From positions 1 through 64,000 of the forward strand of contig JAINCQ010000037.1 in the NCBI GenBank assembly GCA_036574205.1: a DNA stretch of 64,000 nucleotides, read 5' to 3'. Shown here one piece after another: positions 1 through 64,000 of this stretch. This DNA comes from Elusimicrobiota bacterium. Lineage in GTDB: Bacteria; Elusimicrobiota; Elusimicrobia; Elusimicrobiales; UBA9959. The position numbers and the translations under genes were made by a program. Every line of letters starts with the position of its first letter. Positions within the stretch are counted from its first letter, which is position 1. The notes below the pieces were generated by a model that ran no database searches, was not told where the DNA came from, and saw only the letters and a program-made list of their open reading frames with translations.

Positions 1-23
1 TCCATTTTGAACCTCAACTTCAT
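1..23 (-). CDS. 5' end of a gene running off the left edge (MKLRFKM...), product unknown
   Basis: Minus-strand ATG at 23 with a strong SD (AAGGAGGG) upstream; only 7 codons visible. Confidence 0.55.
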
Positions 24-46
24 AATGCAACCCTCCTTTATTGAGG

Positions 47-115
47 GTTACATTATATAAATTTCAGTTACATTTTAAATGAGTTGACATTTAGCCTTAT
101 GGTTACATTTTACAT
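47..115. promoter_or_regulatory. Repeated GTTACATT motifs, putative regulator binding sites
   Basis: GTTACATT at 47-54, 67-74 and 102-109; GTTGACATT at 83-91; TTACAT at 110-115; in a divergent intergenic region. Confidence 0.45.
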
Positions 116-131
116 GATTTGATTCGAGTTA

Positions 132-161
132 TTGACAATAATAATTATTTTTTTATAAAAT
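132..161 (+). promoter_or_regulatory. Sigma70-type promoter for perR-ahpC
   Basis: TTGACA at 132-137; TATAAA at 154-159 or TAAAAT at 156-161. Confidence 0.65.
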
Positions 162-169
162 ATATTAAA

Positions 170-184
170 TTAGAATAATTATAA
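170..184 (+). promoter_or_regulatory. Per box (PerR operator)
   Basis: TTAGAATAATTATAA, one mismatch from the consensus TTATAATnATTATAA; lies between the promoter and the SD of a PerR-like gene. Confidence 0.7.
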
Positions 185-201
185 ATAAGGAGTTTTTTAG
201 A

Positions 202-591
202 ATGTTGCAAATGAAAATAAAAAGAAAAACACCTCAGAGAAGGGAGATAATAAAATATTTGACAAATAATTATAATCACCCCACTGCTTTTGAAATATAT
301 AAGGCAGTAAAGAAGAAAATTCCGTCTATTTCTTTTGCCACAGTTTATAATAACTTAAAATCCATGCTACTGGAAAAACAATTAGTCTCAATTACTGATG
401 GAGAGAGGTTAAGGTTTGATCCTGATAATACTCCACATGATCACTTTATATGTATTAAATGCGGGAAAATTTATGATATCCAAAAAATTATTAAAAATCT
501 TAGATATAAGAATTTAAAGGTTATTTCACATATTAGCTATGTTAGAGGAGTATGTGAAAAATGTCTTAAAAAAACAAAGGAGGAAAAATGA
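202..591 (+). CDS. perR: Fur-family peroxide-responsive repressor (PerR-like)
   Basis: HPTA, SFATVYNNL, HDHFICIKCG and CEKC motifs; coupled to ahpC. Confidence 0.85.
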   Translation: MLQMKIKRKTPQRREIIKYLTNNYNHPTAFEIYKAVKKKIPSISFATVYNNLKSMLLEKQLVSITDGERLRFDPDNTPHDHFICIKCGKIYDIQKIIKNLRYKNLKVISHISYVRGVCEKCLKKTKEEK

Positions 592-1196
592 ACGAAATAA
601 ATGAAAAAATAATAACCGTGGGGATGAAAGTGGAAAACTTTGAGTTTGAAGGATATGATCCTAAAAAAAATTGTTTCTCAAAGTTTTCTTTGAAAGATTC
701 ATTAAAGGGAAAAAAGTGGACTGTTTTGGTTTACTATCCAGCTGATTTCACTTTTGTTTGTCCAACTGAGCTTGAAGACCTTGCGGAAAAACATAGTGAG
801 CTTGAAAAAATGGGGGTCAATGTATTAAGTGTAAGCTGCGACACAAAATTTGTACATATGGCATGGAAAGAAAACGAAAAACTGTTAAAAAATGTTTCTT
901 ATTTTATGGCAACTGATCCTCTTGGAAAGATGGCAAAAAAGTTTGGGGTATTTGATGAAAATTCTGGAGTTAGCTATAGAGCGACAATTATTATTAATCC
1001 TGATGGGATCTTATCTGGAGTTGAGGTTAATTTAAATAATGTTGGGAGAAATATGGATGAGCTTGTTAGAAAGATAAAAGCATTAATTTATACTTATAAT
1101 AATCCTCAGGAAGTTTGTCCCGCTAAATGGGAACCTGGCAAAAAAACTTTAAAGCCATCTGAGGAGTTAGTTGGTAAGGTTTATAAAAATATTTGA
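588..1196 (+). CDS. ahpC: 2-Cys peroxiredoxin AhpC
   Basis: YPADFTFVCPTE and EVCPAKW motifs. Confidence 0.93.
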   Translation: MNEINEKIITVGMKVENFEFEGYDPKKNCFSKFSLKDSLKGKKWTVLVYYPADFTFVCPTELEDLAEKHSELEKMGVNVLSVSCDTKFVHMAWKENEKLLKNVSYFMATDPLGKMAKKFGVFDENSGVSYRATIIINPDGILSGVEVNLNNVGRNMDELVRKIKALIYTYNNPQEVCPAKWEPGKKTLKPSEELVGKVYKNI

Positions 1197-1213
1197 AAAA
1201 ATTATATGTGAAA

Positions 1214-1549
1214 TTATTTTTCTAACTCTTCCAGTATTTTTTTAATTTCAATATTTATGTCTTTTAAAATATCTATATACTTTGAATCGCTTTTTTTCTG
1301 GTGATTTTCTACAATATTTTTCCCTAAAATTTTTCTAATTCCCTTTATGGAATAGCCTTTTAAGTAAAGTAAATCTTTTATTTCAAGTATAGTTTCTATA
1401 TCTTTTTTTGTATATCTTCTGTGAAGACTTGGAAGTCTTATTGGCTTTATAATCTTCAGTTTTTCTTCCCAATACCTTATGGTATGAGGTTTTATCCCGG
1501 TTAGTTTTGATATCTCTCTGATTGTAAAATAATTTTTACGCTCTGTCAT
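1214..1549 (-). CDS. MerR-family transcriptional regulator
   Basis: YFTIREISKLTGIKPHTIRYWE HTH; typical position after an IHF-like gene. Confidence 0.88.
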   Translation of the reverse strand: MTERKNYFTIREISKLTGIKPHTIRYWEEKLKIIKPIRLPSLHRRYTKKDIETILEIKDLLYLKGYSIKGIRKILGKNIVENHQKKSDSKYIDILKDINIEIKKILEELEK

Positions 1550-1806
1550 TTAAAGAATGTCTTTGAAGGTTTGAATCTGACTTTCTTCAAAGGTCCAACC
1601 ATAACTTTTTCATTGGTACGGGGATTTCTTCTAAGCGCAGGCATATGTTGAACTACCTTAAATGTTCCAAATCCTGATATAACCACTTTTTCATCTTTTA
1701 AAAGTGCGGAGTGTATTATCTCAAATACTTTATTAACGATAAATTCAGAATCGGAATTTTTGGGTAAAAAATTTGACATTTCATCAATTATCTGTTTCTT
1801 GTTCAT
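1546..1806 (-). CDS. HU/IHF-family DNA-binding protein
   Basis: ISGFGTF...RRNPRTNE...VRFKPS signature. Confidence 0.9.
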   Translation of the reverse strand: MNKKQIIDEMSNFLPKNSDSEFIVNKVFEIIHSALLKDEKVVISGFGTFKVVQHMPALRRNPRTNEKVMVGPLKKVRFKPSKTFFK

Positions 1807-2308
1807 TTTTCCCCTCCTTATCTTTTGGCGGATTCTCTCCTATAATATCTTTTGGTGTAAGATTTTTAAGCTTTTCTTTAAACTCTTTGACTTCTTCTTC
1901 CGTTATGGGTTTTGCTAAAACCTGAGTAGTTTTAAATATATTTTCGTTTACATAAATAGGACATCCGCTTCTAACACTTAACGCTATAGCATCAGAGGGT
2001 CTTGAATCTATTTCTTCTATGTTTTTGCCTTTTGCAATATATATTTTTGCAAAATATGTATTTTCTTCAAGTGATGTTATTACAACTTTTATTATTCTGG
2101 CATCAAGGCTGGTTATTACTTTATATAACAAATCGTGTGTCATTGGCCGCGGTGAAACATAGCCAGACATTTTCATAGCTATAGCTTGAGCTTCAAAAGG
2201 GCCTATCCATATAGGTAATAATCGTATTCCCTTTGTCTCCTCCAAAAAAATTATAGATTCTGTTATACTCGTTGCTATTGAATATATCTTAACTTCTATC
2301 TCTTTCAT
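1784..2308 (-). CDS. Bifunctional nuclease family protein (DUF151)
   Basis: LPIWIGPFEAQAI, RPMTHDL and DSRPSDAIAL motifs. Confidence 0.9.
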   Translation of the reverse strand: MKEIEVKIYSIATSITESIIFLEETKGIRLLPIWIGPFEAQAIAMKMSGYVSPRPMTHDLLYKVITSLDARIIKVVITSLEENTYFAKIYIAKGKNIEEIDSRPSDAIALSVRSGCPIYVNENIFKTTQVLAKPITEEEVKEFKEKLKNLTPKDIIGENPPKDKEGKNEQETDN

Positions 2309-2898
2309 TATCCCTCTTTTCTGTTATATTTTAATTCTTCGCCTTTTAGAAGTCTTTTTATATTTGGTATGTGAGTTATAAAAATAATTATTGATATCAA
2401 TATGCATAGTATTCTAAATTCAGGTTTTATATGAAATAATATAGAACTTATCATAAATACAAATGTTGCAGTAATAGTACCAAGTGAAACAAATCCAGAT
2501 GATTTAGTTATAAGTATAAAAGTTATAAGAGCAAGAGCCAAAGCATATGGCGTTATAACCATTAACACACCAGCAGAGGTCGCCACCCCCTTACCTCCTT
2601 TAGAACTTAAAAAAAGGGTAAATATATGACCTGCTATAGAAAGAAATCCTATAAGCATTATCATATATGGATTTAAAAAAAATTTTGTTGAAATATATGT
2701 TGGGATAAATCCTTTTAAAAAATCAAATACAAAAGTAATACTCCCCCATTTTTTGCCAAGAACCCTGTAAACATTTGTTGCCCCGACATTTCCAGAGCCG
2801 TGTTGCCTTATATCTATATTATTTAGCTTGCCAACTATAAATGCTGTTGGTATAGAGCCTATAGCATAGCTCATAAGACATATCAAAAATATCTCCAT
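2308..2898 (-). CDS. plsY: Glycerol-3-phosphate acyltransferase PlsY
   Basis: GSIP, GSGNVGATN and GGKGVAT motifs; hydrophobic. Confidence 0.95.
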   Translation of the reverse strand: MEIFLICLMSYAIGSIPTAFIVGKLNNIDIRQHGSGNVGATNVYRVLGKKWGSITFVFDFLKGFIPTYISTKFFLNPYMIMLIGFLSIAGHIFTLFLSSKGGKGVATSAGVLMVITPYALALALITFILITKSSGFVSLGTITATFVFMISSILFHIKPEFRILCILISIIIFITHIPNIKRLLKGEELKYNRKEG

Positions 2899-2927
2899 AA
2901 GATAATTATATTATATTATAAATACAA

Positions 2928-4190
2928 TTAATAAGTGTCAATAGTTTTTAGATTAAGTTTTTCCTGAATATTTTTTATTTTTTCAGCTATTCCTTTAATT
3001 TTAACTATTGCATGGTCTTCGAAGTAATTTTCTTCAATAACAAAAAAATTTTTTCTCAGGTCGTTTATTGTTTCAAATTCTTCTTTAGTGATTTTAAGAG
3101 TCTTTTCCTTCCATTTATAGCTTAGTCTTTTATCAATTTCAAACATAAGTTGATCAATGCCTTCTTTTTTTAGGGCTGAGATAAATACAGGTTCAAATTG
3201 TGACAATGAAAGGTTTAATGAATCTGGATCCACTATATCTTTTTTATTAAAAACATTGATTAGTGGTATGTAATCAGCGCCTATTTCTTTAAGGGTCTTT
3301 TTTACAACGACATTTTGCATTATTATATCTGAGGTAAGATCATGAAGATGAATTATTAAATCAGAGTTTTTTATTTCTTCTAAGGTTGCGGAAAAAGCCA
3401 TTATAAGAAGGTGGGGAAGGTTGTTAATAAAACCAACAGTATCTTCAAATATGCCAAAAAACCCCTCTTTTATCATTGCTTTTCTTGCGGTAGGATCAAG
3501 AGTGGCAAATAACTTATCATCAGCATAGACATCATTTTTGCCTGAGATCGCATTTAATAGTGTTGATTTCCCAGCATTAGTATATCCAACTATTGATATT
3601 ACTGGAAAAGGAAAATCCTTCCTTTTCTCCCTTTGTAGTTCTCTACGCAGTTTGATTTTTTTAATTTTTTCAGATATGATAGATATTTTTTCTCTTATTG
3701 CTCTTCTATCATATTCTATTTTTCTTTCACCTCCTCCCCCTCGTATGCCGGTTACCCCATACTGTTGATCCATATCTCTACCAGATCCAGAAATTCTTGA
3801 AAGTTTATATTTAAGATTAGCTAAATCCACTTGAAGTTTCCCCTCCTGAGTTCTTGCTCTTTGCTTGAATATTTCAAGGATTAAAAATGTTTTATCTATC
3901 ACCCTCACACCAAGAAAATCTTCAATATTTCTCTGTTGGCGTTCAGAGAGAGTTATATTGAATAATATAGACTTTATATTACATTCAGTTATTTTTTCTT
4001 TAATTTCTTTAAGCTTGCCTATACCTATATAAAAAGATGGGGTAGGCTTGTCTATTTTAACAATCATCTCTATACTATCACTAACACCATATGTAGAAAG
4101 GAGGTTTTTAATTTCCTTTATTTCGTAATCATATGTCTCTGTTTTTATTTTTTTTTCTTTATTTGTTACTATTATTACAAGAAATTTCAT
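2928..4190 (-). CDS. hflX: GTPase HflX
   Basis: RARTQEGKLQV, GYTNAGKST, FATLDPT, DTVGF and NKKD motifs. Confidence 0.95.
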   Translation of the reverse strand: MKFLVIIVTNKEKKIKTETYDYEIKEIKNLLSTYGVSDSIEMIVKIDKPTPSFYIGIGKLKEIKEKITECNIKSILFNITLSERQQRNIEDFLGVRVIDKTFLILEIFKQRARTQEGKLQVDLANLKYKLSRISGSGRDMDQQYGVTGIRGGGGERKIEYDRRAIREKISIISEKIKKIKLRRELQREKRKDFPFPVISIVGYTNAGKSTLLNAISGKNDVYADDKLFATLDPTARKAMIKEGFFGIFEDTVGFINNLPHLLIMAFSATLEEIKNSDLIIHLHDLTSDIIMQNVVVKKTLKEIGADYIPLINVFNKKDIVDPDSLNLSLSQFEPVFISALKKEGIDQLMFEIDKRLSYKWKEKTLKITKEEFETINDLRKNFFVIEENYFEDHAIVKIKGIAEKIKNIQEKLNLKTIDTY

Positions 4191-5139
4191 ATCTGGATAT
4201 TATATTGTTTGCTATAGAATCTATATCAAATTCTTTTTCTTCGTTTATTTCTATCTTAGTTGATTCATATCTTGAAAACCATGTATTCTGTCTTTTTGCA
4301 TAATCCATGGATTCTTTAACAATTAATTCTATTGCTTTATCTCTGGATATTTTATTTTCTATGTAATCTATCATTATGGGATAGCCAAGAGATTTTAGTC
4401 CTGGACAATCAATGGGATATCCATTGGTTATCATATCTTTTATTTCTCTTTCCCAATGATTAAAAACTTCTTTTGTTCTTTGCTTTATTCTTTTTGAAAG
4501 AAGTTGCCTTGACCATTTTATAAAAACAAAGAAAGCATTTGAATAGGATTTGGGATTGAATATATTATTTGAAATCAGGGAAGAATAAGGTTTTGAAGTT
4601 AGTATTGAAACTTCTATGGCTCTTATTACCCTATGTACATTATTGGGATGTATTTTTTTTGCCGAGACGGGATCTAACTCCTTTAATTTTTCATGAAGTT
4701 TTTCTTTCCCGTATTTGTCAAGATATTCTCTTAATTGATTCCTTATATGTTTGTTTGATTCTGGCATTGGATCAAGGGGATTGAATATTGAATTTATATA
4801 AAACCCCGTTCCACCGCATATTATAAATTTTCTTGTTTTGATTTTCAAAAGACAGTTTTTGAAATCATAGATATATTTTGCTACATTGTATGTTTCAATT
4901 GGATCTATAAAATCAACAAGATGGTAAGGAATTGAATCTACAATATATACTGGGTTTTCTTTGTTTATCCATCTTCCAGCAGGCTTGGAAGTACCTGCGG
5001 AAAGATGCTTGTATATCTGTCGGGAATCAGCCGAAATTATCTCAGCCCCAATCTCTTTAGCTATACGCAATGCTATAGCGGTTTTGCCGCTTGCATTAGC
5101 TCCTGTGATTACAATAGGTTTATCAAAGGATGAAAACAT
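4159..5139 (-). CDS. miaA: tRNA dimethylallyltransferase
   Basis: GANASGKT, SADSRQIY, GGTGFY, RVIRAIE and YAKRQNTW motifs. Confidence 0.95.
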   Translation of the reverse strand: MFSSFDKPIVITGANASGKTAIALRIAKEIGAEIISADSRQIYKHLSAGTSKPAGRWINKENPVYIVDSIPYHLVDFIDPIETYNVAKYIYDFKNCLLKIKTRKFIICGGTGFYINSIFNPLDPMPESNKHIRNQLREYLDKYGKEKLHEKLKELDPVSAKKIHPNNVHRVIRAIEVSILTSKPYSSLISNNIFNPKSYSNAFFVFIKWSRQLLSKRIKQRTKEVFNHWEREIKDMITNGYPIDCPGLKSLGYPIMIDYIENKISRDKAIELIVKESMDYAKRQNTWFSRYESTKIEINEEKEFDIDSIANNIISRYEISCNNSNK

Positions 5140-5603
5140 TACTTAAAATATTCTTCTATTTTTTGAGGTTTATTGCATAAAATACTGGCTTTACATTTCT
5201 CAACACATACCTCAGGAAGTTTAAGGGAAATTCTTATATCGCAATCTAAATAATCAAGTGCCATTGCATTTATTTTTGAAGATATTTCTTTGGATATCTC
5301 GCTAAAACTTATTCCGACCATATAAACTTCACCTTTTTGCTTTATCCAGGCTATTTTCCCTTTAACAGGGATAGTTGTCTTGTCAAGTTTTAAAATTATG
5401 TTTATTTCTTTAGTATGTGGAGGCTCTAAAAAAGTTATCAACCTCATTCCACCAGCAGATAAATCTGAGAGTATTGCAGGCTGAGGAATTGTTTTGCCAC
5501 TTTGTCCTTCGGAGTAAAATTCTATTTCAACCGGTTCAAGTATTCCATGTAAAATTGGAAGTCTTGGATGTTTCCTTCTTTCTTCATTTGTTTTTTTAGG
5601 CAT
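5139..5603 (-). CDS. PilZ-domain c-di-GMP receptor with a Cys-rich C-terminus
   Basis: RRKHPR (RxxxR) and DLSAGG motifs; start placed at ATG 5603 after a GGAG SD. Confidence 0.8.
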   Translation of the reverse strand: MPKKTNEERRKHPRLPILHGILEPVEIEFYSEGQSGKTIPQPAILSDLSAGGMRLITFLEPPHTKEINIILKLDKTTIPVKGKIAWIKQKGEVYMVGISFSEISKEISSKINAMALDYLDCDIRISLKLPEVCVEKCKASILCNKPQKIEEYFK

Positions 5604-6834
5604 ATATTCTCCCATATAAAGTGTTAGTTTTCACATCTTCAATCTTTACTTCTAAAAGTGAACCTTCAGTATATATATCATTATCTATTATACAACAATT
5701 ATAGCCAGTGTTTGTCCTCCCAAATTTATTATTATATAATAGAACAGTTTCTATCCTGCCAATTTTATCCATTGCTACCTCTTTAGCAATTTTTTTTGCT
5801 TCATTAAGTAGTATCCTGTGCCTTTTCTCAAGTTCATTACAACTTATTAATAGAGGATCTTTTGCTTCAAATCTTGGAGAATATTTAAAACAATATATAT
5901 TAGAAAATCTTATTTTTTCTATGGCTTTTAAACTTAACTCAAAATCTTTAATTGTTTCTCCATTATATCCTACTATTATATCGCTGGTTATTGATGTAGA
6001 GGGATCCTGGGCTTTAAGTTCAGATATTATTTCCATATATTTTTCAATTGTATATCCTCTATTCATTTTTTTGAGTATTTTGTTTGAAGCGCTTTGAAGA
6101 GGAATATGCAACCATCTCGATATTTTTTTATTTCTTCCATATTCAAGGAAGAATTTTTTAGTAAAAAAAAGTGGATGTGGGCTCATGAAACGTATTATTT
6201 TTATCTCATCTATTTGTGAAATTTCTTTAAGCAAATCAGTAAAATCTAATTTCAGATACCGGTATGAATTAACAGTTTGTCCTAAAAGCATAATTTCTTT
6301 AACCCCATTTTTTGCTTTTTCTTTTATTTCTTTAACTATCTCATTGAAAGGGATGTTAATCTCGTTTCCTCTTACATAAGGAACTATACAATATGAGCAT
6401 TTTAAATTGCAACCTTTTGAAATTATTTGATAATCAAAAATTTTTTTTTCAAAAAAAGTGTTAGTTATATCAGGGTTTGATTTAGTTTTATTTTTATCAA
6501 ATAGCTGGTATATTTTGTCATAAGATTTTGCGCCAATAATCTCATCTATGTACGGGAACCTTTTTTTTAAACCTTTTCCAAGTCTTTGAGCAGCACATCC
6601 TGTAACAAAGATTTTTTTCCTATCTGTTTTCCATTTTTTTAATGTTCCTATAAGACTTATAGCTTTATCTTCAGCGTGTTGTCTTACAGTGCAGGTGTTT
6701 ATTATTATTATATCTGCATCATCTATATTCTCTGTTATTTGATAGTTATGTGTTTTAAGAAAATCAGCTATTGAGTTTGATTCTGCTTCGTTCATCTGGC
6801 AACCGTAGGTTATTATATTTACTTTTTCAAGCAT
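5596..6834 (-). CDS. miaB: tRNA methylthiotransferase MiaB (radical SAM)
   Basis: TYGCQMN, INTCTVR, GCAAQ and CNLKCSYC motifs; adjacent to miaA. Confidence 0.9.
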   Translation of the reverse strand: MLEKVNIITYGCQMNEAESNSIADFLKTHNYQITENIDDADIIIINTCTVRQHAEDKAISLIGTLKKWKTDRKKIFVTGCAAQRLGKGLKKRFPYIDEIIGAKSYDKIYQLFDKNKTKSNPDITNTFFEKKIFDYQIISKGCNLKCSYCIVPYVRGNEINIPFNEIVKEIKEKAKNGVKEIMLLGQTVNSYRYLKLDFTDLLKEISQIDEIKIIRFMSPHPLFFTKKFFLEYGRNKKISRWLHIPLQSASNKILKKMNRGYTIEKYMEIISELKAQDPSTSITSDIIVGYNGETIKDFELSLKAIEKIRFSNIYCFKYSPRFEAKDPLLISCNELEKRHRILLNEAKKIAKEVAMDKIGRIETVLLYNNKFGRTNTGYNCCIIDNDIYTEGSLLEVKIEDVKTNTLYGRIYA

Positions 6835-6837
6835 AAA

Positions 6838-7854
6838 CTATTTCTTGTTTAAAATATATTTTTCAGTATATCGAATTATACTTTCAGCAATTCTTACTGT
6901 CTCATCAGGATATCTTCCAACTGCTGTTTCAGCCGAAAACATAACATAATCAGCTCCGTCTAAAATAGCATTGGCAAGATCGCTAACCTCTGCTCTTGTT
7001 GGGCGATAGTTATTAACCATTGATTCAAATATTTGAGTTGCAACTATTGAAAATCTACCAAGTTCCCTTGCTTTTTCAATAAGATTTTTCTGAATTAAAG
7101 GTATTTTATAAAGCGGGACAGATATTCCAAGATCTCCTCTTGCGACCATTATGCCATCTGAGTGCTTAAGTATTGTTGGATAGTTTGTTAATGCCTGTCT
7201 GTTTTCTATTTTTGAGATGATTTTTATTTTTTTATTTTTTTCTATTAATATTTTTCTTAAAGCTATAATGTCATAGTGATTTCTCACAAAAGATTGCGCT
7301 ATAAAATCAAACTTTCTATCTATGATGAAATCAATATCTTTTTTATCTTCTGGATTAAGCATTGGAAAATAAAGATTTGCAAGGGGTATATTTATCCCTT
7401 TTTTGTTTTTTACAATCCCCCCCCTTTTTACTATTGTTTTTAAATCTTCTTTGTTTACCTGAACAACCTCAAGCTCTATATTACCATCATCTATATATAT
7501 TTTATGTCCTACTTTTATAGCTTTTAAATCATATTCATAATCAAAACTTATGATTTTTGAAGTTGAAATTACATTCTTCTTTGTAAGAATTATTGTGTCT
7601 TTGTTTTTTATTTCAAAGGGTTTTTGGATATTTCTTATTCTTATTCTGTTACCTTTTAAATCAGCAAGAGCTTTTAATCTAAAACCCTGTTTATTTAGTT
7701 TTTCTATTATTTTAAGAGCTTTATCAAATATCTGATAATCTGAATGGGAAAAGTTAAACCTTATTACATCAACACCATTTATAGCCAACTTCTTAAGCAT
7801 TTCAAAACTATCTATGGCTGGTCCAAATGTGGCTATTATCATGGTTTTGGGCAT
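6838..7854 (-). CDS. pyk: Pyruvate kinase, short form without the C domain
   Basis: ATFGPA, RFNFSH, SKIEN, MVARGDLG and PTRAEVSD motifs; 338 aa. Confidence 0.92.
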   Translation of the reverse strand: MPKTMIIATFGPAIDSFEMLKKLAINGVDVIRFNFSHSDYQIFDKALKIIEKLNKQGFRLKALADLKGNRIRIRNIQKPFEIKNKDTIILTKKNVISTSKIISFDYEYDLKAIKVGHKIYIDDGNIELEVVQVNKEDLKTIVKRGGIVKNKKGINIPLANLYFPMLNPEDKKDIDFIIDRKFDFIAQSFVRNHYDIIALRKILIEKNKKIKIISKIENRQALTNYPTILKHSDGIMVARGDLGISVPLYKIPLIQKNLIEKARELGRFSIVATQIFESMVNNYRPTRAEVSDLANAILDGADYVMFSAETAVGRYPDETVRIAESIIRYTEKYILNKK

Positions 7855-7934
7855 AATAATAGTTTAACAAAAAAATAACCCTTTCCGAAAAATCAGGTTT
7901 TAGATTAATTAGAAATGTTAAAATGCGTTAAATA

Positions 7935-8246
7935 TTAAACAACTTTACATCTTCTTCTTTTTGAAATCAGGAAAGATCCATCATGTTTATGCATCTTTGC
8001 AATTATCTCATGATTGCCAGGTTTTATGTCGTTCCAATCATACCACCAGTATCCAACTGAATGTCTTGTTGCATGCCATGGACCATTATCTATGGAAACC
8101 TCAACCCCTTTTGCATCGCTTGTTCCTATTCTTATGGTATAATGCCTTGATGTTATCGTTTCCATATGTTTTGGATAATCAATGACAACATATCCATTTT
8201 CTGTTGTTGTAGTGGCATTTTTTCTCTTTAAGGCTGTTTTTGCCAT
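7935..8246 (-). CDS. Possible nested in-frame small protein (103 aa, Ig-like)
   Basis: Internal SD AAGGAGGG followed by AAAA-ATG at 8246, in frame with tal/pgi. Confidence 0.55.
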   Translation of the reverse strand: MAKTALKRKNATTTTENGYVVIDYPKHMETITSRHYTIRIGTSDAKGVEVSIDNGPWHATRHSVGYWWYDWNDIKPGNHEIIAKMHKHDGSFLISKRRRCKVV

Positions 8247-11090
8247 TTTTCCCTCCTTATCAGATTCGTTACTTGAAAATTCTTCAAGCTTTTTTGCTAT
8301 AACCCTCATCTCTCTTTCAATATCTTTGACTTTTATGTGTATCATAATTACCTTTCTGCCTTTTTCCTTCAGCGCCAAAAAATCTCCCTGAGCCTGAGAC
8401 AGACATAGCTTGTGGAAAGTGTAATCTTCCCCTACTATCTTTATATCTTTTTTAGCAAGATTTGTCAATATGATGAATATTCCTTTATTATTTCCACCTT
8501 TAAATAGTTGTCCGGTTGAATGAAGATATCTTGGTCCATAGCTTTTTATACATGGGCTTGTGGTAGTTCTGGTTATTATAAAAGAGATTTTTTTTAGCAG
8601 ATTATCCATTTTTTCAGTTTCTGGGAAATATGCGCATATAGAATAATACCCTTTGTCTTCCCTGATATTGAATATCTCCCAGAATATGTCATCATATTTT
8701 TTTATCTCATTTTGAGCTTTGAAGTTTGCAATATATATCTCTGAGTTTTTTAGTATATACTGCGGCTTTAATTTGATATCTTTTTTGCTTTCGAGGAGTT
8801 TTCTTGTTATTTCTTTAGTTGTAACAACATCCGGTTGATCAAATGGGTTAATTCCCATAAAGTATCCACAAAGAGCTGTTGCAATCTCCCATCTATAAAA
8901 TTCTTTTCCTATGTCATAAAGATCATCCAGATATATTTTTATTACAGGTAGTTTACTTGAAATAAGATTATCAACTTTATATTCAAGATCCTTATTAATG
9001 AAATTTTTAAATTGGAGGGATACAAACATTCTATCTGTTTCATAATCATCAGAATCCAGTACATCTGTTTCAATAACCGGGATAATTCCTTTACCTTCTT
9101 TTCCAGTAGATTCTGCTATAAGTTGTTCTATCCATAAACCAAACCTTTCAAGTTTTTTAGGTAGTATAATTGTAAGCTTATCTTTTCCAAGAGAATAATT
9201 TTTTGCCATAAAGCAGCCAAGTATTGTAGCTGAGTTTTTGTCAGTTTTTATAATTTCATCCATCAATATTTTTGATTGTAATATCAATTTTTTTATATCA
9301 CAACCGCATAGAGCTGCGGGTAGCATACCAAAATAGGAAAGTGCAGAAAATCTTCCTCCTATATCAGATGGGTTTAAAAATATCCTTTTAAACTTTTTTT
9401 TCTGCGCCAAAATATGAAGAGATGTGCCTTTATCAGTTATTGCTATGAAATTGTCTCCAGGATTTTTCATTAGTTTTTTGAGCTTTGAATAAAAATATTT
9501 GTATTGAGAATTTGGCTCTACAGTTCCACCAGATTTACTTGAAAATATAAATAGGGTTTTTTTAATATTTATTTGTTTTTCAACCGCCCTGATTAAATCT
9601 GGATTTGTGGAGTCTAATATATAAAGTTTTGGAAAGTTATTTTTTTGAAACAAACTTCTTAAAACCTCAGGGGCAAGACTTGATCCACCCATCCCTAAAA
9701 GTACTATATTTTCATATTTTTTTTCAGATATAATTTCTCGGGTAAATTCCTCTATATCTTCAATCATATTATCTAATCCTTCCGGAAGTCTAAGCCAGCC
9801 AAGTGAGTTTTTAATTATATTAGCATGTTCTTTATCTTTTTTCCATAAAGAAGGATCTTTATCAAACAGCCTCTTAACAAAATTATCTTTATTCATTTTA
9901 GTTATCTCGTTGTTTAGATCAGAGTTATATATCTGCATTATAGTTTCTTCTTCACACCCTAATGATAATATTTTTTCTTTTATTGTTTTAAGTATGTTTT
10001 CATATGACTTTTTAAATTTATTAAGTCCATCAATAAGCAGGTCAGAAAGTATTTTCTCATAGTTTATCCCAAGATCTTTTATCTCATCTATTGCTGTCTT
10101 TGCCATAATAATTCTGTCAAAAAGAGGTTTTTTGTTTATATTGCCATGCTCAAAAAAAGCGTAGAGTGTTTGTTGCGGGACTGTGGCTATAGAGTGTTTT
10201 AAGCAAAGTTCATTTAAATATAACGTATCTGGATATGAGGGATTTTTTGTGCTTGTAGATGCCCATAGTATCTTTTGCGGCTTAAATCCGTTTTTAATAA
10301 GCTCAGAAAAACTATCTGAATAAAACAGTTCAAGATATTTTGAATAGGCTATAAGTGAATTTGATATAGCCGATTTTCCTTTTAAAGACAATATTTTTTC
10401 TCTGGAATTAGGGTTAACTTCTTTGTTTGCTATTTCTTCAAGCTCTTTGTCTATTGCTGTATCTATTCTGCTGACAAAAAAGCTTGCCACCGAAAAGACA
10501 TCAGGATCCATTTTCTTTTCATATCTCCATTTAATAGCTCTTATATAGCTTGAAGCTACTTCCTCATATACTTTTGGTGAGAATATAAGTGTCATATTCA
10601 CATTTATCCCTTGTTTTATCAAATCCTCCATAGCTGATATCCCATCTTTAGTAGCCTGTATTTTTATCATTGCGTTTGGTCTACCAATTTTGCTGAAAAT
10701 ATCTTTTGCCCATTTTATTATTTCGCTCTTGCTTTCAACAGTAGGTGGTATTTCTATGCTTACATATCCATCATTGCCTTTTGTCTTTATATATATTTCG
10801 CTAAAAATATCGCATGCTCTTTGTATATCTTCTATCATAAGAGTGTATGCTATATCTTCAATTGAGTTGCATTTTTTAGAAAGAATTTTTAAGCTTTCAT
10901 CATACTTGGAATCTTTTATTGCTTCTTCAAATATCGTTGGATTTGAGGTAAGCCCTGAAACAAAATAATTTTCAATAAGTCCTGAAAGAGTATTATTTAG
11001 CAGAATATCTCTTCTAATATTATCAAGCCATAAACTTTGACCTATCTCAATAAAATCCTTTTGTATATTTAGTTGTTGTTGTATATTCAT
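7935..11090 (-). CDS. tal: Bifunctional transaldolase / phosphoglucose isomerase with an extra C-terminal Ig-like domain
   Basis: WLDN, TSNPTIF, ASFFVSRID and WASTSTK (Tal); GMGGSSL, SKSGGT, GGRFS, AESTGK and PFDQP (Pgi). Confidence 0.9.
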   Translation of the reverse strand: MNIQQQLNIQKDFIEIGQSLWLDNIRRDILLNNTLSGLIENYFVSGLTSNPTIFEEAIKDSKYDESLKILSKKCNSIEDIAYTLMIEDIQRACDIFSEIYIKTKGNDGYVSIEIPPTVESKSEIIKWAKDIFSKIGRPNAMIKIQATKDGISAMEDLIKQGINVNMTLIFSPKVYEEVASSYIRAIKWRYEKKMDPDVFSVASFFVSRIDTAIDKELEEIANKEVNPNSREKILSLKGKSAISNSLIAYSKYLELFYSDSFSELIKNGFKPQKILWASTSTKNPSYPDTLYLNELCLKHSIATVPQQTLYAFFEHGNINKKPLFDRIIMAKTAIDEIKDLGINYEKILSDLLIDGLNKFKKSYENILKTIKEKILSLGCEEETIMQIYNSDLNNEITKMNKDNFVKRLFDKDPSLWKKDKEHANIIKNSLGWLRLPEGLDNMIEDIEEFTREIISEKKYENIVLLGMGGSSLAPEVLRSLFQKNNFPKLYILDSTNPDLIRAVEKQINIKKTLFIFSSKSGGTVEPNSQYKYFYSKLKKLMKNPGDNFIAITDKGTSLHILAQKKKFKRIFLNPSDIGGRFSALSYFGMLPAALCGCDIKKLILQSKILMDEIIKTDKNSATILGCFMAKNYSLGKDKLTIILPKKLERFGLWIEQLIAESTGKEGKGIIPVIETDVLDSDDYETDRMFVSLQFKNFINKDLEYKVDNLISSKLPVIKIYLDDLYDIGKEFYRWEIATALCGYFMGINPFDQPDVVTTKEITRKLLESKKDIKLKPQYILKNSEIYIANFKAQNEIKKYDDIFWEIFNIREDKGYYSICAYFPETEKMDNLLKKISFIITRTTTSPCIKSYGPRYLHSTGQLFKGGNNKGIFIILTNLAKKDIKIVGEDYTFHKLCLSQAQGDFLALKEKGRKVIMIHIKVKDIEREMRVIAKKLEEFSSNESDKEGKMAKTALKRKNATTTTENGYVVIDYPKHMETITSRHYTIRIGTSDAKGVEVSIDNGPWHATRHSVGYWWYDWNDIKPGNHEIIAKMHKHDGSFLISKRRRCKVV

Positions 11091-11536
11091 AACACCCCCT
11101 CTATTTTTTTTATTTTATTAAGCCTTCTTATATACCTTTCTTCGTTTGAAAATTTTGCTTTTATAAAGGTTAACACTATTTCTTTTGCAAGTTCTTCGCC
11201 TATAATTCTTGCGCCAAGACATATGACATTCATATCATCGTGTTCAACCCCTTGATGCGCAGAATATGTGTCATGGCATAAACCTGCTCTTATGCCTTTT
11301 AGTTTATTTGCGCTAATAGATGCTCCAACTCCACTTCCGCATATTATTATCCCTCTATCTGCTTCTTTTGCCTGAATTTTTTTAGAAACTTTAACCGCAA
11401 AATCAGGGTAATCCACTCTTTTTTTTTCGTTATCAGTTCCAACATCTATAACTTTAAACCCTTGTTCTTTTAGAAAATTGATTAAGATTTCTTTTAATTT
11501 ATACCCTGCGTGATCGCTACCTATTGCTATTTTCAT
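11087..11536 (-). CDS. rpiB: Ribose-5-phosphate isomerase B
   Basis: GSDHAG, DYPD, CGSGVG and ANKLKGIRA motifs. Confidence 0.95.
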   Translation of the reverse strand: MKIAIGSDHAGYKLKEILINFLKEQGFKVIDVGTDNEKKRVDYPDFAVKVSKKIQAKEADRGIIICGSGVGASISANKLKGIRAGLCHDTYSAHQGVEHDDMNVICLGARIIGEELAKEIVLTFIKAKFSNEERYIRRLNKIKKIEGVL

Positions 11537-11550
11537 ATTATTTAACTCCT

Positions 11551-12270
11551 TTAATCGTTGACTTTTGCTATATAATTTTTTTCAACCCACCCTTTAATAT
11601 TTTCTTGAGGCACTCCCACTTCAATATAGTTTTCATCATCCTCAGATAGAATAGTTATAATTTTTCCTTTTGGAATTACAGCTAAGGTATTGAAAGTTTT
11701 TTTTGGTCCGCTATATATGGTTGTTTCGTTTAATGTCACAGCCGGGTTTGAGAGTATTGAATTTTTTCTTAAAAGATGCCAGAGAAAAAATAATGAAAAT
11801 AAAAAAGAAGATAAAAGTATATACCCCATTAGTTTATCGTCTTTTCTTCTTGTATGAATAATTATCAAAAGAATAGAAATAGTAAAAAAAAGTTCAAATA
11901 AAACAGAGATCTCGATATCGCTAAAAAAATAGTATATTTTGTAAGCAAACATTGGTATATCGGGAGAAAATAATTGTTGTTCGTTTTCCTGTGTAACCTT
12001 TAAGAGATTTTCTCTTATATCCTTGTTTCTTGGCAGCAGCTTAAAAGCCTTTAGGTAATAAACTGTAGCCTCTGCTTTTGATCCAAGTTTATAATAGCAG
12101 TTAGCTATGTTATATAGCAAATATGGATTGTTTTTATAATCCATTGATTGATATGCGGCAAGGGCTTGTTCATACTGCGAGTTTTTATAAAGTGTTTGAG
12201 GTGTATCCTCAGAAAATAATTTAGCGAGGGGAATGAATCCTATAAAGAAAATAATATAATATTTTTTCAC
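11551..12270 (-). CDS. batE: BatE-like TPR + SH3 membrane protein
   Basis: N-terminal TPRs, two TM segments, SH3b-like C-terminus (GWV); last gene of the Bat cluster. Confidence 0.78.
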   Translation of the reverse strand: MKKYYIIFFIGFIPLAKLFSEDTPQTLYKNSQYEQALAAYQSMDYKNNPYLLYNIANCYYKLGSKAEATVYYLKAFKLLPRNKDIRENLLKVTQENEQQLFSPDIPMFAYKIYYFFSDIEISVLFELFFTISILLIIIHTRRKDDKLMGYILLSSFLFSLFFLWHLLRKNSILSNPAVTLNETTIYSGPKKTFNTLAVIPKGKIITILSEDDENYIEVGVPQENIKGWVEKNYIAKVND

Positions 12271-14087
12271 TTTTCAAACTCCTTTTCTATTTTTTCCAGC
12301 AACTCTGATATTTGTTTAATTAGAGCATTAAACTCACTTTTATCTAATTTGCCCGATGCATAATTCAAAAACTCTATCTTCTCAATTATGGATTTTATTT
12401 CATCTAAAATTTGATCTGAGAAAGAGGCTTTTGAATTTTTTATGGCATCTTTGACTTTTTCAAAAGGCAGGTGAGATATGTTTTGTTTTAGTTTTGAAGA
12501 GATATAATCTTCAATTAAGTCATAAAGTATAGAAAGAGAGCTTTTACCATTTGAGTCAAAATAGTTCTGGGCATCTTTTATTCGTTTTTTTGCATTTGGA
12601 AGCGCATTTTTATATGCGTAAGAAACAGGGTCAGATATAATAGCATTTTTGCGCCTTATAATAAAATAATTTATTATTAATAGCAATATAAGAACAGAAT
12701 TTAACTTAGATTTAAAAGAATTAATTTTTCCAAGCATTTTAAAGTAGAATTGAGAAGGTATTTTCTCAAAGATATAATTTATATCACTTTCTTTTTTTTC
12801 TATTTCTAAAGCCCCTGTCCTGTCAAAATCATAGGCTTTCCCCCCCCTGGATTTTAATACCTTTATTCTTATTGGCATTGAGGATATCGTCTCATATTTT
12901 TGGGTATCAATATTAAAAAAAACAAGTTTTATTGGTGGAATTTCTATATCTCCTTCCTTAACAGGGCTTATTATATATGTTATCTTTTTTGTTCCACCGA
13001 TAATACCTTTATTTTTTGAAACTGTTTCAGATGATAGAGTGTCATATAATTTAAAATCAGAAGAATTAAACTTTGGCGGATTTATCCTTTTCACATTTCC
13101 TTTACCGGTTATTTCTACTATCAAATTAATAGCATCGCCTGCGTTTACTGTTGTCTGATCTGTTTTTGCTGTGATAAAAAAATTTCCAACGGCGTTTGAA
13201 AAATCCGAAGGTGCTGGCGGAAGAGACTTTATTTCAAGTTCTATTGGCTTTGTTTCAAGCTTTACCTGCTGACTTGCTCCTGCTGAAAAAAACTTACGCA
13301 AAAAATTTGGGTCAAATGGATCAAAATTTATAATATCATCACGCTGAATGTCTGCAACTATTGAAGCCCTGGATATGGTGGCTTTGCCGGGCATTATCCC
13401 AAATAACGCGGTTTTTACTTCAATATAATAATAGCTTATTCCATTTATAACTTCAGTTCCATTTGTAAATGGGATGTCTTCGGAAATTAAATTAGAATAT
13501 GTTGGGGCATAATACTGTGGATTTGAAGCTATCGGTATTGCTGTATGAAATCTTATCGAAAGATTTATTTGTTCTCCAACATATGCTGACTTTTTATCAG
13601 TTTCCGCTGTCACAAAAACCAGATTATCATCTGAAATTTCCATTTTTGTTCTGGATTTTTTTTGAGAAGGTTTTTGTTGAGGTTGGGTTGATTGCTGCTG
13701 AAATTGTGGTGGAACAACCTCAATTTCAATTTCTTTTGTAAAATATTTTTCTTTTCCGGTAAAAATACCTATTTTGGGGATTATAAACCTTCCAGTTTTT
13801 TTAGGTGTTAGTGTATATATAAATGAAAGTGTGGTTGAAAACTGTCCATTAATCCATGTCATGTTTCTGCTTGTAGCAGATGAATATATATTAAAATCAG
13901 ACAACCCTGATATATCTGGCTTAATATTACCTACATCCTGACCACTTATTGTTATTGTAAGTACAAGGCTTTCATTTATAGGAACTGTTTTTTTATCCAC
14001 TGTAGCCGTTACTACAATCTGTGAGGTTGCAGAAGTGGTAGATATAATAAAGTTTAAAAATATAATAGCTTTACCAATCAAATTCAT
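12267..14087 (-). CDS. batD: BatD-family protein
   Basis: Signal peptide, repeated Ig-like BatD units, AVGNF motif, TM segment. Confidence 0.85.
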   Translation of the reverse strand: MNLIGKAIIFLNFIISTTSATSQIVVTATVDKKTVPINESLVLTITISGQDVGNIKPDISGLSDFNIYSSATSRNMTWINGQFSTTLSFIYTLTPKKTGRFIIPKIGIFTGKEKYFTKEIEIEVVPPQFQQQSTQPQQKPSQKKSRTKMEISDDNLVFVTAETDKKSAYVGEQINLSIRFHTAIPIASNPQYYAPTYSNLISEDIPFTNGTEVINGISYYYIEVKTALFGIMPGKATISRASIVADIQRDDIINFDPFDPNFLRKFFSAGASQQVKLETKPIELEIKSLPPAPSDFSNAVGNFFITAKTDQTTVNAGDAINLIVEITGKGNVKRINPPKFNSSDFKLYDTLSSETVSKNKGIIGGTKKITYIISPVKEGDIEIPPIKLVFFNIDTQKYETISSMPIRIKVLKSRGGKAYDFDRTGALEIEKKESDINYIFEKIPSQFYFKMLGKINSFKSKLNSVLILLLIINYFIIRRKNAIISDPVSYAYKNALPNAKKRIKDAQNYFDSNGKSSLSILYDLIEDYISSKLKQNISHLPFEKVKDAIKNSKASFSDQILDEIKSIIEKIEFLNYASGKLDKSEFNALIKQISELLEKIEKEFEK

Positions 14088-15744
14088 TTCTTATATCTCC
14101 AGATTTTTGAGGGCTCCCTTTTAAATTTTTAAGGTTTTGTTTTTCCTGATTTTTCATCATATCAAGTAATTGCTCTGCCTGTTTTTGTTGCTCGGTTTTT
14201 TGATTCTGATTATCTTTTTTGTCTTTTTTATCTTCATTTTCTTTGTCACTGCCGCCAGAATTTTTTTCATTTTGTTTTTTGTCAGAAGATGAGGAAGAAC
14301 TTGAACTGCTGCTTGATGATGAAGATTTTTTCTTAAGCAAAAGTTCAAGATTGTATTTTGCGTCTTCATTTTTCCTATCCGCTATTATTGCTTTTTTATA
14401 ATATTCTATTGCTGAGTCAATGTTGTTTAACATCATTTCTGAATTTCCATAATTATAAAGTGCTTTGGAATATATTTTTTTGTCGTTTATCTCACCATAT
14501 ATTTTTTTTGAATCATCATATTTGCCAAGTTTATAGAGAGAATTTGCCAGATTAAATTTTATCTTTTGATTTTGTTCATTAAGTTTTAAAGCTGAATTGT
14601 AGTATTCATATGCTGATGAGTAGTCTTGCTTTTTATATCTTTTATTTCCAGATTCCGTAAGAATCTGAGATTTTATGCTTTGGGCAGAAAGAAAGTTGAC
14701 TGAAAGCAAAAACAGAGTAAAAAAAGATATCAGTTTTTTGCTGTTTTTTAGAGAAGGGTATCTGTCTACCTCCATAATAATAAATTCTATCAAAAATAAG
14801 ACAAAAGCCAAAAAAAGAAAATATTGATATCTGTTTTTGTATGCTTCTACTCTTTTTCCATCTTTAGAGAGCCTGGATTTGTCTATGGATTTTCTTATTT
14901 CAGAAGCTACGAACTCAGGTGTGGTGTATTTTATATATTTCCCCTGAGTTTGGTGAGCTATTTTAATCAATGTTTCTTCCCCTAATTTTGAAATTACGGT
15001 TTTACCAGTTTTATCTTTCTTATATTCTTGTTTTTCCTGATCATAAAGCAGATCACCCTGAGGAGTGCCTATTCCTACAGTTATGAACTTCATTTTTGCA
15101 GATGAGGCTAATTTTATCATTTTATCAACCTTTCCGGAATGATCTTCCCCATCAGTAAATAGTATCACATTTTTTTCTCCGCTATAAGGCATCAGGTATT
15201 CATATACAGTATATATTGCATCGGCTATATTTGTGCCTGGATATGGAAGCATATCTGGAGTAAGTATATCAACAAAATACATTATGGCATCAAGATCATC
15301 TGTAAGCGGGCACTGGATATAAGCCTTATCCTGAAAAGCTATTAAAGATACTCTGTATCCAGAAAGATTATCAAGCATTGATTTCAAAGATAACTTTACA
15401 CTTTCAAGACGTGATGGCATTATGTCTTTTGCAGACATAGAAAGAGATGTATCAACAAGTATCGCTATATTAGCGGTATATGAGGGCTTTTCTCTATAAT
15501 CTATTCCCCATTGTGGACCGGCTGAAGAGATTATTGAAAGCGCTATGGCTGATATAAATAGGATATCTTTGGTTCTTCTAAGATTTTTTATGCGTTGTGG
15601 AAATATTTCAAAAAGTATATTTTCATCAAATATTCCAAGCGTAATTTTTTCTTTTCTTATTAATAATTGTATATAGATAATTAAAAATACTATTAAAACT
15701 GCTATTTGAAAAAAGAGATTTTTTGGATAATAAAATAGTTCCAT
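14071..15744 (-). CDS. batB: BatB-like vWA protein fused to a BatC-like TPR region
   Basis: DTSLSM MIDAS, PLTDD and TDGED motifs, TM, TPRs, low-complexity tail ending in DW. Confidence 0.85.
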   Translation of the reverse strand: MELFYYPKNLFFQIAVLIVFLIIYIQLLIRKEKITLGIFDENILFEIFPQRIKNLRRTKDILFISAIALSIISSAGPQWGIDYREKPSYTANIAILVDTSLSMSAKDIMPSRLESVKLSLKSMLDNLSGYRVSLIAFQDKAYIQCPLTDDLDAIMYFVDILTPDMLPYPGTNIADAIYTVYEYLMPYSGEKNVILFTDGEDHSGKVDKMIKLASSAKMKFITVGIGTPQGDLLYDQEKQEYKKDKTGKTVISKLGEETLIKIAHQTQGKYIKYTTPEFVASEIRKSIDKSRLSKDGKRVEAYKNRYQYFLFLAFVLFLIEFIIMEVDRYPSLKNSKKLISFFTLFLLSVNFLSAQSIKSQILTESGNKRYKKQDYSSAYEYYNSALKLNEQNQKIKFNLANSLYKLGKYDDSKKIYGEINDKKIYSKALYNYGNSEMMLNNIDSAIEYYKKAIIADRKNEDAKYNLELLLKKKSSSSSSSSSSSSSSDKKQNEKNSGGSDKENEDKKDKKDNQNQKTEQQKQAEQLLDMMKNQEKQNLKNLKGSPQKSGDIRNEFDW

Positions 15745-15745
15745 A

Positions 15746-16726
15746 TTACGGCACCGTTATAACAAAATATTTTTCTATTATCATTAATAAAAACCCTAAT
15801 ATTATTGCAGGAATAAGAAAAAAATTATATAACTCACCTACTTCTACATGTCGTTTTATTTCAAATTTTGTTTTTTCCAGTTTGTCTATTTCTGAATATA
15901 TCCTTGAAAGTTCTTCTGAGGAAGTCACACGAAAATACTTTCCACCTGTAATTCTGGATATCTCCATTAATTCCCCTTCATTTAAGTCATCCTCTATGGT
16001 TATATAAGGTCTAAAAGGATCTCCTGTTGGAACTTTTGCAGGTCCTTTTCCGGCTGTTCCTATTGAGTATATCTTTATATCAAATTCTCTGACAATCTTT
16101 GCGGCTGTCACAGGATCCTGAACTATTCCTGCATTTGATCTGCCATCTGTAATCAATATCATTATACGGCTTTTCGCTTTTGATTTCTTTAAATGATTGG
16201 CTGCTGTTAGTATAGCATCTCCAATAGCTGTCATATCGGTTTTTGTCATTCCTATATGGATTCTATCTATCAGCCCTTTTACGGCTTCATGATCAAGTGT
16301 AAGAGGGCATGTTAAAAATGAAACTCCTCCAAAAACTGTTATCCCAATTCTATCATTTTTCCTTTTAGAAACAAACTCTTTTGCGTTTAATTTAGCCGCT
16401 TCAATTCGTGAAGGATTTATATCAATAGCCGCCATTGAAGGAGAGGTGTCCATTACAAGCATTATATCTACACCTTCGGTTGGGGGTATTTCAGTTCTTA
16501 AAATCTTTTGGGGTCTGGCAAGAGCAATTATAAGGAGTAACAATATTGTTATTCTTATATATAAAGAAAGTGTTTCTGCAAAAAATACTTTAAGGGTATA
16601 TCTTAAATTTAATTCAAGAGGAAAATTGGTTTTAAAATATTTCCTATGATGATTTTTACTTACAAAAAAAATTGCTATTATAAGGGGAATCAATAAGAGA
16701 AAAAAATATGGATTTTTAAAACTCAT
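15746..16726 (-). CDS. batA: BatA-like vWA membrane protein
   Basis: LARPQ, DTSPSM, PLTLDH, TAIGDA and ITDG motifs. Confidence 0.88.
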   Translation of the reverse strand: MSFKNPYFFLLLIPLIIAIFFVSKNHHRKYFKTNFPLELNLRYTLKVFFAETLSLYIRITILLLLIIALARPQKILRTEIPPTEGVDIMLVMDTSPSMAAIDINPSRIEAAKLNAKEFVSKRKNDRIGITVFGGVSFLTCPLTLDHEAVKGLIDRIHIGMTKTDMTAIGDAILTAANHLKKSKAKSRIMILITDGRSNAGIVQDPVTAAKIVREFDIKIYSIGTAGKGPAKVPTGDPFRPYITIEDDLNEGELMEISRITGGKYFRVTSSEELSRIYSEIDKLEKTKFEIKRHVEVGELYNFFLIPAIILGFLLMIIEKYFVITVP

Positions 16727-17637
16727 TTCTTCCCTACTCCTAAAGAATATTCTTGTTCATTAATTTTTTGTTTTTTTTCAGCTGAAGCGCTTTCAAAAAC
16801 ATTAAGTAGTTCTATAAGTTCTTTAATATCATTCTCAGCTTTTTGACGTTCCGGTATATATTTTGCAAATTTTACAAGATCTGATATTTGAAGAAATTCT
16901 TTTGTCTTGATTATTGTCTCTATGTTTACCACGGATCTTGTTTTTAAATTTTTTATTAGATCGTTGGTAGTCATTTCCAGGGCGGATATTAAAAACTCTT
17001 CCTGAAGATATCTTCTTAGAATGTCCGAAATAATGGAATAATATTCCTTTATCTTTCCTTCATCCAGAAGATCTAAAGTTTTAATATTATTTATTTCATC
17101 CATGGCTTTTTGATAAGGGGTTCTTGTATCTTTATGGATTTCAATAGATAAATTTTTTTTCTTTTTTGAAAGTTTTTTATAAATAATATATGTTATAAGA
17201 ATAATAAGCAGGGCTATTAAAAGTTTTAACCACCATAAAAAACTAATAACGCCAGCTATATCGCGGGGCCTGTCAGTTTCTTTCAGATTAAAAAGAGGTT
17301 TTATCTCTATATTTATGGGATAAGTATTTATAATTTTATTTTTTTCGGGTAGTCTAAGTTCAATTGCTGGAAATGTTGTTATTCCTACCTCAAATGGAAT
17401 TAAATCCATTTTTAATTTATTTCCTTTTTGTTCTGTTTTAATAAAAACAAATGGGGTATTAGCAAGGGATACAGTAGACACCTCAATTTTGGCGTTATCC
17501 TCTCCTTCTATCTCAAATATAAGCGAAAAATCTTGAGCTAATTTTACTTCTTTTGGTTTAAATATTTTTACGGCATCAGTTGCCTTTAAGGGCATAAGGC
17601 AGAGTAAACTGTATATTAAAACTAAAAATTGTTTCAT
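16723..17637 (-). CDS. Bat-operon single-pass membrane protein
   Basis: Signal peptide, Ig-like domain, TM, ALEMTT and DLVKFAK motifs typical of this position in Bat operons. Confidence 0.75.
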   Translation of the reverse strand: MKQFLVLIYSLLCLMPLKATDAVKIFKPKEVKLAQDFSLIFEIEGEDNAKIEVSTVSLANTPFVFIKTEQKGNKLKMDLIPFEVGITTFPAIELRLPEKNKIINTYPINIEIKPLFNLKETDRPRDIAGVISFLWWLKLLIALLIILITYIIYKKLSKKKKNLSIEIHKDTRTPYQKAMDEINNIKTLDLLDEGKIKEYYSIISDILRRYLQEEFLISALEMTTNDLIKNLKTRSVVNIETIIKTKEFLQISDLVKFAKYIPERQKAENDIKELIELLNVFESASAEKKQKINEQEYSLGVGKK

Positions 17638-18524
17638 ATACCCCTGGTTATTTTTAATTTTCTCAATTTAAAAAAAGATACAACTGTCTTGAATATATCC
17701 GATTTAGTATCTATTTCCATATAATCTATATTACACGAATTAAATAATTTTTTTAATTCTTCTCTTTTTGCTTTAAAATTTTCATTGTATTCCTTTATCA
17801 TATAGCTATCAGATAGATCTATATATCCAGTTTCATAAGTTTCCTGATTGAAATAAGAAATTAAAACAGGATGAGTTTTAAGTTGTAATTCTATTGGGTC
17901 GTTTATTATAACCGGGATAAGATCATGTTTTTGCTCAGTTATTTTTATTGCTTTTTCAAAGCCGCTGTCCATAAAATCTGAGATAAATATTATAACTGAT
18001 TTCCTCTTTAGTATATGGTTTAAGTTTTTTAGAGCTTCAGTTATGTTGGTTTTAGTATTTTTTGGAGTAAATGAAATCATGTCGCTTATTATTCTTAATA
18101 CATGATTTTTACCTTTTTTAGGTGGAAGATAGATCTCTGTATTATCTGAGAATAGAAAAAGTCCTACCTTATCGTTATTTTTTAGCGCTGCAAACATAAA
18201 CAAAGCAGCAAGTTCAGCTGAAAGTTCATTTTTCATTTTATTTCTGGTTCCAAAGAAATGCGAACCTGATATATCCGATGCTACTATCACAGTAAGTTCT
18301 CTTTCCTCATTAAACTTTTTTACATAAACCTTTGATGTTCTGGCTGTTATATTCCAGTCTATAGCTCTTATATCATCGCCAACAACATATTCCCTTACTT
18401 CCGCAAATTCTATTCCCTTCCCTTTAAAAACACTCAAATATTGACCAGAAAAACTTTCGCTTACAAGTTTCCCTGTTTTTATTTCTATATCTCTTACTTT
18501 TTTTATTATCTCAATAGTATTCAT
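17634..18524 (-). CDS. DUF58 family protein
   Basis: GIEFAEVREY..GDDIRAIDWN motif; follows moxR. Confidence 0.92.
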   Translation of the reverse strand: MNTIEIIKKVRDIEIKTGKLVSESFSGQYLSVFKGKGIEFAEVREYVVGDDIRAIDWNITARTSKVYVKKFNEERELTVIVASDISGSHFFGTRNKMKNELSAELAALFMFAALKNNDKVGLFLFSDNTEIYLPPKKGKNHVLRIISDMISFTPKNTKTNITEALKNLNHILKRKSVIIFISDFMDSGFEKAIKITEQKHDLIPVIINDPIELQLKTHPVLISYFNQETYETGYIDLSDSYMIKEYNENFKAKREELKKLFNSCNIDYMEIDTKSDIFKTVVSFFKLRKLKITRGI

Positions 18525-18534
18525 TATTAATTTT

Positions 18535-19527
18535 TTATGGAACTTCTATAGATTCAAAAATTGTTTTTATTATAGTTTCAGTTGTGATCTCCTCAGCCTC
18601 GGCTTCATAGCTTAATAGTATCCTATGTCTTAAAACATCAAATCCAACGGATTTTATATCCTGGGGAGTTATATATGCTCTGCCAGCAATAAACGCGTAG
18701 GCTTTTGCAGCCTGTATAAGAAATATAGTGGCTCTTGGACTTGCTCCATATCTTATCCAGTTTTTTATATTATCTAGCTTGTAGTTTTGTGGAAATCTTG
18801 TCGCGTTTACTATATCAACTACATAAGATTTTATTTTATCGTCAACATATATCATATTTACAAGATTCCTGGCTGAAACTATTTTTGAGATATCTATTAT
18901 CTGGTTTGGCTTTGGAATATTTCCAGTAGTTATTGTGTCTATTATTTTTATTTCTTCTTCTTTAGAAGGATAGGTTATATTTACCTTGAGCATAAATCTA
19001 TCAACCTGCGCTTCGGGAAGAGGATAAGTCCCTTCCTGTTCAATTGGATTTTGCGTAGCCATTACAAGAAAAGGATCTGGAAGTTTGTATGTTGAATCTC
19101 CTATGGTTACCTGTCTTTCCTGCATGGCTTCAAGAAGAGCGCTTTGAACTTTTGCAGGAGCCCTGTTTATTTCATCAGCAAGAATTATATTTGCAAAAAC
19201 AGGCCCTTTTTTTATCATAAAATTTCCACTTCCCTGATGATATATTAGTGTTCCTGTTATATCCGCTGGAAGAAGATCCGGGGTAAACTGGATTCTTTGA
19301 AATTGAGCTTTCATTGTTTCAGCAAGAGTTTTGATTGTTGTTGTTTTTGCAAGACCCGGAAGCCCTTCCACTAAAACATGACCATTTGAGATAAGCGCGA
19401 CTATAAGAGCATTTACAAGATCTTGTTGACCTGATATAACCTTTGATATTTCACGTTTTATATCGGATATAAATATAGATTCTTCTTTTATTTTTTCTCC
19501 TAATTTTGATATTTCTACATTTTCCAT
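18535..19527 (-). CDS. moxR: MoxR-family AAA+ ATPase
   Basis: GLPGLAKT, RIQFTPDLLPAD, DEINRAPAKVQ and ATQNPIEQEGTYPLPEAQ motifs. Confidence 0.96.
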   Translation of the reverse strand: MENVEISKLGEKIKEESIFISDIKREISKVISGQQDLVNALIVALISNGHVLVEGLPGLAKTTTIKTLAETMKAQFQRIQFTPDLLPADITGTLIYHQGSGNFMIKKGPVFANIILADEINRAPAKVQSALLEAMQERQVTIGDSTYKLPDPFLVMATQNPIEQEGTYPLPEAQVDRFMLKVNITYPSKEEEIKIIDTITTGNIPKPNQIIDISKIVSARNLVNMIYVDDKIKSYVVDIVNATRFPQNYKLDNIKNWIRYGASPRATIFLIQAAKAYAFIAGRAYITPQDIKSVGFDVLRHRILLSYEAEAEEITTETIIKTIFESIEVP

Positions 19528-19639
19528 TTTATTCCTCCCTGTAAACTAATTAAGGATTTGACATTATTTATGTTCCACTCCAAACTATATTTTACAAAAA
19601 AACGAAACAGCTACTTATTATATTGGATTTTTCTGGGGA

Positions 19640-20491
19640 TTATTGTTCTGTAAAATTTGATATTTCAACTCTTGTTTTTCGCCAGTTTTTTGCTTTAGCG
19701 GTTATCGCAAATGTTTTTCCGTCACTTGCAAGTTCAAGTGAGCCTTCAGCTAACGTTTTTGAAATTTCGTATCTTACAGCTTTAATATTTCCGGTTAATT
19801 CTGCCAGCCTTTTTATATCATTTGTATAAAACCCATATTTTCTATAGTGAATCTCTTCAAGTTTTGCCAGTTTGGCAAGAGTTCTCTTTGCTTCATTAAT
19901 TTGTTTTTGTTCAGTTGGCGTTATTTTAAGAATTGTTTTATTTGCCCATTGTCCAATAAAAAATGCCATCAAACCCCATGACAAAACAAGTATTAGCCCT
20001 TCACTGAACATTGATTTTTGTCTTGTTTTTATAACAATGGTTGAAGCCATGATGTCATGTAAAGCCCTTTTGTTTTTATTAAATGCAGCAATTATATATC
20101 CTAAATTTAATGTCAGATAAGATCCTATAAAATACCCCAGTACCCTTATAAATGCCTTAAAAAAAGAAAGATTTTCTCCGTTTTTGTTTATAACTCTTAT
20201 TCCCATTATTTTTTTGCCAAGAGTAACTCTTCCACCAGATGTAAAAATAATTTCATAAATTATAAAAAGTGCTGTCCAGAAAATTTTCCATTTAATTTCA
20301 ACTGAATGTGAATTTATTACATAATTATATTTTATAGCGTATGTAAGGGTATAATAAGCTGGAAAAATAAATAAAAAAACATCTATAAGATATGCTATAA
20401 ACCTTTCATTAAACCCGGCTATTTCATAGACTTTCTCTTCATCAGATTTGTCTTTTTTAAGATCGTTCAAATCCAAATCCATTTCATTCAT
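19640..20491 (-). CDS. RDD-family membrane protein with a C-terminal type IV pilin-like domain
   Basis: RFIAYLID, TLGKKIMGIRV and RALHD (RDD); EAKRTLAKLAKLEEIHY...YTNDI...FAITAKA (PilE-like). Confidence 0.75.
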   Translation of the reverse strand: MNEMDLDLNDLKKDKSDEEKVYEIAGFNERFIAYLIDVFLFIFPAYYTLTYAIKYNYVINSHSVEIKWKIFWTALFIIYEIIFTSGGRVTLGKKIMGIRVINKNGENLSFFKAFIRVLGYFIGSYLTLNLGYIIAAFNKNKRALHDIMASTIVIKTRQKSMFSEGLILVLSWGLMAFFIGQWANKTILKITPTEQKQINEAKRTLAKLAKLEEIHYRKYGFYTNDIKRLAELTGNIKAVRYEISKTLAEGSLELASDGKTFAITAKAKNWRKTRVEISNFTEQ

Positions 20492-20557
20492 AAATTATCC
20501 CTCCAAAACCTGATGGTTGTTATTCTTAGCTAATATTATATAAAATAAGAAATATTA

Positions 20558-20995
20558 TTAGCTATTTTGTTTTATCTGGCATTTTATACAGTATCTTGCA
20601 TAAGGAATTGCTTTTAAACGTTTAGCCCCTATACTATTTTTACACAACTCGCAGATCCCATAAGTTTTATTATCAATTTTCTTTAAAGCCAACTCTATAT
20701 CTTTAAGTATGGTTTTTTCGTTAGAAGATAAATCAAAAGTCGTTTCTTTTTCAACTGTATGTTCTACATCATCCATCTCATCACCTATATCTCGACTCAT
20801 ATCATATTCTGCCTGACTTTTTATATTAGAGAGAATGTTATCTCTCATTTTTATAAGTTCGTTTTTGATTGATTTTATATCAGACTCTGATAATTTTGAT
20901 TCCGTTTTTGTTTTTTTAGATATAACTTTTTTTACAGCGCTTTTTTTAGAGGACTGTTTTTTGTTCTTGACTGTAAGTTTTTTGCCTTTTTCCAT
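20558..20995 (-). CDS. dksA: DksA/TraR C4 zinc-finger protein
   Basis: Coiled coil with a DEMD tip; YGICELC...RLKAIPYARYCIKC. Confidence 0.88.
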   Translation of the reverse strand: MEKGKKLTVKNKKQSSKKSAVKKVISKKTKTESKLSESDIKSIKNELIKMRDNILSNIKSQAEYDMSRDIGDEMDDVEHTVEKETTFDLSSNEKTILKDIELALKKIDNKTYGICELCKNSIGAKRLKAIPYARYCIKCQIKQNS

Positions 20996-21014
20996 ATTGT
21001 CTCCTTTTTATTCT

Positions 21015-21971
21015 CTAATACCTTGATGTGGAAAAAAATATTGGTTTTTTTTCTGTTATTACCCTTTTGTTTTCATTAATAGCGTTATTAATATAGCTTG
21101 GAATATTGAAAAGAGTAGAGATTGTTTGTTCGCTTACAAATTTGGGTTTATTTATAAAATATTTATCTATTTTATTTTTAATTTTTTTAAGTGAAAAATT
21201 ATGTATATTCGAATCCGATGCGATTATATAATTCCAGGGCATATCATAACTTGGTATAAAATAACTATAAACCCCTACATTTTTAAAAACCATAGAAATA
21301 GTTTTATAAATAGCTGGTGTAAGGTTTAATTGTAGAATATGGCCAGGTCCTGCCTGCATTGCAAATATACCATTATTATTAAGGCGTTTTTTTAGTTTTT
21401 TGTAAAATTCAAATGTATATAAATTATAAGCTGGACCACCTTCTATTGGACTTGGAAGATCTGAATATATTATGTCAAATTTAAGTTCTGTATTTTCAAT
21501 AAATTTTCTGGCATCTTGAATTAGAAGAATAGCTCTTTTATCATCAAAGCTTCCTTTATGCCAGCTTCTGAGATATCGTTTGGCAAATTTTATTATATTA
21601 TGATCTATATCCACCATTATCACTTTATTTGTATTCTTATAATTTAAAACCTCTCTTAATGTTGCCCCCTCTCCCCCACCAAGTATTGCAAAGTTTTTAG
21701 GATTTTTATGTATCAATATTGCTGGTATAACAAGTGACTCATGATATATAAATTCGTCAAGTTCGCTGGATTGTGTCTCTCTGTCTATTATCAAAACCTT
21801 TCCAAAAGAATAAGTTTCAACAAGAGTAGCAGTCTGAAACTCAGTTTTATAAGAAACTATATGCCTTTTTATCTGGTGAGCGTGAAATTCTCCTTTTGTG
21901 AAGTATTCCACAAACCATTCACCTTTTGGAAAATTATCATGGTTTGTTTTAATCCATTTCAATTTAGTCAT
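21015..21971 (-). CDS. speE: Polyamine aminopropyltransferase (SpeE family)
   Basis: DEFIYHESL, GGGEGATLRE and VDID motifs; coupled to speD. Confidence 0.9.
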   Translation of the reverse strand: MTKLKWIKTNHDNFPKGEWFVEYFTKGEFHAHQIKRHIVSYKTEFQTATLVETYSFGKVLIIDRETQSSELDEFIYHESLVIPAILIHKNPKNFAILGGGEGATLREVLNYKNTNKVIMVDIDHNIIKFAKRYLRSWHKGSFDDKRAILLIQDARKFIENTELKFDIIYSDLPSPIEGGPAYNLYTFEFYKKLKKRLNNNGIFAMQAGPGHILQLNLTPAIYKTISMVFKNVGVYSYFIPSYDMPWNYIIASDSNIHNFSLKKIKNKIDKYFINKPKFVSEQTISTLFNIPSYINNAINENKRVITEKKPIFFSTSRY

Positions 21972-22320
21972 CTAAGAGTATTCCTCTCTGCATTTTTGTG
22001 ACACTGAAATGTTTTGCCTTCATTCTTTTTTTTATTATTTTAAATGACTTCCATGGGTCTGAATGATCTCCACATGTAAAAAAATCAACAGATGCAAATT
22101 TATGTTCTGGCCATGTGTGTATTGATAGATGAGATTCTGCTACGACTATAACTCCTGAGACTCCATAGGGATTGAATTTATGGAAGATAGAGTCTATAAC
22201 TGTTGTATTCGCCTCTTTGGCGCATTGCATCATTACATCCTGAATGAAGTCAACATTTGACAAAAGCTTTGAATCACAGTCATATAGTTCTACTATTAAA
22301 TGTTTTCCAAGAGCTTTCAT
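21964..22320 (-). CDS. speD: S-adenosylmethionine decarboxylase proenzyme
   Basis: GKHL, AESHLSIHTWPE self-cleavage motif, DFFTCG. Confidence 0.93.
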   Translation of the reverse strand: MKALGKHLIVELYDCDSKLLSNVDFIQDVMMQCAKEANTTVIDSIFHKFNPYGVSGVIVVAESHLSIHTWPEHKFASVDFFTCGDHSDPWKSFKIIKKRMKAKHFSVTKMQRGILLDD

Positions 22321-22403
22321 AATATAATTATTTTATCATAATTTTTTTATTTTTTTCCCTCAGTAATTGCTTTAATCAAATATTTTTTTGTAAACTTTAT
22401 ATT

Positions 22404-23225
22404 ATGTGCAGGATGCTGGCAATAATATCAGATAGAGAAATAGATAAAGAAGCTATATTGTATCATCTTCTGAATTCGCCAAAATCTATTTTAAAGCAGT
22501 CAGCTTATAATGAAAAAAGGCTTCAGAAGGATGGATGGGGTATTGGTTTTTTTTCAGGTGAAAAAGCTAAGATTTTTAAGTCCCCTAATGCGGTTTATGA
22601 TGAACAAAATCTTCTAAGAGATAAATCCCTAAAAGCAAATTCAAAAATATTTATTGTTCATGTAAGAAATGCTTCAAATCCCAGAAAACTTCCACATAAA
22701 GAATTGATATCCTATTATAACACACAACCTTTTTCAGCTGGCAATATAATATTCGCTCATAATGGAACATTGTCTATAGTTGATGAGATATACTCAAATC
22801 TTGGTAGTTATTCAAAGTATGTTCGCGGAGTAAATGACAGTGAAATATTGTTCTGGAATTTTATAAAGCATCTTGATTCTTATGGAGATATAAAAAAAGC
22901 ATTGATTATGGTAAGGGATGAGATAAATACTGTCTGGGTTTCTGTCAGAAAAGACTATTCTGATATAAATACTCCATATAAAGGGTTGAATATATTTGTG
23001 TCTGATGGAAAGTCTTTTTATGCGCTTTGTGATTTTGCTATGAAGAAAGAAATTTACTCTATTATGACGCCTGGATGGGAATATGGAAAAATGGCTTTAA
23101 AAAGAGAAAATAAAATGGTTATAATATCAAGTGAGCCTACTGATAATTCAAAATGGACTAAGATAGACAATTTGAGTGTTATAGAAGTTAATAACTTATC
23201 TATTAAATTATCAAAAGTGGGGTAA
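22404..23225 (+). CDS. Class II (Ntn) glutamine amidotransferase-like protein
   Basis: N-terminal MCR, DGWGIG, HVRNAS, FAHNG and DSE motifs. Confidence 0.88.
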   Translation: MCRMLAIISDREIDKEAILYHLLNSPKSILKQSAYNEKRLQKDGWGIGFFSGEKAKIFKSPNAVYDEQNLLRDKSLKANSKIFIVHVRNASNPRKLPHKELISYYNTQPFSAGNIIFAHNGTLSIVDEIYSNLGSYSKYVRGVNDSEILFWNFIKHLDSYGDIKKALIMVRDEINTVWVSVRKDYSDINTPYKGLNIFVSDGKSFYALCDFAMKKEIYSIMTPGWEYGKMALKRENKMVIISSEPTDNSKWTKIDNLSVIEVNNLSIKLSKVG

Positions 23226-23229
23226 GTTT

Positions 23230-23856
23230 ATGTTTAGAACTTTTATTCTTTTGTTAGTATTTGTTGGTGGGATTTATCTTTTGATTCATCAAAGAAAAGA
23301 GCAAAAAATGGAACAACAAAGGCTTGCTGAAATAAAAAGACAAGAAATAAAAGAAATAGACCCTACTTTACCAGAGATGGTTGCTAATGAGTATATGCTT
23401 AGTTTTTCTAAACAGACTATAGAGACATTAAAATTCCTTGTTTCTGATACTAATGAAAATGTTAGATTTTCAGCTATTGAACTTTTATGGCAGCTTAAAG
23501 ATAAAAGTATTCCAAAAATAATAAGAAAAAGTTTTGATTCAGAATCGGAGTCAGCGATAAAAGTAAAAATTGTGGAGATGCTTTCCAAAGAAAAATCCAA
23601 ACTTTCTCTTCATCTTATTGCTTATGCTCTCAATAATTACGATAAACAAACCAAAATAAGGGCTTGCGAGGTCCTTGGAGATTTTATAGACAAGGAAACA
23701 ATAAATCTTTTAACTCCGGCCTTAAAAGATTATGATGAAGATGTGAAAATAAAAGCGCTTGAGTCTATAAATAAAGTCAAAAAAGCAATAGAGCAACACA
23801 GGGAACAAAAGGTAAAAGAGATATTTGAGCCCAAGCCGGTTTTTAAAATAGAATAA
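23230..23856 (+). CDS. Membrane-anchored HEAT-repeat protein
   Basis: N-terminal TM; repeats of the type ENVRFSAIELL and DEDVKIKALESI. Confidence 0.75.
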   Translation: MFRTFILLLVFVGGIYLLIHQRKEQKMEQQRLAEIKRQEIKEIDPTLPEMVANEYMLSFSKQTIETLKFLVSDTNENVRFSAIELLWQLKDKSIPKIIRKSFDSESESAIKVKIVEMLSKEKSKLSLHLIAYALNNYDKQTKIRACEVLGDFIDKETINLLTPALKDYDEDVKIKALESINKVKKAIEQHREQKVKEIFEPKPVFKIE

Positions 23857-23992
23857 GGTTCACTAAAAAGAATAAGTATATAAAATAGTAAAAATTAAAT
23901 ACCTGATTAATTAATATTATTTATTTATTACTTTTTTACCTGATTTTTTTCAGAAATATATTTTCAGCAAGTGGTATTTAGATAGTTTTTAT

Positions 23993-24793
23993 ATGTTTAA
24001 TTTTTTCCAAAAAAAAATAATTTGTGGTATTTTAAATATTACCCCTGATTCTTTTTCTGATGGTGGGCTTTATAATACTTTGCCTAAAGCGCTTAAAAGA
24101 GCTGAAGAGATGATAGATGAGGGGGCAAGCTGGATTGATATAGGTGGACAATCATCAAGGCCATTTTCTGAACCTATAAGCGAAGAAGAAGAGTTAAATA
24201 GGATTTTACCTGTTATTTCTGGCGTAAAAAAATTAAAAAAAGATATTATTATTTCAGTTGATACATATTATCCTGTTGTTGCGGATAGAGCAATTGAGGC
24301 TGGCGCTGATATAATAAATGATATAACCGGCGTTAGGAATCAGAATATGGCGGATATTATTTTAAAGCGCAGAAAGCCAGTTGTAATAATGCATATGAAA
24401 GGAACGCCCAGGGATATGCAAGTTAATCCTTATTATGATGATCTAATAGGTGAGATTTATGAGTTTTTTTACGATAGGATAAGATTTTTAAATTCAAAAG
24501 GATTTAGAGATATAATACTGGATCCAGGTATAGGCTTTGGTAAAACTGTTGAGCATAACATTTTAATTTTAAAAAATCTCAAGCAATTCAGACGATTGGG
24601 CTATCCCATTATGATAGGACCTTCAAGAAAATCATTTATAGGAAGCATCTGTGGAGAAAAAGATCCTAAAAAGAGAGTCAGTGGAACTATTGCAACCTGT
24701 CTTTTTTGCTATGATAGTGCGGATATATTCAGAGTTCATGATGTATATGATTTAAGACAGGCTTTTTCAATTTTTGAAGAACTTAAAAAATGA
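23993..24793 (+). CDS. folP: Dihydropteroate synthase
   Basis: GILNITPDSFSDGG, MHMKG, DPGIGFGK, SRKSF and RVHDV motifs. Confidence 0.96.
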   Translation: MFNFFQKKIICGILNITPDSFSDGGLYNTLPKALKRAEEMIDEGASWIDIGGQSSRPFSEPISEEEELNRILPVISGVKKLKKDIIISVDTYYPVVADRAIEAGADIINDITGVRNQNMADIILKRRKPVVIMHMKGTPRDMQVNPYYDDLIGEIYEFFYDRIRFLNSKGFRDIILDPGIGFGKTVEHNILILKNLKQFRRLGYPIMIGPSRKSFIGSICGEKDPKKRVSGTIATCLFCYDSADIFRVHDVYDLRQAFSIFEELKK

Positions 24794-26484
24794 TTTATTC
24801 TTTCATCTCAATAGGGACAAACATCGGAGATAGAATTTATAATATAAAAAAAGCGATAGATTTTATATCGCAAAAGAATCAAATAATAGATATTTCCTCT
24901 TTATATATAACAAAGCCTATGTATTATTTAAATCAACCTTATTTTATAAATTGCGCTATCAAGATAAAAACGTCTTTGTCACCCTATAATCTTCTTAATT
25001 TTATCCTGGAGATTGAAAATAAAATGGGCAGGAAAAGGAGTTTTAAAAATTCACCGAGAATAATAGATCTTGATTTAATATATTATGGAGATTTGATTAT
25101 AAAAAGCAAAAAACTTTTTATTCCACATCCAAAATTATATGAAAGGGCTTTTGTTCTTATTCCTTTATCAGACATAGATAAGAATTTTTTAGATCCGCTT
25201 AAAAATAAAAAAATTGGAGATTTAGTAAAAAATTTGAGTTTTAATAACGATGAAATATTAAAGATTCCATCCAATTTTAAAGAAACTTTAAATTTTATTT
25301 CAAAAATTCCTCCAAGAAACGCTAATGATTTTAATACAAAATACATTAAAAAAACTATAAAGTTGCTTGGAACTTCTCAAAATGATTGTGGAAAAGTTAT
25401 TCATATAACAGGTTCATGCGGAAAAACTGCAACCGCTTTCTATATTGCAAAATTAATTCAAAGACTTGGATATAATGTTTGTATTTATACAAGTCCGCAT
25501 ATAATGGATATAAGAGAAAGAATTATTTTTAATGGAAAGAAGATTCCTAAAAAAATTTTTTATAAAAAAATTATTAAGGTAATCTCAGTAGCTCAATATT
25601 TGCATTCTTCATTTGAGTATATGACATTGATTGCTATAGACTGGTTTTCAGAGTTAAAACCAGATTTTTCAATCATTGAAGTTGGCATGGGAGGAAAAAA
25701 CGATGCTACAAATATATTTGAAAAAAGTATTTCTGTTTTTACATCAATAACATTAGAACATAGTAACTGGCTTGGAAAAAATATTGAAGAGATAGCAAAA
25801 AATAAATCCGGGATAATAAAAAGCGGAAGTTTTGTTTTTATTTCTGGATTTAATGAAAAGAAAGTGATTGAAGTGATAAAGAATATTGCAGATGCAAAAA
25901 AATGTGTTACTTATATATTTAACAGAAAAAACCTGATTGAAAATTCAAAAACAAATTCTTTTAAAAATATTAATCTTTCCTATGCTTTCTTTATTGTTAA
26001 AAAGTTACTAAATAAACTTCCTTCTTCTTTCATTATACCTCAGCTTCCTGCAAGACAAAAAGTTTTATCTTATAATGGAATAAAGTTTTTTTTCGATGGA
26101 GCTCATACAACTCTTTCAATGAAAATACTTTTAGAATATTTAAAAAAATTAGATTATAGAATTTGCCTGGCTTCTTTTTTAAAAGATAAAAGTCATAAAG
26201 ATATTATAAATCTGATTTTAGAATCTGGAATTTTTGATAAAGTAATTCTTGTTAAAGGTACTTCCCAGAGGACTTTTAACCCTTACGATTATAGAGGCAT
26301 TTCAAATGTAAAAATCTTTTCAAATCAGTTAAATGCTTTAAATTTTGCCCTTTCTTTTAAAAAAAACATAGTAGTTACTGGAAGCCTTTATTTTTGCGCC
26401 GATATCCTTGCTTTAATTAACGGTAAAAAGCCTTTACATCTTTTAGAACTTGCTATAGATCCTCAAAAACTAATAGCCAATTAA
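24790..26484 (+). CDS. folK: FolK (HPPK) - FolC (folylpolyglutamate synthase-like) fusion
   Basis: GTNIGD, PRIIDLDL, IPHP and ERAFVL (FolK); HITGSCGK, YTSPH, EVGMGG..DATN, DGAH and VTGSLY (FolC). Confidence 0.88.
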   Translation: MIYSFISIGTNIGDRIYNIKKAIDFISQKNQIIDISSLYITKPMYYLNQPYFINCAIKIKTSLSPYNLLNFILEIENKMGRKRSFKNSPRIIDLDLIYYGDLIIKSKKLFIPHPKLYERAFVLIPLSDIDKNFLDPLKNKKIGDLVKNLSFNNDEILKIPSNFKETLNFISKIPPRNANDFNTKYIKKTIKLLGTSQNDCGKVIHITGSCGKTATAFYIAKLIQRLGYNVCIYTSPHIMDIRERIIFNGKKIPKKIFYKKIIKVISVAQYLHSSFEYMTLIAIDWFSELKPDFSIIEVGMGGKNDATNIFEKSISVFTSITLEHSNWLGKNIEEIAKNKSGIIKSGSFVFISGFNEKKVIEVIKNIADAKKCVTYIFNRKNLIENSKTNSFKNINLSYAFFIVKKLLNKLPSSFIIPQLPARQKVLSYNGIKFFFDGAHTTLSMKILLEYLKKLDYRICLASFLKDKSHKDIINLILESGIFDKVILVKGTSQRTFNPYDYRGISNVKIFSNQLNALNFALSFKKNIVVTGSLYFCADILALINGKKPLHLLELAIDPQKLIAN

Positions 26485-26544
26485 AATCAAGTATTTAAAT
26501 AATCTAGTTATTGTTTGTGTTTTGTTAAATCTATATGATATGTC

Positions 26545-27552
26545 TTATTCTGCTTTTGCTTTTGGTATATGGGTGTATATAGATTTTTCTTTTCTATCAA
26601 AAACCGGTTGTTTTATAGGAAAGTCAAAAGAAATGGATATATTATGTGTGTTCCCCAGATCTTTCATTTGCGCAAAGGAATAGTCTATGCTTAAAAATTT
26701 AAGATTTAATCCAAACCCAAAAGAAAATCCTCCAACATCGTTTCTTGATTTCTGGGTGTTTAACCCCCCTCGTATTAGAAAAGATGTATTTTCGCTTGTT
26801 TTAAGAGTTAGTTCTCCCCCTAAGTTTATGTAAAGGCTGTCATTTTTTGGAAGAACCAAATCCGTCGCAAGTAAAAGATTTGGGAAAGGATATATTGCTC
26901 CGCCTATTTTAAATTTAAGTGTTATAGGAACAGATTCTTCATCGTATCTTAAACCGCTTCCAAGATTTTGCATAAGAAAGCTTAATTTATAAGGTATATA
27001 TGCAAATTTATATGCTCTTATCCCGAGATCAAAAGCTGTTGCCTTTGCGTTATGGTATATCCTGGAGTTTATATATTTATAGGCTATTCCCATGGAGACA
27101 TCAGTTTCTCTATCTGAAAATTCCGTTATTCCTCTTGAATATCCTAAGGTTATAACAGTATCTTTAGGCGAAAATTTCCCTATTATACTCTGGTTTATAT
27201 CAGTATGTTCTATGGTCCCGATTTCATTCATAAACGCTGATATAGCTATAACTGAATCATAGCTTAATCTCTGGGCATATGATATAAAATGGTAATTTAT
27301 ATCTTCAACATATTGAGTTCGTGAAAGCATTATTGAAAAACGAGGTATCTCCATAAGTCCAGCTGGATTTGAGTATATGGCTGAGGCGTCGTCTATAACA
27401 GCAGATTGCGCGCTCCCCATAGCTATAGCTCTTGGGTTTATATCAAGATTTAAAAAATCCCCTGAAGTTATTCCCTTTGAATCTCCAGAAAAATAATCAC
27501 TAGCATTTAAACTTTCTAAAGCAATTATCAATATTGTTATAATCTTTATCAT
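26545..27552 (-). CDS. PorV/UPF0164-like outer-membrane beta-barrel protein
   Basis: Signal peptide, FL...PRAIAMGSA...AIYSNPAGL plug motif, amphipathic strands, DYSF...LGNTH C-terminal motif. Confidence 0.8.
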   Translation of the reverse strand: MIKIITILIIALESLNASDYFSGDSKGITSGDFLNLDINPRAIAMGSAQSAVIDDASAIYSNPAGLMEIPRFSIMLSRTQYVEDINYHFISYAQRLSYDSVIAISAFMNEIGTIEHTDINQSIIGKFSPKDTVITLGYSRGITEFSDRETDVSMGIAYKYINSRIYHNAKATAFDLGIRAYKFAYIPYKLSFLMQNLGSGLRYDEESVPITLKFKIGGAIYPFPNLLLATDLVLPKNDSLYINLGGELTLKTSENTSFLIRGGLNTQKSRNDVGGFSFGFGLNLKFLSIDYSFAQMKDLGNTHNISISFDFPIKQPVFDRKEKSIYTHIPKAKAE

Positions 27553-27554
27553 AA

Positions 27555-30500
27555 TTATCTTTCAATTGCCAGCTTTATTGTTTTTTTGCCAACCCTTGAT
27601 TTTATAACACATAAATAAACTCCACTTCCAACAAGTTGTCCGCTTGAATTTTTCCCATGCCAGTAAGCTGTTCCAGTTGCATCTGCTGCTGTCTCATAAA
27701 CTTTTTGTCCGCTTATTGTATATATTGTTAGTTTTGCATCATCTGGAAGATTTGTTATCGTTATCATCCCCTGTCCTGGTCTATTTGGATAAAATGGATT
27801 TGGAAAAACTTTTATGTTATTTAAGTCTGAAGATGGCTGAACTAAAATAAGCTGATATATGCTGAAATGATTTAATTCAGCAGTTATTTTCCTTAATCCT
27901 TCGTTTATTGTTGTTTTAACAGGTAGACATTGACCAGTCTGGGGATTATATCTTGCTAGAACAACTCTTGATTTATTTGTATGTATATCTGGTGGAGAGC
28001 TTGGATTTACTGCTTCTGATGAAAAGTAATCAAAAGTAAAGGTAATGGGAACATATGGTTGCTCATTTGCGTATATCCCAAATGTTATTGTACTTCCACC
28101 AAAAGTGTATCCACAGTTATTTGAATCTAATTTTGCTATAGCAATTGGTTGCGGGGTAGTAAAAGATTCTTTTGGAATAAATAATACAACAGGCCTGTTG
28201 TCTATTAAATTTCCGCTTATAGTTGTGTCCTCAGATGGGCTTGTAAGTCCTGATATTGAAGCAGGTGGGGCTCCTTGTGGCCCGGGAAGAGTTACAGCTG
28301 GCGTGGTTGTTTGTATCCTTGCTGTTTCAACTCCTTCAGCATTTCTTGCGGCAACATCAAAATAATATGTAGTTCTTATCCATAATCCATTTACGGTGTA
28401 ACTAGTATCTTTGTATTCACTTCCAAAAGGAATAGGGGTTGAGATAAAAGGCGATTCAAAACTTACACTCGTAGCTCTTAATTCGTATATTGTTTCAGGA
28501 GAATTTTCCTGAGGATCCCAGTTGACTGTTACACCGGTCAAAGAAACAGAAGATACATAAACCCTGGCAACTTCTTGAGCAAGAGTGTATTTTGAGCCAA
28601 GAGATGCTGCTTCCTCTGTCATCCTTCCCTCTTTATTTATAGCATAAACTCTTGCGTAATATCTACGATTTGGTTTTAAATCTCTGGCATACTCTGAAAC
28701 TATTGGCAGTGTTGTTGAATCAGGAGTAACCTCATAACTGGTATAATTTGAAAATGTTGGTGTTTCAGATATATCAAGCCTATATCTTGTATTTATGCCT
28801 TTTTCTATATCTGCATCATTTCCATTTGAATCCCAGCTTACTTTAAAACTTCCTGTTGTTATGTATGTAAAAACATTTGGTTGAGCTGGGGATGGAACTG
28901 CGGCAAGCGTATAGACTGGCTCTGATATAGAAAAAGGTCCATAAACAAGTTCTCCATATGTCTGGGCATCCTGTTTGTATGACCTTACTTTTACCTGATA
29001 TGCGGTGTTGGTGGAAAGTCCAATCTGAGTATAATAAGGATAAGATGTGGAACTTAAAAAGACTGAAACATCTATTGTAGATTTAAAAATAGGGTCATTT
29101 GGATCTATTCCTATACGGTATTCATATATTTCATATCCGCTAGCGCCACCGGCTTTGTTCCATGACCATTTGATTGATGTAGTTGTCATTGGTGTTCCAC
29201 TGAGTCCAACTATATTTCCAACTGTTATTGTTGATACGGGAGTATTAAACGTTGACGACACCCCTGTACAGTTTTGATTTGGATTTTGAGTGTCATAAAC
29301 AGTTTCTACTCCATTTCCATTTCTTGCCTTAACTCTGAAATAATATCGGTTATTTGGTTCTAAGTTTCTTATAGTGAATTTTGTGTCTTTATAATTATTT
29401 ACAAAAGACAATGCTACTGAATACTCTGAAAAATTAGGATATGTTGATATATCCACCCTATATGGTGTAAAATCTGGATTGTTCCCGTTTGAATCCCATT
29501 CTATTTCAACAGTGTCAAAACTGGCGTAATTTACCCTTGTACATGAAGGCGGATTGGCTTTAGTATATACCGTACTTACTGCTACTGCAAATGTTGATGG
29601 ATCTGAAAATCCGCCTATGTTATAACAACCAACTTTTATGCTTGATGGGGTATTTGGTAAAAGTCCCTGCTGGTAATATGTTGCAGGGGCGCTTAAAGGA
29701 GATGGAAATGGAACAGTTGTTATAAAAACATTTGAAGCAGAAAATATTGCAAAACCATTAGAATTGCCTTCAGTTTGTAAATTCCAGTTCCATCTTATAC
29801 TGGTTGTGCTCGCTGATTCCTCTGCAACAAGGTTTGTTATGGTGCAGATTGGTCTTGGTGTTGAAGCCTGAACCATATATCCATCAGAACAAATTCCAGC
29901 ATTACAAACATAGAGATAATACCAACCATATGGAAGTTCTTGAGGAGTTGTTGGTGTTTTAACTATTATAGTTGAAAGAGTTACGTTCCAGTTTAATGCA
30001 TTAAAAGTTGAGATATAAATCTGAGAAGAGAGATCTATCATAAATTCATTATTTATTCCTCTTAAAATAACCCTTGGCTTTCCAAAATCTGATTGATGAC
30101 CACCTGAACCTGAATTTGATGCATCTGAAACTGAATGTAGATTTGAATATGAACTATAAATAGTAATATAATCTCCTCTATCAAATCTTAAGGTTGCGCT
30201 TGAGATATGAGGTTTTCTTGTTGTTAATGTGTCATAACCATATATATCTGGTTCATCAAAAAGATAATATTTTCCTTTTACATTGTCGGTATAGTCTGTT
30301 CCAGTCCATCCGCCAGTAACCATAACATAATTGGATGGCAGAAGAACGCTTGAATGTCTTATTAATTTTTCGGTATCACCGAAAAGCGCTTCATTTCTTG
30401 AGTAATAAAAATCGGTTATAAAGTTTTTAGCCGTATATTCAATAAGGCTTCCAGATGTGATTTTTTCTCCTCCAGTAATTAATATCCTTTTATTTGGTAA

Positions 30501-33500
30501 AAGTATACTTGAATGGTTTGATACTTCTGCTGCAGATATATCATCTTCTCCATCACCAAGTACTTGCCATGTAGATCCATTAAAAACCTCAACCTTATCT
30601 ATTGTCCATTCGCCTCTATTTCCGCCAAAGATAAGGACCCGTCCATCATCCATTAAATGAGCGGTATGGGAATGTCTTTTATAATTTATACTTCCTGGTG
30701 AAGAAAATGTATTTGTGGCTGGATCATATATTTCATAACTTGATAAAACATCTGTTGCATTTATTCCACCAACTATTATAACTCTTCCATCTTTCATCAA
30801 AGTGGCGGTATGTTTTGTTCTTGGATTTGCCATGGAGCCAACTGGAATAAAAATATTTGCTGTAGTTATAAAAAGCTCAGCTGAGCTCAAGTATGTTCCA
30901 GAAGAAACTCCGCCGGTTATAAGAACATTCCCATTTGGAAGGAGGGTTTGAGTGTGTCCAGCTCTTTTATAATTCATCCTGGCTGTTGGGACAAAGGTTT
31001 TAACTGAGGGATAATATATTTCTGCTGAATCAAGTGCTTGAGACTGATTGACATCTCCCTGAACTCCGCCTGTTATAAGAACAGTTCCATTTGGAAGAAG
31101 TGTGTCTCTATGATATGCTCTTGCTTCGGTCATTGTTGAGACAATTGTCCATAAGTCAAGATATTTGTTATATTCTTCACAGATATCAAGGCTTTGTTTC
31201 CCGTCAGTTCCTCCACATACAATCACAGTCCCGTCGTTTAGAACTGTAGTTGTGTGATTAGCTCTTTTAACTTTAAGTCTTGAGAAATCCTTCCATTTAT
31301 CAGATAATTGTTTAATAAGTAGGAAAGCTATGTTAGATGAATAAAATGTCGGGTCAGTTCTAAGACAGTCATTAGCTGGATCTGATTCGCAGTTTCTTCC
31401 ACCTCCTATAATTGGTGTCCCGGATTCTGATATGTTTCCAGTATGATCAAATATTGGGTATGGCTTAAGATAATCTAGAGTAAGTATTTCATCTGGATCA
31501 AAATAAAATTGATTAGTTTTTGGATTAAAGTATGTAATATCAGAGAAAAGCATATCCCTTACAACAGCTCTTGATTCACCTGTATTTATTGTAACACCTT
31601 CACTAGGAGTATTGTAATAAATACCATCTGAAATAAAAGAAAGTTTTACTGTTAAAGAATTTATATTATTTCCGATAAGGCAGTTTTGTATTTCTGTGTT
31701 GTCTAAGGTATAATCTGTAGTATTGGATATCACTCCTGTAAGATTTGAAAATGTTGCACCTGGAAATAAAATATTTTGTCCTGAAACCGGTGCAATGGCA
31801 TCTGAACTCATATCTCCTGCCGATAGTGTTAAATTGCATAAATCACTTGAAAAAGAAAGAGATTTAATAAACATTCTTCCTGTTATGTTATAGCCATTAA
31901 ACATTTTTAATTCTTCAGGAAGTTGGAGCGTTGTGTTCCCAAGAGTTATACTACATCCCGCACAGTCAGAAAACTCTAAAATTTCTCCGCTTGGAATGCT
32001 CGGGGTTAAAGAGCTAAAATCAGCAGTTGAAATTTGAGGGGAATTTAAATTGGTTAATTCTAAAGGATAAAAATAAACTGTAGCGTTTACTTGTAATGGA
32101 TCGGGGGAACTTTTAAGAACAAGATCAGCTTTTAATCTTCTTATTAAATTTCCATTTTCATCATAATATCCAACTGAGGCACCATCTAATTCTGCAGTAG
32201 TCTTGCCTAAGAATATATCCATATTTCCTATTTTTATTGATGGTTTAGGTGGATTAGTAGGTGTGGGTGGTTCATAAAATATATCTCCGTTTATTATTCT
32301 TCCAGTAACTGGTCTTGAAAGTTCTAAATCTTCCTCAAAGCTTACTGTTCCAGATATTGGACCTGTTAGTATCCTTACATCAGACATATCTCCACTCATT
32401 TCCATAGATGAATAATCAAATGTTATAGGCGAGTATGAAGTCAATGAACGTGGCTGAAAGTATGTTACCGGTATATTTCCTCTTCCGCCAAATAATACGA
32501 GTATTCCATCAGGTTTTAACATGGAAAATTGATTTGAAATTCTATATGGTAGAAGTTTATATTGATTGGCTTCTACTGGAACCCTTGCCCCATTTTTATC
32601 AAATATTTCCATAGCATCAACAAATCCCCATGTCCCATGATTTTGTCCTTCTTGTATTTCTTGAGAATCATTATCTTTGCTTTCTATATCATAACCATTA
32701 TATTCATTATAACCACCTATTATGGCAACATTGCTGTTATTTAAAACAACAGCTGAATGATAGATTCTTGAAAAAAATAGAGGTTCTGGAGAAGGAGTAA
32801 AGCTATTCGTTATAGGGTCATATATCTCTTGAGTCGGAGTAAAAGTTGCTGGATTTCCAAGCTGGGTTATTCCACCTGACATCAATACCTTTCCATTAGA
32901 AAGAAGTGAAGCCGTGTGTCCAAACCTTGAAGATGTCATATTTGGTCCAGATTTAAATTGAGTGGTTGATGTTATAAATATTTCACAAGAATTTGTTACA
33001 GTTCCAGCATTAGATTGTCCTCCACATATCAAGACATTTCCTGACTCAGGACCTACAGTTAAAAGCGTTGCTGTGTGCCCTGCTCTTTGCAATAACATAG
33101 TATTGACTATTGGAGAGCATGTATATGGTGGTGATGAAAGACATATTTCAGCTGAGTTTGTTGGTGTTCCGGTTGATATTAGATTTTTTGGGAAGTTATT
33201 GGTATACGGTGAAGGTGGATTGGTTGGATAATGAAAAGAAATTGATGTATAACCTCCTGCTACAAGAATTCTGCCATCTGGAAGCAATGTCATAGTATGA
33301 TTTGTTCTTGAAGTATTTAGAGTTTTTGTCAGGAATGGTGTTCCACCTGCTGATGTTATTATAGGTGTTGAAATTTTTATTAAACATTGATTTGTAACAG
33401 TATTTATACCTGTAACCCCACCACATGTCATTGTATTTGCATTTGGAAGAAGAACTGAAGCAGTGTTAAATTGAGAAAAAAGATTAACTGAACATAATAA

Positions 33501-33536
33501 GATAAACAGAAATAAAATATCCTTCATATTTTTCAT
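27555..33536 (-). CDS. 1993-aa secreted protein: kelch repeats, FN3 repeats and a T9SS-type-A-like C-terminal domain
   Basis: Signal peptide; many R..HT.TLL..G.VL..GG repeats; L.PN..YYFRV.A.N FN3 units; VFPNPF...IYTISGQKV...SGVY tail. Confidence 0.85.
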   Translation of the reverse strand: MKNMKDILFLFILLCSVNLFSQFNTASVLLPNANTMTCGGVTGINTVTNQCLIKISTPIITSAGGTPFLTKTLNTSRTNHTMTLLPDGRILVAGGYTSISFHYPTNPPSPYTNNFPKNLISTGTPTNSAEICLSSPPYTCSPIVNTMLLQRAGHTATLLTVGPESGNVLICGGQSNAGTVTNSCEIFITSTTQFKSGPNMTSSRFGHTASLLSNGKVLMSGGITQLGNPATFTPTQEIYDPITNSFTPSPEPLFFSRIYHSAVVLNNSNVAIIGGYNEYNGYDIESKDNDSQEIQEGQNHGTWGFVDAMEIFDKNGARVPVEANQYKLLPYRISNQFSMLKPDGILVLFGGRGNIPVTYFQPRSLTSYSPITFDYSSMEMSGDMSDVRILTGPISGTVSFEEDLELSRPVTGRIINGDIFYEPPTPTNPPKPSIKIGNMDIFLGKTTAELDGASVGYYDENGNLIRRLKADLVLKSSPDPLQVNATVYFYPLELTNLNSPQISTADFSSLTPSIPSGEILEFSDCAGCSITLGNTTLQLPEELKMFNGYNITGRMFIKSLSFSSDLCNLTLSAGDMSSDAIAPVSGQNILFPGATFSNLTGVISNTTDYTLDNTEIQNCLIGNNINSLTVKLSFISDGIYYNTPSEGVTINTGESRAVVRDMLFSDITYFNPKTNQFYFDPDEILTLDYLKPYPIFDHTGNISESGTPIIGGGRNCESDPANDCLRTDPTFYSSNIAFLLIKQLSDKWKDFSRLKVKRANHTTTVLNDGTVIVCGGTDGKQSLDICEEYNKYLDLWTIVSTMTEARAYHRDTLLPNGTVLITGGVQGDVNQSQALDSAEIYYPSVKTFVPTARMNYKRAGHTQTLLPNGNVLITGGVSSGTYLSSAELFITTANIFIPVGSMANPRTKHTATLMKDGRVIIVGGINATDVLSSYEIYDPATNTFSSPGSINYKRHSHTAHLMDDGRVLIFGGNRGEWTIDKVEVFNGSTWQVLGDGEDDISAAEVSNHSSILLPNKRILITGGEKITSGSLIEYTAKNFITDFYYSRNEALFGDTEKLIRHSSVLLPSNYVMVTGGWTGTDYTDNVKGKYYLFDEPDIYGYDTLTTRKPHISSATLRFDRGDYITIYSSYSNLHSVSDASNSGSGGHQSDFGKPRVILRGINNEFMIDLSSQIYISTFNALNWNVTLSTIIVKTPTTPQELPYGWYYLYVCNAGICSDGYMVQASTPRPICTITNLVAEESASTTSIRWNWNLQTEGNSNGFAIFSASNVFITTVPFPSPLSAPATYYQQGLLPNTPSSIKVGCYNIGGFSDPSTFAVAVSTVYTKANPPSCTRVNYASFDTVEIEWDSNGNNPDFTPYRVDISTYPNFSEYSVALSFVNNYKDTKFTIRNLEPNNRYYFRVKARNGNGVETVYDTQNPNQNCTGVSSTFNTPVSTITVGNIVGLSGTPMTTTSIKWSWNKAGGASGYEIYEYRIGIDPNDPIFKSTIDVSVFLSSTSYPYYTQIGLSTNTAYQVKVRSYKQDAQTYGELVYGPFSISEPVYTLAAVPSPAQPNVFTYITTGSFKVSWDSNGNDADIEKGINTRYRLDISETPTFSNYTSYEVTPDSTTLPIVSEYARDLKPNRRYYARVYAINKEGRMTEEAASLGSKYTLAQEVARVYVSSVSLTGVTVNWDPQENSPETIYELRATSVSFESPFISTPIPFGSEYKDTSYTVNGLWIRTTYYFDVAARNAEGVETARIQTTTPAVTLPGPQGAPPASISGLTSPSEDTTISGNLIDNRPVVLFIPKESFTTPQPIAIAKLDSNNCGYTFGGSTITFGIYANEQPYVPITFTFDYFSSEAVNPSSPPDIHTNKSRVVLARYNPQTGQCLPVKTTINEGLRKITAELNHFSIYQLILVQPSSDLNNIKVFPNPFYPNRPGQGMITITNLPDDAKLTIYTISGQKVYETAADATGTAYWHGKNSSGQLVGSGVYLCVIKSRVGKKTIKLAIER

Positions 33537-33588
33537 CTATATATATAATAGCAAAATTTTATTAAAAAAATATTAAACTTTTGTAAAA

Positions 33589-34095
33589 TCATTTAACTTC
33601 TAAAATTGAGTATTTCCCATCTTTTGTTTTATTTGCTTTTGGATCTAAAACTTTATTCCCGTCAACAATAAAAAAATATCTATACTCGCCAGGATCTTTT
33701 ATAAAAACTTCATACTCCCACTCTCCCGCATTTACTTTCTTCATATCTTTTTCTTTCCATCCGAAAAAACTTGCATTTATTTTTACTTTTTTAGCCTTTT
33801 TATTCTGATATTTGATTTTTATTTTTTGTGACTTTAAGGTGTGATTTTGCTTCTGAGCTTCAGGAGTTATTTGCTGATTTATTGGAGAAGTATCGGTTTT
33901 AACTTCGTTTTTTTGATCTGCTGTTTCATTTAGCTTAATTTGTTCGGCTGGTGAGTTTTTTTTAACAATTTTCGCCTCAGATATTTCAATCGTATCACCA
34001 TAAAGATATACACTAACTCTATTATAAATCATTTTTCCCGAAAAAACCATCAATATTACAGTTATAATTATTTTTAAAATTAATTTATTTTTCAT
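33589..34095 (-). CDS. Membrane-anchored glycogen-binding (AMPK-beta/CBM48-like) domain protein
   Basis: N-terminal TM; AKKV...ASFFGW...M...GEW...PGEYRYFFIVDG..VLDP. Confidence 0.78.
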   Translation of the reverse strand: MKNKLILKIIITVILMVFSGKMIYNRVSVYLYGDTIEISEAKIVKKNSPAEQIKLNETADQKNEVKTDTSPINQQITPEAQKQNHTLKSQKIKIKYQNKKAKKVKINASFFGWKEKDMKKVNAGEWEYEVFIKDPGEYRYFFIVDGNKVLDPKANKTKDGKYSILEVK

Positions 34096-34171
34096 ATTTA
34101 CCTCGCAAGCTTATATATAGAAACTCCCCTTTGCATAAATATTACCTTCCGTGACGATTTAATTGCTATAT

Positions 34172-34256
34172 CCTCTCTCCTTTTTTGGAGAGGGTTAGGG
34201 GGAGGAAATTTATTTTTCACCCTCATCCTTCACCTTCCCCCATCAAGGGGGAAGGA
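34172..34256. repeat. Inverted pair of boxC-like palindromic elements
   Basis: CTCTCC-TTTTTT-GGAGAG-GGTTAGGGGGAGG, then CCCTCATCCTTCA-CCTTCCCCC-ATCAA-GGGGGAAGG in the opposite orientation. Confidence 0.6.
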
Positions 34257-34284
34257 ATTTTAATATCTCAAAAGAACTCTCTCA

Positions 34285-34699
34285 GAGATAAATTTTGCTC
34301 ACCGCTCATTTTTTCTCAAACCCTTGCTCCTCGCAAAACTGTAAGCGCAAGTTTTGCTGCGGACTTTCAAGTCACGCATAACCTTGTCGGCTTGCGCGAC
34401 CCCGCCTCGTTCGCCTGCATTGCCCAAAGCGAACTGCGGCCTTGCGAACAGCACGCGAAACCGTTTGAGGTTTCGCTCTAAAGGCAGTCCTCACCCGTGC
34501 AAAGCCAAACCATTGGGTTTGCTCAGAACCAGCAAGCGGGCGATGGGAATCGGTTGCAAATAAAATTCGCTCACCGCTCATTTTTTCGCAACCCGCCCCT
34601 CGTCCGACTGTATAGCCAAAGTCGGACTGCGGGCTTTCGATTCCCACGCAAAGCCTATCGGCTTTGCTCAGAACCAGCAAGCGGGCGATGGGAATCGAA
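34285..34699 (-). repeat. GC-rich modular hairpin array downstream of tRNA-Gly, putative structured RNA
   Basis: Three CCTCG-stem-CTGCGG modules, four GC-stem-GC hairpins, two GCTCACCGCTCATTTT modules; stem sequences differ but stay paired. Confidence 0.75.
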
Positions 34700-34814
34700 C
34701 CCTATGCCGCTATGGTTGCTCAAATAGAGCTTCCCAGCGGGCGATGGGAATCGAACCCTGTGCCGCTATGGTCGCTCAAATAGAGCTTCCCAGCGGGCGA
34801 TGGGAATCGAACCC
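34680..34814 (-). repeat. 56-bp tandem repeat containing the 23-nt tRNA-Gly 3' end
   Basis: AGCGGGCGATGGGAATCGAACCC begins at 34680, 34736 and 34792; the two 33-bp spacers differ at 2 positions. Confidence 0.95.
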
Positions 34815-34862
34815 ACGTCTAAAGCTTGGGAAGCTCTCGTTCTACCATTGAACTACGCCCGC
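34792..34862 (-). tRNA. tRNA-Gly(CCC), CCA not encoded
   Basis: GCGGGCG acceptor stem, D arm, AGAGC-TTCCCAA-GCTTT anticodon arm, GGTTCGATTCC T arm, U discriminator. Confidence 0.97.
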
Positions 34863-34897
34863 ATCTTATTATACCTTTATAAAATTATACTAAAAAA

Positions 34898-35443
34898 TCA
34901 TCTATTTTTTATTAAACTCAAAAATTCATTTCTTATTTTTTCGTCTTTTTCAAAACAACCAAGCATTGAACTAGTTATAGCTATTGATGTTTCATTCCTT
35001 ACTCCTCTTGATGTCATGCACAGATGTTGAGCCTCTATTATAACTCCAACCCCTTTTGGTTTTATTTTCTCAAATATAGTTTTTGATATTTCAACAGTAA
35101 GCCTTTCTTGAATTTGTAGCCTTCTTGAAAAAACTTCTACAATTCTAGGAATTTTGGAAAGGCCTATTATAACTCCATCTGGAATATATGCAACATGTGC
35201 CTTGCCAAAAAATGGAAGAAGGTGGTGTTCACAAGTCGAATAAAATGTTATGTCTTTTACTATAACCATCTCTTTATAATCAACTTTGAAAAAAGCGCCG
35301 TTTAAAACTTTATCTATATCCTGAGAATACCCACTAAAAATTTCACCCAATGCCTTCCTTACCCTTTCCGGGGTTTTTATAAGACCTTCCCTTTTCGGAT
35401 TATCCCCTATCTTTTTAATTAGTTCTTCTATGTTTTTTTCCAT
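34898..35443 (-). CDS. folE: GTP cyclohydrolase I
   Basis: TPERV, CEHHLLPF, GLSKIPR, RLQIQERL and HLCMTSRG motifs. Confidence 0.97.
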   Translation of the reverse strand: MEKNIEELIKKIGDNPKREGLIKTPERVRKALGEIFSGYSQDIDKVLNGAFFKVDYKEMVIVKDITFYSTCEHHLLPFFGKAHVAYIPDGVIIGLSKIPRIVEVFSRRLQIQERLTVEISKTIFEKIKPKGVGVIIEAQHLCMTSRGVRNETSIAITSSMLGCFEKDEKIRNEFLSLIKNR

Positions 35444-35508
35444 AAAATAATTTTATCAAATTTAAGATATTATTTTAAACTTTTTTATTATTTATTTACT
35501 ATTGGATT

Positions 35509-36045
35509 TTATTTTTTACCAGAGTTTGCTATGTAAAGCCATTTTGAAGAGGCAGATACTTTATTTGAAGCCTTTAAAGCTTCGTCAAGGGATTTGTTAA
35601 TTTCAATAAAATTTTTATTTAATATAATTAACTCCTTTCCTTTTGATTTTTTGTTTGAGGGAGACATCCTGTATTTTGGTGTATTTTTTTGTGAAATTAG
35701 CTTTTTTACCTTTAATAATTTTACTCTTATTTTGTTAGAATATAGTTTCATTAATTTAAAATACTTTAAATTTTCTTTATCTACTTTTAAATCTATTAGC
35801 ATAGCACGTTGTTTTAACGCTATTTTTTCCATATCATTTTTAGCACATATTAATTCTTCTGCTGATATTTTGCTATTTGGATTTGATAATATTTTATCAA
35901 GAGCATTATCTACCTTTACAAAATCAAATAAGATTGCTTCAAATTCATTATCATAAGTATTAGTTTGGATGTTTTTAGAAAAAGATGTTTTTACAAATAA
36001 GAATGTTGTGGCAGATAATATTATAATAATTTTTATAACTTTCAT
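35509..36045 (-). CDS. Hypothetical exported protein
   Basis: 178-aa ORF with an AGGAG SD and a signal-peptide-like N-terminus. Confidence 0.6.
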   Translation of the reverse strand: MKVIKIIIILSATTFLFVKTSFSKNIQTNTYDNEFEAILFDFVKVDNALDKILSNPNSKISAEELICAKNDMEKIALKQRAMLIDLKVDKENLKYFKLMKLYSNKIRVKLLKVKKLISQKNTPKYRMSPSNKKSKGKELIILNKNFIEINKSLDEALKASNKVSASSKWLYIANSGKK

Positions 36046-36161
36046 AAATTACTCCTATAAATATTACTCGATTAATAAAAAAGCTTAGTGAACTCTAATT
36101 ATTTTATATATCATCTTTTTTGATTATAAAAGGGGCAATGGTTTTAAGAAAAAATGGGACC

Positions 36162-37619
36162 TTAGGGTATCTTAAGAGTTTTTATATAGTTTATTGCTTG
36201 TTTCTGAGTTTTTATTTTACCTTCAAGTTGTAGATTTATTAGTTTTTTCAGTATTTTCCCAACATTCGGTCCAGATGGTATATTAAGATTTTTCATTATA
36301 GTATCCCCATTTATAAGAGGCTTTATATCGGATTTTGAATTATATTTTTCATAATTTTTAATTATTGAGTTTACAACCTGTAAAAATCTTAATGTTTTTT
36401 TAAATCCAGTCCTAGGTAATTTGTTTGTTATTGCAAATGGCTTTGCCTTTGTTTTTTTATAAGATTTTTCAAGTTTTTTTTCACTTATATAACTTGAATG
36501 ATCACCCCATGATAATATCAAAAGTCCAAGTGCTGCCTCTTTTAAATCATAAAATATTCTCAATATAGCTTTTTGCGTTATTATATTATTATGTGCAATA
36601 TTGCCTATCCTGAGATGATTTGCTATTATTGTTTTTATATACTTTATTTCATTATTTGAAAACCTATAATCTCTTAATATTCTTTCTGCAAGTATTGCCC
36701 CATATTCTTCATGACCAAAAAATCTGAGCCTGTTGTCTATAACCTTTGCTTTATGAGGCTTTGCAATATCATGCAAAAGAGCGGCCATTTTTATTTCGTT
36801 TTTTCGGTTTTCTATTTCTTCTATAACTTTTTTTGAAGCAGATAAATACTTTTTTGGTGAAAGATAAAGTATATCAAGTCTTTTCAGGACATTAAAGGTG
36901 TGTTTTAATACACCTCCCTTACCATAATAGATTTCAGCGCATTTTATCTGAGATTTAAGAATAGGTAGAATTTCAAATAAAACTTCACTTTCAGCCATTT
37001 TTTTAAATACTGAAGATGAGTTATCAGATTTAAGTATTTTTAAAATCTCTTCCCTTATCCTCTCCTTAGCGGAAAGAGAAATAAGCTTCTTACAGTCAAC
37101 TATTTCTTTATGTGTTTTTGGGCTTATTTTAAAGCCCCAAGACATAAATCTATATGCTCTTAAAATTCTCAAAGGGTCATCATGAAAACTTTCTGGAGTA
37201 ATAGTTTTTATAATTTTATGTTTTAAATCTTTTATCCCTCCAGTTAAATTTATTATGTTTTTTGGGTTTAGCCTTAAATTAAATTTTTCATTTGTTATCT
37301 TTATGTTGGAGTTTTTTAATGGCACGGTAAGAGAATTTATTGTAAAATCCCTTTTGAATATGTCGGAGTTTATATCGTCTATGCGGGAAATATCTACAGT
37401 GAGATTTTTGAAGAGATTTATTCTGTATATTCCTCTTTCCTTATCAAGAGGAAAGATGTTATATTTGTTTGATATTTTTTTTAGTATCTCAAAAAAAAAT
37501 TTTGGGTTAGCGGATATAACAATATCAATATCGTATATATCTTCTTTAAGAAAATAATCTCTTATGGCTCCGCCAACGAGATAAGTTTCATAATCTCTTA
37601 ATAAATAAAACAAATCCAT
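36162..37619 (-). CDS. Class II tRNA nucleotidyltransferase with HD domain, probably CC-adding
   Basis: VGGAIRD...DIDI, KRDFTIN, DDPLRILR, ERIREE and LLHDIAK motifs. Confidence 0.88.
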   Translation of the reverse strand: MDLFYLLRDYETYLVGGAIRDYFLKEDIYDIDIVISANPKFFFEILKKISNKYNIFPLDKERGIYRINLFKNLTVDISRIDDINSDIFKRDFTINSLTVPLKNSNIKITNEKFNLRLNPKNIINLTGGIKDLKHKIIKTITPESFHDDPLRILRAYRFMSWGFKISPKTHKEIVDCKKLISLSAKERIREEILKILKSDNSSSVFKKMAESEVLFEILPILKSQIKCAEIYYGKGGVLKHTFNVLKRLDILYLSPKKYLSASKKVIEEIENRKNEIKMAALLHDIAKPHKAKVIDNRLRFFGHEEYGAILAERILRDYRFSNNEIKYIKTIIANHLRIGNIAHNNIITQKAILRIFYDLKEAALGLLILSWGDHSSYISEKKLEKSYKKTKAKPFAITNKLPRTGFKKTLRFLQVVNSIIKNYEKYNSKSDIKPLINGDTIMKNLNIPSGPNVGKILKKLINLQLEGKIKTQKQAINYIKTLKIP

Positions 37620-37647
37620 ATTTTTAATTTTAACATTTTTAAAAATG

Positions 37648-38526
37648 CTACTTTGCTATTCCTTTGTTTCTTGGGTCAAATATGTCTCTAAAAGCATCTC
37701 CTACAAGATTAAATCCAAGGACAAAAAAGAATATAAAAGCAGATGGTATTAATACAATATGCGAATATTCAGCCGGGTTTGAAAAACTTTGTATTATCCA
37801 GTTTCTTGACATAGAGATAATCTGTCCCCAATCAGAATATCCCGGGGGAGAACCAAGTCCAAGAAAGCTGAGAGAAGAAGCCATCAAAACTACATTTGCA
37901 ATATCCAGCGAAGCCATTATAACGATTGTATATACTGAATTTGGTATTATGTGTTTTTTTAGTATCCACCAGGAGCTTGCACCAAGTATTTTTGGATATA
38001 AAACAAAATCCATAGATTTTATTTTTAATATTTCGCTTCTAAAAAGTCTTGCATAAGAAGGCCATGAAACAAGAGCTAAAGCAATGATTATTTTATTTAT
38101 CCCGGGTCCTAAAACACTTGCTATAACCATTGCAAGAACAAGTGATGGTATTGAAAGAACTATATCGGTAAATCTCATTATAATTTCATCAAGCCATCTG
38201 CCATAATATCCGCTAATCCATCCTAAAATTATCCCTATAAAAAATGAAATAATTATTACTACAATGCTTATTTTAAATGCGAGCCTTGTTCCCCATACCA
38301 TTGCATAAAAAATGTCATATTGATTTTGGGTTGTGCCAAAGATAGCTTTTGAAGATGGCTTTTGGGGCTCAATGGAAAATCCATGTTGATTGGTTATGTA
38401 AGGGTCTATGTTTTGAGGTTTTGCGATAAGAGGAGCTAAAATGGCGATAATTATATAAGCTGATATAATAATTAATCCTATCGTAGATTGCTTATTGGAT
38501 AATAATTTTTTTATAATTTCATTCAT
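37648..38526 (-). CDS. dppC: Peptide ABC transporter permease DppC/OppC
   Basis: FGT...DIF...VWG.R and LSFLGLG motifs; start at ATG 38526 overlapping the dppB stop. Confidence 0.9.
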   Translation of the reverse strand: MNEIIKKLLSNKQSTIGLIIISAYIIIAILAPLIAKPQNIDPYITNQHGFSIEPQKPSSKAIFGTTQNQYDIFYAMVWGTRLAFKISIVVIIISFFIGIILGWISGYYGRWLDEIIMRFTDIVLSIPSLVLAMVIASVLGPGINKIIIALALVSWPSYARLFRSEILKIKSMDFVLYPKILGASSWWILKKHIIPNSVYTIVIMASLDIANVVLMASSLSFLGLGSPPGYSDWGQIISMSRNWIIQSFSNPAEYSHIVLIPSAFIFFFVLGFNLVGDAFRDIFDPRNKGIAK

Positions 38527-39550
38527 ATCGTATTCTTGGATCAACAATAGCGTATAAAATATCTATAATAAAATTTCCAACAACAAATAATAAAGAAATA
38601 ACTATAGCAAAACCCATAACCCCGCTTATATCAAGCTGGCTTGCTGCTTTAACCCCCCAGCTTCCTATACCTGGCCAGTCAAATATAGTTTCGGTTATCA
38701 CCACTCCTCCTAAAAGCCTTATAAGCTGTAGTCCCCCTATCGTTATCTGCGGTATAAGTATATTCTTTTTTATATGTTTATTTATGATATATTTTTCATC
38801 AAGTCCCTTTGCTTTAAGGGTTCTGACATAGTCCTTATTAATCTCTTCAATAGCCGATGTCCTTGTTATTTTTATAAAAACTGCGGATGTTCCAAGAAAT
38901 ATAGAAAAGGCAGGAAGAAAAAGATGTTTTAATGAATCTATAAAAATAAAAAAGTTTAAATTTAAAATTGAGTCTATCAGCATAAAATTTGTATATCTAA
39001 TAAATTTCCCGCTTGATATAATTATGTCAGTTTCCACTGAATATCTCTGTGGCTCAAATATTCCCAGTATTCCATAAAAAATCAACAAAAGCATTATGCC
39101 TATTATAAAAGAAGGCATTGAGTAAAAAAATGACGAAAAAAATCTTACAGTTTTATCTATCCATAAACCCTGTTTTAGGGCAGAGATAAGTCCCAGAAAA
39201 TTTCCTATTAAGAATATTGGAATTATTGAAAAAAGAGCAAGTTCTATAGTTGCGGGTAAATACGTTTTTATGGCATCAGAAACTTTCATCCTTGCAGTTT
39301 GAGAATATCCTAAATCTCCTTTAAGCATTTTTGAAAGCCATTTCAGATATCTTATAGGTATTGGTTTATCCAGATTATATTGGGTTATTAGTTCATTTAT
39401 CTCCTCTGATGTAAGTTCTTTATCGGAGGTAGAGTATGAGATTGCAAGTGTTGATGGTGGAAGTATGTTTATTATTGTAAATAATATGAATGTTATCCCC
39501 AAAAAAGTAAGTGGAAGTAATAAAATTTTTCTCAAAAAAAATTTTTTCAT
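38519..39550 (-). CDS. dppB: Peptide ABC transporter permease DppB/OppB
   Basis: GDLGYS, PATIEL, DYVRTLKAKGL and ETIFDWPGIG motifs. Confidence 0.92.
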   Translation of the reverse strand: MKKFFLRKILLLPLTFLGITFILFTIINILPPSTLAISYSTSDKELTSEEINELITQYNLDKPIPIRYLKWLSKMLKGDLGYSQTARMKVSDAIKTYLPATIELALFSIIPIFLIGNFLGLISALKQGLWIDKTVRFFSSFFYSMPSFIIGIMLLLIFYGILGIFEPQRYSVETDIIISSGKFIRYTNFMLIDSILNLNFFIFIDSLKHLFLPAFSIFLGTSAVFIKITRTSAIEEINKDYVRTLKAKGLDEKYIINKHIKKNILIPQITIGGLQLIRLLGGVVITETIFDWPGIGSWGVKAASQLDISGVMGFAIVISLLFVVGNFIIDILYAIVDPRIRYE

Positions 39551-40668
39551 TCTTTTGCCATCTCCGCTATTATTGATTTTGCAACATCCTTTGAAATTAT
39601 AGCCTCTTTTATATTTAGTTTTTCATAAGGTGTATGAACATTTTTCATCCCTGTGGGGATATTTGCTGTCTTTATTCCCATTTTAAAAAAATTATTTGCG
39701 TCAGTTCCGCCAAAACTTTTTATAAATTTGGCTTTTAATCCAATCTTTTTATATGAGTTTTCTATATTTTTTAATAATACCTTATCTTTTTCTATTGAAA
39801 AGCTTTCAAATCTTTTTCTTATATTAATTAAACATTTTGATTTTTTATACTCTTTTTGACTGGATACAAAGTCAACTATCTGCTTTATTTTGCTTTCAAC
39901 TTTAATTATCTCTTTTAAATCAAAACTACGTATCTCTCCCTCAGCTTGCGCAAAAGGTGGAACTATGTTTATTCCTGATCCTCCTTTTACAAATCCAATA
40001 TTTATAGTAGTGTTTTTTGAAATCCTTCCCTGTGTTATTTGGGATATTATTTTTGAAATTATAGATATAGCTGAAACTCCTTTCTCTGGTTCTACCCCGG
40101 AATGTGCCGCAATCCCTTTAACATCTATTGTGAAATTATCCACTCCGACTGATGATATAACCACTTCATTTATTTTCTTTTCATTATCAAATACAAGTCC
40201 ATATTTAGATTTTAAGAGATCTTTTTTCATAAATCTTGTCCCTAAAAGCCCTATTTCCTCGCATACCGAAAATACCAGTTCAAGTGGAGGATGATTAATT
40301 TTTTCTTTTATTAACTCTTTTACAGCATGGATTATTATTGCTATACCAGCCTTGCAATCAGCTCCAAGTATTGTTTTGTTAGCTGTTGTTATAAAACCGT
40401 TTTTTACAATTATATTTGGTTTTGTTTCAGTTGATACTGTGTCAAGATGCGCTGAAAGAAGGAAAGGCTTTAATTTTTTGTCACCAGGTATTTTGACTAT
40501 AAGATTACCTGTTTCGCTTTGAGTAAACTTTTGAGTTTCATCTATTATAATTTCAGATGAAATTTCACTTAATTCTTTTTTTACATATTCGCATATTTGT
40601 TTTTCTTTTCTTGAAGGAGATATTATCTCAGCCATTTCGCAAAAGGTTTTTATCATTGGACTAATCAT
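39547..40668 (-). CDS. M20-family metallopeptidase (peptidase T-like)
   Basis: SAHLDTV, LGADCKAG, EEIG, GGTDAN and VHT motifs. Confidence 0.88.
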   Translation of the reverse strand: MISPMIKTFCEMAEIISPSRKEKQICEYVKKELSEISSEIIIDETQKFTQSETGNLIVKIPGDKKLKPFLLSAHLDTVSTETKPNIIVKNGFITTANKTILGADCKAGIAIIIHAVKELIKEKINHPPLELVFSVCEEIGLLGTRFMKKDLLKSKYGLVFDNEKKINEVVISSVGVDNFTIDVKGIAAHSGVEPEKGVSAISIISKIISQITQGRISKNTTINIGFVKGGSGINIVPPFAQAEGEIRSFDLKEIIKVESKIKQIVDFVSSQKEYKKSKCLINIRKRFESFSIEKDKVLLKNIENSYKKIGLKAKFIKSFGGTDANNFFKMGIKTANIPTGMKNVHTPYEKLNIKEAIISKDVAKSIIAEMAKE

Positions 40669-41549
40669 TTACTTACCTCTATGCATTTGTAATAGTGATT
40701 TTTTCCTGCGGATGAGACTTTTCCATCAAATTTAAGGCATGCTTCTGAAAATTCTATACAGATATTTGAGAATACACAGGCTGAATTTACTTCTCTTTCA
40801 ACTATGGATATTTTCTCATTTTTTTTGTCAGTTGAAAGTATAGATGATATGAGAAGTTTTGTGTATGGATGCGCTGGTTTTGTTATAACAGCCTGAGTAT
40901 CCCCCCATTCAAGCATCTCTCCTTTATAAAGTATTATAACTTTGTTTGTTAAATAATATATAGATGATATATCGTGTGAGACAAAAATTAGCGTAAATTT
41001 ATACTCTTTCAAAAGATCTTTTAATAAATTTAGAATCTGAGCTGAAATTGATATGTCAAGGCTTGAAATAGGTTCATCGCATATTAATAAATCAGGTTTT
41101 GTTATTATAGCTCTTGCTATAGCAACCCTTTGTTTTTGTCCACCTGAAAGTTGATGTGGATATTTATGTGCCAGATCATAAGAAAGTCCAACCTTTAAGA
41201 TTGTTTCAGTAAATAACTTATCCAGGTTTTTTTTGTCTTTTGGTTTTTGGAGTAGAAGTGGTTCCAATACAATATCTTTTATTTTCATTCGTGGATTAAG
41301 ACTTGACGCAGGATCCTGAAAAATATACTGTATATGTATAGTGGGAGAATTTTCGTTTGTATTGAATTTGATCTCCCCCTTAGTTGCTTTTTCAACTTGA
41401 GCTATAGCCTTACATAAAGTAGTTTTCCCGCTTCCAGACTGGCCCGCTATCCCAAGGGCATCGCCTTTTTCAATATCAAATGAGATATTTTTTAAAGCGA
41501 AAAAATTTTTATATTTTACGCTCAGGTCTTTTATTTCAAGTATTTTCAT
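40665..41549 (-). CDS. dppF: Peptide ABC transporter ATPase DppF/OppF
   Basis: [24 protein letters not shown] and HPYT motifs; Cys-containing tail. Confidence 0.9.
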
Positions 41550-42487
41550 ACATTCCAGCAGCTATAAAAACCACTCTCAGTTTTATTTGATGGCGGCTTT
41601 TTCATACATTTTTCATTTGCGAAATTGCATCTTGTCATAAATCTACATCCCCGGGGCATTTCAAATATTGATGGCATTATGCCTTTTATTGTTTTAAGAG
41701 TATCTTTCTTTTCTAATTTTACTATTGATTCTATAAGCGATTTTGTGTAAGGGTGTCTTGGATTTTTTATTATATCCTCTGTTTTGCCTTCTTCCATAAT
41801 CTCGCCTAAATACATAACATAAACATAATCTGAATACTGCGAAACTATGGCAAAATTATGTGTAATAAGCATAACGGAAAGTTCTTTTTCTTTTTTCAGT
41901 TTTTCAAGCAGGTTTAATATTTCTATCTGAGTAACTACATCAAGCGCTGTTGTAGGTTCGTCAGCTATTATAAGCGAAGGGTCGGTTAAAAGTGAGGTGG
42001 CTATTAGTATTCTTTGCCTTTGTCCTCCGGAGAAATTGTGAGGATACATTTTTATTTTATCTGGTGGTATTCCTACTGTTTTAAGTAATTCTCTGGCTTT
42101 ATTAATAGCATTTTTTTTATCGGCTAATTTATGCTGGATTAAAACTTCTATCATCTGTGTCTGAATATTGACTACTGGATTTAATGCAGTAAGTGGTTCC
42201 TGAAAAACAAATGAAATTTCTTTCCCTCTCAACTTTCTTATTTCATTTTCTCCCAACTGAGCTATGTTTTTACCTTTAAATATTATCTCCCCGCTTTCTA
42301 TAAATATGTTTTTATCAAGAAGCTTTATTATTGAAAGAGCGGTAAGTGTTTTCCCGCTTCCAGACTCCCCTACAATAGCAACTGTTTGACCTTTTTCTAT
42401 TTTTATTGAAACATTATTTACTATGTTGTATTTTTTTGAGTTTATATTGGCGGAAAGAGAAAGATTTCTTATTTCAAGCGTATTCAT
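41546..42487 (-). CDS. dppD: Peptide ABC transporter ATPase DppD/OppD
   Basis: GESGSGKT, FSGGQRQR, ADEPTTALD and GCRF..RC motifs. Confidence 0.92.
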   Translation of the reverse strand: MNTLEIRNLSLSANINSKKYNIVNNVSIKIEKGQTVAIVGESGSGKTLTALSIIKLLDKNIFIESGEIIFKGKNIAQLGENEIRKLRGKEISFVFQEPLTALNPVVNIQTQMIEVLIQHKLADKKNAINKARELLKTVGIPPDKIKMYPHNFSGGQRQRILIATSLLTDPSLIIADEPTTALDVVTQIEILNLLEKLKKEKELSVMLITHNFAIVSQYSDYVYVMYLGEIMEEGKTEDIIKNPRHPYTKSLIESIVKLEKKDTLKTIKGIMPSIFEMPRGCRFMTRCNFANEKCMKKPPSNKTESGFYSCWNV

Positions 42488-42930
42488 TTAGAATTTAATA
42501 TGATAGTTACCGGTCCATCATTTTCAAGAGCAACAACCATCTCCTCTTGAAAAACCCCGGTTTTTATTTTTTGGGGATTGTAGTTTTCCTTTAATTTTTT
42601 TACAAAAAGATTATAGAACTCAAGGGCTTTGTCAGGAGGCATTGCTTTTGAAAAATCGGGTCGTCTTCCTTTTGAGGCGTCGCCTATGAGGGTAAACTGA
42701 GAAACAGCAATAATTTCTCCCTCTATGTCTTTTATTGAAAGGTCAAATTTTCCTCTGTCATTTGAAAATATTCTGAGATTTAATATTTTATTAACCATCC
42801 ACTCTATATCTTTTTCATTATCATCTTTGGCAAATCCACATAAAACAAGATATCCTTCAGCTATTTGAGAGTAAATCTGGTTGGCTATTTTGACATTTGA
42901 TTTTAAAACCCTTTGAACTACACAAATCAT
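42484..42930 (-). CDS. dtd: D-aminoacyl-tRNA deacylase
   Basis: VVQRV, SQFTL, KGRRP.F and NDGPVT motifs; start at ATG 42930. Confidence 0.95.
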   Translation of the reverse strand: MICVVQRVLKSNVKIANQIYSQIAEGYLVLCGFAKDDNEKDIEWMVNKILNLRIFSNDRGKFDLSIKDIEGEIIAVSQFTLIGDASKGRRPDFSKAMPPDKALEFYNLFVKKLKENYNPQKIKTGVFQEEMVVALENDGPVTIILNSK

Positions 42931-42987
42931 ATTTTCCAAGATAATTGCCCAATTTTATGATCTTAGATAAAGATCTTATATTATCTG

Positions 42988-44112
42988 TTATTGTTCAAGC
43001 AATTCAACATTTGCTCTTGGGACAATAACTTTTTCTCCAGTTTCAAGTTCAACCTCAAGAATTCTTACATGACTTTCTGTCTGGATAATTGTTGGTTGTG
43101 GTGGAAGATTTGAGACTCTCCCAATGAGACCAAAATAAGGTTCTCTTATTATTCTTATCCTATCGCCTATCTCCATCCATGTTCTTGATTCATCTTTTCT
43201 TTTAACATCCATATTCTTTGGCGCTCCGCAAATTATTATCTCTGGCCTCATTACCCCCGCTCTTATCTGAGTTGCACCGCTTACAGATGCTTTTTCTCCT
43301 TCCCTTGCCTTTAATAGTTTAAATGTATATTCAGCCATTCTTATCTGCCCAAATCCTTCAGTTGTGATAATAGTTATCCCTATTTTTTCTGTGCCGGTTA
43401 CAGCAACACCTATATCATAACCCAGTAATTGTCTTAAGTCTTTATCGTGTATGCCGGCAACCACTATTGCATTTACACCTATTTTAATTGCTTTTTTTAT
43501 TGTTTCAATTCCCGCATGTTTTCCGCCAACTATTATCTTTTCTCTATCTGAATCCTTTATGTGCTCTGGAAGTAGTTCTTCGTCAGGAGTGTCAACGGCA
43601 ACCCTTATCTCTCCGTTTGTCTCTCCGCCTATTCCAAATATTCCCTGTATAAACGTCCCTTCAGTTTCTATTTCAACCCCAAAGTTTTGTTCAACTTTCA
43701 CAACTTTTCCTTTTATATAAGCTTTTAACGGAAGTATTTTTGGAGGTTCTCTAAATAAAACCTGTCCTGTTACTTCAGAAATTGAATCAAGAGTGCCTGT
43801 TATCGGGGAGACAACCTGCGAGCGGAGAAATCTTATAAAGGGTTTTGTCTCGGCTATAACCTCTCCCTTTTTTACACTATCCCCAGGTTTTTTGATCAGG
43901 TAATTTTTCATTTCAGCTGGCGTAATTCCCAGTCTGTTTGCTACATTAACAGAGTATACTTTTCCAGGAATCTGAGCTTCAGCTACAACATCAAGCGCAT
44001 CAACCTCTTTCCCCTCAGATACAAGAACCTTGCCAGGTATTGGTAACGTCCTTTTTTTCTTTATTAACGTTAGTGGTAAAACTTTTAATCCGGGAGTATA
44101 CGCATGAGCCAT
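42988..44112 (-). CDS. Uncharacterised GlmL-associated protein (barrel-sandwich-hybrid repeats + KOW-like C-terminus)
   Basis: VLVSEGKEV, KKPGDSVKKGEVIA...SPITG and IGDRIRIIREPYFGLIGRV motifs; strong SD. Confidence 0.7.
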   Translation of the reverse strand: MAHAYTPGLKVLPLTLIKKKRTLPIPGKVLVSEGKEVDALDVVAEAQIPGKVYSVNVANRLGITPAEMKNYLIKKPGDSVKKGEVIAETKPFIRFLRSQVVSPITGTLDSISEVTGQVLFREPPKILPLKAYIKGKVVKVEQNFGVEIETEGTFIQGIFGIGGETNGEIRVAVDTPDEELLPEHIKDSDREKIIVGGKHAGIETIKKAIKIGVNAIVVAGIHDKDLRQLLGYDIGVAVTGTEKIGITIITTEGFGQIRMAEYTFKLLKAREGEKASVSGATQIRAGVMRPEIIICGAPKNMDVKRKDESRTWMEIGDRIRIIREPYFGLIGRVSNLPPQPTIIQTESHVRILEVELETGEKVIVPRANVELLEQ

Positions 44113-44122
44113 TTTTCCCTCC

Positions 44123-45919
44123 TTATTTTTCAGGATACATTTTTATTTTACTTAACCATTTATTAAGGTTTTCTATCCTCTTTGATTCGCTTTTTGAAAT
44201 TTCTAAAGGTCTTCCTCTTCCATCAAAGAGTATTCCTCCAACCCCACCCTGTATCTTTGCTTTTACCTTTGCATTTTTCCCTTCTCCTGCATTAAATCCT
44301 TTCATTGGTTTAAGGATTATCTCAGCTTCATCATCAGGTAATTCCACAAGGTATATTTCTCCAAACCTTAACTCTCCATTTATAACTTTCCCTTCTTTTG
44401 TTTTTATCTCCCATTCTAAAATTAACTCTCCTTCCTTTGCAACTCCGACTGGGGCAATAGTTGTACCAAGTTTTATAAGGCAGTCATTATAAAAGACGTC
44501 CAGCGCAGCTTTTTCGCTTATCTGAGATAATACCCCAAGATGAGGCATCATAAATATTGAATCCACTGCAAGCATTGTTATTCCTTCAAGTTGATAGGAG
44601 TCTGTCATTAGAACCATTGACTGAACTCTTCTTGGAGAATGAGCCAATACCCCGCCGGACCCTATAACATAATTTAGTTTCATCATATTTATCAAAGATT
44701 GACCGGTGGATGTCTGTTCAAAGGCGTCTGAGATAGACCTTTCCTGTTGCACACCTTTAAGTCCAACAGCAAGAAGTTTATGCTGTTCTAAAGCAAGCCT
44801 TAATGCTTCTCTTGCCACGGCGTGTTCTATCATCAGGTCTTCTATAGTTTGTGGTATGGTCGTTGGTCGTATCATTTTGTTTTTCAGTCTATTTCTTATG
44901 TCCTGCTCGTCAATTTTAAAAGGAAGCCATCTCATTATATTCTGAACCCCGGCTTCGGCCATCACATTTGAAACCGAATAGCTCATTCCAAGATTAGCGC
45001 TTACGGTTCTATTGAATATACCGTCAAATATTGAAAAAACATCAGTTGTTGCTCCACCTATATCTACTGCAAGAACATTGTATCCCTTTGCCTTTGCGAA
45101 TTTTTCAGTCATAAGGCCTACAGCCATTGGGGTTGGCATTATAGGAGCGCCAACCATTTTCATTAATTTGGGATAGCCCGGAGCCTGTTGCATAACGTGT
45201 TCAAGAAAAACGTCATGTATTTTATGCCTTGCTGGCATAAGATTCTCTCTTTCAAGAACTGGCCTGATATTTTCGGTTATCATCAAAGCAGTTTTTTGAT
45301 CAAGTATTTCTTTAACTTTATCTCTTGCGGCATTATTGCCGGCGTATATAACTGGAAGCTTATAAGAGGCTCCAAGCCTTGGCTTTGGATCTGCGGCTTT
45401 TATAAAATTTGCAAGTTCAACGACATGTGTAATTGTTCCCCCATCAGTTCCGCCTGATAGAAGTATCATATCAGGTCTGAGCTGTCTTATTCTTTCTATT
45501 TTTTCATGATCCGCCCTTCCGTCATTTGAGGCTATTATATCCATTACTATTGCTCCAGCGCCAAGGGCGCATCTCTGAGCGGATTCTCCTGTCATTGATT
45601 TCACAGCCCCGGCAACCATCATCTGAAGTCCTCCTCCAGCAGAGCTTGTTGAAACATATATATCTACTCCTGTATTATCTTTATTTGGTGTAATAACTTT
45701 ATCTCCATCTAAAATTTTTCTACCTGAAAGTTCTTCAACCTCTGTAATCGCGTTTTTTACTCCGCAGGTAACATCCTCAAAAGGGGCTTCAACTGTCGTT
45801 GGAGCTTCTCCTCTAAAAGTTTGTCTATATGTATCGCCTTTTTTTTCTATTAAAATTGCTTTAGTTGTGGTGCTTCCGCAGTCAGTAGCTATTATAACAT
45901 TTAAATCCTTATCACTCAT
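44123..45919 (-). CDS. GlmL/MutL(glutamate mutase L)-like ASKHA ATPase
   Basis: TDCGSTTTK, SSAGGGL, LLSGGTDGG, PTP, DIGGATTDVFS, RTVSANLGM and GSGGVL motifs. Confidence 0.85.
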   Translation of the reverse strand: MSDKDLNVIIATDCGSTTTKAILIEKKGDTYRQTFRGEAPTTVEAPFEDVTCGVKNAITEVEELSGRKILDGDKVITPNKDNTGVDIYVSTSSAGGGLQMMVAGAVKSMTGESAQRCALGAGAIVMDIIASNDGRADHEKIERIRQLRPDMILLSGGTDGGTITHVVELANFIKAADPKPRLGASYKLPVIYAGNNAARDKVKEILDQKTALMITENIRPVLERENLMPARHKIHDVFLEHVMQQAPGYPKLMKMVGAPIMPTPMAVGLMTEKFAKAKGYNVLAVDIGGATTDVFSIFDGIFNRTVSANLGMSYSVSNVMAEAGVQNIMRWLPFKIDEQDIRNRLKNKMIRPTTIPQTIEDLMIEHAVAREALRLALEQHKLLAVGLKGVQQERSISDAFEQTSTGQSLINMMKLNYVIGSGGVLAHSPRRVQSMVLMTDSYQLEGITMLAVDSIFMMPHLGVLSQISEKAALDVFYNDCLIKLGTTIAPVGVAKEGELILEWEIKTKEGKVINGELRFGEIYLVELPDDEAEIILKPMKGFNAGEGKNAKVKAKIQGGVGGILFDGRGRPLEISKSESKRIENLNKWLSKIKMYPEK

Positions 45920-46214
45920 TTTTACCTCCTTCTAATTGTTGCTTTAAATATTCTATACCCTTTGGATTTTCAATAATACTTGAAAGTTTGGTTAGCTCTT
46001 GCTTTGAAAATATAAATCCTAATGTTGGTTCTATAAAATACATAATGTTTGAGGCTATTGTATGAATAGGTGTTGTTGCTTCAAGAGCAAATATTGCAAT
46101 ATCTTCCATCTTGCGTTTTTTTATTTTTATTGCTGCTCTTAAAATAAAATCCTTCTCATCCTCAGAAAGTTGTCTTCCTTTATTTATCTTAAAAGCATTT
46201 GACCATATGCTCAT
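45912..46214 (-). CDS. Hypothetical protein overlapping the start of the GlmL-like gene
   Basis: 100-aa ORF whose 3' end supplies the SD (GGAGG) for the next gene. Confidence 0.7.
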   Translation of the reverse strand: MSIWSNAFKINKGRQLSEDEKDFILRAAIKIKKRKMEDIAIFALEATTPIHTIASNIMYFIEPTLGFIFSKQELTKLSSIIENPKGIEYLKQQLEGGKNE

Positions 46215-46255
46215 AACTAAATTATATTATTTTTTTTCTAACTTTTCCATTTGCT

Positions 46256-46720
46256 TTATTTTAACCATCTTAATTTGATTTTCTCTCCTTTTTTGATTCC
46301 AATTTTTCTAGCCATCCCGGCATTTAATTCTATTACATACATAGCATTTGAACTAACCCTTGCAATTTTTTCATTAGGTGTTGTATCTCCAGAGGCGGGC
46401 GTTTCGGCAAATATTTCATTTACCTTAAAATTTTTTGAAACAAAAATTATGTCAAGCGGAATGTACGTGTTTTTCATCCAGAATGTCCTTTCTGTCTCTT
46501 CTTCAAAAATAAATATCATGCCGCATTTTTCACAAAGGTTCTTCCTGAACATTAACCCAAGCGTTCTTTCGTGTTCAGTTCTGGCTATCTCAAGAGATAT
46601 CTCAACCCCATTTGCTTTCAATATGGCTTTTTTTGCGTTTTTTATAGAATTGTTATTCATAGAAAAAAATGCTATTAAACACAGTATAATTATTAAAGCT
46701 GTTATAAAAATTTTTTTCAT
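46256..46720 (-). CDS. DUF192 family exported protein
   Basis: EIART...GLMFR...GMIFIF...FWMKNTYIPLDIIF...VIELNAG. Confidence 0.92.
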   Translation of the reverse strand: MKKIFITALIIILCLIAFFSMNNNSIKNAKKAILKANGVEISLEIARTEHERTLGLMFRKNLCEKCGMIFIFEEETERTFWMKNTYIPLDIIFVSKNFKVNEIFAETPASGDTTPNEKIARVSSNAMYVIELNAGMARKIGIKKGEKIKLRWLK

Positions 46721-47169
46721 TTTGGGAAGTTTTTCTTTATAATTTGTTCAAGATATTCAGTATCTGATATGTCTTTTTCAATTTCTTTTTTGATTGCTAA
46801 TGAGCGTTCAAAATTCAGGTTTATATTATAACCCATAGCTCTTGCTATATCAAAAACTGATTTTTTTTCTTTTTCCATTTTTTTAATCAGATCGCTAAGA
46901 GTGATTTTATTATCAACGCAAAATTTAAGAGCAAATATGATTTCAGTTCTATAAAATCCGTTTTTTTTCAAATAGAAGATTTCTTCAATGCTTTTTGTGG
47001 ATTCTGCTATATCATAATTAAAATTTTTTTTAAAAAAATCCATGGTTTTTTCCATAAAAACTCTATCATAGAAAGATTCCGCGAGTGTGATATTAAACGA
47101 AGAAATTTTACTGTCGTATAATGTTTGTGAATAAGCTGGGTTTGAGAAAAATAAAAACAAAAAAAACAT
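46717..47169 (-). CDS. Hypothetical exported protein
   Basis: 150-aa ORF overlapping both neighbours; hydrophobic N-terminus. Confidence 0.6.
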   Translation of the reverse strand: MFFLFLFFSNPAYSQTLYDSKISSFNITLAESFYDRVFMEKTMDFFKKNFNYDIAESTKSIEEIFYLKKNGFYRTEIIFALKFCVDNKITLSDLIKKMEKEKKSVFDIARAMGYNINLNFERSLAIKKEIEKDISDTEYLEQIIKKNFPK

Positions 47170-47402
47170 TAGATGGAAGTTGTTACAAGTGTTTCTGTAG
47201 ATAAAACCCCTGGTATGTTTCTTATTTCATTTACCACAACCTGTGAAAGCTGTTCAAGATCAGATGTCTCCATATCAAGAACAAGATCCCACCTTCCAAA
47301 TACCGCGGACATATGAACAACTTCTTTGATCGCTCTGAGTTTTGGTAAAACCTGTTTTTCCTTTCCTGGAATCATTTTAACTAAAACAAGTCCCGTTACC
47401 AT
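47169..47402 (-). CDS. Stand-alone Lrp/AsnC ligand-binding (RAM) domain protein
   Basis: PGKE..V...L...VFGRWDLV...IRNIPGVLSTETL; no HTH. Confidence 0.85.
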   Translation of the reverse strand: MVTGLVLVKMIPGKEKQVLPKLRAIKEVVHMSAVFGRWDLVLDMETSDLEQLSQVVVNEIRNIPGVLSTETLVTTSI

Positions 47403-47411
47403 AGAATCTCC

Positions 47412-48158
47412 TTATGCAGTTTTTCTGGATTGAAGTTTTTTCATCAGGATTTTTTCTGCTATGAAATAAATTATAAGCCCGGCTATTACCCAGTTTGTTG
47501 CATAAAAGTATTGAGCCGAAGAATATCTTACAAGAAGGTCAAACCTTCCGTAAAGAAGTGAAAATCTTGCCATAACAGTGTTGCCAAATGATGCTCCAAA
47601 GTATATCATGAGAAAATAAACACCAAAGTTGGATATCTTTTTCACACTCCCCTTATGTTCAACAGAAAAGAAAAAATAAAATAAAACAGACAGTGTCCCA
47701 ACTAAAAGTAATATGGAGTTAAACATTGCAATTCCAGTTAAGTTGAAAAATTTAGCAAACGGCTCTATTGTGCCAAGTATCTGGTTTGTGAAATCAGTTG
47801 CTATCCCCGCTGGTAACACAAGTCCGGCTGAATATCCCATAAGAAATGTAAATCCATATCTTGATATCCATGATATCTTCGGGATAAACTGTGTTATTAA
47901 TGAAAGTCCAAGTATTGTTGGTATTATCAACATCCATACTTCAAACCATCTTCCAGCTTTAATATGCTCTACAAGTGGCTGGTAAACATTTGGTATTATT
48001 ATTTTATATATTGTTAGTTGTATATGCCAGGCAAGTCCAACACCAACATAAAGATGTTCCGCTATCTTAAAGAACATATTATCCTTGTATAGGAAGGAGA
48101 ATATAAAAAGAGTAAGTCCTGCTGCAACAAAAGCGCCGTATATAGCTTGTATTTCCAT
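47412..48158 (-). CDS. Uncharacterised multi-pass membrane protein
   Basis: About 7 hydrophobic segments; FSFLYKDN.FFK.AEH, YFFFS and FGASFGNTVMAR. Confidence 0.75.
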   Translation of the reverse strand: MEIQAIYGAFVAAGLTLFIFSFLYKDNMFFKIAEHLYVGVGLAWHIQLTIYKIIIPNVYQPLVEHIKAGRWFEVWMLIIPTILGLSLITQFIPKISWISRYGFTFLMGYSAGLVLPAGIATDFTNQILGTIEPFAKFFNLTGIAMFNSILLLVGTLSVLFYFFFSVEHKGSVKKISNFGVYFLMIYFGASFGNTVMARFSLLYGRFDLLVRYSSAQYFYATNWVIAGLIIYFIAEKILMKKLQSRKTA

Positions 48159-48161
48159 ATT

Positions 48162-48989
48162 TCACTCCTTTGTGAATTTAAGCGTAAGTAAAACTATATT
48201 TGAGAATATAATAAATGTTATAACTAAAAGGTGAGCTATATTTAAAGCATCTATGCCACTTGTTCCTTTCCACGGCTCGGATATAAGTCTTTCATATTCC
48301 GCCGATCCTTTCATCCCGCCAATAAGCCCCTTAATCTGCTTTTTTTGAAGATATGGCCCATAGCCAACCTGGCTTATGGCAGTTACCCCACCTAAAATCG
48401 GAACTCCATATTTATCGCCAACATAGACCACCCAGTAATCAAGTATCGCTGTTCCAGTTATATCTATAATGCAGGATATATCTTTATAGTTTTTAATATT
48501 CTTCATCATCTCAAAATCCCTTAGCGGTTTATTGTTTACATCTTTGTCATAAATAGCATATATATCTGAAGACATCTGGGTTAAAACTGCGGCAATATTA
48601 GGCATATATGGAAGAAGAACATAGTCTTTACCATATTCCTTCCCGAATTTTGGAGGTATTGTTCTGGTTAACTCATCTATTAAACCTCCTGATCCTGCAA
48701 GAAAGGTTAGTATAATAACTTTTATATTTTTTTTGAAAGCATGCTTTAAAATAGCAGCTGCCTGAGGATGTAACTCAGGCGCGGTAGAGGGATCGTAGTC
48801 AAGTGAAAGAATTATCGTTGAATTTTCAGGAATCTTTTCAATAAAATCATATACACTTTGAACCGATGTTGATATTGATTTAGATGTTATTCCAATTGGT
48901 TTTATGATTGGTATTAGAATTGAAAGCGTCAAGAGTAAAAAAAGCCATCTTCTGTCTATCTTCAAAAGCTTATTTAAATTTTCTTTCAT
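48162..48989 (-). CDS. Uncharacterised membrane-anchored alpha/beta protein
   Basis: N- and C-terminal TM segments flanking a soluble domain (DYDP...ELHP, PY...Q..GL.GG.KG.AEYE). Confidence 0.75.
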   Translation of the reverse strand: MKENLNKLLKIDRRWLFLLLTLSILIPIIKPIGITSKSISTSVQSVYDFIEKIPENSTIILSLDYDPSTAPELHPQAAAILKHAFKKNIKVIILTFLAGSGGLIDELTRTIPPKFGKEYGKDYVLLPYMPNIAAVLTQMSSDIYAIYDKDVNNKPLRDFEMMKNIKNYKDISCIIDITGTAILDYWVVYVGDKYGVPILGGVTAISQVGYGPYLQKKQIKGLIGGMKGSAEYERLISEPWKGTSGIDALNIAHLLVITFIIFSNIVLLTLKFTKE

Positions 48990-49002
48990 ACCCTTCTCCT
49001 TT

Positions 49003-49671
49003 TTATTCTTTACCCATATATCCGCGTTCTATTCCAAATATTATTTTTAGTGAGGTAACAGCAGCTCCAATAGCTATTCCTATCATTATTCCTCTTTTGC
49101 CTGCTGTGGCTGGAACGTTCATTATCCAGTCTTTTATCTGGGCTATGGTTATTTTAGTCCATGCAAATAATTTATCCCAAATTATTTCTCCAAGTGGAAT
49201 ATTCCCAAGCATAAGTATCAGCCCTGCTATAAATAATAAAAAGGCAGAAAATGATTTTATTCTAAAAGACCTGTATGCAGTTGATATGATATAAAAAGCA
49301 AGAACCGAAAACATTGTGGCGCTTAAAGGATTGTATATATTATTAAATGCCCAGCCTAATGCGGTAATATCTGTGCCTTTTGATATAACCCCTTTGCTTA
49401 TAAAAGCAGCACCCATCATTATCAAAAACCCAAGGTATACAAAAATACTATATCCCCAGCCATCTGCTTTTCTCTGGATTTTTCTGTAATGAGCATAAAA
49501 TAAACTTATCATTCCAAGGAAAAGAGCAAATGCGGCAACTATATTTTCCCATATATTTATTGTTTCAAGATATTTTTCAGACATTCTGTTTGGGACATAG
49601 TATGACGCAAGGGTCACCATGCCGAAGATAAAAACAATCGTAAGAGGTATGTGTTTTTTTATAAGATTCAT
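49003..49671 (-). CDS. Uncharacterised multi-pass membrane protein
   Basis: About 6 TM segments; PLSATMFSVLAFYI.S.AYR.FR and P..AG.RGI.IG...G.ER. Confidence 0.75.
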   Translation of the reverse strand: MNLIKKHIPLTIVFIFGMVTLASYYVPNRMSEKYLETINIWENIVAAFALFLGMISLFYAHYRKIQRKADGWGYSIFVYLGFLIMMGAAFISKGVISKGTDITALGWAFNNIYNPLSATMFSVLAFYIISTAYRSFRIKSFSAFLLFIAGLILMLGNIPLGEIIWDKLFAWTKITIAQIKDWIMNVPATAGKRGIMIGIAIGAAVTSLKIIFGIERGYMGKE

Positions 49672-49672
49672 A

Positions 49673-50944
49673 TTATCTCACCTTTAATATATCCAGTATT
49701 TTTTCTATTATTATTGTATTATTCCACTTAGACATAATAAGCGCGGCTATTGAAAGAACAGAAGCAGTCAGTATAAACACAAGTTTGCCAAAATCCTGAA
49801 CCTTAAGGGCGCTTACAAGCATAGGTTCTTTTGAAAGATACGCTCCTGCGGCGTATAATTCCTCTCCTATTAATGTATAATCACAGGCTGTAACAAAAAA
49901 TGGGAGCTGATGGTCTACGTCTGTTCCAGCTATTTGTATTGCTCCAGTTGAAGCGCCGACCTCAGCAAGCAACAAAGACTCAGCCATAAAATACCCCATA
50001 TAAAAACATGCAGCTGGTTTCTCGCGGGATATCATCCCGTCTATTGCGGCGGCATACGCAAACTGATCCTGGGTTATAAACATATTTATATCATCTCTGA
50101 AAGAATCTGGCCTTTCCGCTTCTATATATGATTGCTTTACGGTCTCTTTAGCTACAGTAAAAACTATCGGGTCATAATGGGGAACCTTTATTGTGGCGTC
50201 ATATTGCGCTATTTTTTTTGAAACCTCGCCAAGTATAAAAACTGAGGCTATAGTGGATATATTTGACATAGAACCTATTCCCGGGACATATATTACAGAT
50301 TTACCCATCTCAGTAGCTCTTCCAACTGCCTCATCTATTGCGTCAAGCCCTGCTATTCTTCTTATAAACAACTCTCTTTTTTTAGCATGTGAAACAATAA
50401 TAAAAAATACTATTGATATTATTAAAACTATAATAAAGTGATTGATTCTATCCCACCTGAACCAATTTCCTTTTACAACACCTTCGACAGTTTGTGATTC
50501 GTAATTTTTCTTACCGTCTGATATGTGTATTTTAGAATAAATTTTAAATCCATCTTTAAATTCATCAAAAAAATCTTCTTCTTTTAGGGAAAAAACTTTT
50601 AGAATTGGGACAATGACAGAGTAATTGTTTAATTTTTTATCCCAGAGCCAGAAAGGGAGGTCTATATCTTTTGCAGTACTTTCTTTATATTTTATTTCCC
50701 TGAACTTTATCCAGTTTTTGCTATCCGATGAGAGGTAAACGGTATAAATAGAATCTTTTTTTTCATCATCAACTGCCCATATAACTATTGCTGAATCTCC
50801 TCTATCACCTGGATAATCAATAAGACTAAAGTTTTTAATTTCAATATTTTCAAGCCCTGTCAAATCTTTTTTTACTTTAGGCAGAGCATTTAGTAAAGAG
50901 GAAGTCAAAATTAAACATACGAAAATATTTGTTATTTTTTTCAT
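49673..50944 (-). CDS. Uncharacterised exported/membrane protein (DUF6754-like C-terminal domain)
   Basis: Signal peptide, FN3-like start (DYPGDRG), TM, IRRIAGLDAIDEAVGRATEMG...QLPFFVTACDYTLIGEELYAAGAYLS. Confidence 0.75.
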   Translation of the reverse strand: MKKITNIFVCLILTSSLLNALPKVKKDLTGLENIEIKNFSLIDYPGDRGDSAIVIWAVDDEKKDSIYTVYLSSDSKNWIKFREIKYKESTAKDIDLPFWLWDKKLNNYSVIVPILKVFSLKEEDFFDEFKDGFKIYSKIHISDGKKNYESQTVEGVVKGNWFRWDRINHFIIVLIISIVFFIIVSHAKKRELFIRRIAGLDAIDEAVGRATEMGKSVIYVPGIGSMSNISTIASVFILGEVSKKIAQYDATIKVPHYDPIVFTVAKETVKQSYIEAERPDSFRDDINMFITQDQFAYAAAIDGMISREKPAACFYMGYFMAESLLLAEVGASTGAIQIAGTDVDHQLPFFVTACDYTLIGEELYAAGAYLSKEPMLVSALKVQDFGKLVFILTASVLSIAALIMSKWNNTIIIEKILDILKVR

Positions 50945-50991
50945 ACTATATTAAAAATATAACATTTTTCAAATATCAAATCAAGAAATTT

Positions 50992-51840
50992 TTATCTTAT
51001 TTCTATTTTAGCAGAATTTTTTAGCTGATTGATTAATTGATTTTTCCCTGATGTTAAAAGCGTAGCTGTAATTGATTGTTTTATTTTTTCTTTTACTTCT
51101 TCAAATTTAAGAGTTGTTTGCGGTCTTTTTTCTTCGACCTTAAATATTGAATATCCATTTCCTGTTTTAATTGGTTTTGTATATTTTCCGATTTCTGTTT
51201 CAAATATTTCTTTTTCTATTTCAGGAAGAAGCATGCCTTTAGATATAAATCCCAGTTCTCCTTTCGTTTGTTTGAGCCTTTCATCTGCGGATTTTAGTTC
51301 TGCTAATTTCTCAAAGCTTGCTCCTGCATCAAGCGCAATTATTATATCATTTGCCTCTGCTTGAGTGTTTACAAAAATCTGTCTTATCTTAAGTGCTTCT
51401 GGAATCTGAAACTGAGCTGGGTTTGAATCATAGTATTTTTTTGCATCTTCATCTGTTACGTTTATATTTAAAATATTTATTATAGCTCTTTCTATTAAAA
51501 GATTGTTCTCTATCATTGCATAATAATCTTTTTCTGAAATATTAAGTCTTTTAAGTTCTTTCTTAAAATCATTTTCTGAGTTAAAGCGCTTTTTGATCTC
51601 TTTTATTAACTCATTAACTTCCTGCTTTAAGACACTTATCTTTCTTTTTTTTGCTTCCTGTATAATGAGCTTATCTGCCAGAACCTCATCAAGGGTTTTT
51701 GCAAAATAATTCAATGACATCCTGTTTCTTATTTCATTGAATGTTATAGATTCTCCATTTATTGAAGCGACAACATTATCCTGAGAGTTAAGCAAAGCAG
51801 TTATGCTGCTGGTAATGATTATAAATAACATTTTTTTCAT
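50992..51840 (-). CDS. PpiC-type peptidyl-prolyl isomerase (PrsA/SurA-like)
   Basis: Signal peptide, VVASING, RQIFV, FEKLA..S.D, GELG and PIKTGNGY motifs. Confidence 0.88.
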   Translation of the reverse strand: MKKMLFIIITSSITALLNSQDNVVASINGESITFNEIRNRMSLNYFAKTLDEVLADKLIIQEAKKRKISVLKQEVNELIKEIKKRFNSENDFKKELKRLNISEKDYYAMIENNLLIERAIINILNINVTDEDAKKYYDSNPAQFQIPEALKIRQIFVNTQAEANDIIIALDAGASFEKLAELKSADERLKQTKGELGFISKGMLLPEIEKEIFETEIGKYTKPIKTGNGYSIFKVEEKRPQTTLKFEEVKEKIKQSITATLLTSGKNQLINQLKNSAKIEIR

Positions 51841-51842
51841 AA

Positions 51843-52889
51843 TTAGCCTCCTTGCTTTGAAATATAAAGTTTTTGAGTGGGATAGGCAAATTCAATCCCA
51901 TTTTCCTGAAATTGTCTTGCTATTTCGCAAAGCACCTGTTCATTTAAGTTTATATAAAGAGAGTAATCTGCTGAAAGGATATAGTATACAAATTCAAAAT
52001 CAATAGAATAATTATTAAATCTGATTAAATTTGCTCTGTCGAATCTTGTTTTTTCAACTTTTTCAACGGATTTTTTAATTATTTGTGGTATCAATTTTAG
52101 CTTTTCCATTGGAGTTTCATATATTACTCCGATTGTTTGAAGAACTCTTCTTTCTCTCATAAAGGAAAAATTTTGTATTATCTCACCCATTATTTTTGAA
52201 TTAGTTATAAACGCAAGTTCTCCACTTAAGGTCCTTATCCTGATAGATTTAAGTCCTATTTCCTCTATCGTTCCAGAAATATTTTGCTGGGGAAGCGAGA
52301 TAAAATCCCCGACTTTAAATGGCTTATCAAATATTATTACAAAAAAATTGAATATATCTCCTAAAATTGTTTGAGAGGCTAATGCCAGAGCTACTCCGCC
52401 TATTCCAACTCCTGCAAGAAGTGAGCTTATATTGATGCCAGCATTTTGTAAAAGGAAGAGTATTGCTATAATCCAGACAAATATTCTAAAAAATATCCTG
52501 ATTGCATTTAAGGACTTTGCGTACTCATTTCCTGATATCTGTGAAAACCAGAAATTGATGATAGCTTCAAGAGATGAGACTACTCTGTAAGTTATAATGA
52601 TAACAAGGATCCAGTGTAATATTATTTGAATTTTGGGATTTAAATAAAGTGGTTTTAATGCTATATATAAAGCTATAAATTGGTATTCAAACCACTTTAT
52701 TCTATTTATTAGATCTACTGTAAAATCATCAAATTTAGTTTCAGTTTTTTGGGATATCTCCTCTATTTTTTTGAGTATTTTGGATTTAAAGTAATAAAGA
52801 AGTTTTGTGGCTGTTATAAATATAGCTATGGAAATAATATATTTTAAAACGGTATTCCCAAATAAATTAAAGTCTAAAACTGAATTCAT
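51843..52889 (-). CDS. mscS: MscS-family mechanosensitive channel
   Basis: LLAGVGIGGVALALA, KPFKVGDFI and GIEFAYP motifs; start at ATG 52889. Confidence 0.92.
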   Translation of the reverse strand: MNSVLDFNLFGNTVLKYIISIAIFITATKLLYYFKSKILKKIEEISQKTETKFDDFTVDLINRIKWFEYQFIALYIALKPLYLNPKIQIILHWILVIIITYRVVSSLEAIINFWFSQISGNEYAKSLNAIRIFFRIFVWIIAILFLLQNAGINISSLLAGVGIGGVALALASQTILGDIFNFFVIIFDKPFKVGDFISLPQQNISGTIEEIGLKSIRIRTLSGELAFITNSKIMGEIIQNFSFMRERRVLQTIGVIYETPMEKLKLIPQIIKKSVEKVEKTRFDRANLIRFNNYSIDFEFVYYILSADYSLYINLNEQVLCEIARQFQENGIEFAYPTQKLYISKQGG

Positions 52890-53016
52890 AAAAATATTAT
52901 ACAAATTAAAAAAATAATTTTTTAAAATATAAACTATCAAACTAATTTAATATAAATAATATAAAATTTTTGTTAATTATACTTATGTTTTCCCCTTAAA
53001 GTTTTTTAATCAGTTA

Positions 53017-53418
53017 TTATTTATAGTGAAGTTTTAAATTTTTTCTGTTTAAATCAGCTAACTCAAACTCAGAGGTGAAAGCAAGTGCTTTTTTAGGGCA
53101 TATCTCAACACATTGCGCGCAATATATACACCTATCTAAATTCATTATGCAATCAAATTTTCTTGAAACTGGGGATGGTTTGCCGTCAGGTTGAATTTTG
53201 GGTTCTGGTTGATCAGGCGATAAAATTATTTCTATCGCTTTTGATGGACAGACTCTCATACACATTTTACATCCAATACATTTAGCGCTTTCAAAAACTA
53301 CTCTTCCTCTAAAATTTGGATATGTTTTTGCTTTCTCAAAAGGGTATTTGGATGTAGCAGCTTTTTTTGAAAGATGTTTTATAGCCTGGGGAAAAAGTTT
53401 TAAAGGTTTTTTAGCCAT
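53017..53418 (-). CDS. 2x[4Fe-4S] ferredoxin-like subunit (NuoI/HycF-like)
   Basis: CIGCKMCMRVCP and CIYCAQCVEICP. Confidence 0.92.
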   Translation of the reverse strand: MAKKPLKLFPQAIKHLSKKAATSKYPFEKAKTYPNFRGRVVFESAKCIGCKMCMRVCPSKAIEIILSPDQPEPKIQPDGKPSPVSRKFDCIMNLDRCIYCAQCVEICPKKALAFTSEFELADLNRKNLKLHYK

Positions 53419-53430
53419 ATTTCTTACCTC

Positions 53431-54369
53431 TTAAATTTTAATTTTAATAAATAAATCTATGAGTATTTGTATCATTGAAACTGGAACAAGCCATTTCCAT
53501 GAAAACTTTACTACCTGATCCACTCTTACCCTTGCCATAAGAACTCTAAATAATATTAGGATAAAGCATATAAAAAAAGTTTTTATCAAAAATACTATAA
53601 AAGCAGTTATCCCACTTAATTTAAAAACTCCACCCAAAAAAACAGCGTTTATTAAAGCGGCAACTACAACCATTTCTATATCTATTGAGAGTAAAAATAA
53701 TGCAAGCAATCTTCCAGAATACTCAGTGAATTGTCCGCCCACTACCTCATTTTTAGCATGAGGAGCGTCAAATGGAACTCTTTCTAACTTTCCTTCAGAT
53801 GCAAGCAATGCTGCAAGAAACCCCGGGATATTTATTAATATGTAGAGAGGATTATTTGCAAAGAAATTTGCTATCTCCTTAACTGACCAGCTCCCACTTA
53901 ATATTGCACATCCAGCAACAGATAAAAAAAGTGGAACCTCATACCCGAATAATTGCGTCATTACCCTCATAGAACCTATCGTTGAATATGGACTTGTTGA
54001 TGACCAGCCTGCAAGGAAAAAAGTTACAGTTGGTATTGTTAGCAAATAGATTATAACTATCAGATCCCCTTCAAAGGATATAAGCGGATCTCCCCATATC
54101 GGCAACATAAATATGGTAGTTATTATACTTGCTATTGCAACATATGGCAAAGCTTTAAATAAAATTATATCTGCATTATCAGGAACTATAACTTCTTTAG
54201 ATATAAGTTTTATAAAATCTGCAACTGGTTGATATATCGGAGGACCAACCCTGTTTTGCATTATGGCTGCTAATTTTCTATCAACCCATTGAATACACAT
54301 GCCGTATGTCCCTAAAAAAATAAATCCAGGGAATACGATTATATATATTAAAGGCATTATAAGATCCAT
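53431..54369 (-). CDS. NuoH/HycD-like membrane subunit
   Basis: DRKL.A.MQNRVGPP, QP.AD..KL..KE and R.PFD motifs. Confidence 0.92.
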   Translation of the reverse strand: MDLIMPLIYIIVFPGFIFLGTYGMCIQWVDRKLAAIMQNRVGPPIYQPVADFIKLISKEVIVPDNADIILFKALPYVAIASIITTIFMLPIWGDPLISFEGDLIVIIYLLTIPTVTFFLAGWSSTSPYSTIGSMRVMTQLFGYEVPLFLSVAGCAILSGSWSVKEIANFFANNPLYILINIPGFLAALLASEGKLERVPFDAPHAKNEVVGGQFTEYSGRLLALFLLSIDIEMVVVAALINAVFLGGVFKLSGITAFIVFLIKTFFICFILILFRVLMARVRVDQVVKFSWKWLVPVSMIQILIDLFIKIKI

Positions 54370-54378
54370 ATCTTCTCC

Positions 54379-55566
54379 TTATTTAAAGCTAATTCCTTTT
54401 CTCTTATAAAATTCTATAGAGTATTTTCTTAATTCTTCCCAGTCAAATACCTTCTTTTTCCCGGTTTTTTGATCATATACAATAGCTCTATCAGTGCAGC
54501 TCATACATGGATCAATGGCTGCTATGGTAATTATTGCATCTGCTAAATATCCATTTTTAAGACAATATGGAAGAGATTGAAAGTTTGCAAGCGTTGGGGC
54601 TCGAACTTTTACTCTTTCTGGATATTCTGTGCCATTTGCATTTACATAATGTATATCTTCACCTCTTGGAGCTTCATATCTAAACACTGCCTCTCCAGGT
54701 CCTATTTTCCATGGAAGTTTAACTAAGATTGGTCCTTCTGGAAGGTTTTTCAATATCTGTTCTATCATCTTATATGATTCTATAGTTTCAAGAACTCTTA
54801 CTACAGCTCTTCCAAAAACATCGCAAGAATTATAAGTTATAACCTTCCAGTCAAGTTGATCATATATAAAATATGGCTCATCCCTTCTTACATCTATATC
54901 AACACCGCTTGCTCTTGCTGTAGGTCCAACAGCGTTTAGTTCAAGAGCTACTTCTTTTGGAAGTTTTCCAACATTCTGAGTTCTTGCAAGAAATGTAGGC
55001 TCTTCTGTAACGACCTCAACATAATAAGAAGTTCTTTCTTTAAGATATTTGACTTTTTTCAATATTTCATCAGCCTGTTCTTTTGTGATATCCCTTCTGA
55101 CACCTCCGATTGTATTTATCCCGTAATGAACCCTGTTACCAGTTAAAAGCTCAAGACAATCAAGGATCTGTTCTCTATCCCTCCACGTATACATAAACAA
55201 GGTGTCATATCCAAGCTCAAATGCAGCTACCCCAAGCCATAAAAGATGTGAGTGAATCCTTTCAAGTTCCGCTACAAGGGTTCTTATAGCTTTTGCTCTT
55301 TGAGGTATTTCAGCTTTTGCTATCTCTTCAACTGCGTTTATATAACAACTTACATGAGAATGTGAACATATACCGCAAATTCTTTCAACTAAATAGATAT
55401 CCTGAATAAAGTTTCTGTTTTCTGCTGCCTTTTCAACTCCCCTATGATTGTATCCAAGATTTACTGTCGCGTCAACAATCTGTTCTCCATTTAAAACCAA
55501 CATAAAATTCTCTGGTTCTTTTAATGCTGGATGCTGAGGTCCAAGTGGTATTTGCATCTTTGACAT
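54379..55566 (-). CDS. Group 4 [NiFe]-hydrogenase large subunit
   Basis: GPQHP, HRGVEK, ERICGIC (L1), EAPRG and DPCMSCTDR (L2) motifs. Confidence 0.93.
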   Translation of the reverse strand: MSKMQIPLGPQHPALKEPENFMLVLNGEQIVDATVNLGYNHRGVEKAAENRNFIQDIYLVERICGICSHSHVSCYINAVEEIAKAEIPQRAKAIRTLVAELERIHSHLLWLGVAAFELGYDTLFMYTWRDREQILDCLELLTGNRVHYGINTIGGVRRDITKEQADEILKKVKYLKERTSYYVEVVTEEPTFLARTQNVGKLPKEVALELNAVGPTARASGVDIDVRRDEPYFIYDQLDWKVITYNSCDVFGRAVVRVLETIESYKMIEQILKNLPEGPILVKLPWKIGPGEAVFRYEAPRGEDIHYVNANGTEYPERVKVRAPTLANFQSLPYCLKNGYLADAIITIAAIDPCMSCTDRAIVYDQKTGKKKVFDWEELRKYSIEFYKRKGISFK

Positions 55567-56057
55567 TATTCCTCCTTATCTGATTTTTCATTTAACATTT
55601 TGTTAAGTTCATCAAGCTTTACTTCTTTTCTAAGTGGATGAACCCCTTTTGGAAATCCATCCGGAAGGGGATAGTTTCTACCCTGGGGCAAGCCATCTAT
55701 CTTTATTCCAAATAAGTCTTCCAGTTCCCTTTCATAAGATGTTGCAACAGGATATACCCCTAAAACAGATTTTAAATGTGGATTTGATTTAGAAGTTCTC
55801 AACCTTATGTTTATAATAGTTTTGTGGTCTGTTATATGATAAATTGCTCCTAATTTTTCCCCCTCATCAAAACCCGTTATAGTTGATAGATGATAATATC
55901 CTCTATTTTTTAGATATTTCATTAACTCAATAGCTTCTTCTCCTTTAACCTCTAACCATATTCTGTTTTTTCTTGAGATAATGGCATTTTCTATTTTATC
56001 AGAAAATTTCTCTTTTAAGTCCTTTAAAATTTCTTCTTCTTTTATCATCTCAGTCAT
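55566..56057 (-). CDS. NuoC-like hydrogenase subunit
   Basis: HLSTITG.D, YERELEDLFGI and HPLRK motifs. Confidence 0.9.
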   Translation of the reverse strand: MTEMIKEEEILKDLKEKFSDKIENAIISRKNRIWLEVKGEEAIELMKYLKNRGYYHLSTITGFDEGEKLGAIYHITDHKTIINIRLRTSKSNPHLKSVLGVYPVATSYERELEDLFGIKIDGLPQGRNYPLPDGFPKGVHPLRKEVKLDELNKMLNEKSDKEE

Positions 56058-56072
56058 AATTCACCTCGTTAA

Positions 56073-56516
56073 TTATTTTTTTGAAGATTTTTCAAGTTCA
56101 GTAATAAGTTTTACAACTGCATCTATTATTGCTTCTGGCCTTGCCGGACATCCTGGTATATAAGCTGAAACAGGTATAACTTTGTCTATCCCTCCAACTA
56201 CGTTATAACATCCGTCAAAAACTCCTCCGGAACATGCGCATGTCCCAACGGCAAGGACAAACTTTGGATTTGGAATTTGATCATATATCCTTCTAAATCT
56301 TTTTGCCTGCTGTCTTGTAAGAGGTCCGCTTACAACCATGACATCTGCATGCCTTGGAGTTCCTTTCAACACTATTCCAAATCTCTCAAGATCATATCTG
56401 GGTGTTAATGCATCAACTATTTCTATATCACATCCGTTACATGCCCCTGTGTTGAAATGTATTATCCAGGGGGATTTGAGTCTTGACCATAGTACTATTT
56501 TGTCTTTTAATTTCAT
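56073..56516 (-). CDS. Group 4 hydrogenase small subunit (NuoB-like)
   Basis: GACNGCDIE, PRHAD, GTCA and PGCP.RPE motifs. Confidence 0.93.
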   Translation of the reverse strand: MKLKDKIVLWSRLKSPWIIHFNTGACNGCDIEIVDALTPRYDLERFGIVLKGTPRHADVMVVSGPLTRQQAKRFRRIYDQIPNPKFVLAVGTCACSGGVFDGCYNVVGGIDKVIPVSAYIPGCPARPEAIIDAVVKLITELEKSSKK

Positions 56517-56526
56517 AAAGCCGTCC

Positions 56527-56850
56527 TTATATAAAAAGAATTGAAATTATTAAAAGAACCGTTATTATATATATCAAAGGAACTGCAAAGGAAACTCCAC
56601 TTGAGAAAGCTAAAGTCATTAGCATAAGCGCCGCAACATGCAAAATCGTAAAAAAAATAGCATATGGATAAAACTCTTCATAGCCAGCTGAAACCTTTTG
56701 AGCCGGAAAATCTTCGCCACAGGCATATGTTTTTGATGTCTCTGGCTTTTTTGTAATGGCTGGTTCAAAACTTTTTATCATTTTGCCAAATAGCAAAATA
56801 AGCACCAGCGTTATCAAAAAAGCAAAAGGTGGATAGAGAAGTATTTGCAT
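56527..56850 (-). CDS. NuoA-like membrane subunit
   Basis: Three TM segments; YACGE loop motif. Confidence 0.75.
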   Translation of the reverse strand: MQILLYPPFAFLITLVLILLFGKMIKSFEPAITKKPETSKTYACGEDFPAQKVSAGYEEFYPYAIFFTILHVAALMLMTLAFSSGVSFAVPLIYIITVLLIISILFI

Positions 56851-56853
56851 AAA

Positions 56854-57156
56854 TTACCCCTTTAAGTTCATCAGTTTTTTAATATCTACACTTTGATTTA
56901 AGTTATAGGATTTTACAACAAGAGCAAGACCGCTTGCTATCACTACAACCTCAACCAGTATCATAACTATTATTATATTCTGGGCAAGGTTTATATTATT
57001 GGTTGCCTGTCCAGCCGTAATTACCGCTATAAGAGAAGATTTTGATATTATCTCAAAGCCTATAAGAAGTTTTATAATATTTCTTGAAACTGTCATGCAA
57101 TAGGCGCCTATAAAAAAAAGTATTATCACAAAAAACCAGTCAAGAGGAAAATTCAT
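56854..57156 (-). CDS. NuoK/MrpC-like membrane subunit
   Basis: RNIIKLLIGFEI motif; three TM segments. Confidence 0.82.
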   Translation of the reverse strand: MNFPLDWFFVIILFFIGAYCMTVSRNIIKLLIGFEIISKSSLIAVITAGQATNNINLAQNIIIVMILVEVVVIASGLALVVKSYNLNQSVDIKKLMNLKG

Positions 57157-57641
57157 TATTTTACCTCCTTTGTAAATATATGCTTTATTACAAAAACACT
57201 TGCCGCAAGGAGTGTTAACTGTCCTATTATGTCAACTCCCCTATAAATCCATATAAATTTTCCAAGAGGGTCTTGATTGGAAGTATTAAAGGTTGAATAT
57301 TTAAGTAGTTTTGAAAAATATTCTGGAACAAAAATAGATGTAGCTATAATAAATCCTACAAGAATAATCGGAAAAACAATATATTTTACCCTGTTTTCCT
57401 TTAAAGATTCTTCATCATTCTTAATTAAGTTAACTGCGCTTATAAATAATACAGTTATAAGCCCGGCGCAGACCGAAAGTTCAAAAACTGCCGCCCACGG
57501 AGCTGAATACGCGAAAAGCAATATGGAGACTCCTATGCTTAGAACTGCAAGCATTATTGCCGAATTTATCAATTTTTTTGAAATAACACTTGCAGCAGCT
57601 GCAACAATTATTATAAAAAATATTAGAAGATAGTATATCAT
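57156..57641 (-). CDS. NuoJ-like membrane subunit
   Basis: AP.AAVFELSVCAGLITVLF; start at ATG 57641 after a GGAGG SD. Confidence 0.78.
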   Translation of the reverse strand: MIYYLLIFFIIIVAAAASVISKKLINSAIMLAVLSIGVSILLFAYSAPWAAVFELSVCAGLITVLFISAVNLIKNDEESLKENRVKYIVFPIILVGFIIATSIFVPEYFSKLLKYSTFNTSNQDPLGKFIWIYRGVDIIGQLTLLAASVFVIKHIFTKEVK

Positions 57642-57651
57642 TAATCCTCCA

Positions 57652-59052
57652 TTAAATCGGTATTTTTTCAAGATACAAATATATTTTATTGAAGAATAAT
57701 CCTGTTATTATTATAAAAAAGCTTATTATAACTACAGGAATTAGAAGTTGAAATTTTGCTTCTTTAATATCTTGAAATTTTTCAGGCAATTTTCCAAAAA
57801 AAACCTTTTTTTGCATTATCATAAAATAAGCAAGGGTTACTATGCTAAAAATAAGTGCGGATGTTGCATAATAAACATTTCCTTTTTCCCATAAAGCTAT
57901 TATAATAATCAGCTTACTCCAGAACCCTGAAAGAGGAGGAACTCCGGCGGTTGAAAGAAGCGCTACTATTGATGTCCAGGATGTATATGGCATTCTATGT
58001 TCCAATCCCTTTAACTCATCCATGTTGGTGGTTTGAGTTGCTTTTTCAACGCAGGCAGAATTTAAAAATAAAACAGTTTTAAAAGTAGCATGGTTTATAA
58101 GATGAAAAACAGCAGCCATAATTCCAAGCGGTGTAAAAGTCCCCGTTGCCATTATTATGTATCCCATCTGGCTTATACTTGAATATGCAAGCATTCTCTT
58201 AAAGTCTCTTTGAACAATTGCACCAACTGCACCAAGTATTACTGATAAAAGTCCAGTAAATAAAAGCAAGGATGAAATTTTTGATATGATTGGAGAATTT
58301 GAAATCATTATGGATATTTTGATTATGGCATATATCCCACCTACTTTTGTTATTATACCTGCAAGATATGCCGAAATTGGTGAAAATGCTCCTTGATATA
58401 CATCAGGGGTCCAAAAGTGAAAAGGTGCGATTCCTGATTTTATAAGAAAACCAATTATTATAAGCGAAAATGCTATTATGGAAAGAAAATTAATATTTGT
58501 GAATTTGATGATCTCAAATCCAAACCCACCGTAATTCAACATTAAAAGAGATATTCCGAATATTATTAAAACAGAAGCTGGAAAGGTAAGAAAGAAATAT
58601 TTTATTGCAGCTTCTACTGAAATATTTTTGCTATTTGAGGTAATGAGAGCAAAAGAACATACACTTAAAGCTTCCATAAAAATATATAAAGTAAAGAAAT
58701 CCCTTGACATAACAAGGGAACACATTGCTGAAACAGAAATAAGTATCAAAGAATAATAAGACACTACATTTGTTTCTTTTTCAACATCATAGTAGGTGGA
58801 GAAAAAAACTATTGCCAGTGCCACAAGATATATTATGAATATCATTGCTAAAGTTAAGGCATCATAAGTAAAAGTGGAATAATTCATTTTTATTACATAA
58901 TAAAAAAGAATATATCCAACATTTATTAATCCGCTTAAAAGTGCGACATTCGCAAATATTTCTGTTATCCTTTTGCTTTTTCTTGATATAAAAGGAATAG
59001 CAAGCGCAGAAAATAGCGGAATTAAATTATAAGAAAGGAAATCTGTTACCAT
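57652..59052 (-). CDS. Antiporter-like subunit (NuoN/MrpD family)
   Basis: YIFME, KSGIAPFHFWTPD, KRMLAYSS and G.PP..GF.SK motifs. Confidence 0.9.
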   Translation of the reverse strand: MVTDFLSYNLIPLFSALAIPFISRKSKRITEIFANVALLSGLINVGYILFYYVIKMNYSTFTYDALTLAMIFIIYLVALAIVFFSTYYDVEKETNVVSYYSLILISVSAMCSLVMSRDFFTLYIFMEALSVCSFALITSNSKNISVEAAIKYFFLTFPASVLIIFGISLLMLNYGGFGFEIIKFTNINFLSIIAFSLIIIGFLIKSGIAPFHFWTPDVYQGAFSPISAYLAGIITKVGGIYAIIKISIMISNSPIISKISSLLLFTGLLSVILGAVGAIVQRDFKRMLAYSSISQMGYIIMATGTFTPLGIMAAVFHLINHATFKTVLFLNSACVEKATQTTNMDELKGLEHRMPYTSWTSIVALLSTAGVPPLSGFWSKLIIIIALWEKGNVYYATSALIFSIVTLAYFMIMQKKVFFGKLPEKFQDIKEAKFQLLIPVVIISFFIIITGLFFNKIYLYLEKIPI

Positions 59053-60935
59053 TTTATCCCTCCAAGATATATTAGATATATTGCTACAAACAGGAATATA
59101 AAAAACATATAGAGTGAATAACTTCCAGTATGAAGTTTTGAAATCTTATCACCGCTCCACACAGCAATCGCTGATGGAATATCATCTATAAGTTTGTCAA
59201 ATCCTCTATCTACTTTGAATAAGAGTTTAGAAAACCAGGCGAAGAACTTTCTGAATATCTCATAAAGATCAAAAAAACCTTTCTCAGCCATATCATATAT
59301 TTCCTTTAATATTGGGGCATGATGTATATGATCTGAAGCTTTATAAGACTTTCCTGATAACTTAAAGCCGATTATATGATTTGATACTGCTATTATAACT
59401 ACTACCAGGAAAATAAGGAACATATTATCAAAATGAAAACCACTTAATTCCTCTCTTGGGTAAAATCCAATGAGGGAAAAGAGAGAAGGAACTATGAACT
59501 TAGAGATAGGCAGATGAGCACCAAATCCAAAAATAATGCATAATGCGCTTAAAGCGATCATTGATATAATCATAGAATAAGGAGCTTCTTTTGTGTCTTT
59601 TAAGTTTTCAGGTAGTTTTCCAAAAAATACGCTATGTCCTAATTTTAAGAATGAGGCAAGTGTGAGTATAGAGCCTATCTCTGCAGCATAGAAAAATATA
59701 TTATATCCGCTTAATAATGCACCTTTATAAACAAGTTCTTTTGAAAAAAATCCGTTAAGAGGGGCTATACCGGAAATTGCCGCAGCGGCTATAAGATAAC
59801 TTATCGCAGTTACTGGCATTTTTGAAAAGAGCCCCCCTAATTTTGAAAGTTCGGTTGTTCCTGTTTGTTTCTCTACAGCACCTGCGGTCATAAACAAGCA
59901 GGATTTATATATAGCATGATTTATCATATGAAATAGACCACCTACTATTCCTATAGGATTGAGAGTTCCTATTCCAAGAACCATATATCCAGTCTGGCTG
60001 ACAGCATGATATGAAAGAAGTCTTTTATAATCTGTCTGTATAAGAGCCATCATAACCGCTATTATTATTGTCAAAGCACCTATTGTCATAAGGATTATTT
60101 GCATTATGGTATTTAATTGATATAAATAAAGGCTTATTCTTGCAAAAAAGTATATTCCAAGTAGTTTATCAACTGCAGCCGGTACAAAAGCCATAAATGC
60201 CGCATTTGAGTTTAATGCTGCATCTGGTATCCAGGTATGAAATGGAAAAGCTCCGGCTTTTGTTAAAGCACCTATTAAAAGCATAACATATGCTATTGTC
60301 CCCCACCCACTTAGAATAAGCCTATTAGAATTTATTTCGGACATTGAAAATGTGTCTGTTATGTATCCAACAATAATTATTCCTATCATCATGGCTATAT
60401 CGCTTATTCCATTTATTAAAAATGTTTTAAGCGCAGTTTGCCTTGTTTGAGTTGAGTTTCCGGAAATAAATATATAAAGATATAGAAGTATAACCATTGA
60501 CTCCCAGAAAAACAACATTGACAACATGTTATCGCTTGTAGCCGAACCAGCCGCCGCGGCCTGGGTCATTAAAAGCAAAAAGTAAAAAATCTTTGATGAA
60601 CCACGATTTGGCGTAGATATTCCATATATTGAGATAAGTAGTGAAAAGATACTGACTGAAACAAGGATGAATGCGGAGATAGCATCTACCCTGAAACTAA
60701 GCATAGAAAAACTACCTAACCATTTAAACTTACATAAAGCCATTCCTTCTCCAGTGCCTGATATTTTAAGTAAAACGATCGCAGCTAAAAGAGAAACAAA
60801 GGATACCATAATCGCTACAGTTTCTTTTAGATATTTTGTTTTATCTGATATCAGAAGTATTAATATCGCTGATATCAGAGGAAGAAGAATCGGTATCATA
60901 ATAAGGTCTGTGATTTGTGAATTAAATATGTTCAT
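59046..60935 (-). CDS. Antiporter-like subunit (NuoL/MrpA/HyfB family)
   Basis: FFWE, KAGAFPFHTWIPD, KRLLSYH and NHAIYK motifs; long C-terminal extension. Confidence 0.9.
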   Translation of the reverse strand: MNIFNSQITDLIMIPILLPLISAILILLISDKTKYLKETVAIMVSFVSLLAAIVLLKISGTGEGMALCKFKWLGSFSMLSFRVDAISAFILVSVSIFSLLISIYGISTPNRGSSKIFYFLLLMTQAAAAGSATSDNMLSMLFFWESMVILLYLYIFISGNSTQTRQTALKTFLINGISDIAMMIGIIIVGYITDTFSMSEINSNRLILSGWGTIAYVMLLIGALTKAGAFPFHTWIPDAALNSNAAFMAFVPAAVDKLLGIYFFARISLYLYQLNTIMQIILMTIGALTIIIAVMMALIQTDYKRLLSYHAVSQTGYMVLGIGTLNPIGIVGGLFHMINHAIYKSCLFMTAGAVEKQTGTTELSKLGGLFSKMPVTAISYLIAAAAISGIAPLNGFFSKELVYKGALLSGYNIFFYAAEIGSILTLASFLKLGHSVFFGKLPENLKDTKEAPYSMIISMIALSALCIIFGFGAHLPISKFIVPSLFSLIGFYPREELSGFHFDNMFLIFLVVVIIAVSNHIIGFKLSGKSYKASDHIHHAPILKEIYDMAEKGFFDLYEIFRKFFAWFSKLLFKVDRGFDKLIDDIPSAIAVWSGDKISKLHTGSYSLYMFFIFLFVAIYLIYLGGIKW

Positions 60936-62362
60936 GGTATATTACTCCCCATATACATTATCTGGGCTGTCAACTCCGCATAAGCATAAGGGTAGGTTAT
61001 GAATATTCCAAGAACCAACCCGACAAAAGATAAAAACAAAACTGAAGCCACCATTGTGGAAGAGCCTTCTGATGGGGCATTCATCTTTTCGTTTCCAAGA
61101 AATATTTTATAGAAAAGACGTGTAAGATAAAGCATGGTGAGAATTGCGCCTATAAAAAATACAAAAGATATTACTATATCGTTTGTTTCTACCGCTCCCT
61201 TAAAGACAAGAAATTTTGCAAAAAATCCTCCAAATGGTGGTAATCCCATTACAGAAAACGATGAAAGAGCAAAGGCAAGAGCAGTAAGCGGCATTGTTTT
61301 AATAAGCCCTCCCATTTTTGTAATGTCTTTTGTATGAGTTTTTTGCTCTATTATACCAGCACAGAGGAACAACCCTGCTTTTGCCATGCTATGCATTAGA
61401 ATATAAAGAAGGCCTCCTGTAAAAGCCAGTTTAGATCCGCTTGCCAGTCCCAGAAATATAAATGAAAGCTGGCTTATTGTTGAATATGCTATTATTCTTT
61501 TAATATCATTATCTATTAAGGCAGCTGCGCCTGAGACAAGAGCTGTTAATCCAGTTATTGCAAGGACCATATAATTGAAGTTCTCAGGTGTTATAAATAC
61601 TGTTCCAAAAAGCTTAGCATAAACAAAAGTTCCTATTTTAACAAGCACAGCAGCATGAAGTAATGCGGTAACGGTTGAAGGTGCTACACCTGCATCTGGA
61701 AGCCAGGTTGAAAATGGCAGTATTGCAGATTTGGAAAATATACCGCATAATATTAAGAGGGCAGGAAGCATTGCTATTTCCTTTGATTTTAGCTCGGAGA
61801 TATTTAATGTCTGGTTTGCGGCATAAATATATATTATTCCTATAAGCATTAATATCGCTCCAAATACAGTAACAAGTATTGTCTTATTAGCTTTTATAAC
61901 ATCTTTGTCGCTTCTGAAAAAACCAACCAATCTCCATGAGGCAAAAGCTGTCAGTTCCCAAAAAACATACATCCATATAAGATTATCCGAATAAACAAGT
62001 CCCATCATAGAACCCATAAAAAGTATAACCATGACATAATATTCTGTCTGATTTTCGTAGTGAGATATATAATCTATTGAGTATATCACTATTATAAGGC
62101 TTGTAAGTGATGAAATGGTGGCCATAAGAGCTGAAAGTGGATCAAGACGGAATGCAAAGTCAAAACTCATAGGAAAACTTATGAGATATTTTGCTCCATC
62201 TATAAACGCGCTTTGCATTAAAGCGCAGTTTAAAATAAATGTGATAGCGGTTATTAAAACGGTTATGGCGTTTCTTAAATCCTTTGATATTTTGTTAAAA
62301 AAAGGAAGCGTAAAAGACCCCACAACCGGTATAAGAACAGCCATCAAAACAGTTTTATCCAT
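60932..62362 (-). CDS. Antiporter-like subunit (NuoL/M/MrpD family)
   Basis: FWE, KSA..PF.TWLPDA, ALLHAA.LVK and KRIIAYST motifs. Confidence 0.9.
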   Translation of the reverse strand: MDKTVLMAVLIPVVGSFTLPFFNKISKDLRNAITVLITAITFILNCALMQSAFIDGAKYLISFPMSFDFAFRLDPLSALMATISSLTSLIIVIYSIDYISHYENQTEYYVMVILFMGSMMGLVYSDNLIWMYVFWELTAFASWRLVGFFRSDKDVIKANKTILVTVFGAILMLIGIIYIYAANQTLNISELKSKEIAMLPALLILCGIFSKSAILPFSTWLPDAGVAPSTVTALLHAAVLVKIGTFVYAKLFGTVFITPENFNYMVLAITGLTALVSGAAALIDNDIKRIIAYSTISQLSFIFLGLASGSKLAFTGGLLYILMHSMAKAGLFLCAGIIEQKTHTKDITKMGGLIKTMPLTALAFALSSFSVMGLPPFGGFFAKFLVFKGAVETNDIVISFVFFIGAILTMLYLTRLFYKIFLGNEKMNAPSEGSSTMVASVLFLSFVGLVLGIFITYPYAYAELTAQIMYMGSNIP

Positions 62363-62445
62363 ATATACCTCTCAAGCTAAGTTTTAAATTTATTTTAACA
62401 AAAATTTTTTTTAAAAAAAATTAACAATTCTAAAAATAAAATTAA

Positions 62446-64000
62446 TCATGCTAATATTAAAACAAAAAAAGGAAGATCAGTTAAAAACTCCGATAAGAGT
62501 ATATCTGGTGTTTTTTTCTTTTTAAGTGCATATATTAGAAGAATGTAATATACAGGCAAAATTATAATAAATAAATTAAGCTTTATATAAAACATTATTG
62601 ATGAGATGAGGATTACAAAAACTAATACATTAATTAGCATAAAAGTTTTTTCCTCTCCAATTGCTGAATATATATTTTCATTTGATATTATCATATCATT
62701 ATATTTCTGGAAAACACTTATTAAAACGCTTCTTAGAGTGGATACGACAAACACAAATAGGAAGGTAAGATAAAAAACTTTTGATCCGATCTTCCCGCAT
62801 GATATTGCTGGAATAAATGTTGTCATATAGCACCATCCAAAAGCTATGAACATATCTTTTATACCCGGGATTTTTATTTTGTTTTTAATCTCTTTATATT
62901 TTACTCCCGCAAAAATAAAAATAAAAATCAAAAAAGAATAAAACACTCCTTTGGTGGTAGATATTGCAATTGAGATAAAAATTAAAAGATACGAGAAGTA
63001 TTTTATCTCTTTTGAATATTTAAGAAAAATCATTTTTTTTATATTATCTTCTAAAAATTCTTTTTCAAGGTTTCTATTTATTATGTGAATTACCATAACT
63101 GATATCGCAATTGCAGATGCAAGAGGAAATTCAATATGGTTTTTAAAAGATTTATATACGAGGGAAATCAGACCAAATGCGGCGAAACCGGTAAATATTC
63201 CAGTTGAAACAAGAACCCTGAATAATTTAATAAATTTTTTTTCCCTAAATACCATTTCTTTTATTTTCTTTTCTACTCTTTCAATCATCCATCCAGGGGT
63301 TGATGCGCCTGCTGTTATAAAAAGCAGATTTACATTCTCAAATATTTCTGGAGTTATCTCATTTTCATTTTCAACAAGAATTGATTTTTTGGAAAGGGTT
63401 TTCGTTATCTGGTAAAGCCTTTGTGTATTAGCTGAGTGTTTGCCCCCTATTATTATTACAAGATCTGAAATTCTGGAAAACTCAATTGTTTCTTTTTGTC
63501 TTAATTTTGTTGGCGTGCATATGGTATTTGAAATAATAAGTTCTGAAACCTTTGTCCTTATTATCTTCACAATTTTGAAGAATAATTCTTCTTCCTGAGT
63601 TGTTTGAGAGACAAGATTTGCTTTTTCTATGTTTGGCAATCTTCTGGCATCTTCTTCAGATGTTATTATAAAATAGTTTTCACCTGCATATCCTTTAAGC
63701 CCTATAACCTCAGCATGTTCAGGATCTCCAAGTATTATAGTTGTATATCCTTTTTTAGAATATTTTGTTATTGTGTTATGAACATTTTTAACAAGAGGAC
63801 AGGTAGCATCTACAACCTCTATGCCCGAGTTTCTGATTTCTTCTTCAATTTTTGGAGGTACACCATGCGCCCTTATAACAAGTATAGAGTTTTTCGGATC
63901 TTTTATTTCTTTTATATCATTGATTGACTCAATCCCGCGTTCTTTCAGGTTTTTTATAACATCATTGTTGTGAATTAATGGACCGAAAGTATAAATTTTT
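62446..64000 (-). CDS. ispH: IspH (HMBPP reductase) fused to a UbiA-like membrane domain; 5' end outside the window
   Basis: Frame stays open from 63999: GPLIHN, RAHG, DATCP.V, H.EV.G, SQTT, TIC..T..RQ, SANT..L and TAGASTP motifs, then about 8 TM segments. Confidence 0.92.
   Translation of the reverse strand, partial: KIYTFGPLIHNNDVIKNLKERGIESINDIKEIKDPKNSILVIRAHGVPPKIEEEIRNSGIEVVDATCPLVKNVHNTITKYSKKGYTTIILGDPEHAEVIGLKGYAGENYFIITSEEDARRLPNIEKANLVSQTTQEEELFFKIVKIIRTKVSELIISNTICTPTKLRQKETIEFSRISDLVIIIGGKHSANTQRLYQITKTLSKKSILVENENEITPEIFENVNLLFITAGASTPGWMIERVEKKIKEMVFREKKFIKLFRVLVSTGIFTGFAAFGLISLVYKSFKNHIEFPLASAIAISVMVIHIINRNLEKEFLEDNIKKMIFLKYSKEIKYFSYLLIFISIAISTTKGVFYSFLIFIFIFAGVKYKEIKNKIKIPGIKDMFIAFGWCYMTTFIPAISCGKIGSKVFYLTFLFVFVVSTLRSVLISVFQKYNDMIISNENIYSAIGEEKTFMLINVLVFVILISSIMFYIKLNLFIIILPVYYILLIYALKKKKTPDILLSEFLTDLPFFVLILA

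Follow-up and report, generated by a model that had tools for sequence, protein, structure and literature searches.

The closest described system to the trailer analysed here is the RtT repeat of the E. coli tyrT operon. In E. coli K-12, the tyrT-tyrV locus contains a 178-bp repeat in 3.1 copies, three units of which end with a 19-nt sense copy of the tRNA (AATCCTTCCCCCACCACCA). The units also contain a 10-nt antisense segment (GGGGAAGGAT), which is the reverse complement of tRNA-Tyr positions 68–77 and lies ~100 nt before the sense copy. The curated Rfam structure of RtT (RF00391) pairs these two segments in its outer helix, which encloses a multi-helix domain and leaves the 3′ tail free. To our knowledge, what the E. 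coli RtT repeats do is still unclear.

More distant relatives of such an arrangement are found among both RNA and DNA elements. T-boxes are mRNA leaders that act in trans on mature tRNA and carry conserved motifs. Functional tRNA 3′ external transcribed spacers, such as 3′ETS-leuZ, pair with small RNAs and not with their own tRNA, and we know of no repeats or tRNA-derived segments in them. At the DNA level, integrative elements leave attL/attR duplications of tRNA 3′ ends, and quasipalindrome or template-switch mutation produces perfect short inverted copies beside hairpin-prone DNA.

We analysed a 64,000-nt stretch of an Elusimicrobiota genome (contig JAINCQ010000037.1, positions 1 to 64,000; the window), in which ARAGORN finds a single tRNA gene, tRNA-Gly(ccc). 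The tRNA is followed by 56-nt units that combine a copy of its 3′ end with a complement of its anticodon arm. The features of the tRNA and the units, all on the minus strand, are as follows.

34792..34862, minus strand: tRNA-Gly(CCC) gene, 71 nt, without encoded CCA (ARAGORN; Rfam tRNA, 71.6 bits)
34827..34837, minus strand: segment to which the trailer is complementary (AGAGCUUCCCA), running from the anticodon-stem 5′ strand over U32-U33 and the anticodon CCC to A37
34801..34806, minus strand: second UUCCCA copy, in the T loop and T-stem 3′ strand, equally complementary to the trailer UGGGAA (hairpin TTCCCATCGCCCGCTGGGAA)
34736..34791, minus strand: 56-nt unit 1, composed of GGGAAGCUCU, a 23-nt linker and a 23-nt copy of the tRNA 3′ end (34736–34758)
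34680..34735, minus strand: 56-nt unit 2, which differs from unit 1 by 2 substitutions and has its 3′-end copy at 34680–34702
34782..34792, minus strand: antisense 11-mer facing the anticodon arm (UGGGAAGCUCU), made up of the discriminator U and the opening 10 nt of unit 1
34726..34736, minus strand: second copy of the antisense 11-mer, at the junction of unit 1 and unit 2

Tandem Repeats Finder places the 56-nt period directly after the discriminator (34680–34814, 2.4 copies, 97% matches). Read on the tRNA strand, each unit runs from 10 nt (GGGAAGCTCT) through the 23-nt linker to 23 nt (GGGTTCGATTCCCATCGCCCGCT) that are identical to tRNA positions 49–71 in both units (23/23 nt), and the 2 of 56 positions at which the units differ are both within the linker. 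The antisense stretch measures 10 nt per unit, or 11 nt with the discriminator, and its limits are precise: the discriminator marks one edge of the complement and the anticodon-stem base the other. The 11-mer AGAGCTTCCCA occurs three times in the window (34726–34736 and 34782–34792 on the plus strand, 34827–34837 on the minus strand) versus 0.00 expected from 100 window shuffles, and both anticodon-arm/trailer pairs are returned by the inverted-repeat finder as 11-nt inverted repeats with 100% complementarity. The anticodon-arm complement in both units, first reported in the original prediction, is confirmed, and all sequence statements made there on anatomy and coordinates are borne out by the ARAGORN, Tandem Repeats Finder, pattern and inverted-repeat searches.

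Many contigs of the assembly break at tRNA trailers through repeats, which speaks for the possibility that the tandem units are a mis-assembly of a repeat-rich locus. We nevertheless dismiss this reading almost completely. One Logan contig (record 6) bridges module A, an element described below, with unit 2 and unit 1 (34668–34747), and a second (record 7) bridges unit 2, unit 1 and the tRNA (34729–34803), so that all three junctions are spanned with 0 differences at a depth of ~10, close to that of the flanking 78-kb contig (12.6); these contigs derive from the sole public run with DNA of the locus, which is possibly the source sample, and so do not constitute independent biological support. 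The two substitutions between the units likewise argue against mis-assembly. The repeats are supported by contigs derived from reads, the point on which the original prediction had made itself refutable, and the 56-nt tandem repeat is not an artefact of one assembler.

The neighbours of the locus are AMPK1_CBM-like, folE and CCA-adding enzyme genes, and the folE–tRNA-Gly(CCC) synteny is maintained across the family. No integrase, transposase or reverse transcriptase is encoded among the five neighbouring ORFs, and no Rfam family other than tRNA matches at E ≤ 1 in 33000–36500. Among public runs, the locus is present in one DNA run only, and RNA runs contain small shares of conserved tRNA words.

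The hexamer TTCCCA occurs twice in tRNA-Gly(CCC), a point that the original prediction missed: once in the anticodon loop (positions 31–36, in the context cUUCCCAa) and once in the T arm (positions 57–62, spanning T loop and T stem in the context gaUUCCCAuc). The first 6 nt of the antisense 11-mer fit the T arm and the anticodon loop equally, and the preceding tRNA 3′ end can pair with the unit start in a UUCCCA-8 nt-UGGGAA hairpin. The remaining 5 nt, GCUCU, carry the match through the entire 5′ strand of the anticodon stem and also form the 5′ strand of a small hairpin within the unit (GCUC-UAUUU-GAGC). The anticodon arm of tRNA-Gly(CCC) is itself a near-perfect 7-bp palindrome around CCC.

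The 600-nt trailer behind tRNA-Gly(CCC) has a GC content of 54–58%, versus 31% for the genome. Beyond the units, the trailer contains the following features, all on the minus strand.

34535..34679, minus strand: module A (145 nt), an RtT-like structured element supported by four-helix covariation, with an anti-T segment at 34636–34646 and an 18-nt copy of the tRNA 3′ end at 34535–34552
34265..34534, minus strand: further modules of the dispersed family (module B type and a terminal partial module A), identified by genome matches
34233..34255, minus strand: 23-nt hairpin CCTTCCCCCTTGATGGGGGAAGG that closes the GC-rich trailer, a separate dispersed repeat and a terminator-like site on the plus strand

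Compared with the 1.85-Mb genome, the sequence beyond the units has 28 matching regions. Most of these regions (22 of 28) begin at most 95 nt from a tRNA 3′ end on the same strand, one lies further along a tRNA trailer, four abut a contig end on their upstream side, and one (contig 30, 1–112) has no detectable tRNA or Rfam RNA upstream. Modular repeats follow at least 22 tRNA genes of the genome, and all full modules contain a segment antisense to the T arm of their own tRNA and repeat that tRNA's 3′ end in the sense orientation. In module A, the commonest module (~145 nt), two parts vary with the resident tRNA: a 9–11-nt reverse complement of the T loop and T-stem 3′ strand, ~35 nt into the trailer, and an 18–19-nt sense copy from T loop to discriminator at the module end. 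Counted by tRNA, the trailers of 13 of the 43 tRNAs of the genome repeat 11–23 nt of the tRNA's own 3′ end in sense orientation. The 9–11-nt anti-T segment lies at about +35 behind 12 tRNAs, once two convergent neighbouring tRNAs are taken off a raw count of 14. The closing hairpin has 36 genome copies at up to 2 substitutions.

The same two features recur in relatives, where 16 of 21 tRNAs, located at 20 loci of three relatives selected for a module match, have both the sense copy and the anti-T segment. An alignment of 22 module A copies from four genomes and 15 tRNA species yields four helices, in which 93.5% of cells are paired and 19 of 35 pairs show changes in both partners; no shuffle out of 500 reaches this quality, and slid controls are 39–52% paired. 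Helix 1 pairs the anti-T segment with the T copy and leaves the acceptor 3′ strand as a tail. This outer helix comprises 7 pairs, is 98.7% paired and includes 3 pairs with both sides changed, and the pairing of the anti-T segment with the module's own tRNA 3′-end copy is strongly supported by covariation. The outer helix of the 56-nt unit consists of UGGGAA/UUCCCA only (6 bp), for which two near-identical copies can give no covariation signal. Which tRNAs bear modules differs between the two module-rich species of the genus: for example, the tRNAs Thr(CGU), Val(CAC), Val(UAC) and Pro(GGG) have a module in the congener G001 and none in this genome.

The comparison with tyrT made in the original prediction is apt, as the E. 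coli repeats also contain an antisense tRNA segment, but one directed against the T arm. The covariance model of RF00391, which scores 133–138 bits on E. coli, gives no match at E ≤ 1 in 33000–36500, and 0 of 7 candidates in the whole genome qualify. Module A is thus RtT-type in architecture and not a member of RtT by sequence. A full-text literature search, made at the level of abstracts, returned no description of such trailers, and within the literature so covered a system of RtT-like trailers that follows 22 or more tRNA genes seems undescribed. This wider module system is of greater interest than the anticodon match.

We also looked for the source of the 33 nt of the unit that are not tRNA-derived. 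Elsewhere in the genome they match only chance words of 10–13 nt, and in 79 other genomes of the family they find no match, the 23-nt tRNA part alone being matched. Their resemblance to module starts and to whole trailers is not significant, being equalled by 168 of 500 and 91 of 300 shuffles, respectively. The descent of the unit from the module family is an architectural argument, because these 33 nt have no detectable relative. A likeness of the unit to the 5′ end of module A, the start of module B or the 3′ end of module A (TATTTG..CGACC) was considered and is unsupported.

In the original prediction, a complement that changes with the anticodon from tRNA to tRNA was to be decisive. At a threshold of ≥9 nt, none of the 42 other tRNAs of the genome has a trailer complementary to its own anticodon arm, with the exception of tRNA-Ala(CGC), where a coincidence with a module motif accounts for the match: the 10-mer GAACGAGGCG is the conserved module motif CGAACGAGGCG, and the module B sequence GCGAACGAGGCG is complementary to 12 nt of the tRNA-Ala(CGC) anticodon arm. 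At module loci of relatives, 0 of 21 tRNAs have an anticodon-arm complement of ≥9 nt, and 16 of 21 track the T arm instead. The orthologous loci of the same genus lack the 56-nt units in both congeners, as tRNA-Gly(CCC) is followed by module A only in G001 and by no module in G002. The expected tracking of the anticodon was therefore not found in the genome, its congeners or the sampled relatives.

A census of 52 tRNA-Gly(CCC) genes (our own and 51 others of the family) gives a comparable match (≥10 nt) at one of the 51 other loci, in G003, which belongs to another genus. Among 82 GGGAA sites in tRNA-Gly(CCC) trailers, the 5-nt extension is seen only at our two units and at one G003 site; shorter extensions (4 nt at three sites, 2 nt at six) all lie in one other genus. 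In G003, the matched 10-mer GGGAAGCACT faces AGTGCTTCCC; it stands opposite the locus's own AGTGCUUCCC, followed by UUCUUUC-GUGC. The resulting GCAC/GUGC hairpin has the GGGAA plus 4-bp design of our unit with a stem pair swapped along with the tRNA, and the G003 segment looks like a compensated version. The 10-mer has no other occurrence in the G003 genome, the contig stops 10 nt further on, and a search for the continuation of the trailer beyond the contig end found none.

These matches bear on the reading that an arbitrary 33-nt filler complements the anticodon arm by accident, a case that a large scan will find. The scan does cover very many tRNAs, and module motifs match anticodon arms by accident elsewhere, namely GCGAACGAGGCG for tRNA-Ala(CGC) and GGGAAGCTC for tRNA-Gly(CCC). 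Broad pattern scans likewise gave matches that are due to chance: CCCATCRCCCGCT followed by 0–4 nt and GGGAAGC has 22 matches in 185,579 species genomes, none of them in a tRNA-Gly(CCC) trailer, and the 18-mer GGGAAGCTCTATTTGAGC has 21 matches in metagenome contigs, none behind a tRNA end. However, in an empirical null that set 151 anticodon arms against the trailers of other tRNA species, only 1 of 3932 mismatched pairs reached a complement of ≥10 nt, versus 2 of 151 true pairs (our locus and G003); when the discovery locus is left out, 1 of 150 true pairs remains versus 0.04 expected. This null, the near-zero expectation in the window and the further match in G003 make pure chance an unlikely source of the 5-nt extension, and we hold accident as the whole explanation to be quite improbable. 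Selection that keeps the 5-nt extension would in turn rest on one truncated locus, that of G003.

The motif GGGAAGCTC belongs to an element of the other genus, which runs from an anti-3′-end segment through GGGGA-AGCTCGCTGACGCTCGC to a sense 3′ end, with GCTC constant. Nine loci of that genus carry GGGAAGCTC with the tRNA stem AGAGC or AGTGC alike, and 9 of 13 sites in four genomes have it without mismatch, some of them behind tRNA-Trp(CCA) and tRNA-Gly(UCC). Because it also stands behind these two tRNAs, GGGAAGCTC is intrinsic to the module, and we reject the idea that the element derives from tRNA-Gly(CCC) as an inverted, anticodon-tracking pseudogene. The core of this module has 0 matches with up to 3 substitutions in our genome.

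The original prediction proposed that an alternative fold of the precursor gates its maturation. Here the trailer segment UGGGAAGCUCU would pair with the anticodon arm over 11 bp and hold the pre-tRNA in a non-cloverleaf state until the trailer is removed, such that maturation is delayed or tuned. Folding of the precursor, which the original prediction had called for, indicates that such a fold is possible: the predicted 11-bp duplex amounts to −19 kcal/mol, and the predicted minimum-free-energy fold of the 326-nt precursor includes the anticodon–trailer helix. In nearest-neighbour ensembles at 37–75 °C, the predicted share of this helix is 0.44–0.53 for the tRNA with 10 nt, 0.0001–0.5 with one unit and 0.06–0.32 with two units. 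No convincing terminator was found between the tRNA and the units, and the matched 10-mer in G003 also fits a gate. Whether the fold forms in reality is a separate matter, as the folding model leaves out tRNA tertiary structure and co-transcriptional order, and the segment has competing partners in its local hairpin and in the T arm. Together with the absence of the units from both congeners and of anticodon-arm complements from the other tRNAs of the genome and its relatives, motif coincidence aside, this makes a cis gate unlikely.

The complement could also act in trans, with excised 56-nt RNAs binding mature tRNA-Gly(CCC) through its anticodon loop. Each unit has a tRNA-like 3′ end, as do the E. 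coli RtT repeats, one of which is reported to encode the small RNA RttR (PMC3318445), and the 56-nt unit alone is predicted to fold at −19.9 kcal/mol (z = −2.1). However, only the 7-nt loop is free in the mature tRNA, the segment is paired within the unit's own predicted fold, and the complement is not conserved at congener or family loci. We therefore consider such a sponge very improbable. The plausibility of both gating and sequestration, as advanced in the original prediction, is thermodynamic and goes no further, since the complement does not track the anticodon in the genome or its congeners; a functional reading of the anticodon complement is not supported.

A further possibility raised by the original prediction is that the complement is the footprint of a tRNA-templated duplication. 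In this case a copying error, either a foldback or a template switch at the UUCCCA hexamers or the anticodon arm, would have written the segment, which was then amplified with the unit and has no function. The exact span of the complement from discriminator to anticodon-stem base agrees with such an event, and the 6-nt microhomology between T arm and anticodon loop offers a possible switch point. Antisense copies of the resident T arm are moreover regular in the trailers of this lineage and in E. coli RtT, and the G003 segment fits its own stem variant. On the other hand, nothing points to a polymerase or other enzyme, the 95% complete genome yielded no RVT_1 (reverse transcriptase) domain, and the linker is not significantly tRNA-like on either strand: 1369–1565 of 2000 shuffles score as well in local alignment, and 1810 of 5000 do as well globally. 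A templated origin is thus compatible with the data for the antisense segment and finds no echo in the linker; for the whole account we see a limited but real chance.

Two candidates examined alongside were set aside. A decayed sense copy of tRNA positions 28–50 inside the unit is unsupported, on the global alignment score just given. For a mobilising enzyme, the genome offers three weak Y1_Tnp/RAYT-like ORFs, and the hairpins that flank them are not modules. Its only two recombinases are Xer-like proteins of ~300 aa encoded away from the locus, and neither these nor the RAYT-like ORFs have a link to the modules.

Building on the established anatomy, module family, tRNA-specific tracking of the T arm and RtT parallel, we lean, with measured confidence, to the reading that the units are a miniature, recently duplicated trailer repeat of the RtT type and that the anticodon match is a by-product. 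As part of this same reading, and held no more firmly, 6 of the 11 nt would be forced by the design and the other 5 nt would stem from copying or accident. The 6 nt follow because the general design calls for an anti-T segment and UUCCCA stands in both the T arm and the anticodon loop.

The 56-nt units would then be the youngest, species-specific layer of a lineage-wide set of structured repeats of tRNA 3′ ends; their youth and specificity are suggested by their absence in both congeners and their 97% mutual identity. Each unit would proceed from the anti-T segment through a folded interior to the sense copy from T arm to discriminator, with an outer helix of the antisense and sense segments closing it and the acceptor 3′ strand protruding unpaired. 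At the 5′ edge of the unit, UGGGAA (which includes the preceding U) is positioned to face UUCCCA of the unit's own T-arm copy, and it would face the anticodon as well, where the same hexamer occupies the anticodon loop of tRNA-Gly(CCC). The GCUCU extension into the anticodon stem may have been copied from the tRNA or may be accidental. Direct repeats of the tRNA 3′ end would open a route to precise loss and tandem growth, and the arrays probably grow and shrink by recombination or slippage between these copies. The trailer is presumably co-transcribed and cut at its tRNA-like ends as in RtT, and the anticodon complementarity would have no selected role of its own.

A bolder extension is conceivable, in which RtT-like trailers form a general class of cis-acting 'anti-tRNA' guides. 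Their antisense segment would be rewritten from the resident tRNA, always from its T arm and at tRNA-Gly(CCC) from the anticodon arm too, and would toggle between the real tRNA and the downstream decoy copy, thereby gating precursor folding and 3′ processing, and tRNA-templated copying would have spread the trailers to more than half of the tRNA genes in this hot-spring lineage. We regard this as decidedly unlikely.

The anticodon complement is real; because it is neither conserved nor general, it does not at present justify proposing a new principle of regulation. The lineage itself provides dozens of independent copies of the RtT architecture, each matched to its own tRNA and sampled over at least 15 tRNA species, and it is these copies that give covariation support for the outer anti-T helix. 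It therefore offers a natural system for studying trailer function and the acquisition of tRNA-specific segments. The tRNA-Gly(CCC) locus is a useful handle within it, as a single locus with predicted competition between trailer and anticodon arm.

Set against the known systems, the locus shares individual traits with each. Quasipalindrome or template-switch mutation may be a candidate origin for the 5-nt extension only, the anticodon arm being likewise hairpin-prone. Like attL/attR duplications, the trailers contain direct repeats of the tRNA 3′ end that start in the T loop, but only 33 nt (~125 nt in module A) lie between the repeats, with no integrase or cargo, and the repeat fits each of many different tRNAs. 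As with 3′ETS-leuZ, a tRNA trailer may be more than waste and would be released by processing. The likeness to T-boxes lies in an RNA segment that presents the complement of a tRNA anticodon; here, however, Rfam detects no T-box, the element is a tRNA trailer and not an mRNA leader, and the complement enters the anticodon stem, which is hidden in the folded tRNA.

The parallel with RtT is the most extensive. In both systems, tandem head-to-tail units stand directly behind a same-strand tRNA, each unit ends with a sense tRNA copy through the 3′ end, and an upstream segment against T loop and T stem forms the outer helix in RtT and in module A, as it would in the 56-nt unit, and leaves the acceptor 3′ strand free. 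They differ in that E. coli tyrT has no anticodon-arm complement of ≥8 nt and in the length of the unit, which is 56 nt here (145 nt for module A) versus 178 in E. coli. They differ as well in extent: in E. coli the repeats follow one operon, whereas in this lineage they follow at least 22 tRNA genes.

The tRNA-Gly(CCC) gene, which has no encoded CCA, lies with a CCA-adding enzyme gene 1.3 kb upstream, and the gene order folE, tRNA-Gly(CCC), small AMPK1_CBM-like membrane protein is kept across the family.

Window 36162-37619: CCA-adding enzyme gene, with PolyA_pol head, HD and tRNA_NucTran2_2 domains

Over 12 nt, the anticodon arm of tRNA-Ala(CGC) (CGCCTCGTTCGC) is the complement of GCGAACGAGGCG, a conserved module motif that the trailer of this tRNA carries. 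The matched positions correspond to those matched in tRNA-Gly(CCC) by the antisense segment of its trailer. We take the match to be a coincidence of one motif with one tRNA.

Genome contig 8, 107843-107916: tRNA-Ala(CGC), followed by a trailer with GCGAACGAGGCG
Window 34395-34412: example of a module B copy with GCGAACGAGGCG

The tRNA-trailer arrays are often closed by a perfect 23-nt hairpin, CCTTCCCCCTTGATGGGGGAAGG, other copies of which lie far from tRNAs. The genome holds 36 copies on both strands, with up to two substitutions allowed. On the opposite strand the hairpin is followed by a T-run, with a terminator-like score there.

Window 34233-34255: 23-nt perfect hairpin CCTTCCCCCTTGATGGGGGAAGG, present at 35 other places in the genome

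Module sequence also occurs at contig ends. Both ends of the 3-kb contig 30 carry it; one copy, without a tRNA, starts identically to the module behind tRNA-Asn, and its upstream sequence is non-tRNA, having only GGAGC in common with the tRNA end. A search of contig 30 for Rfam RNAs found none. Contig 17 has a fluoride riboswitch some 0.8 kb away from a module array at a contig end.

Genome contig 30, 1-112 (sequence stretch L279): module copy without a tRNA
Genome contig 17, stretch L281, 1114-1185: fluoride riboswitch (RF01734, 42.6 bits)

Three ORFs in the genome give weak Y1_Tnp matches (RAYT/IS200-like, with an HUH motif), one of them with an in-frame TGA. Two of the three are flanked by short GC-rich hairpins (for example CCGGACTGACCGGGGCGGTCAGTCCGAGG), distinct from the tRNA modules.

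Genome contig 7, 33381-34088: weak Y1_Tnp ORF
Genome contig 7, 37015-37686: weak Y1_Tnp ORF
Genome contig 36, 32420-32905: weak Y1_Tnp ORF

Outside the lineage, the module pattern AAAGYCCGCAG..CGAGGRGCGG has five matches in one unrelated Acidobacteriota genome (stretches L181, L184, L219, L227 and L233), all 39 nt long and possibly representing another dispersed repeat.

Within the family, other repeats follow tRNAs. Four genomes of another genus (stretches L237-L248) carry a second module type of about 57 nt behind tRNA-Trp, Gly(UCC), Gly(GCC) and Gly(CCC), which starts with a 12-15-nt complement of the resident tRNA 3' end, continues with TTCCTTAT and GGGGAAGCTCGCTGACGCTCGC, and ends by repeating the acceptor 3' strand in sense orientation, including CCA where encoded. 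The tRNA-Gly(CCC) trailer of G007, another genome of the same family, has an array, in part masked with N, of tandem units of about 87 nt (stretch L031), containing CGGGAAT, antisense to the T arm, and GGGAAG, with CATCGCCCGCTC at the end of each unit.

Antisense to a T arm is likewise found in the E. coli K-12 tyrT-distal repeat, RtT (positions 705-1263 of stretch L283, NC_000913.3 1286000-1288000). Every 178-bp unit contains the 10-nt GGGGAAGGAT, antisense to the tRNA-Tyr T arm, about 100 nt upstream of a 19-nt sense copy. Between tyrT and tyrV there is a fourth copy of RtT.

Follow-up and report, generated by a model that had tools for sequence, protein, structure and literature searches.

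The window, a 64,000-nt stretch taken from contig C31 of an Elusimicrobiota bacterium (source genome G000), contains a single Rfam match, a tRNA-Gly(CCC) gene. Directly downstream of this gene lies a repeat array in a patch of 50 to 56% GC, with surroundings of ∼30% GC. Read in the sense of the tRNA, the order is tRNA-Gly(CCC), two repeats that we call Z, and then two units of the family: X, at 34535-34679, and X', at 34285-34534. The guide of X' is interrupted by Y, a relative 124 nt long. The features are as follows (modules A to C are those of a preliminary description of this DNA).

34792 to 34862, minus strand: tRNA-Gly(CCC), the host gene and target (ARAGORN; Rfam RF00005).
34680 to 34791, minus strand: Z, two 56-nt repeats outside the family, both of which terminate in 23 nt copied from the tRNA 3' end.
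34647 to 34679, minus strand: unit X, spacer and variable hairpin hp1 (module B, 34648-34667).
34636 to 34646, minus strand: unit X, guide, 11/11 antisense to T-arm positions 54-64 of tRNA-Gly(CCC), supported by covariation across loci.
34595 to 34635, minus strand: unit X, GAAAG junction and stem P2 (module A), the stem having an internal loop, G(C/G)A/GA, and an upper hairpin that varies.
34552 to 34594, minus strand: unit X, stem P3 (module C), whose conserved bulged A precedes the copy's tRNA position 57 by nine bases.
34535 to 34552, minus strand: unit X, tail copy, 18 nt repeating the 3'-end positions 56-73 of the tRNA in direct orientation.
34495 to 34534, minus strand: unit X', spacer and imperfect hp1.
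34371 to 34494, minus strand: sub-element Y, a self-paired relative inserted in the X' guide (covariance model match at 34362-34452, 32 bits).
34285 to 34370, minus strand: rest of X', comprising guide remnant, P2, P3, and then a tail so decayed that its match to tRNA-Gly is lost.
34170 to 34262, unstranded: palindromes of a separate repeat family, of the type that flanks a DUF559 gene on contig C7 and adjoins many arrays of G000.

A unit of the family thus laid out spans ∼145 nt and consists of the tRNA tail, a hairpin, an 11-nt guide antisense to the T-arm, a conserved two-stem core, and 18 nt that repeat the 3' end of the tRNA. Sub-element Y has its own P1, hp1, GCAAG junction, P2, and P3, and Y-type elements are also nested or reversed at other loci. 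All pieces listed in the preliminary description were recovered in place: module A three times (34329-34362, 34405-34439, and 34598-34632), module C twice (motif starts at 34297 and 34569), the 18-nt tRNA 3'-end copy, and the inverted T-arm piece at 34636-34646, which is complementary at 11/11 bases to the T-arm at 34689-34699, 34745-34755, and 34801-34811. The hairpins of module B are likewise present, that at 34499-34522 proving imperfect. The three modules are not independent repeats; they are the stems P2 (A), hp1 (B), and P3 (C) of one unit. Two features lay beyond that description: the inverted T-arm piece varies with the tRNA, and the plan is common to the RtT repeats of Escherichia coli.

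Two observations concern the neighbors of these units. The first 11 nt of each Z repeat are antisense to the tRNA-Gly anticodon arm, anticodon included; as a general rule, such an anti-anticodon piece failed, being found at 1 of 420 tRNAs examined against a permuted mean of 0.5. The palindrome family of 34170-34262 adjoins the far end of many arrays, and the sole full-length DUF559 gene lies among such palindromes, right after the tRNA-Leu(GAG) array (G000 C7:94464-94781; L179).

The segment 34535-34702 folded better than any of 200 shuffles on the plus strand (z = −3.83) and on the minus strand, both as RNA (z = −5.15) and as DNA (z = −5.43; 0/200 shuffles as good in each). Across 157 distinct parsed units, the outer P3 stem contained 213 G-T and 4 A-C oppositions; this excess places the fold on the tRNA-sense strand, here the minus strand, and not on the plus strand on which the structure had been drawn initially. 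In an alignment of 41 units, 91.1% of cells pair (33 to 43% in slid controls), with 273 double-sided changes where shuffles have 84 and covariation scored at 0.50 (shuffles, 0.16), which bears out the suggestion in the preliminary description that structure is under selection; two of the five measures were not clearly above shuffles (47 and 445 of 500). Helix 1, the closing stem between guide and tail copy, was paired in 89% of cells (41 rows), a value inflated because 40 of the 41 rows had been selected for an exact 8-nt tail copy, the remaining row being the window unit, which is itself part of the model. The parser that delivered the 157 units demanded the bulged A of P3, and this base was invariant in the unguided 41-row alignment. 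One G-T pair is kept in 138/157 units, a GA/GA mismatch at positions 57-58 recurs in 9/157, and a terminator-like hairpin lies between tRNA and guide in 26/157; the upper hairpins are replaced wholesale between units.

The guide is antisense to tRNA positions 54-64, and the tail copy repeats the tRNA 3' end from position 56. Guides followed their local tRNA at 411/451 bases in the 41 rows, including two spurious rows that we kept (permuted, 349.5 ± 5.6; 0/20000), at 1179/1254 bases across 114 loci (permuted, 967.6 ± 9.7), and at 933/1045 bases in a set collected by pattern without any tRNA requirement (permuted, 745.5 ± 9.9). At bases where the gene tail and its copy disagree, the guide agrees with the gene in 101 cases, with the copy in 14, and with neither in 8. 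Both tmRNAs with G55 have a C opposite it in the guide (one genus, perhaps a single event), and Y shows the same G-C with its own 5' piece. Because position 55 is absent from the tail copy, the C opposite the tmRNA G55 relates the guide to the T-loop of the gene. An anti-acceptor match (positions 65-72) of at least 7/8 was found in 34/157 units, compared with 3.8 when permuted. Identity to the gene is 88% for the guide and 90% for the tail copy, and guide mismatches have no strand bias (35 G-T and 37 A-C in 157 units); this parity with the tail copy and the unbiased mismatches count against strong selection on the guide.

The family stands behind 22/44 tRNA/tmRNA genes of the source genome, a count that leaves out Arg-GCG, Ala-CGC, and Phe (loose-pattern matches among 25 flagged). 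There, 110 raw matches to the P2 pattern included 38 with a stem of at least 6 pairs, 35 of which lie within 900 nt downstream of a tRNA, while two continue arrays across contig ends and one is chance-like. A covariance model built from the 41 units gave two matches in the window (48.6 and 32 bits) and 39 in the genome. Homologs also stand behind other tRNAs in related genomes, where the preliminary description had proposed to look, and close relatives bear the family at partly different tRNAs and at tmRNA. The 157 full units were parsed behind 42 tRNA/tmRNA types, mostly in Elusimicrobiota and Patescibacteria. A scan of species-representative genomes yielded at least 114 loci, the 80 with titles coming mostly from Patescibacteria and Elusimicrobiota, and a metagenome scan with nothing but the core recovered 125 matches at 122 loci. 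A tRNA or tmRNA was detected no more than 160 nt away from 95 of them; among the other 30, 29 show family features by eye. Sets of viral contigs gave 0, 0, and 4 matches, the 4 being chance-like. At one locus (L040, tRNA-Gly GCC of genome G002), we noted a short palindrome inside the tail copy and another inside P2.

No Rfam family matched the element at gathering score (window and 20 loci) or by E-value (six loci; 551 nt, with one chance match of 10.7 bits), so the likeness to Bacillaceae repeat RNA motifs proposed at the outset is unsupported and the array does not fall into an already described Rfam family. We found no description of the family in the open-access literature.

Several observations hint at movement of the units. 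In genome G001, the cores behind tRNA-Leu(CAG) and tRNA-Glu(UUC) are 100% identical, and core identity averaged 0.77 at orthologous loci in relatives (9 pairs) versus 0.74 in 249 unrelated cross-genome pairs (29 units). Among close relatives, the same tRNA occurs with or without the element. The tRNA-Leu(CAA) array on contig C1 ends in a tRNA-Leu(GAG) tail (17/18 bases) and therefore indicates ectopic conversion. Tandem amplification, truncation, and nesting of units all occur. Y interrupts guides and also, in reverse, tail copies, and so has the same orientation relative to the T-arm in both. Contigs of three DNA sequencing runs provided no usable circle or empty-site evidence. Separately, one unit (L371, G001 C32) has been cut off from its tRNA-Ser body by an apparent integrated-island end, with guide and tail copy kept.

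The array resembles the RtT repeats (Rfam RF00391, rttR; E. coli tyrT/tyrV and serX), which likewise follow a tRNA in tandem and close, unit by unit, with a tRNA 3'-end copy; they have an antisense piece that matches the local T-arm (distinct for Tyr and Ser), a multi-hairpin core with C(GNA)G loops, and a closing stem between antisense piece and tail copy that is already part of the Rfam consensus. The tyrV repeats have a hairpin core, a tail copy that begins at A58, and an antisense T-arm piece in which GA/GA is mismatched at 57-58, and the serX repeats have their own cognate guide behind a terminator. The two families differ in core sequence and branching, in the start of the copy (A58 in RtT, C56 in the new family), and in range, since the new family stands behind its 42 tRNA/tmRNA types in other phyla. 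RF00391 matched none of five carrier genomes at E ≤ 1 (the E. coli control matched) and none at 45 bits, nor did it match 34250-34800 of the window at E ≤ 10; reciprocally, the covariance model of the new family scored at most 7.9 bits on the E. coli tyrT region. A search of a phage collection with the serX repeat returned nothing, and the RtT core occurred in 28 records of a plasmid collection, with 20/20 among the matches listed being enterobacterial. The window feature works like the RtT repeats and is not a member of RF00391. As a second, much wider family has the same self-matching guide, we conclude that this guide is the common principle.

To our knowledge, the RtT repeats have been without a mechanism since 1991. 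Passages of PMC4986893 and of bioRxiv 10.1101/2024.07.17.603846 describe an RNA that is freed from tRNA operons and whose mode of action is unknown; portions of the latter also report mobilome coverage raised at tyrT and ascribe such RNA-gene signals to RNA/DNA hybrids, not circles. In the trailer of E. coli metY (L386), we observed a 9-nt antisense T-arm match that lies ∼70 nt beyond the tRNA and lacks both core and tail copy; it is possibly a relic or a chance match.

We tentatively favor, with a confidence just short of even, the reading that the family is a non-autonomous mobile element that parasitizes the 3' ends of tRNA and tmRNA genes, acting as a folded single strand of the tRNA sense, more probably DNA than RNA, and entering T-loops by guide pairing. 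What we observe is a unit behind a tRNA, a 3' end repeated from position 56, an antisense guide, and a core copied among tRNA loci; with homologs in two phyla, this supports the non-autonomous element built from tRNA ends that the preliminary description had suggested. In such an element, the guide would pair across the T-loop insertion point before and after strand exchange, and a postulated trans-acting enzyme would bind the P2/P3 core and cut near positions 55-57, while the duplicated tail would leave the tRNA intact. Slippage between the direct repeats would lengthen and shorten the arrays, gene conversion would exchange segments among them, and the guide could stay matched in one of two ways, through a preference for T-arms that already fit it or through renewed copying from the target. 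If this reading is right, the family would represent a natural long-guide, base-pair-targeted insertion system. Rather more doubtful is a further-reaching version, a self-retargeting, base-pair-guided mini-transposon with a single-stranded core of ∼100 nt and an undescribed enzyme, in which the guide would be recopied from each new tRNA or tmRNA, almost any T-loop could serve, and the RtT repeats of enterobacteria would form a remote branch of this system and not a stress RNA.

The predicted terminal loops (n = 377) comprised 79 RNYA loops, 39 GNA triloops, 34 GACG, 15 GNNNA, 6 GNRA, 2 cYNMGg, and 202 others; among 30 loops in the terminator-like hairpins, 5 were GNRA or cYNMGg. GNA triloops are of the DNA type, and RNYA loops, the commonest named class, occur in RNA too. 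The loop classes and the terminators before the guide lean toward DNA over RNA as the working form. Computational separation of RNA and single-stranded DNA motifs is described as hard in parts of PMC5737381.

The search for a partner enzyme clustered 3073 reading frames beside 237 loci and detected no recurrent mobility protein family except a small GIY-YIG family at three independent loci; the other clusters were housekeeping neighbors, translations of the element, and a putative small endonuclease-like family at three loci. No internal ORF was seen in units among 114 plus 122 loci. The source genome has a single GIY-YIG match, in a 434-aa frame, and three RAYT-like Y1 genes (L175-L177; contigs C7 and C36), each with a different flanking palindrome that is not the element. 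The DUF559 and RAYT genes of this genome were considered as the element's enzyme and set aside, as they belong to other repeats. Y1 genes were not clearly enriched in carriers (8/17 vs 4/20 in noncarriers; p = 0.16). In family f2, small GIY-YIG genes co-occurred with the element (12/17 vs 4/20; p = 0.003), which we do not count as linkage because other palindromes border the genes inspected, related genomes do not count as independent, and a loose pattern served to define carriers. The absence of a linked enzyme, of an ORF, and of circle or empty-site polymorphism and a guide no better conserved than the tail copy all count against the mobile reading. So do guide mismatches free of strand bias, the occurrence of RNYA loops in RNA as well, the target duplication, at odds with IS200/IS605 insertion, and the account of the RtT analogs as RNAs in PMC4986893. 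As side observations, one Y1 gene of the source genome has an internal stop codon, one Y1 palindrome type recurs near window positions 34140-34160, and two loci (L030, behind tRNA-Asp of G001, and L110) have an 85- to 94-aa GIY-YIG gene with its own palindromes directly after the tail copy; this gene is possibly a second tRNA-end element or the missing enzyme.

We compared the family with known mobile systems. As set out in sections of PMC5934647 and PMC6006769, the left guide of IS608 is AAAG, 5' of the end hairpin, and its base-pair target choice can be extended by engineering. The family resembles IS608 and REP/RAYT elements in its single-strand hairpin with an irregular interior, where AAAG at the 5' foot of P2 is a candidate guide tetranucleotide, and in its proposed target choice by base pairing; it differs in having a guide that is 10-11 nt or longer and locus specific, a duplicated target 3' end, one such hairpin per unit, and no linked transposase. 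The pairing register of IS608 also differs from that of the AAAG before P2. IS200/IS605 elements have hairpins at both ends and insert with no target duplication; here P2 and P3 are dissimilar, and the duplication of at least 18 nt does not fit IS200/IS605. REP/RAYT systems combine a GT[AG]G guide and hairpin with copies flanking a RAYT gene; the Y1 genes of the source genome are flanked by other palindromes, and no Y1 gene recurs beside the 237 loci. At the att-site duplications of tRNA-targeting islands and CIMEs, the duplicated tRNA 3' end keeps the gene intact, as in the family. Each CIME family has one specific tRNA target, whereas a single core is found here at 42 tRNA/tmRNA types, with an internal antisense guide and neither integrase nor cargo. 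The bridge RNA of IS110 and the internal guide sequence of group I introns provide programmable pairing across a junction, again as in the family, which lacks a recombinase or intron core and has its guide in cis beside the target.

A structured trailer RNA of the RtT kind is a possible, if unlikely, alternative. It would be co-transcribed with the tRNA and freed in processing, its guide closing a three-way junction with the tail copy or competing with the T-arm to tune tRNA folding, and it would spread by gene conversion. Consistent with this are the structure on the sense strand, a core that is near-invariant in two phyla, and a plan like that of RtT, in whose Rfam consensus the guide is paired to the tail copy; moreover, RtT-family RNAs are reported in passages of PMC4986893 as freed from tRNA operons and seen on Actinobacillus Northern blots. 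Terminator-like hairpins before the guide, in 26/157 units and in E. coli serX, argue the other way, as do the lack of mutual compensation between guide and tail copy, the patchy presence of the element, guides disrupted by Y, the unit cut off from its tRNA-Ser body, and the rarity of GNRA and UUCG loops. Were the trailer RNA real, it would be a widespread, uncatalogued one in Patescibacteria and Elusimicrobiota.

That the units are functionless debris seems improbable to us. Template switching in replication would then make the inverted tail copies and repair stems in blocks, and gene conversion would spread a hitchhiking core among tRNA loci. A single template-switch event can create and repair hairpin stems, according to parts of PMC8794818; the wholesale changes of the upper hairpins, the equal drift of guide and tail copy, and the ectopic conversion at the C1 tRNA-Leu(CAA) array agree with such an origin. 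It sits poorly with the retention across phyla of the same core, a guide end fixed at 54, a copy start at 56, the G-T pair (138/157), and the bulged A and with the recurrence of the GA/GA mismatch at 57-58 both in the 9/157 units and in E. coli RtT.

Very improbable is a minimal self-splicing or reverse-splicing ribozyme in which the guide would act as an internal guide sequence, first on the T-loop and then on the tail copy, with the bulged A of P3 as branch point: the guide does span the junction and could swap partners, and the bulged A, 8-9 nt short of the right end, has a spacing near that in group II domain 6, but the core is only ∼100 nt, shows by eye neither group II domain 5 geometry nor a GUGYG start, has no Rfam intron match on units and no catalytic core domains of group I or II introns, and it is the copy that decays, with the gene tail left intact, so that no splicing is needed. 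Readings as a hammerhead, an HDV-like/theta motif, a k-turn, or group II domain 5 were also tried by eye, with no fit.

Elsewhere in the window, positions 27555-33536 on the minus strand hold an ORF of 1993 aa whose product, by eye, resembles a secreted protein with kelch-like and fibronectin-like repeats.
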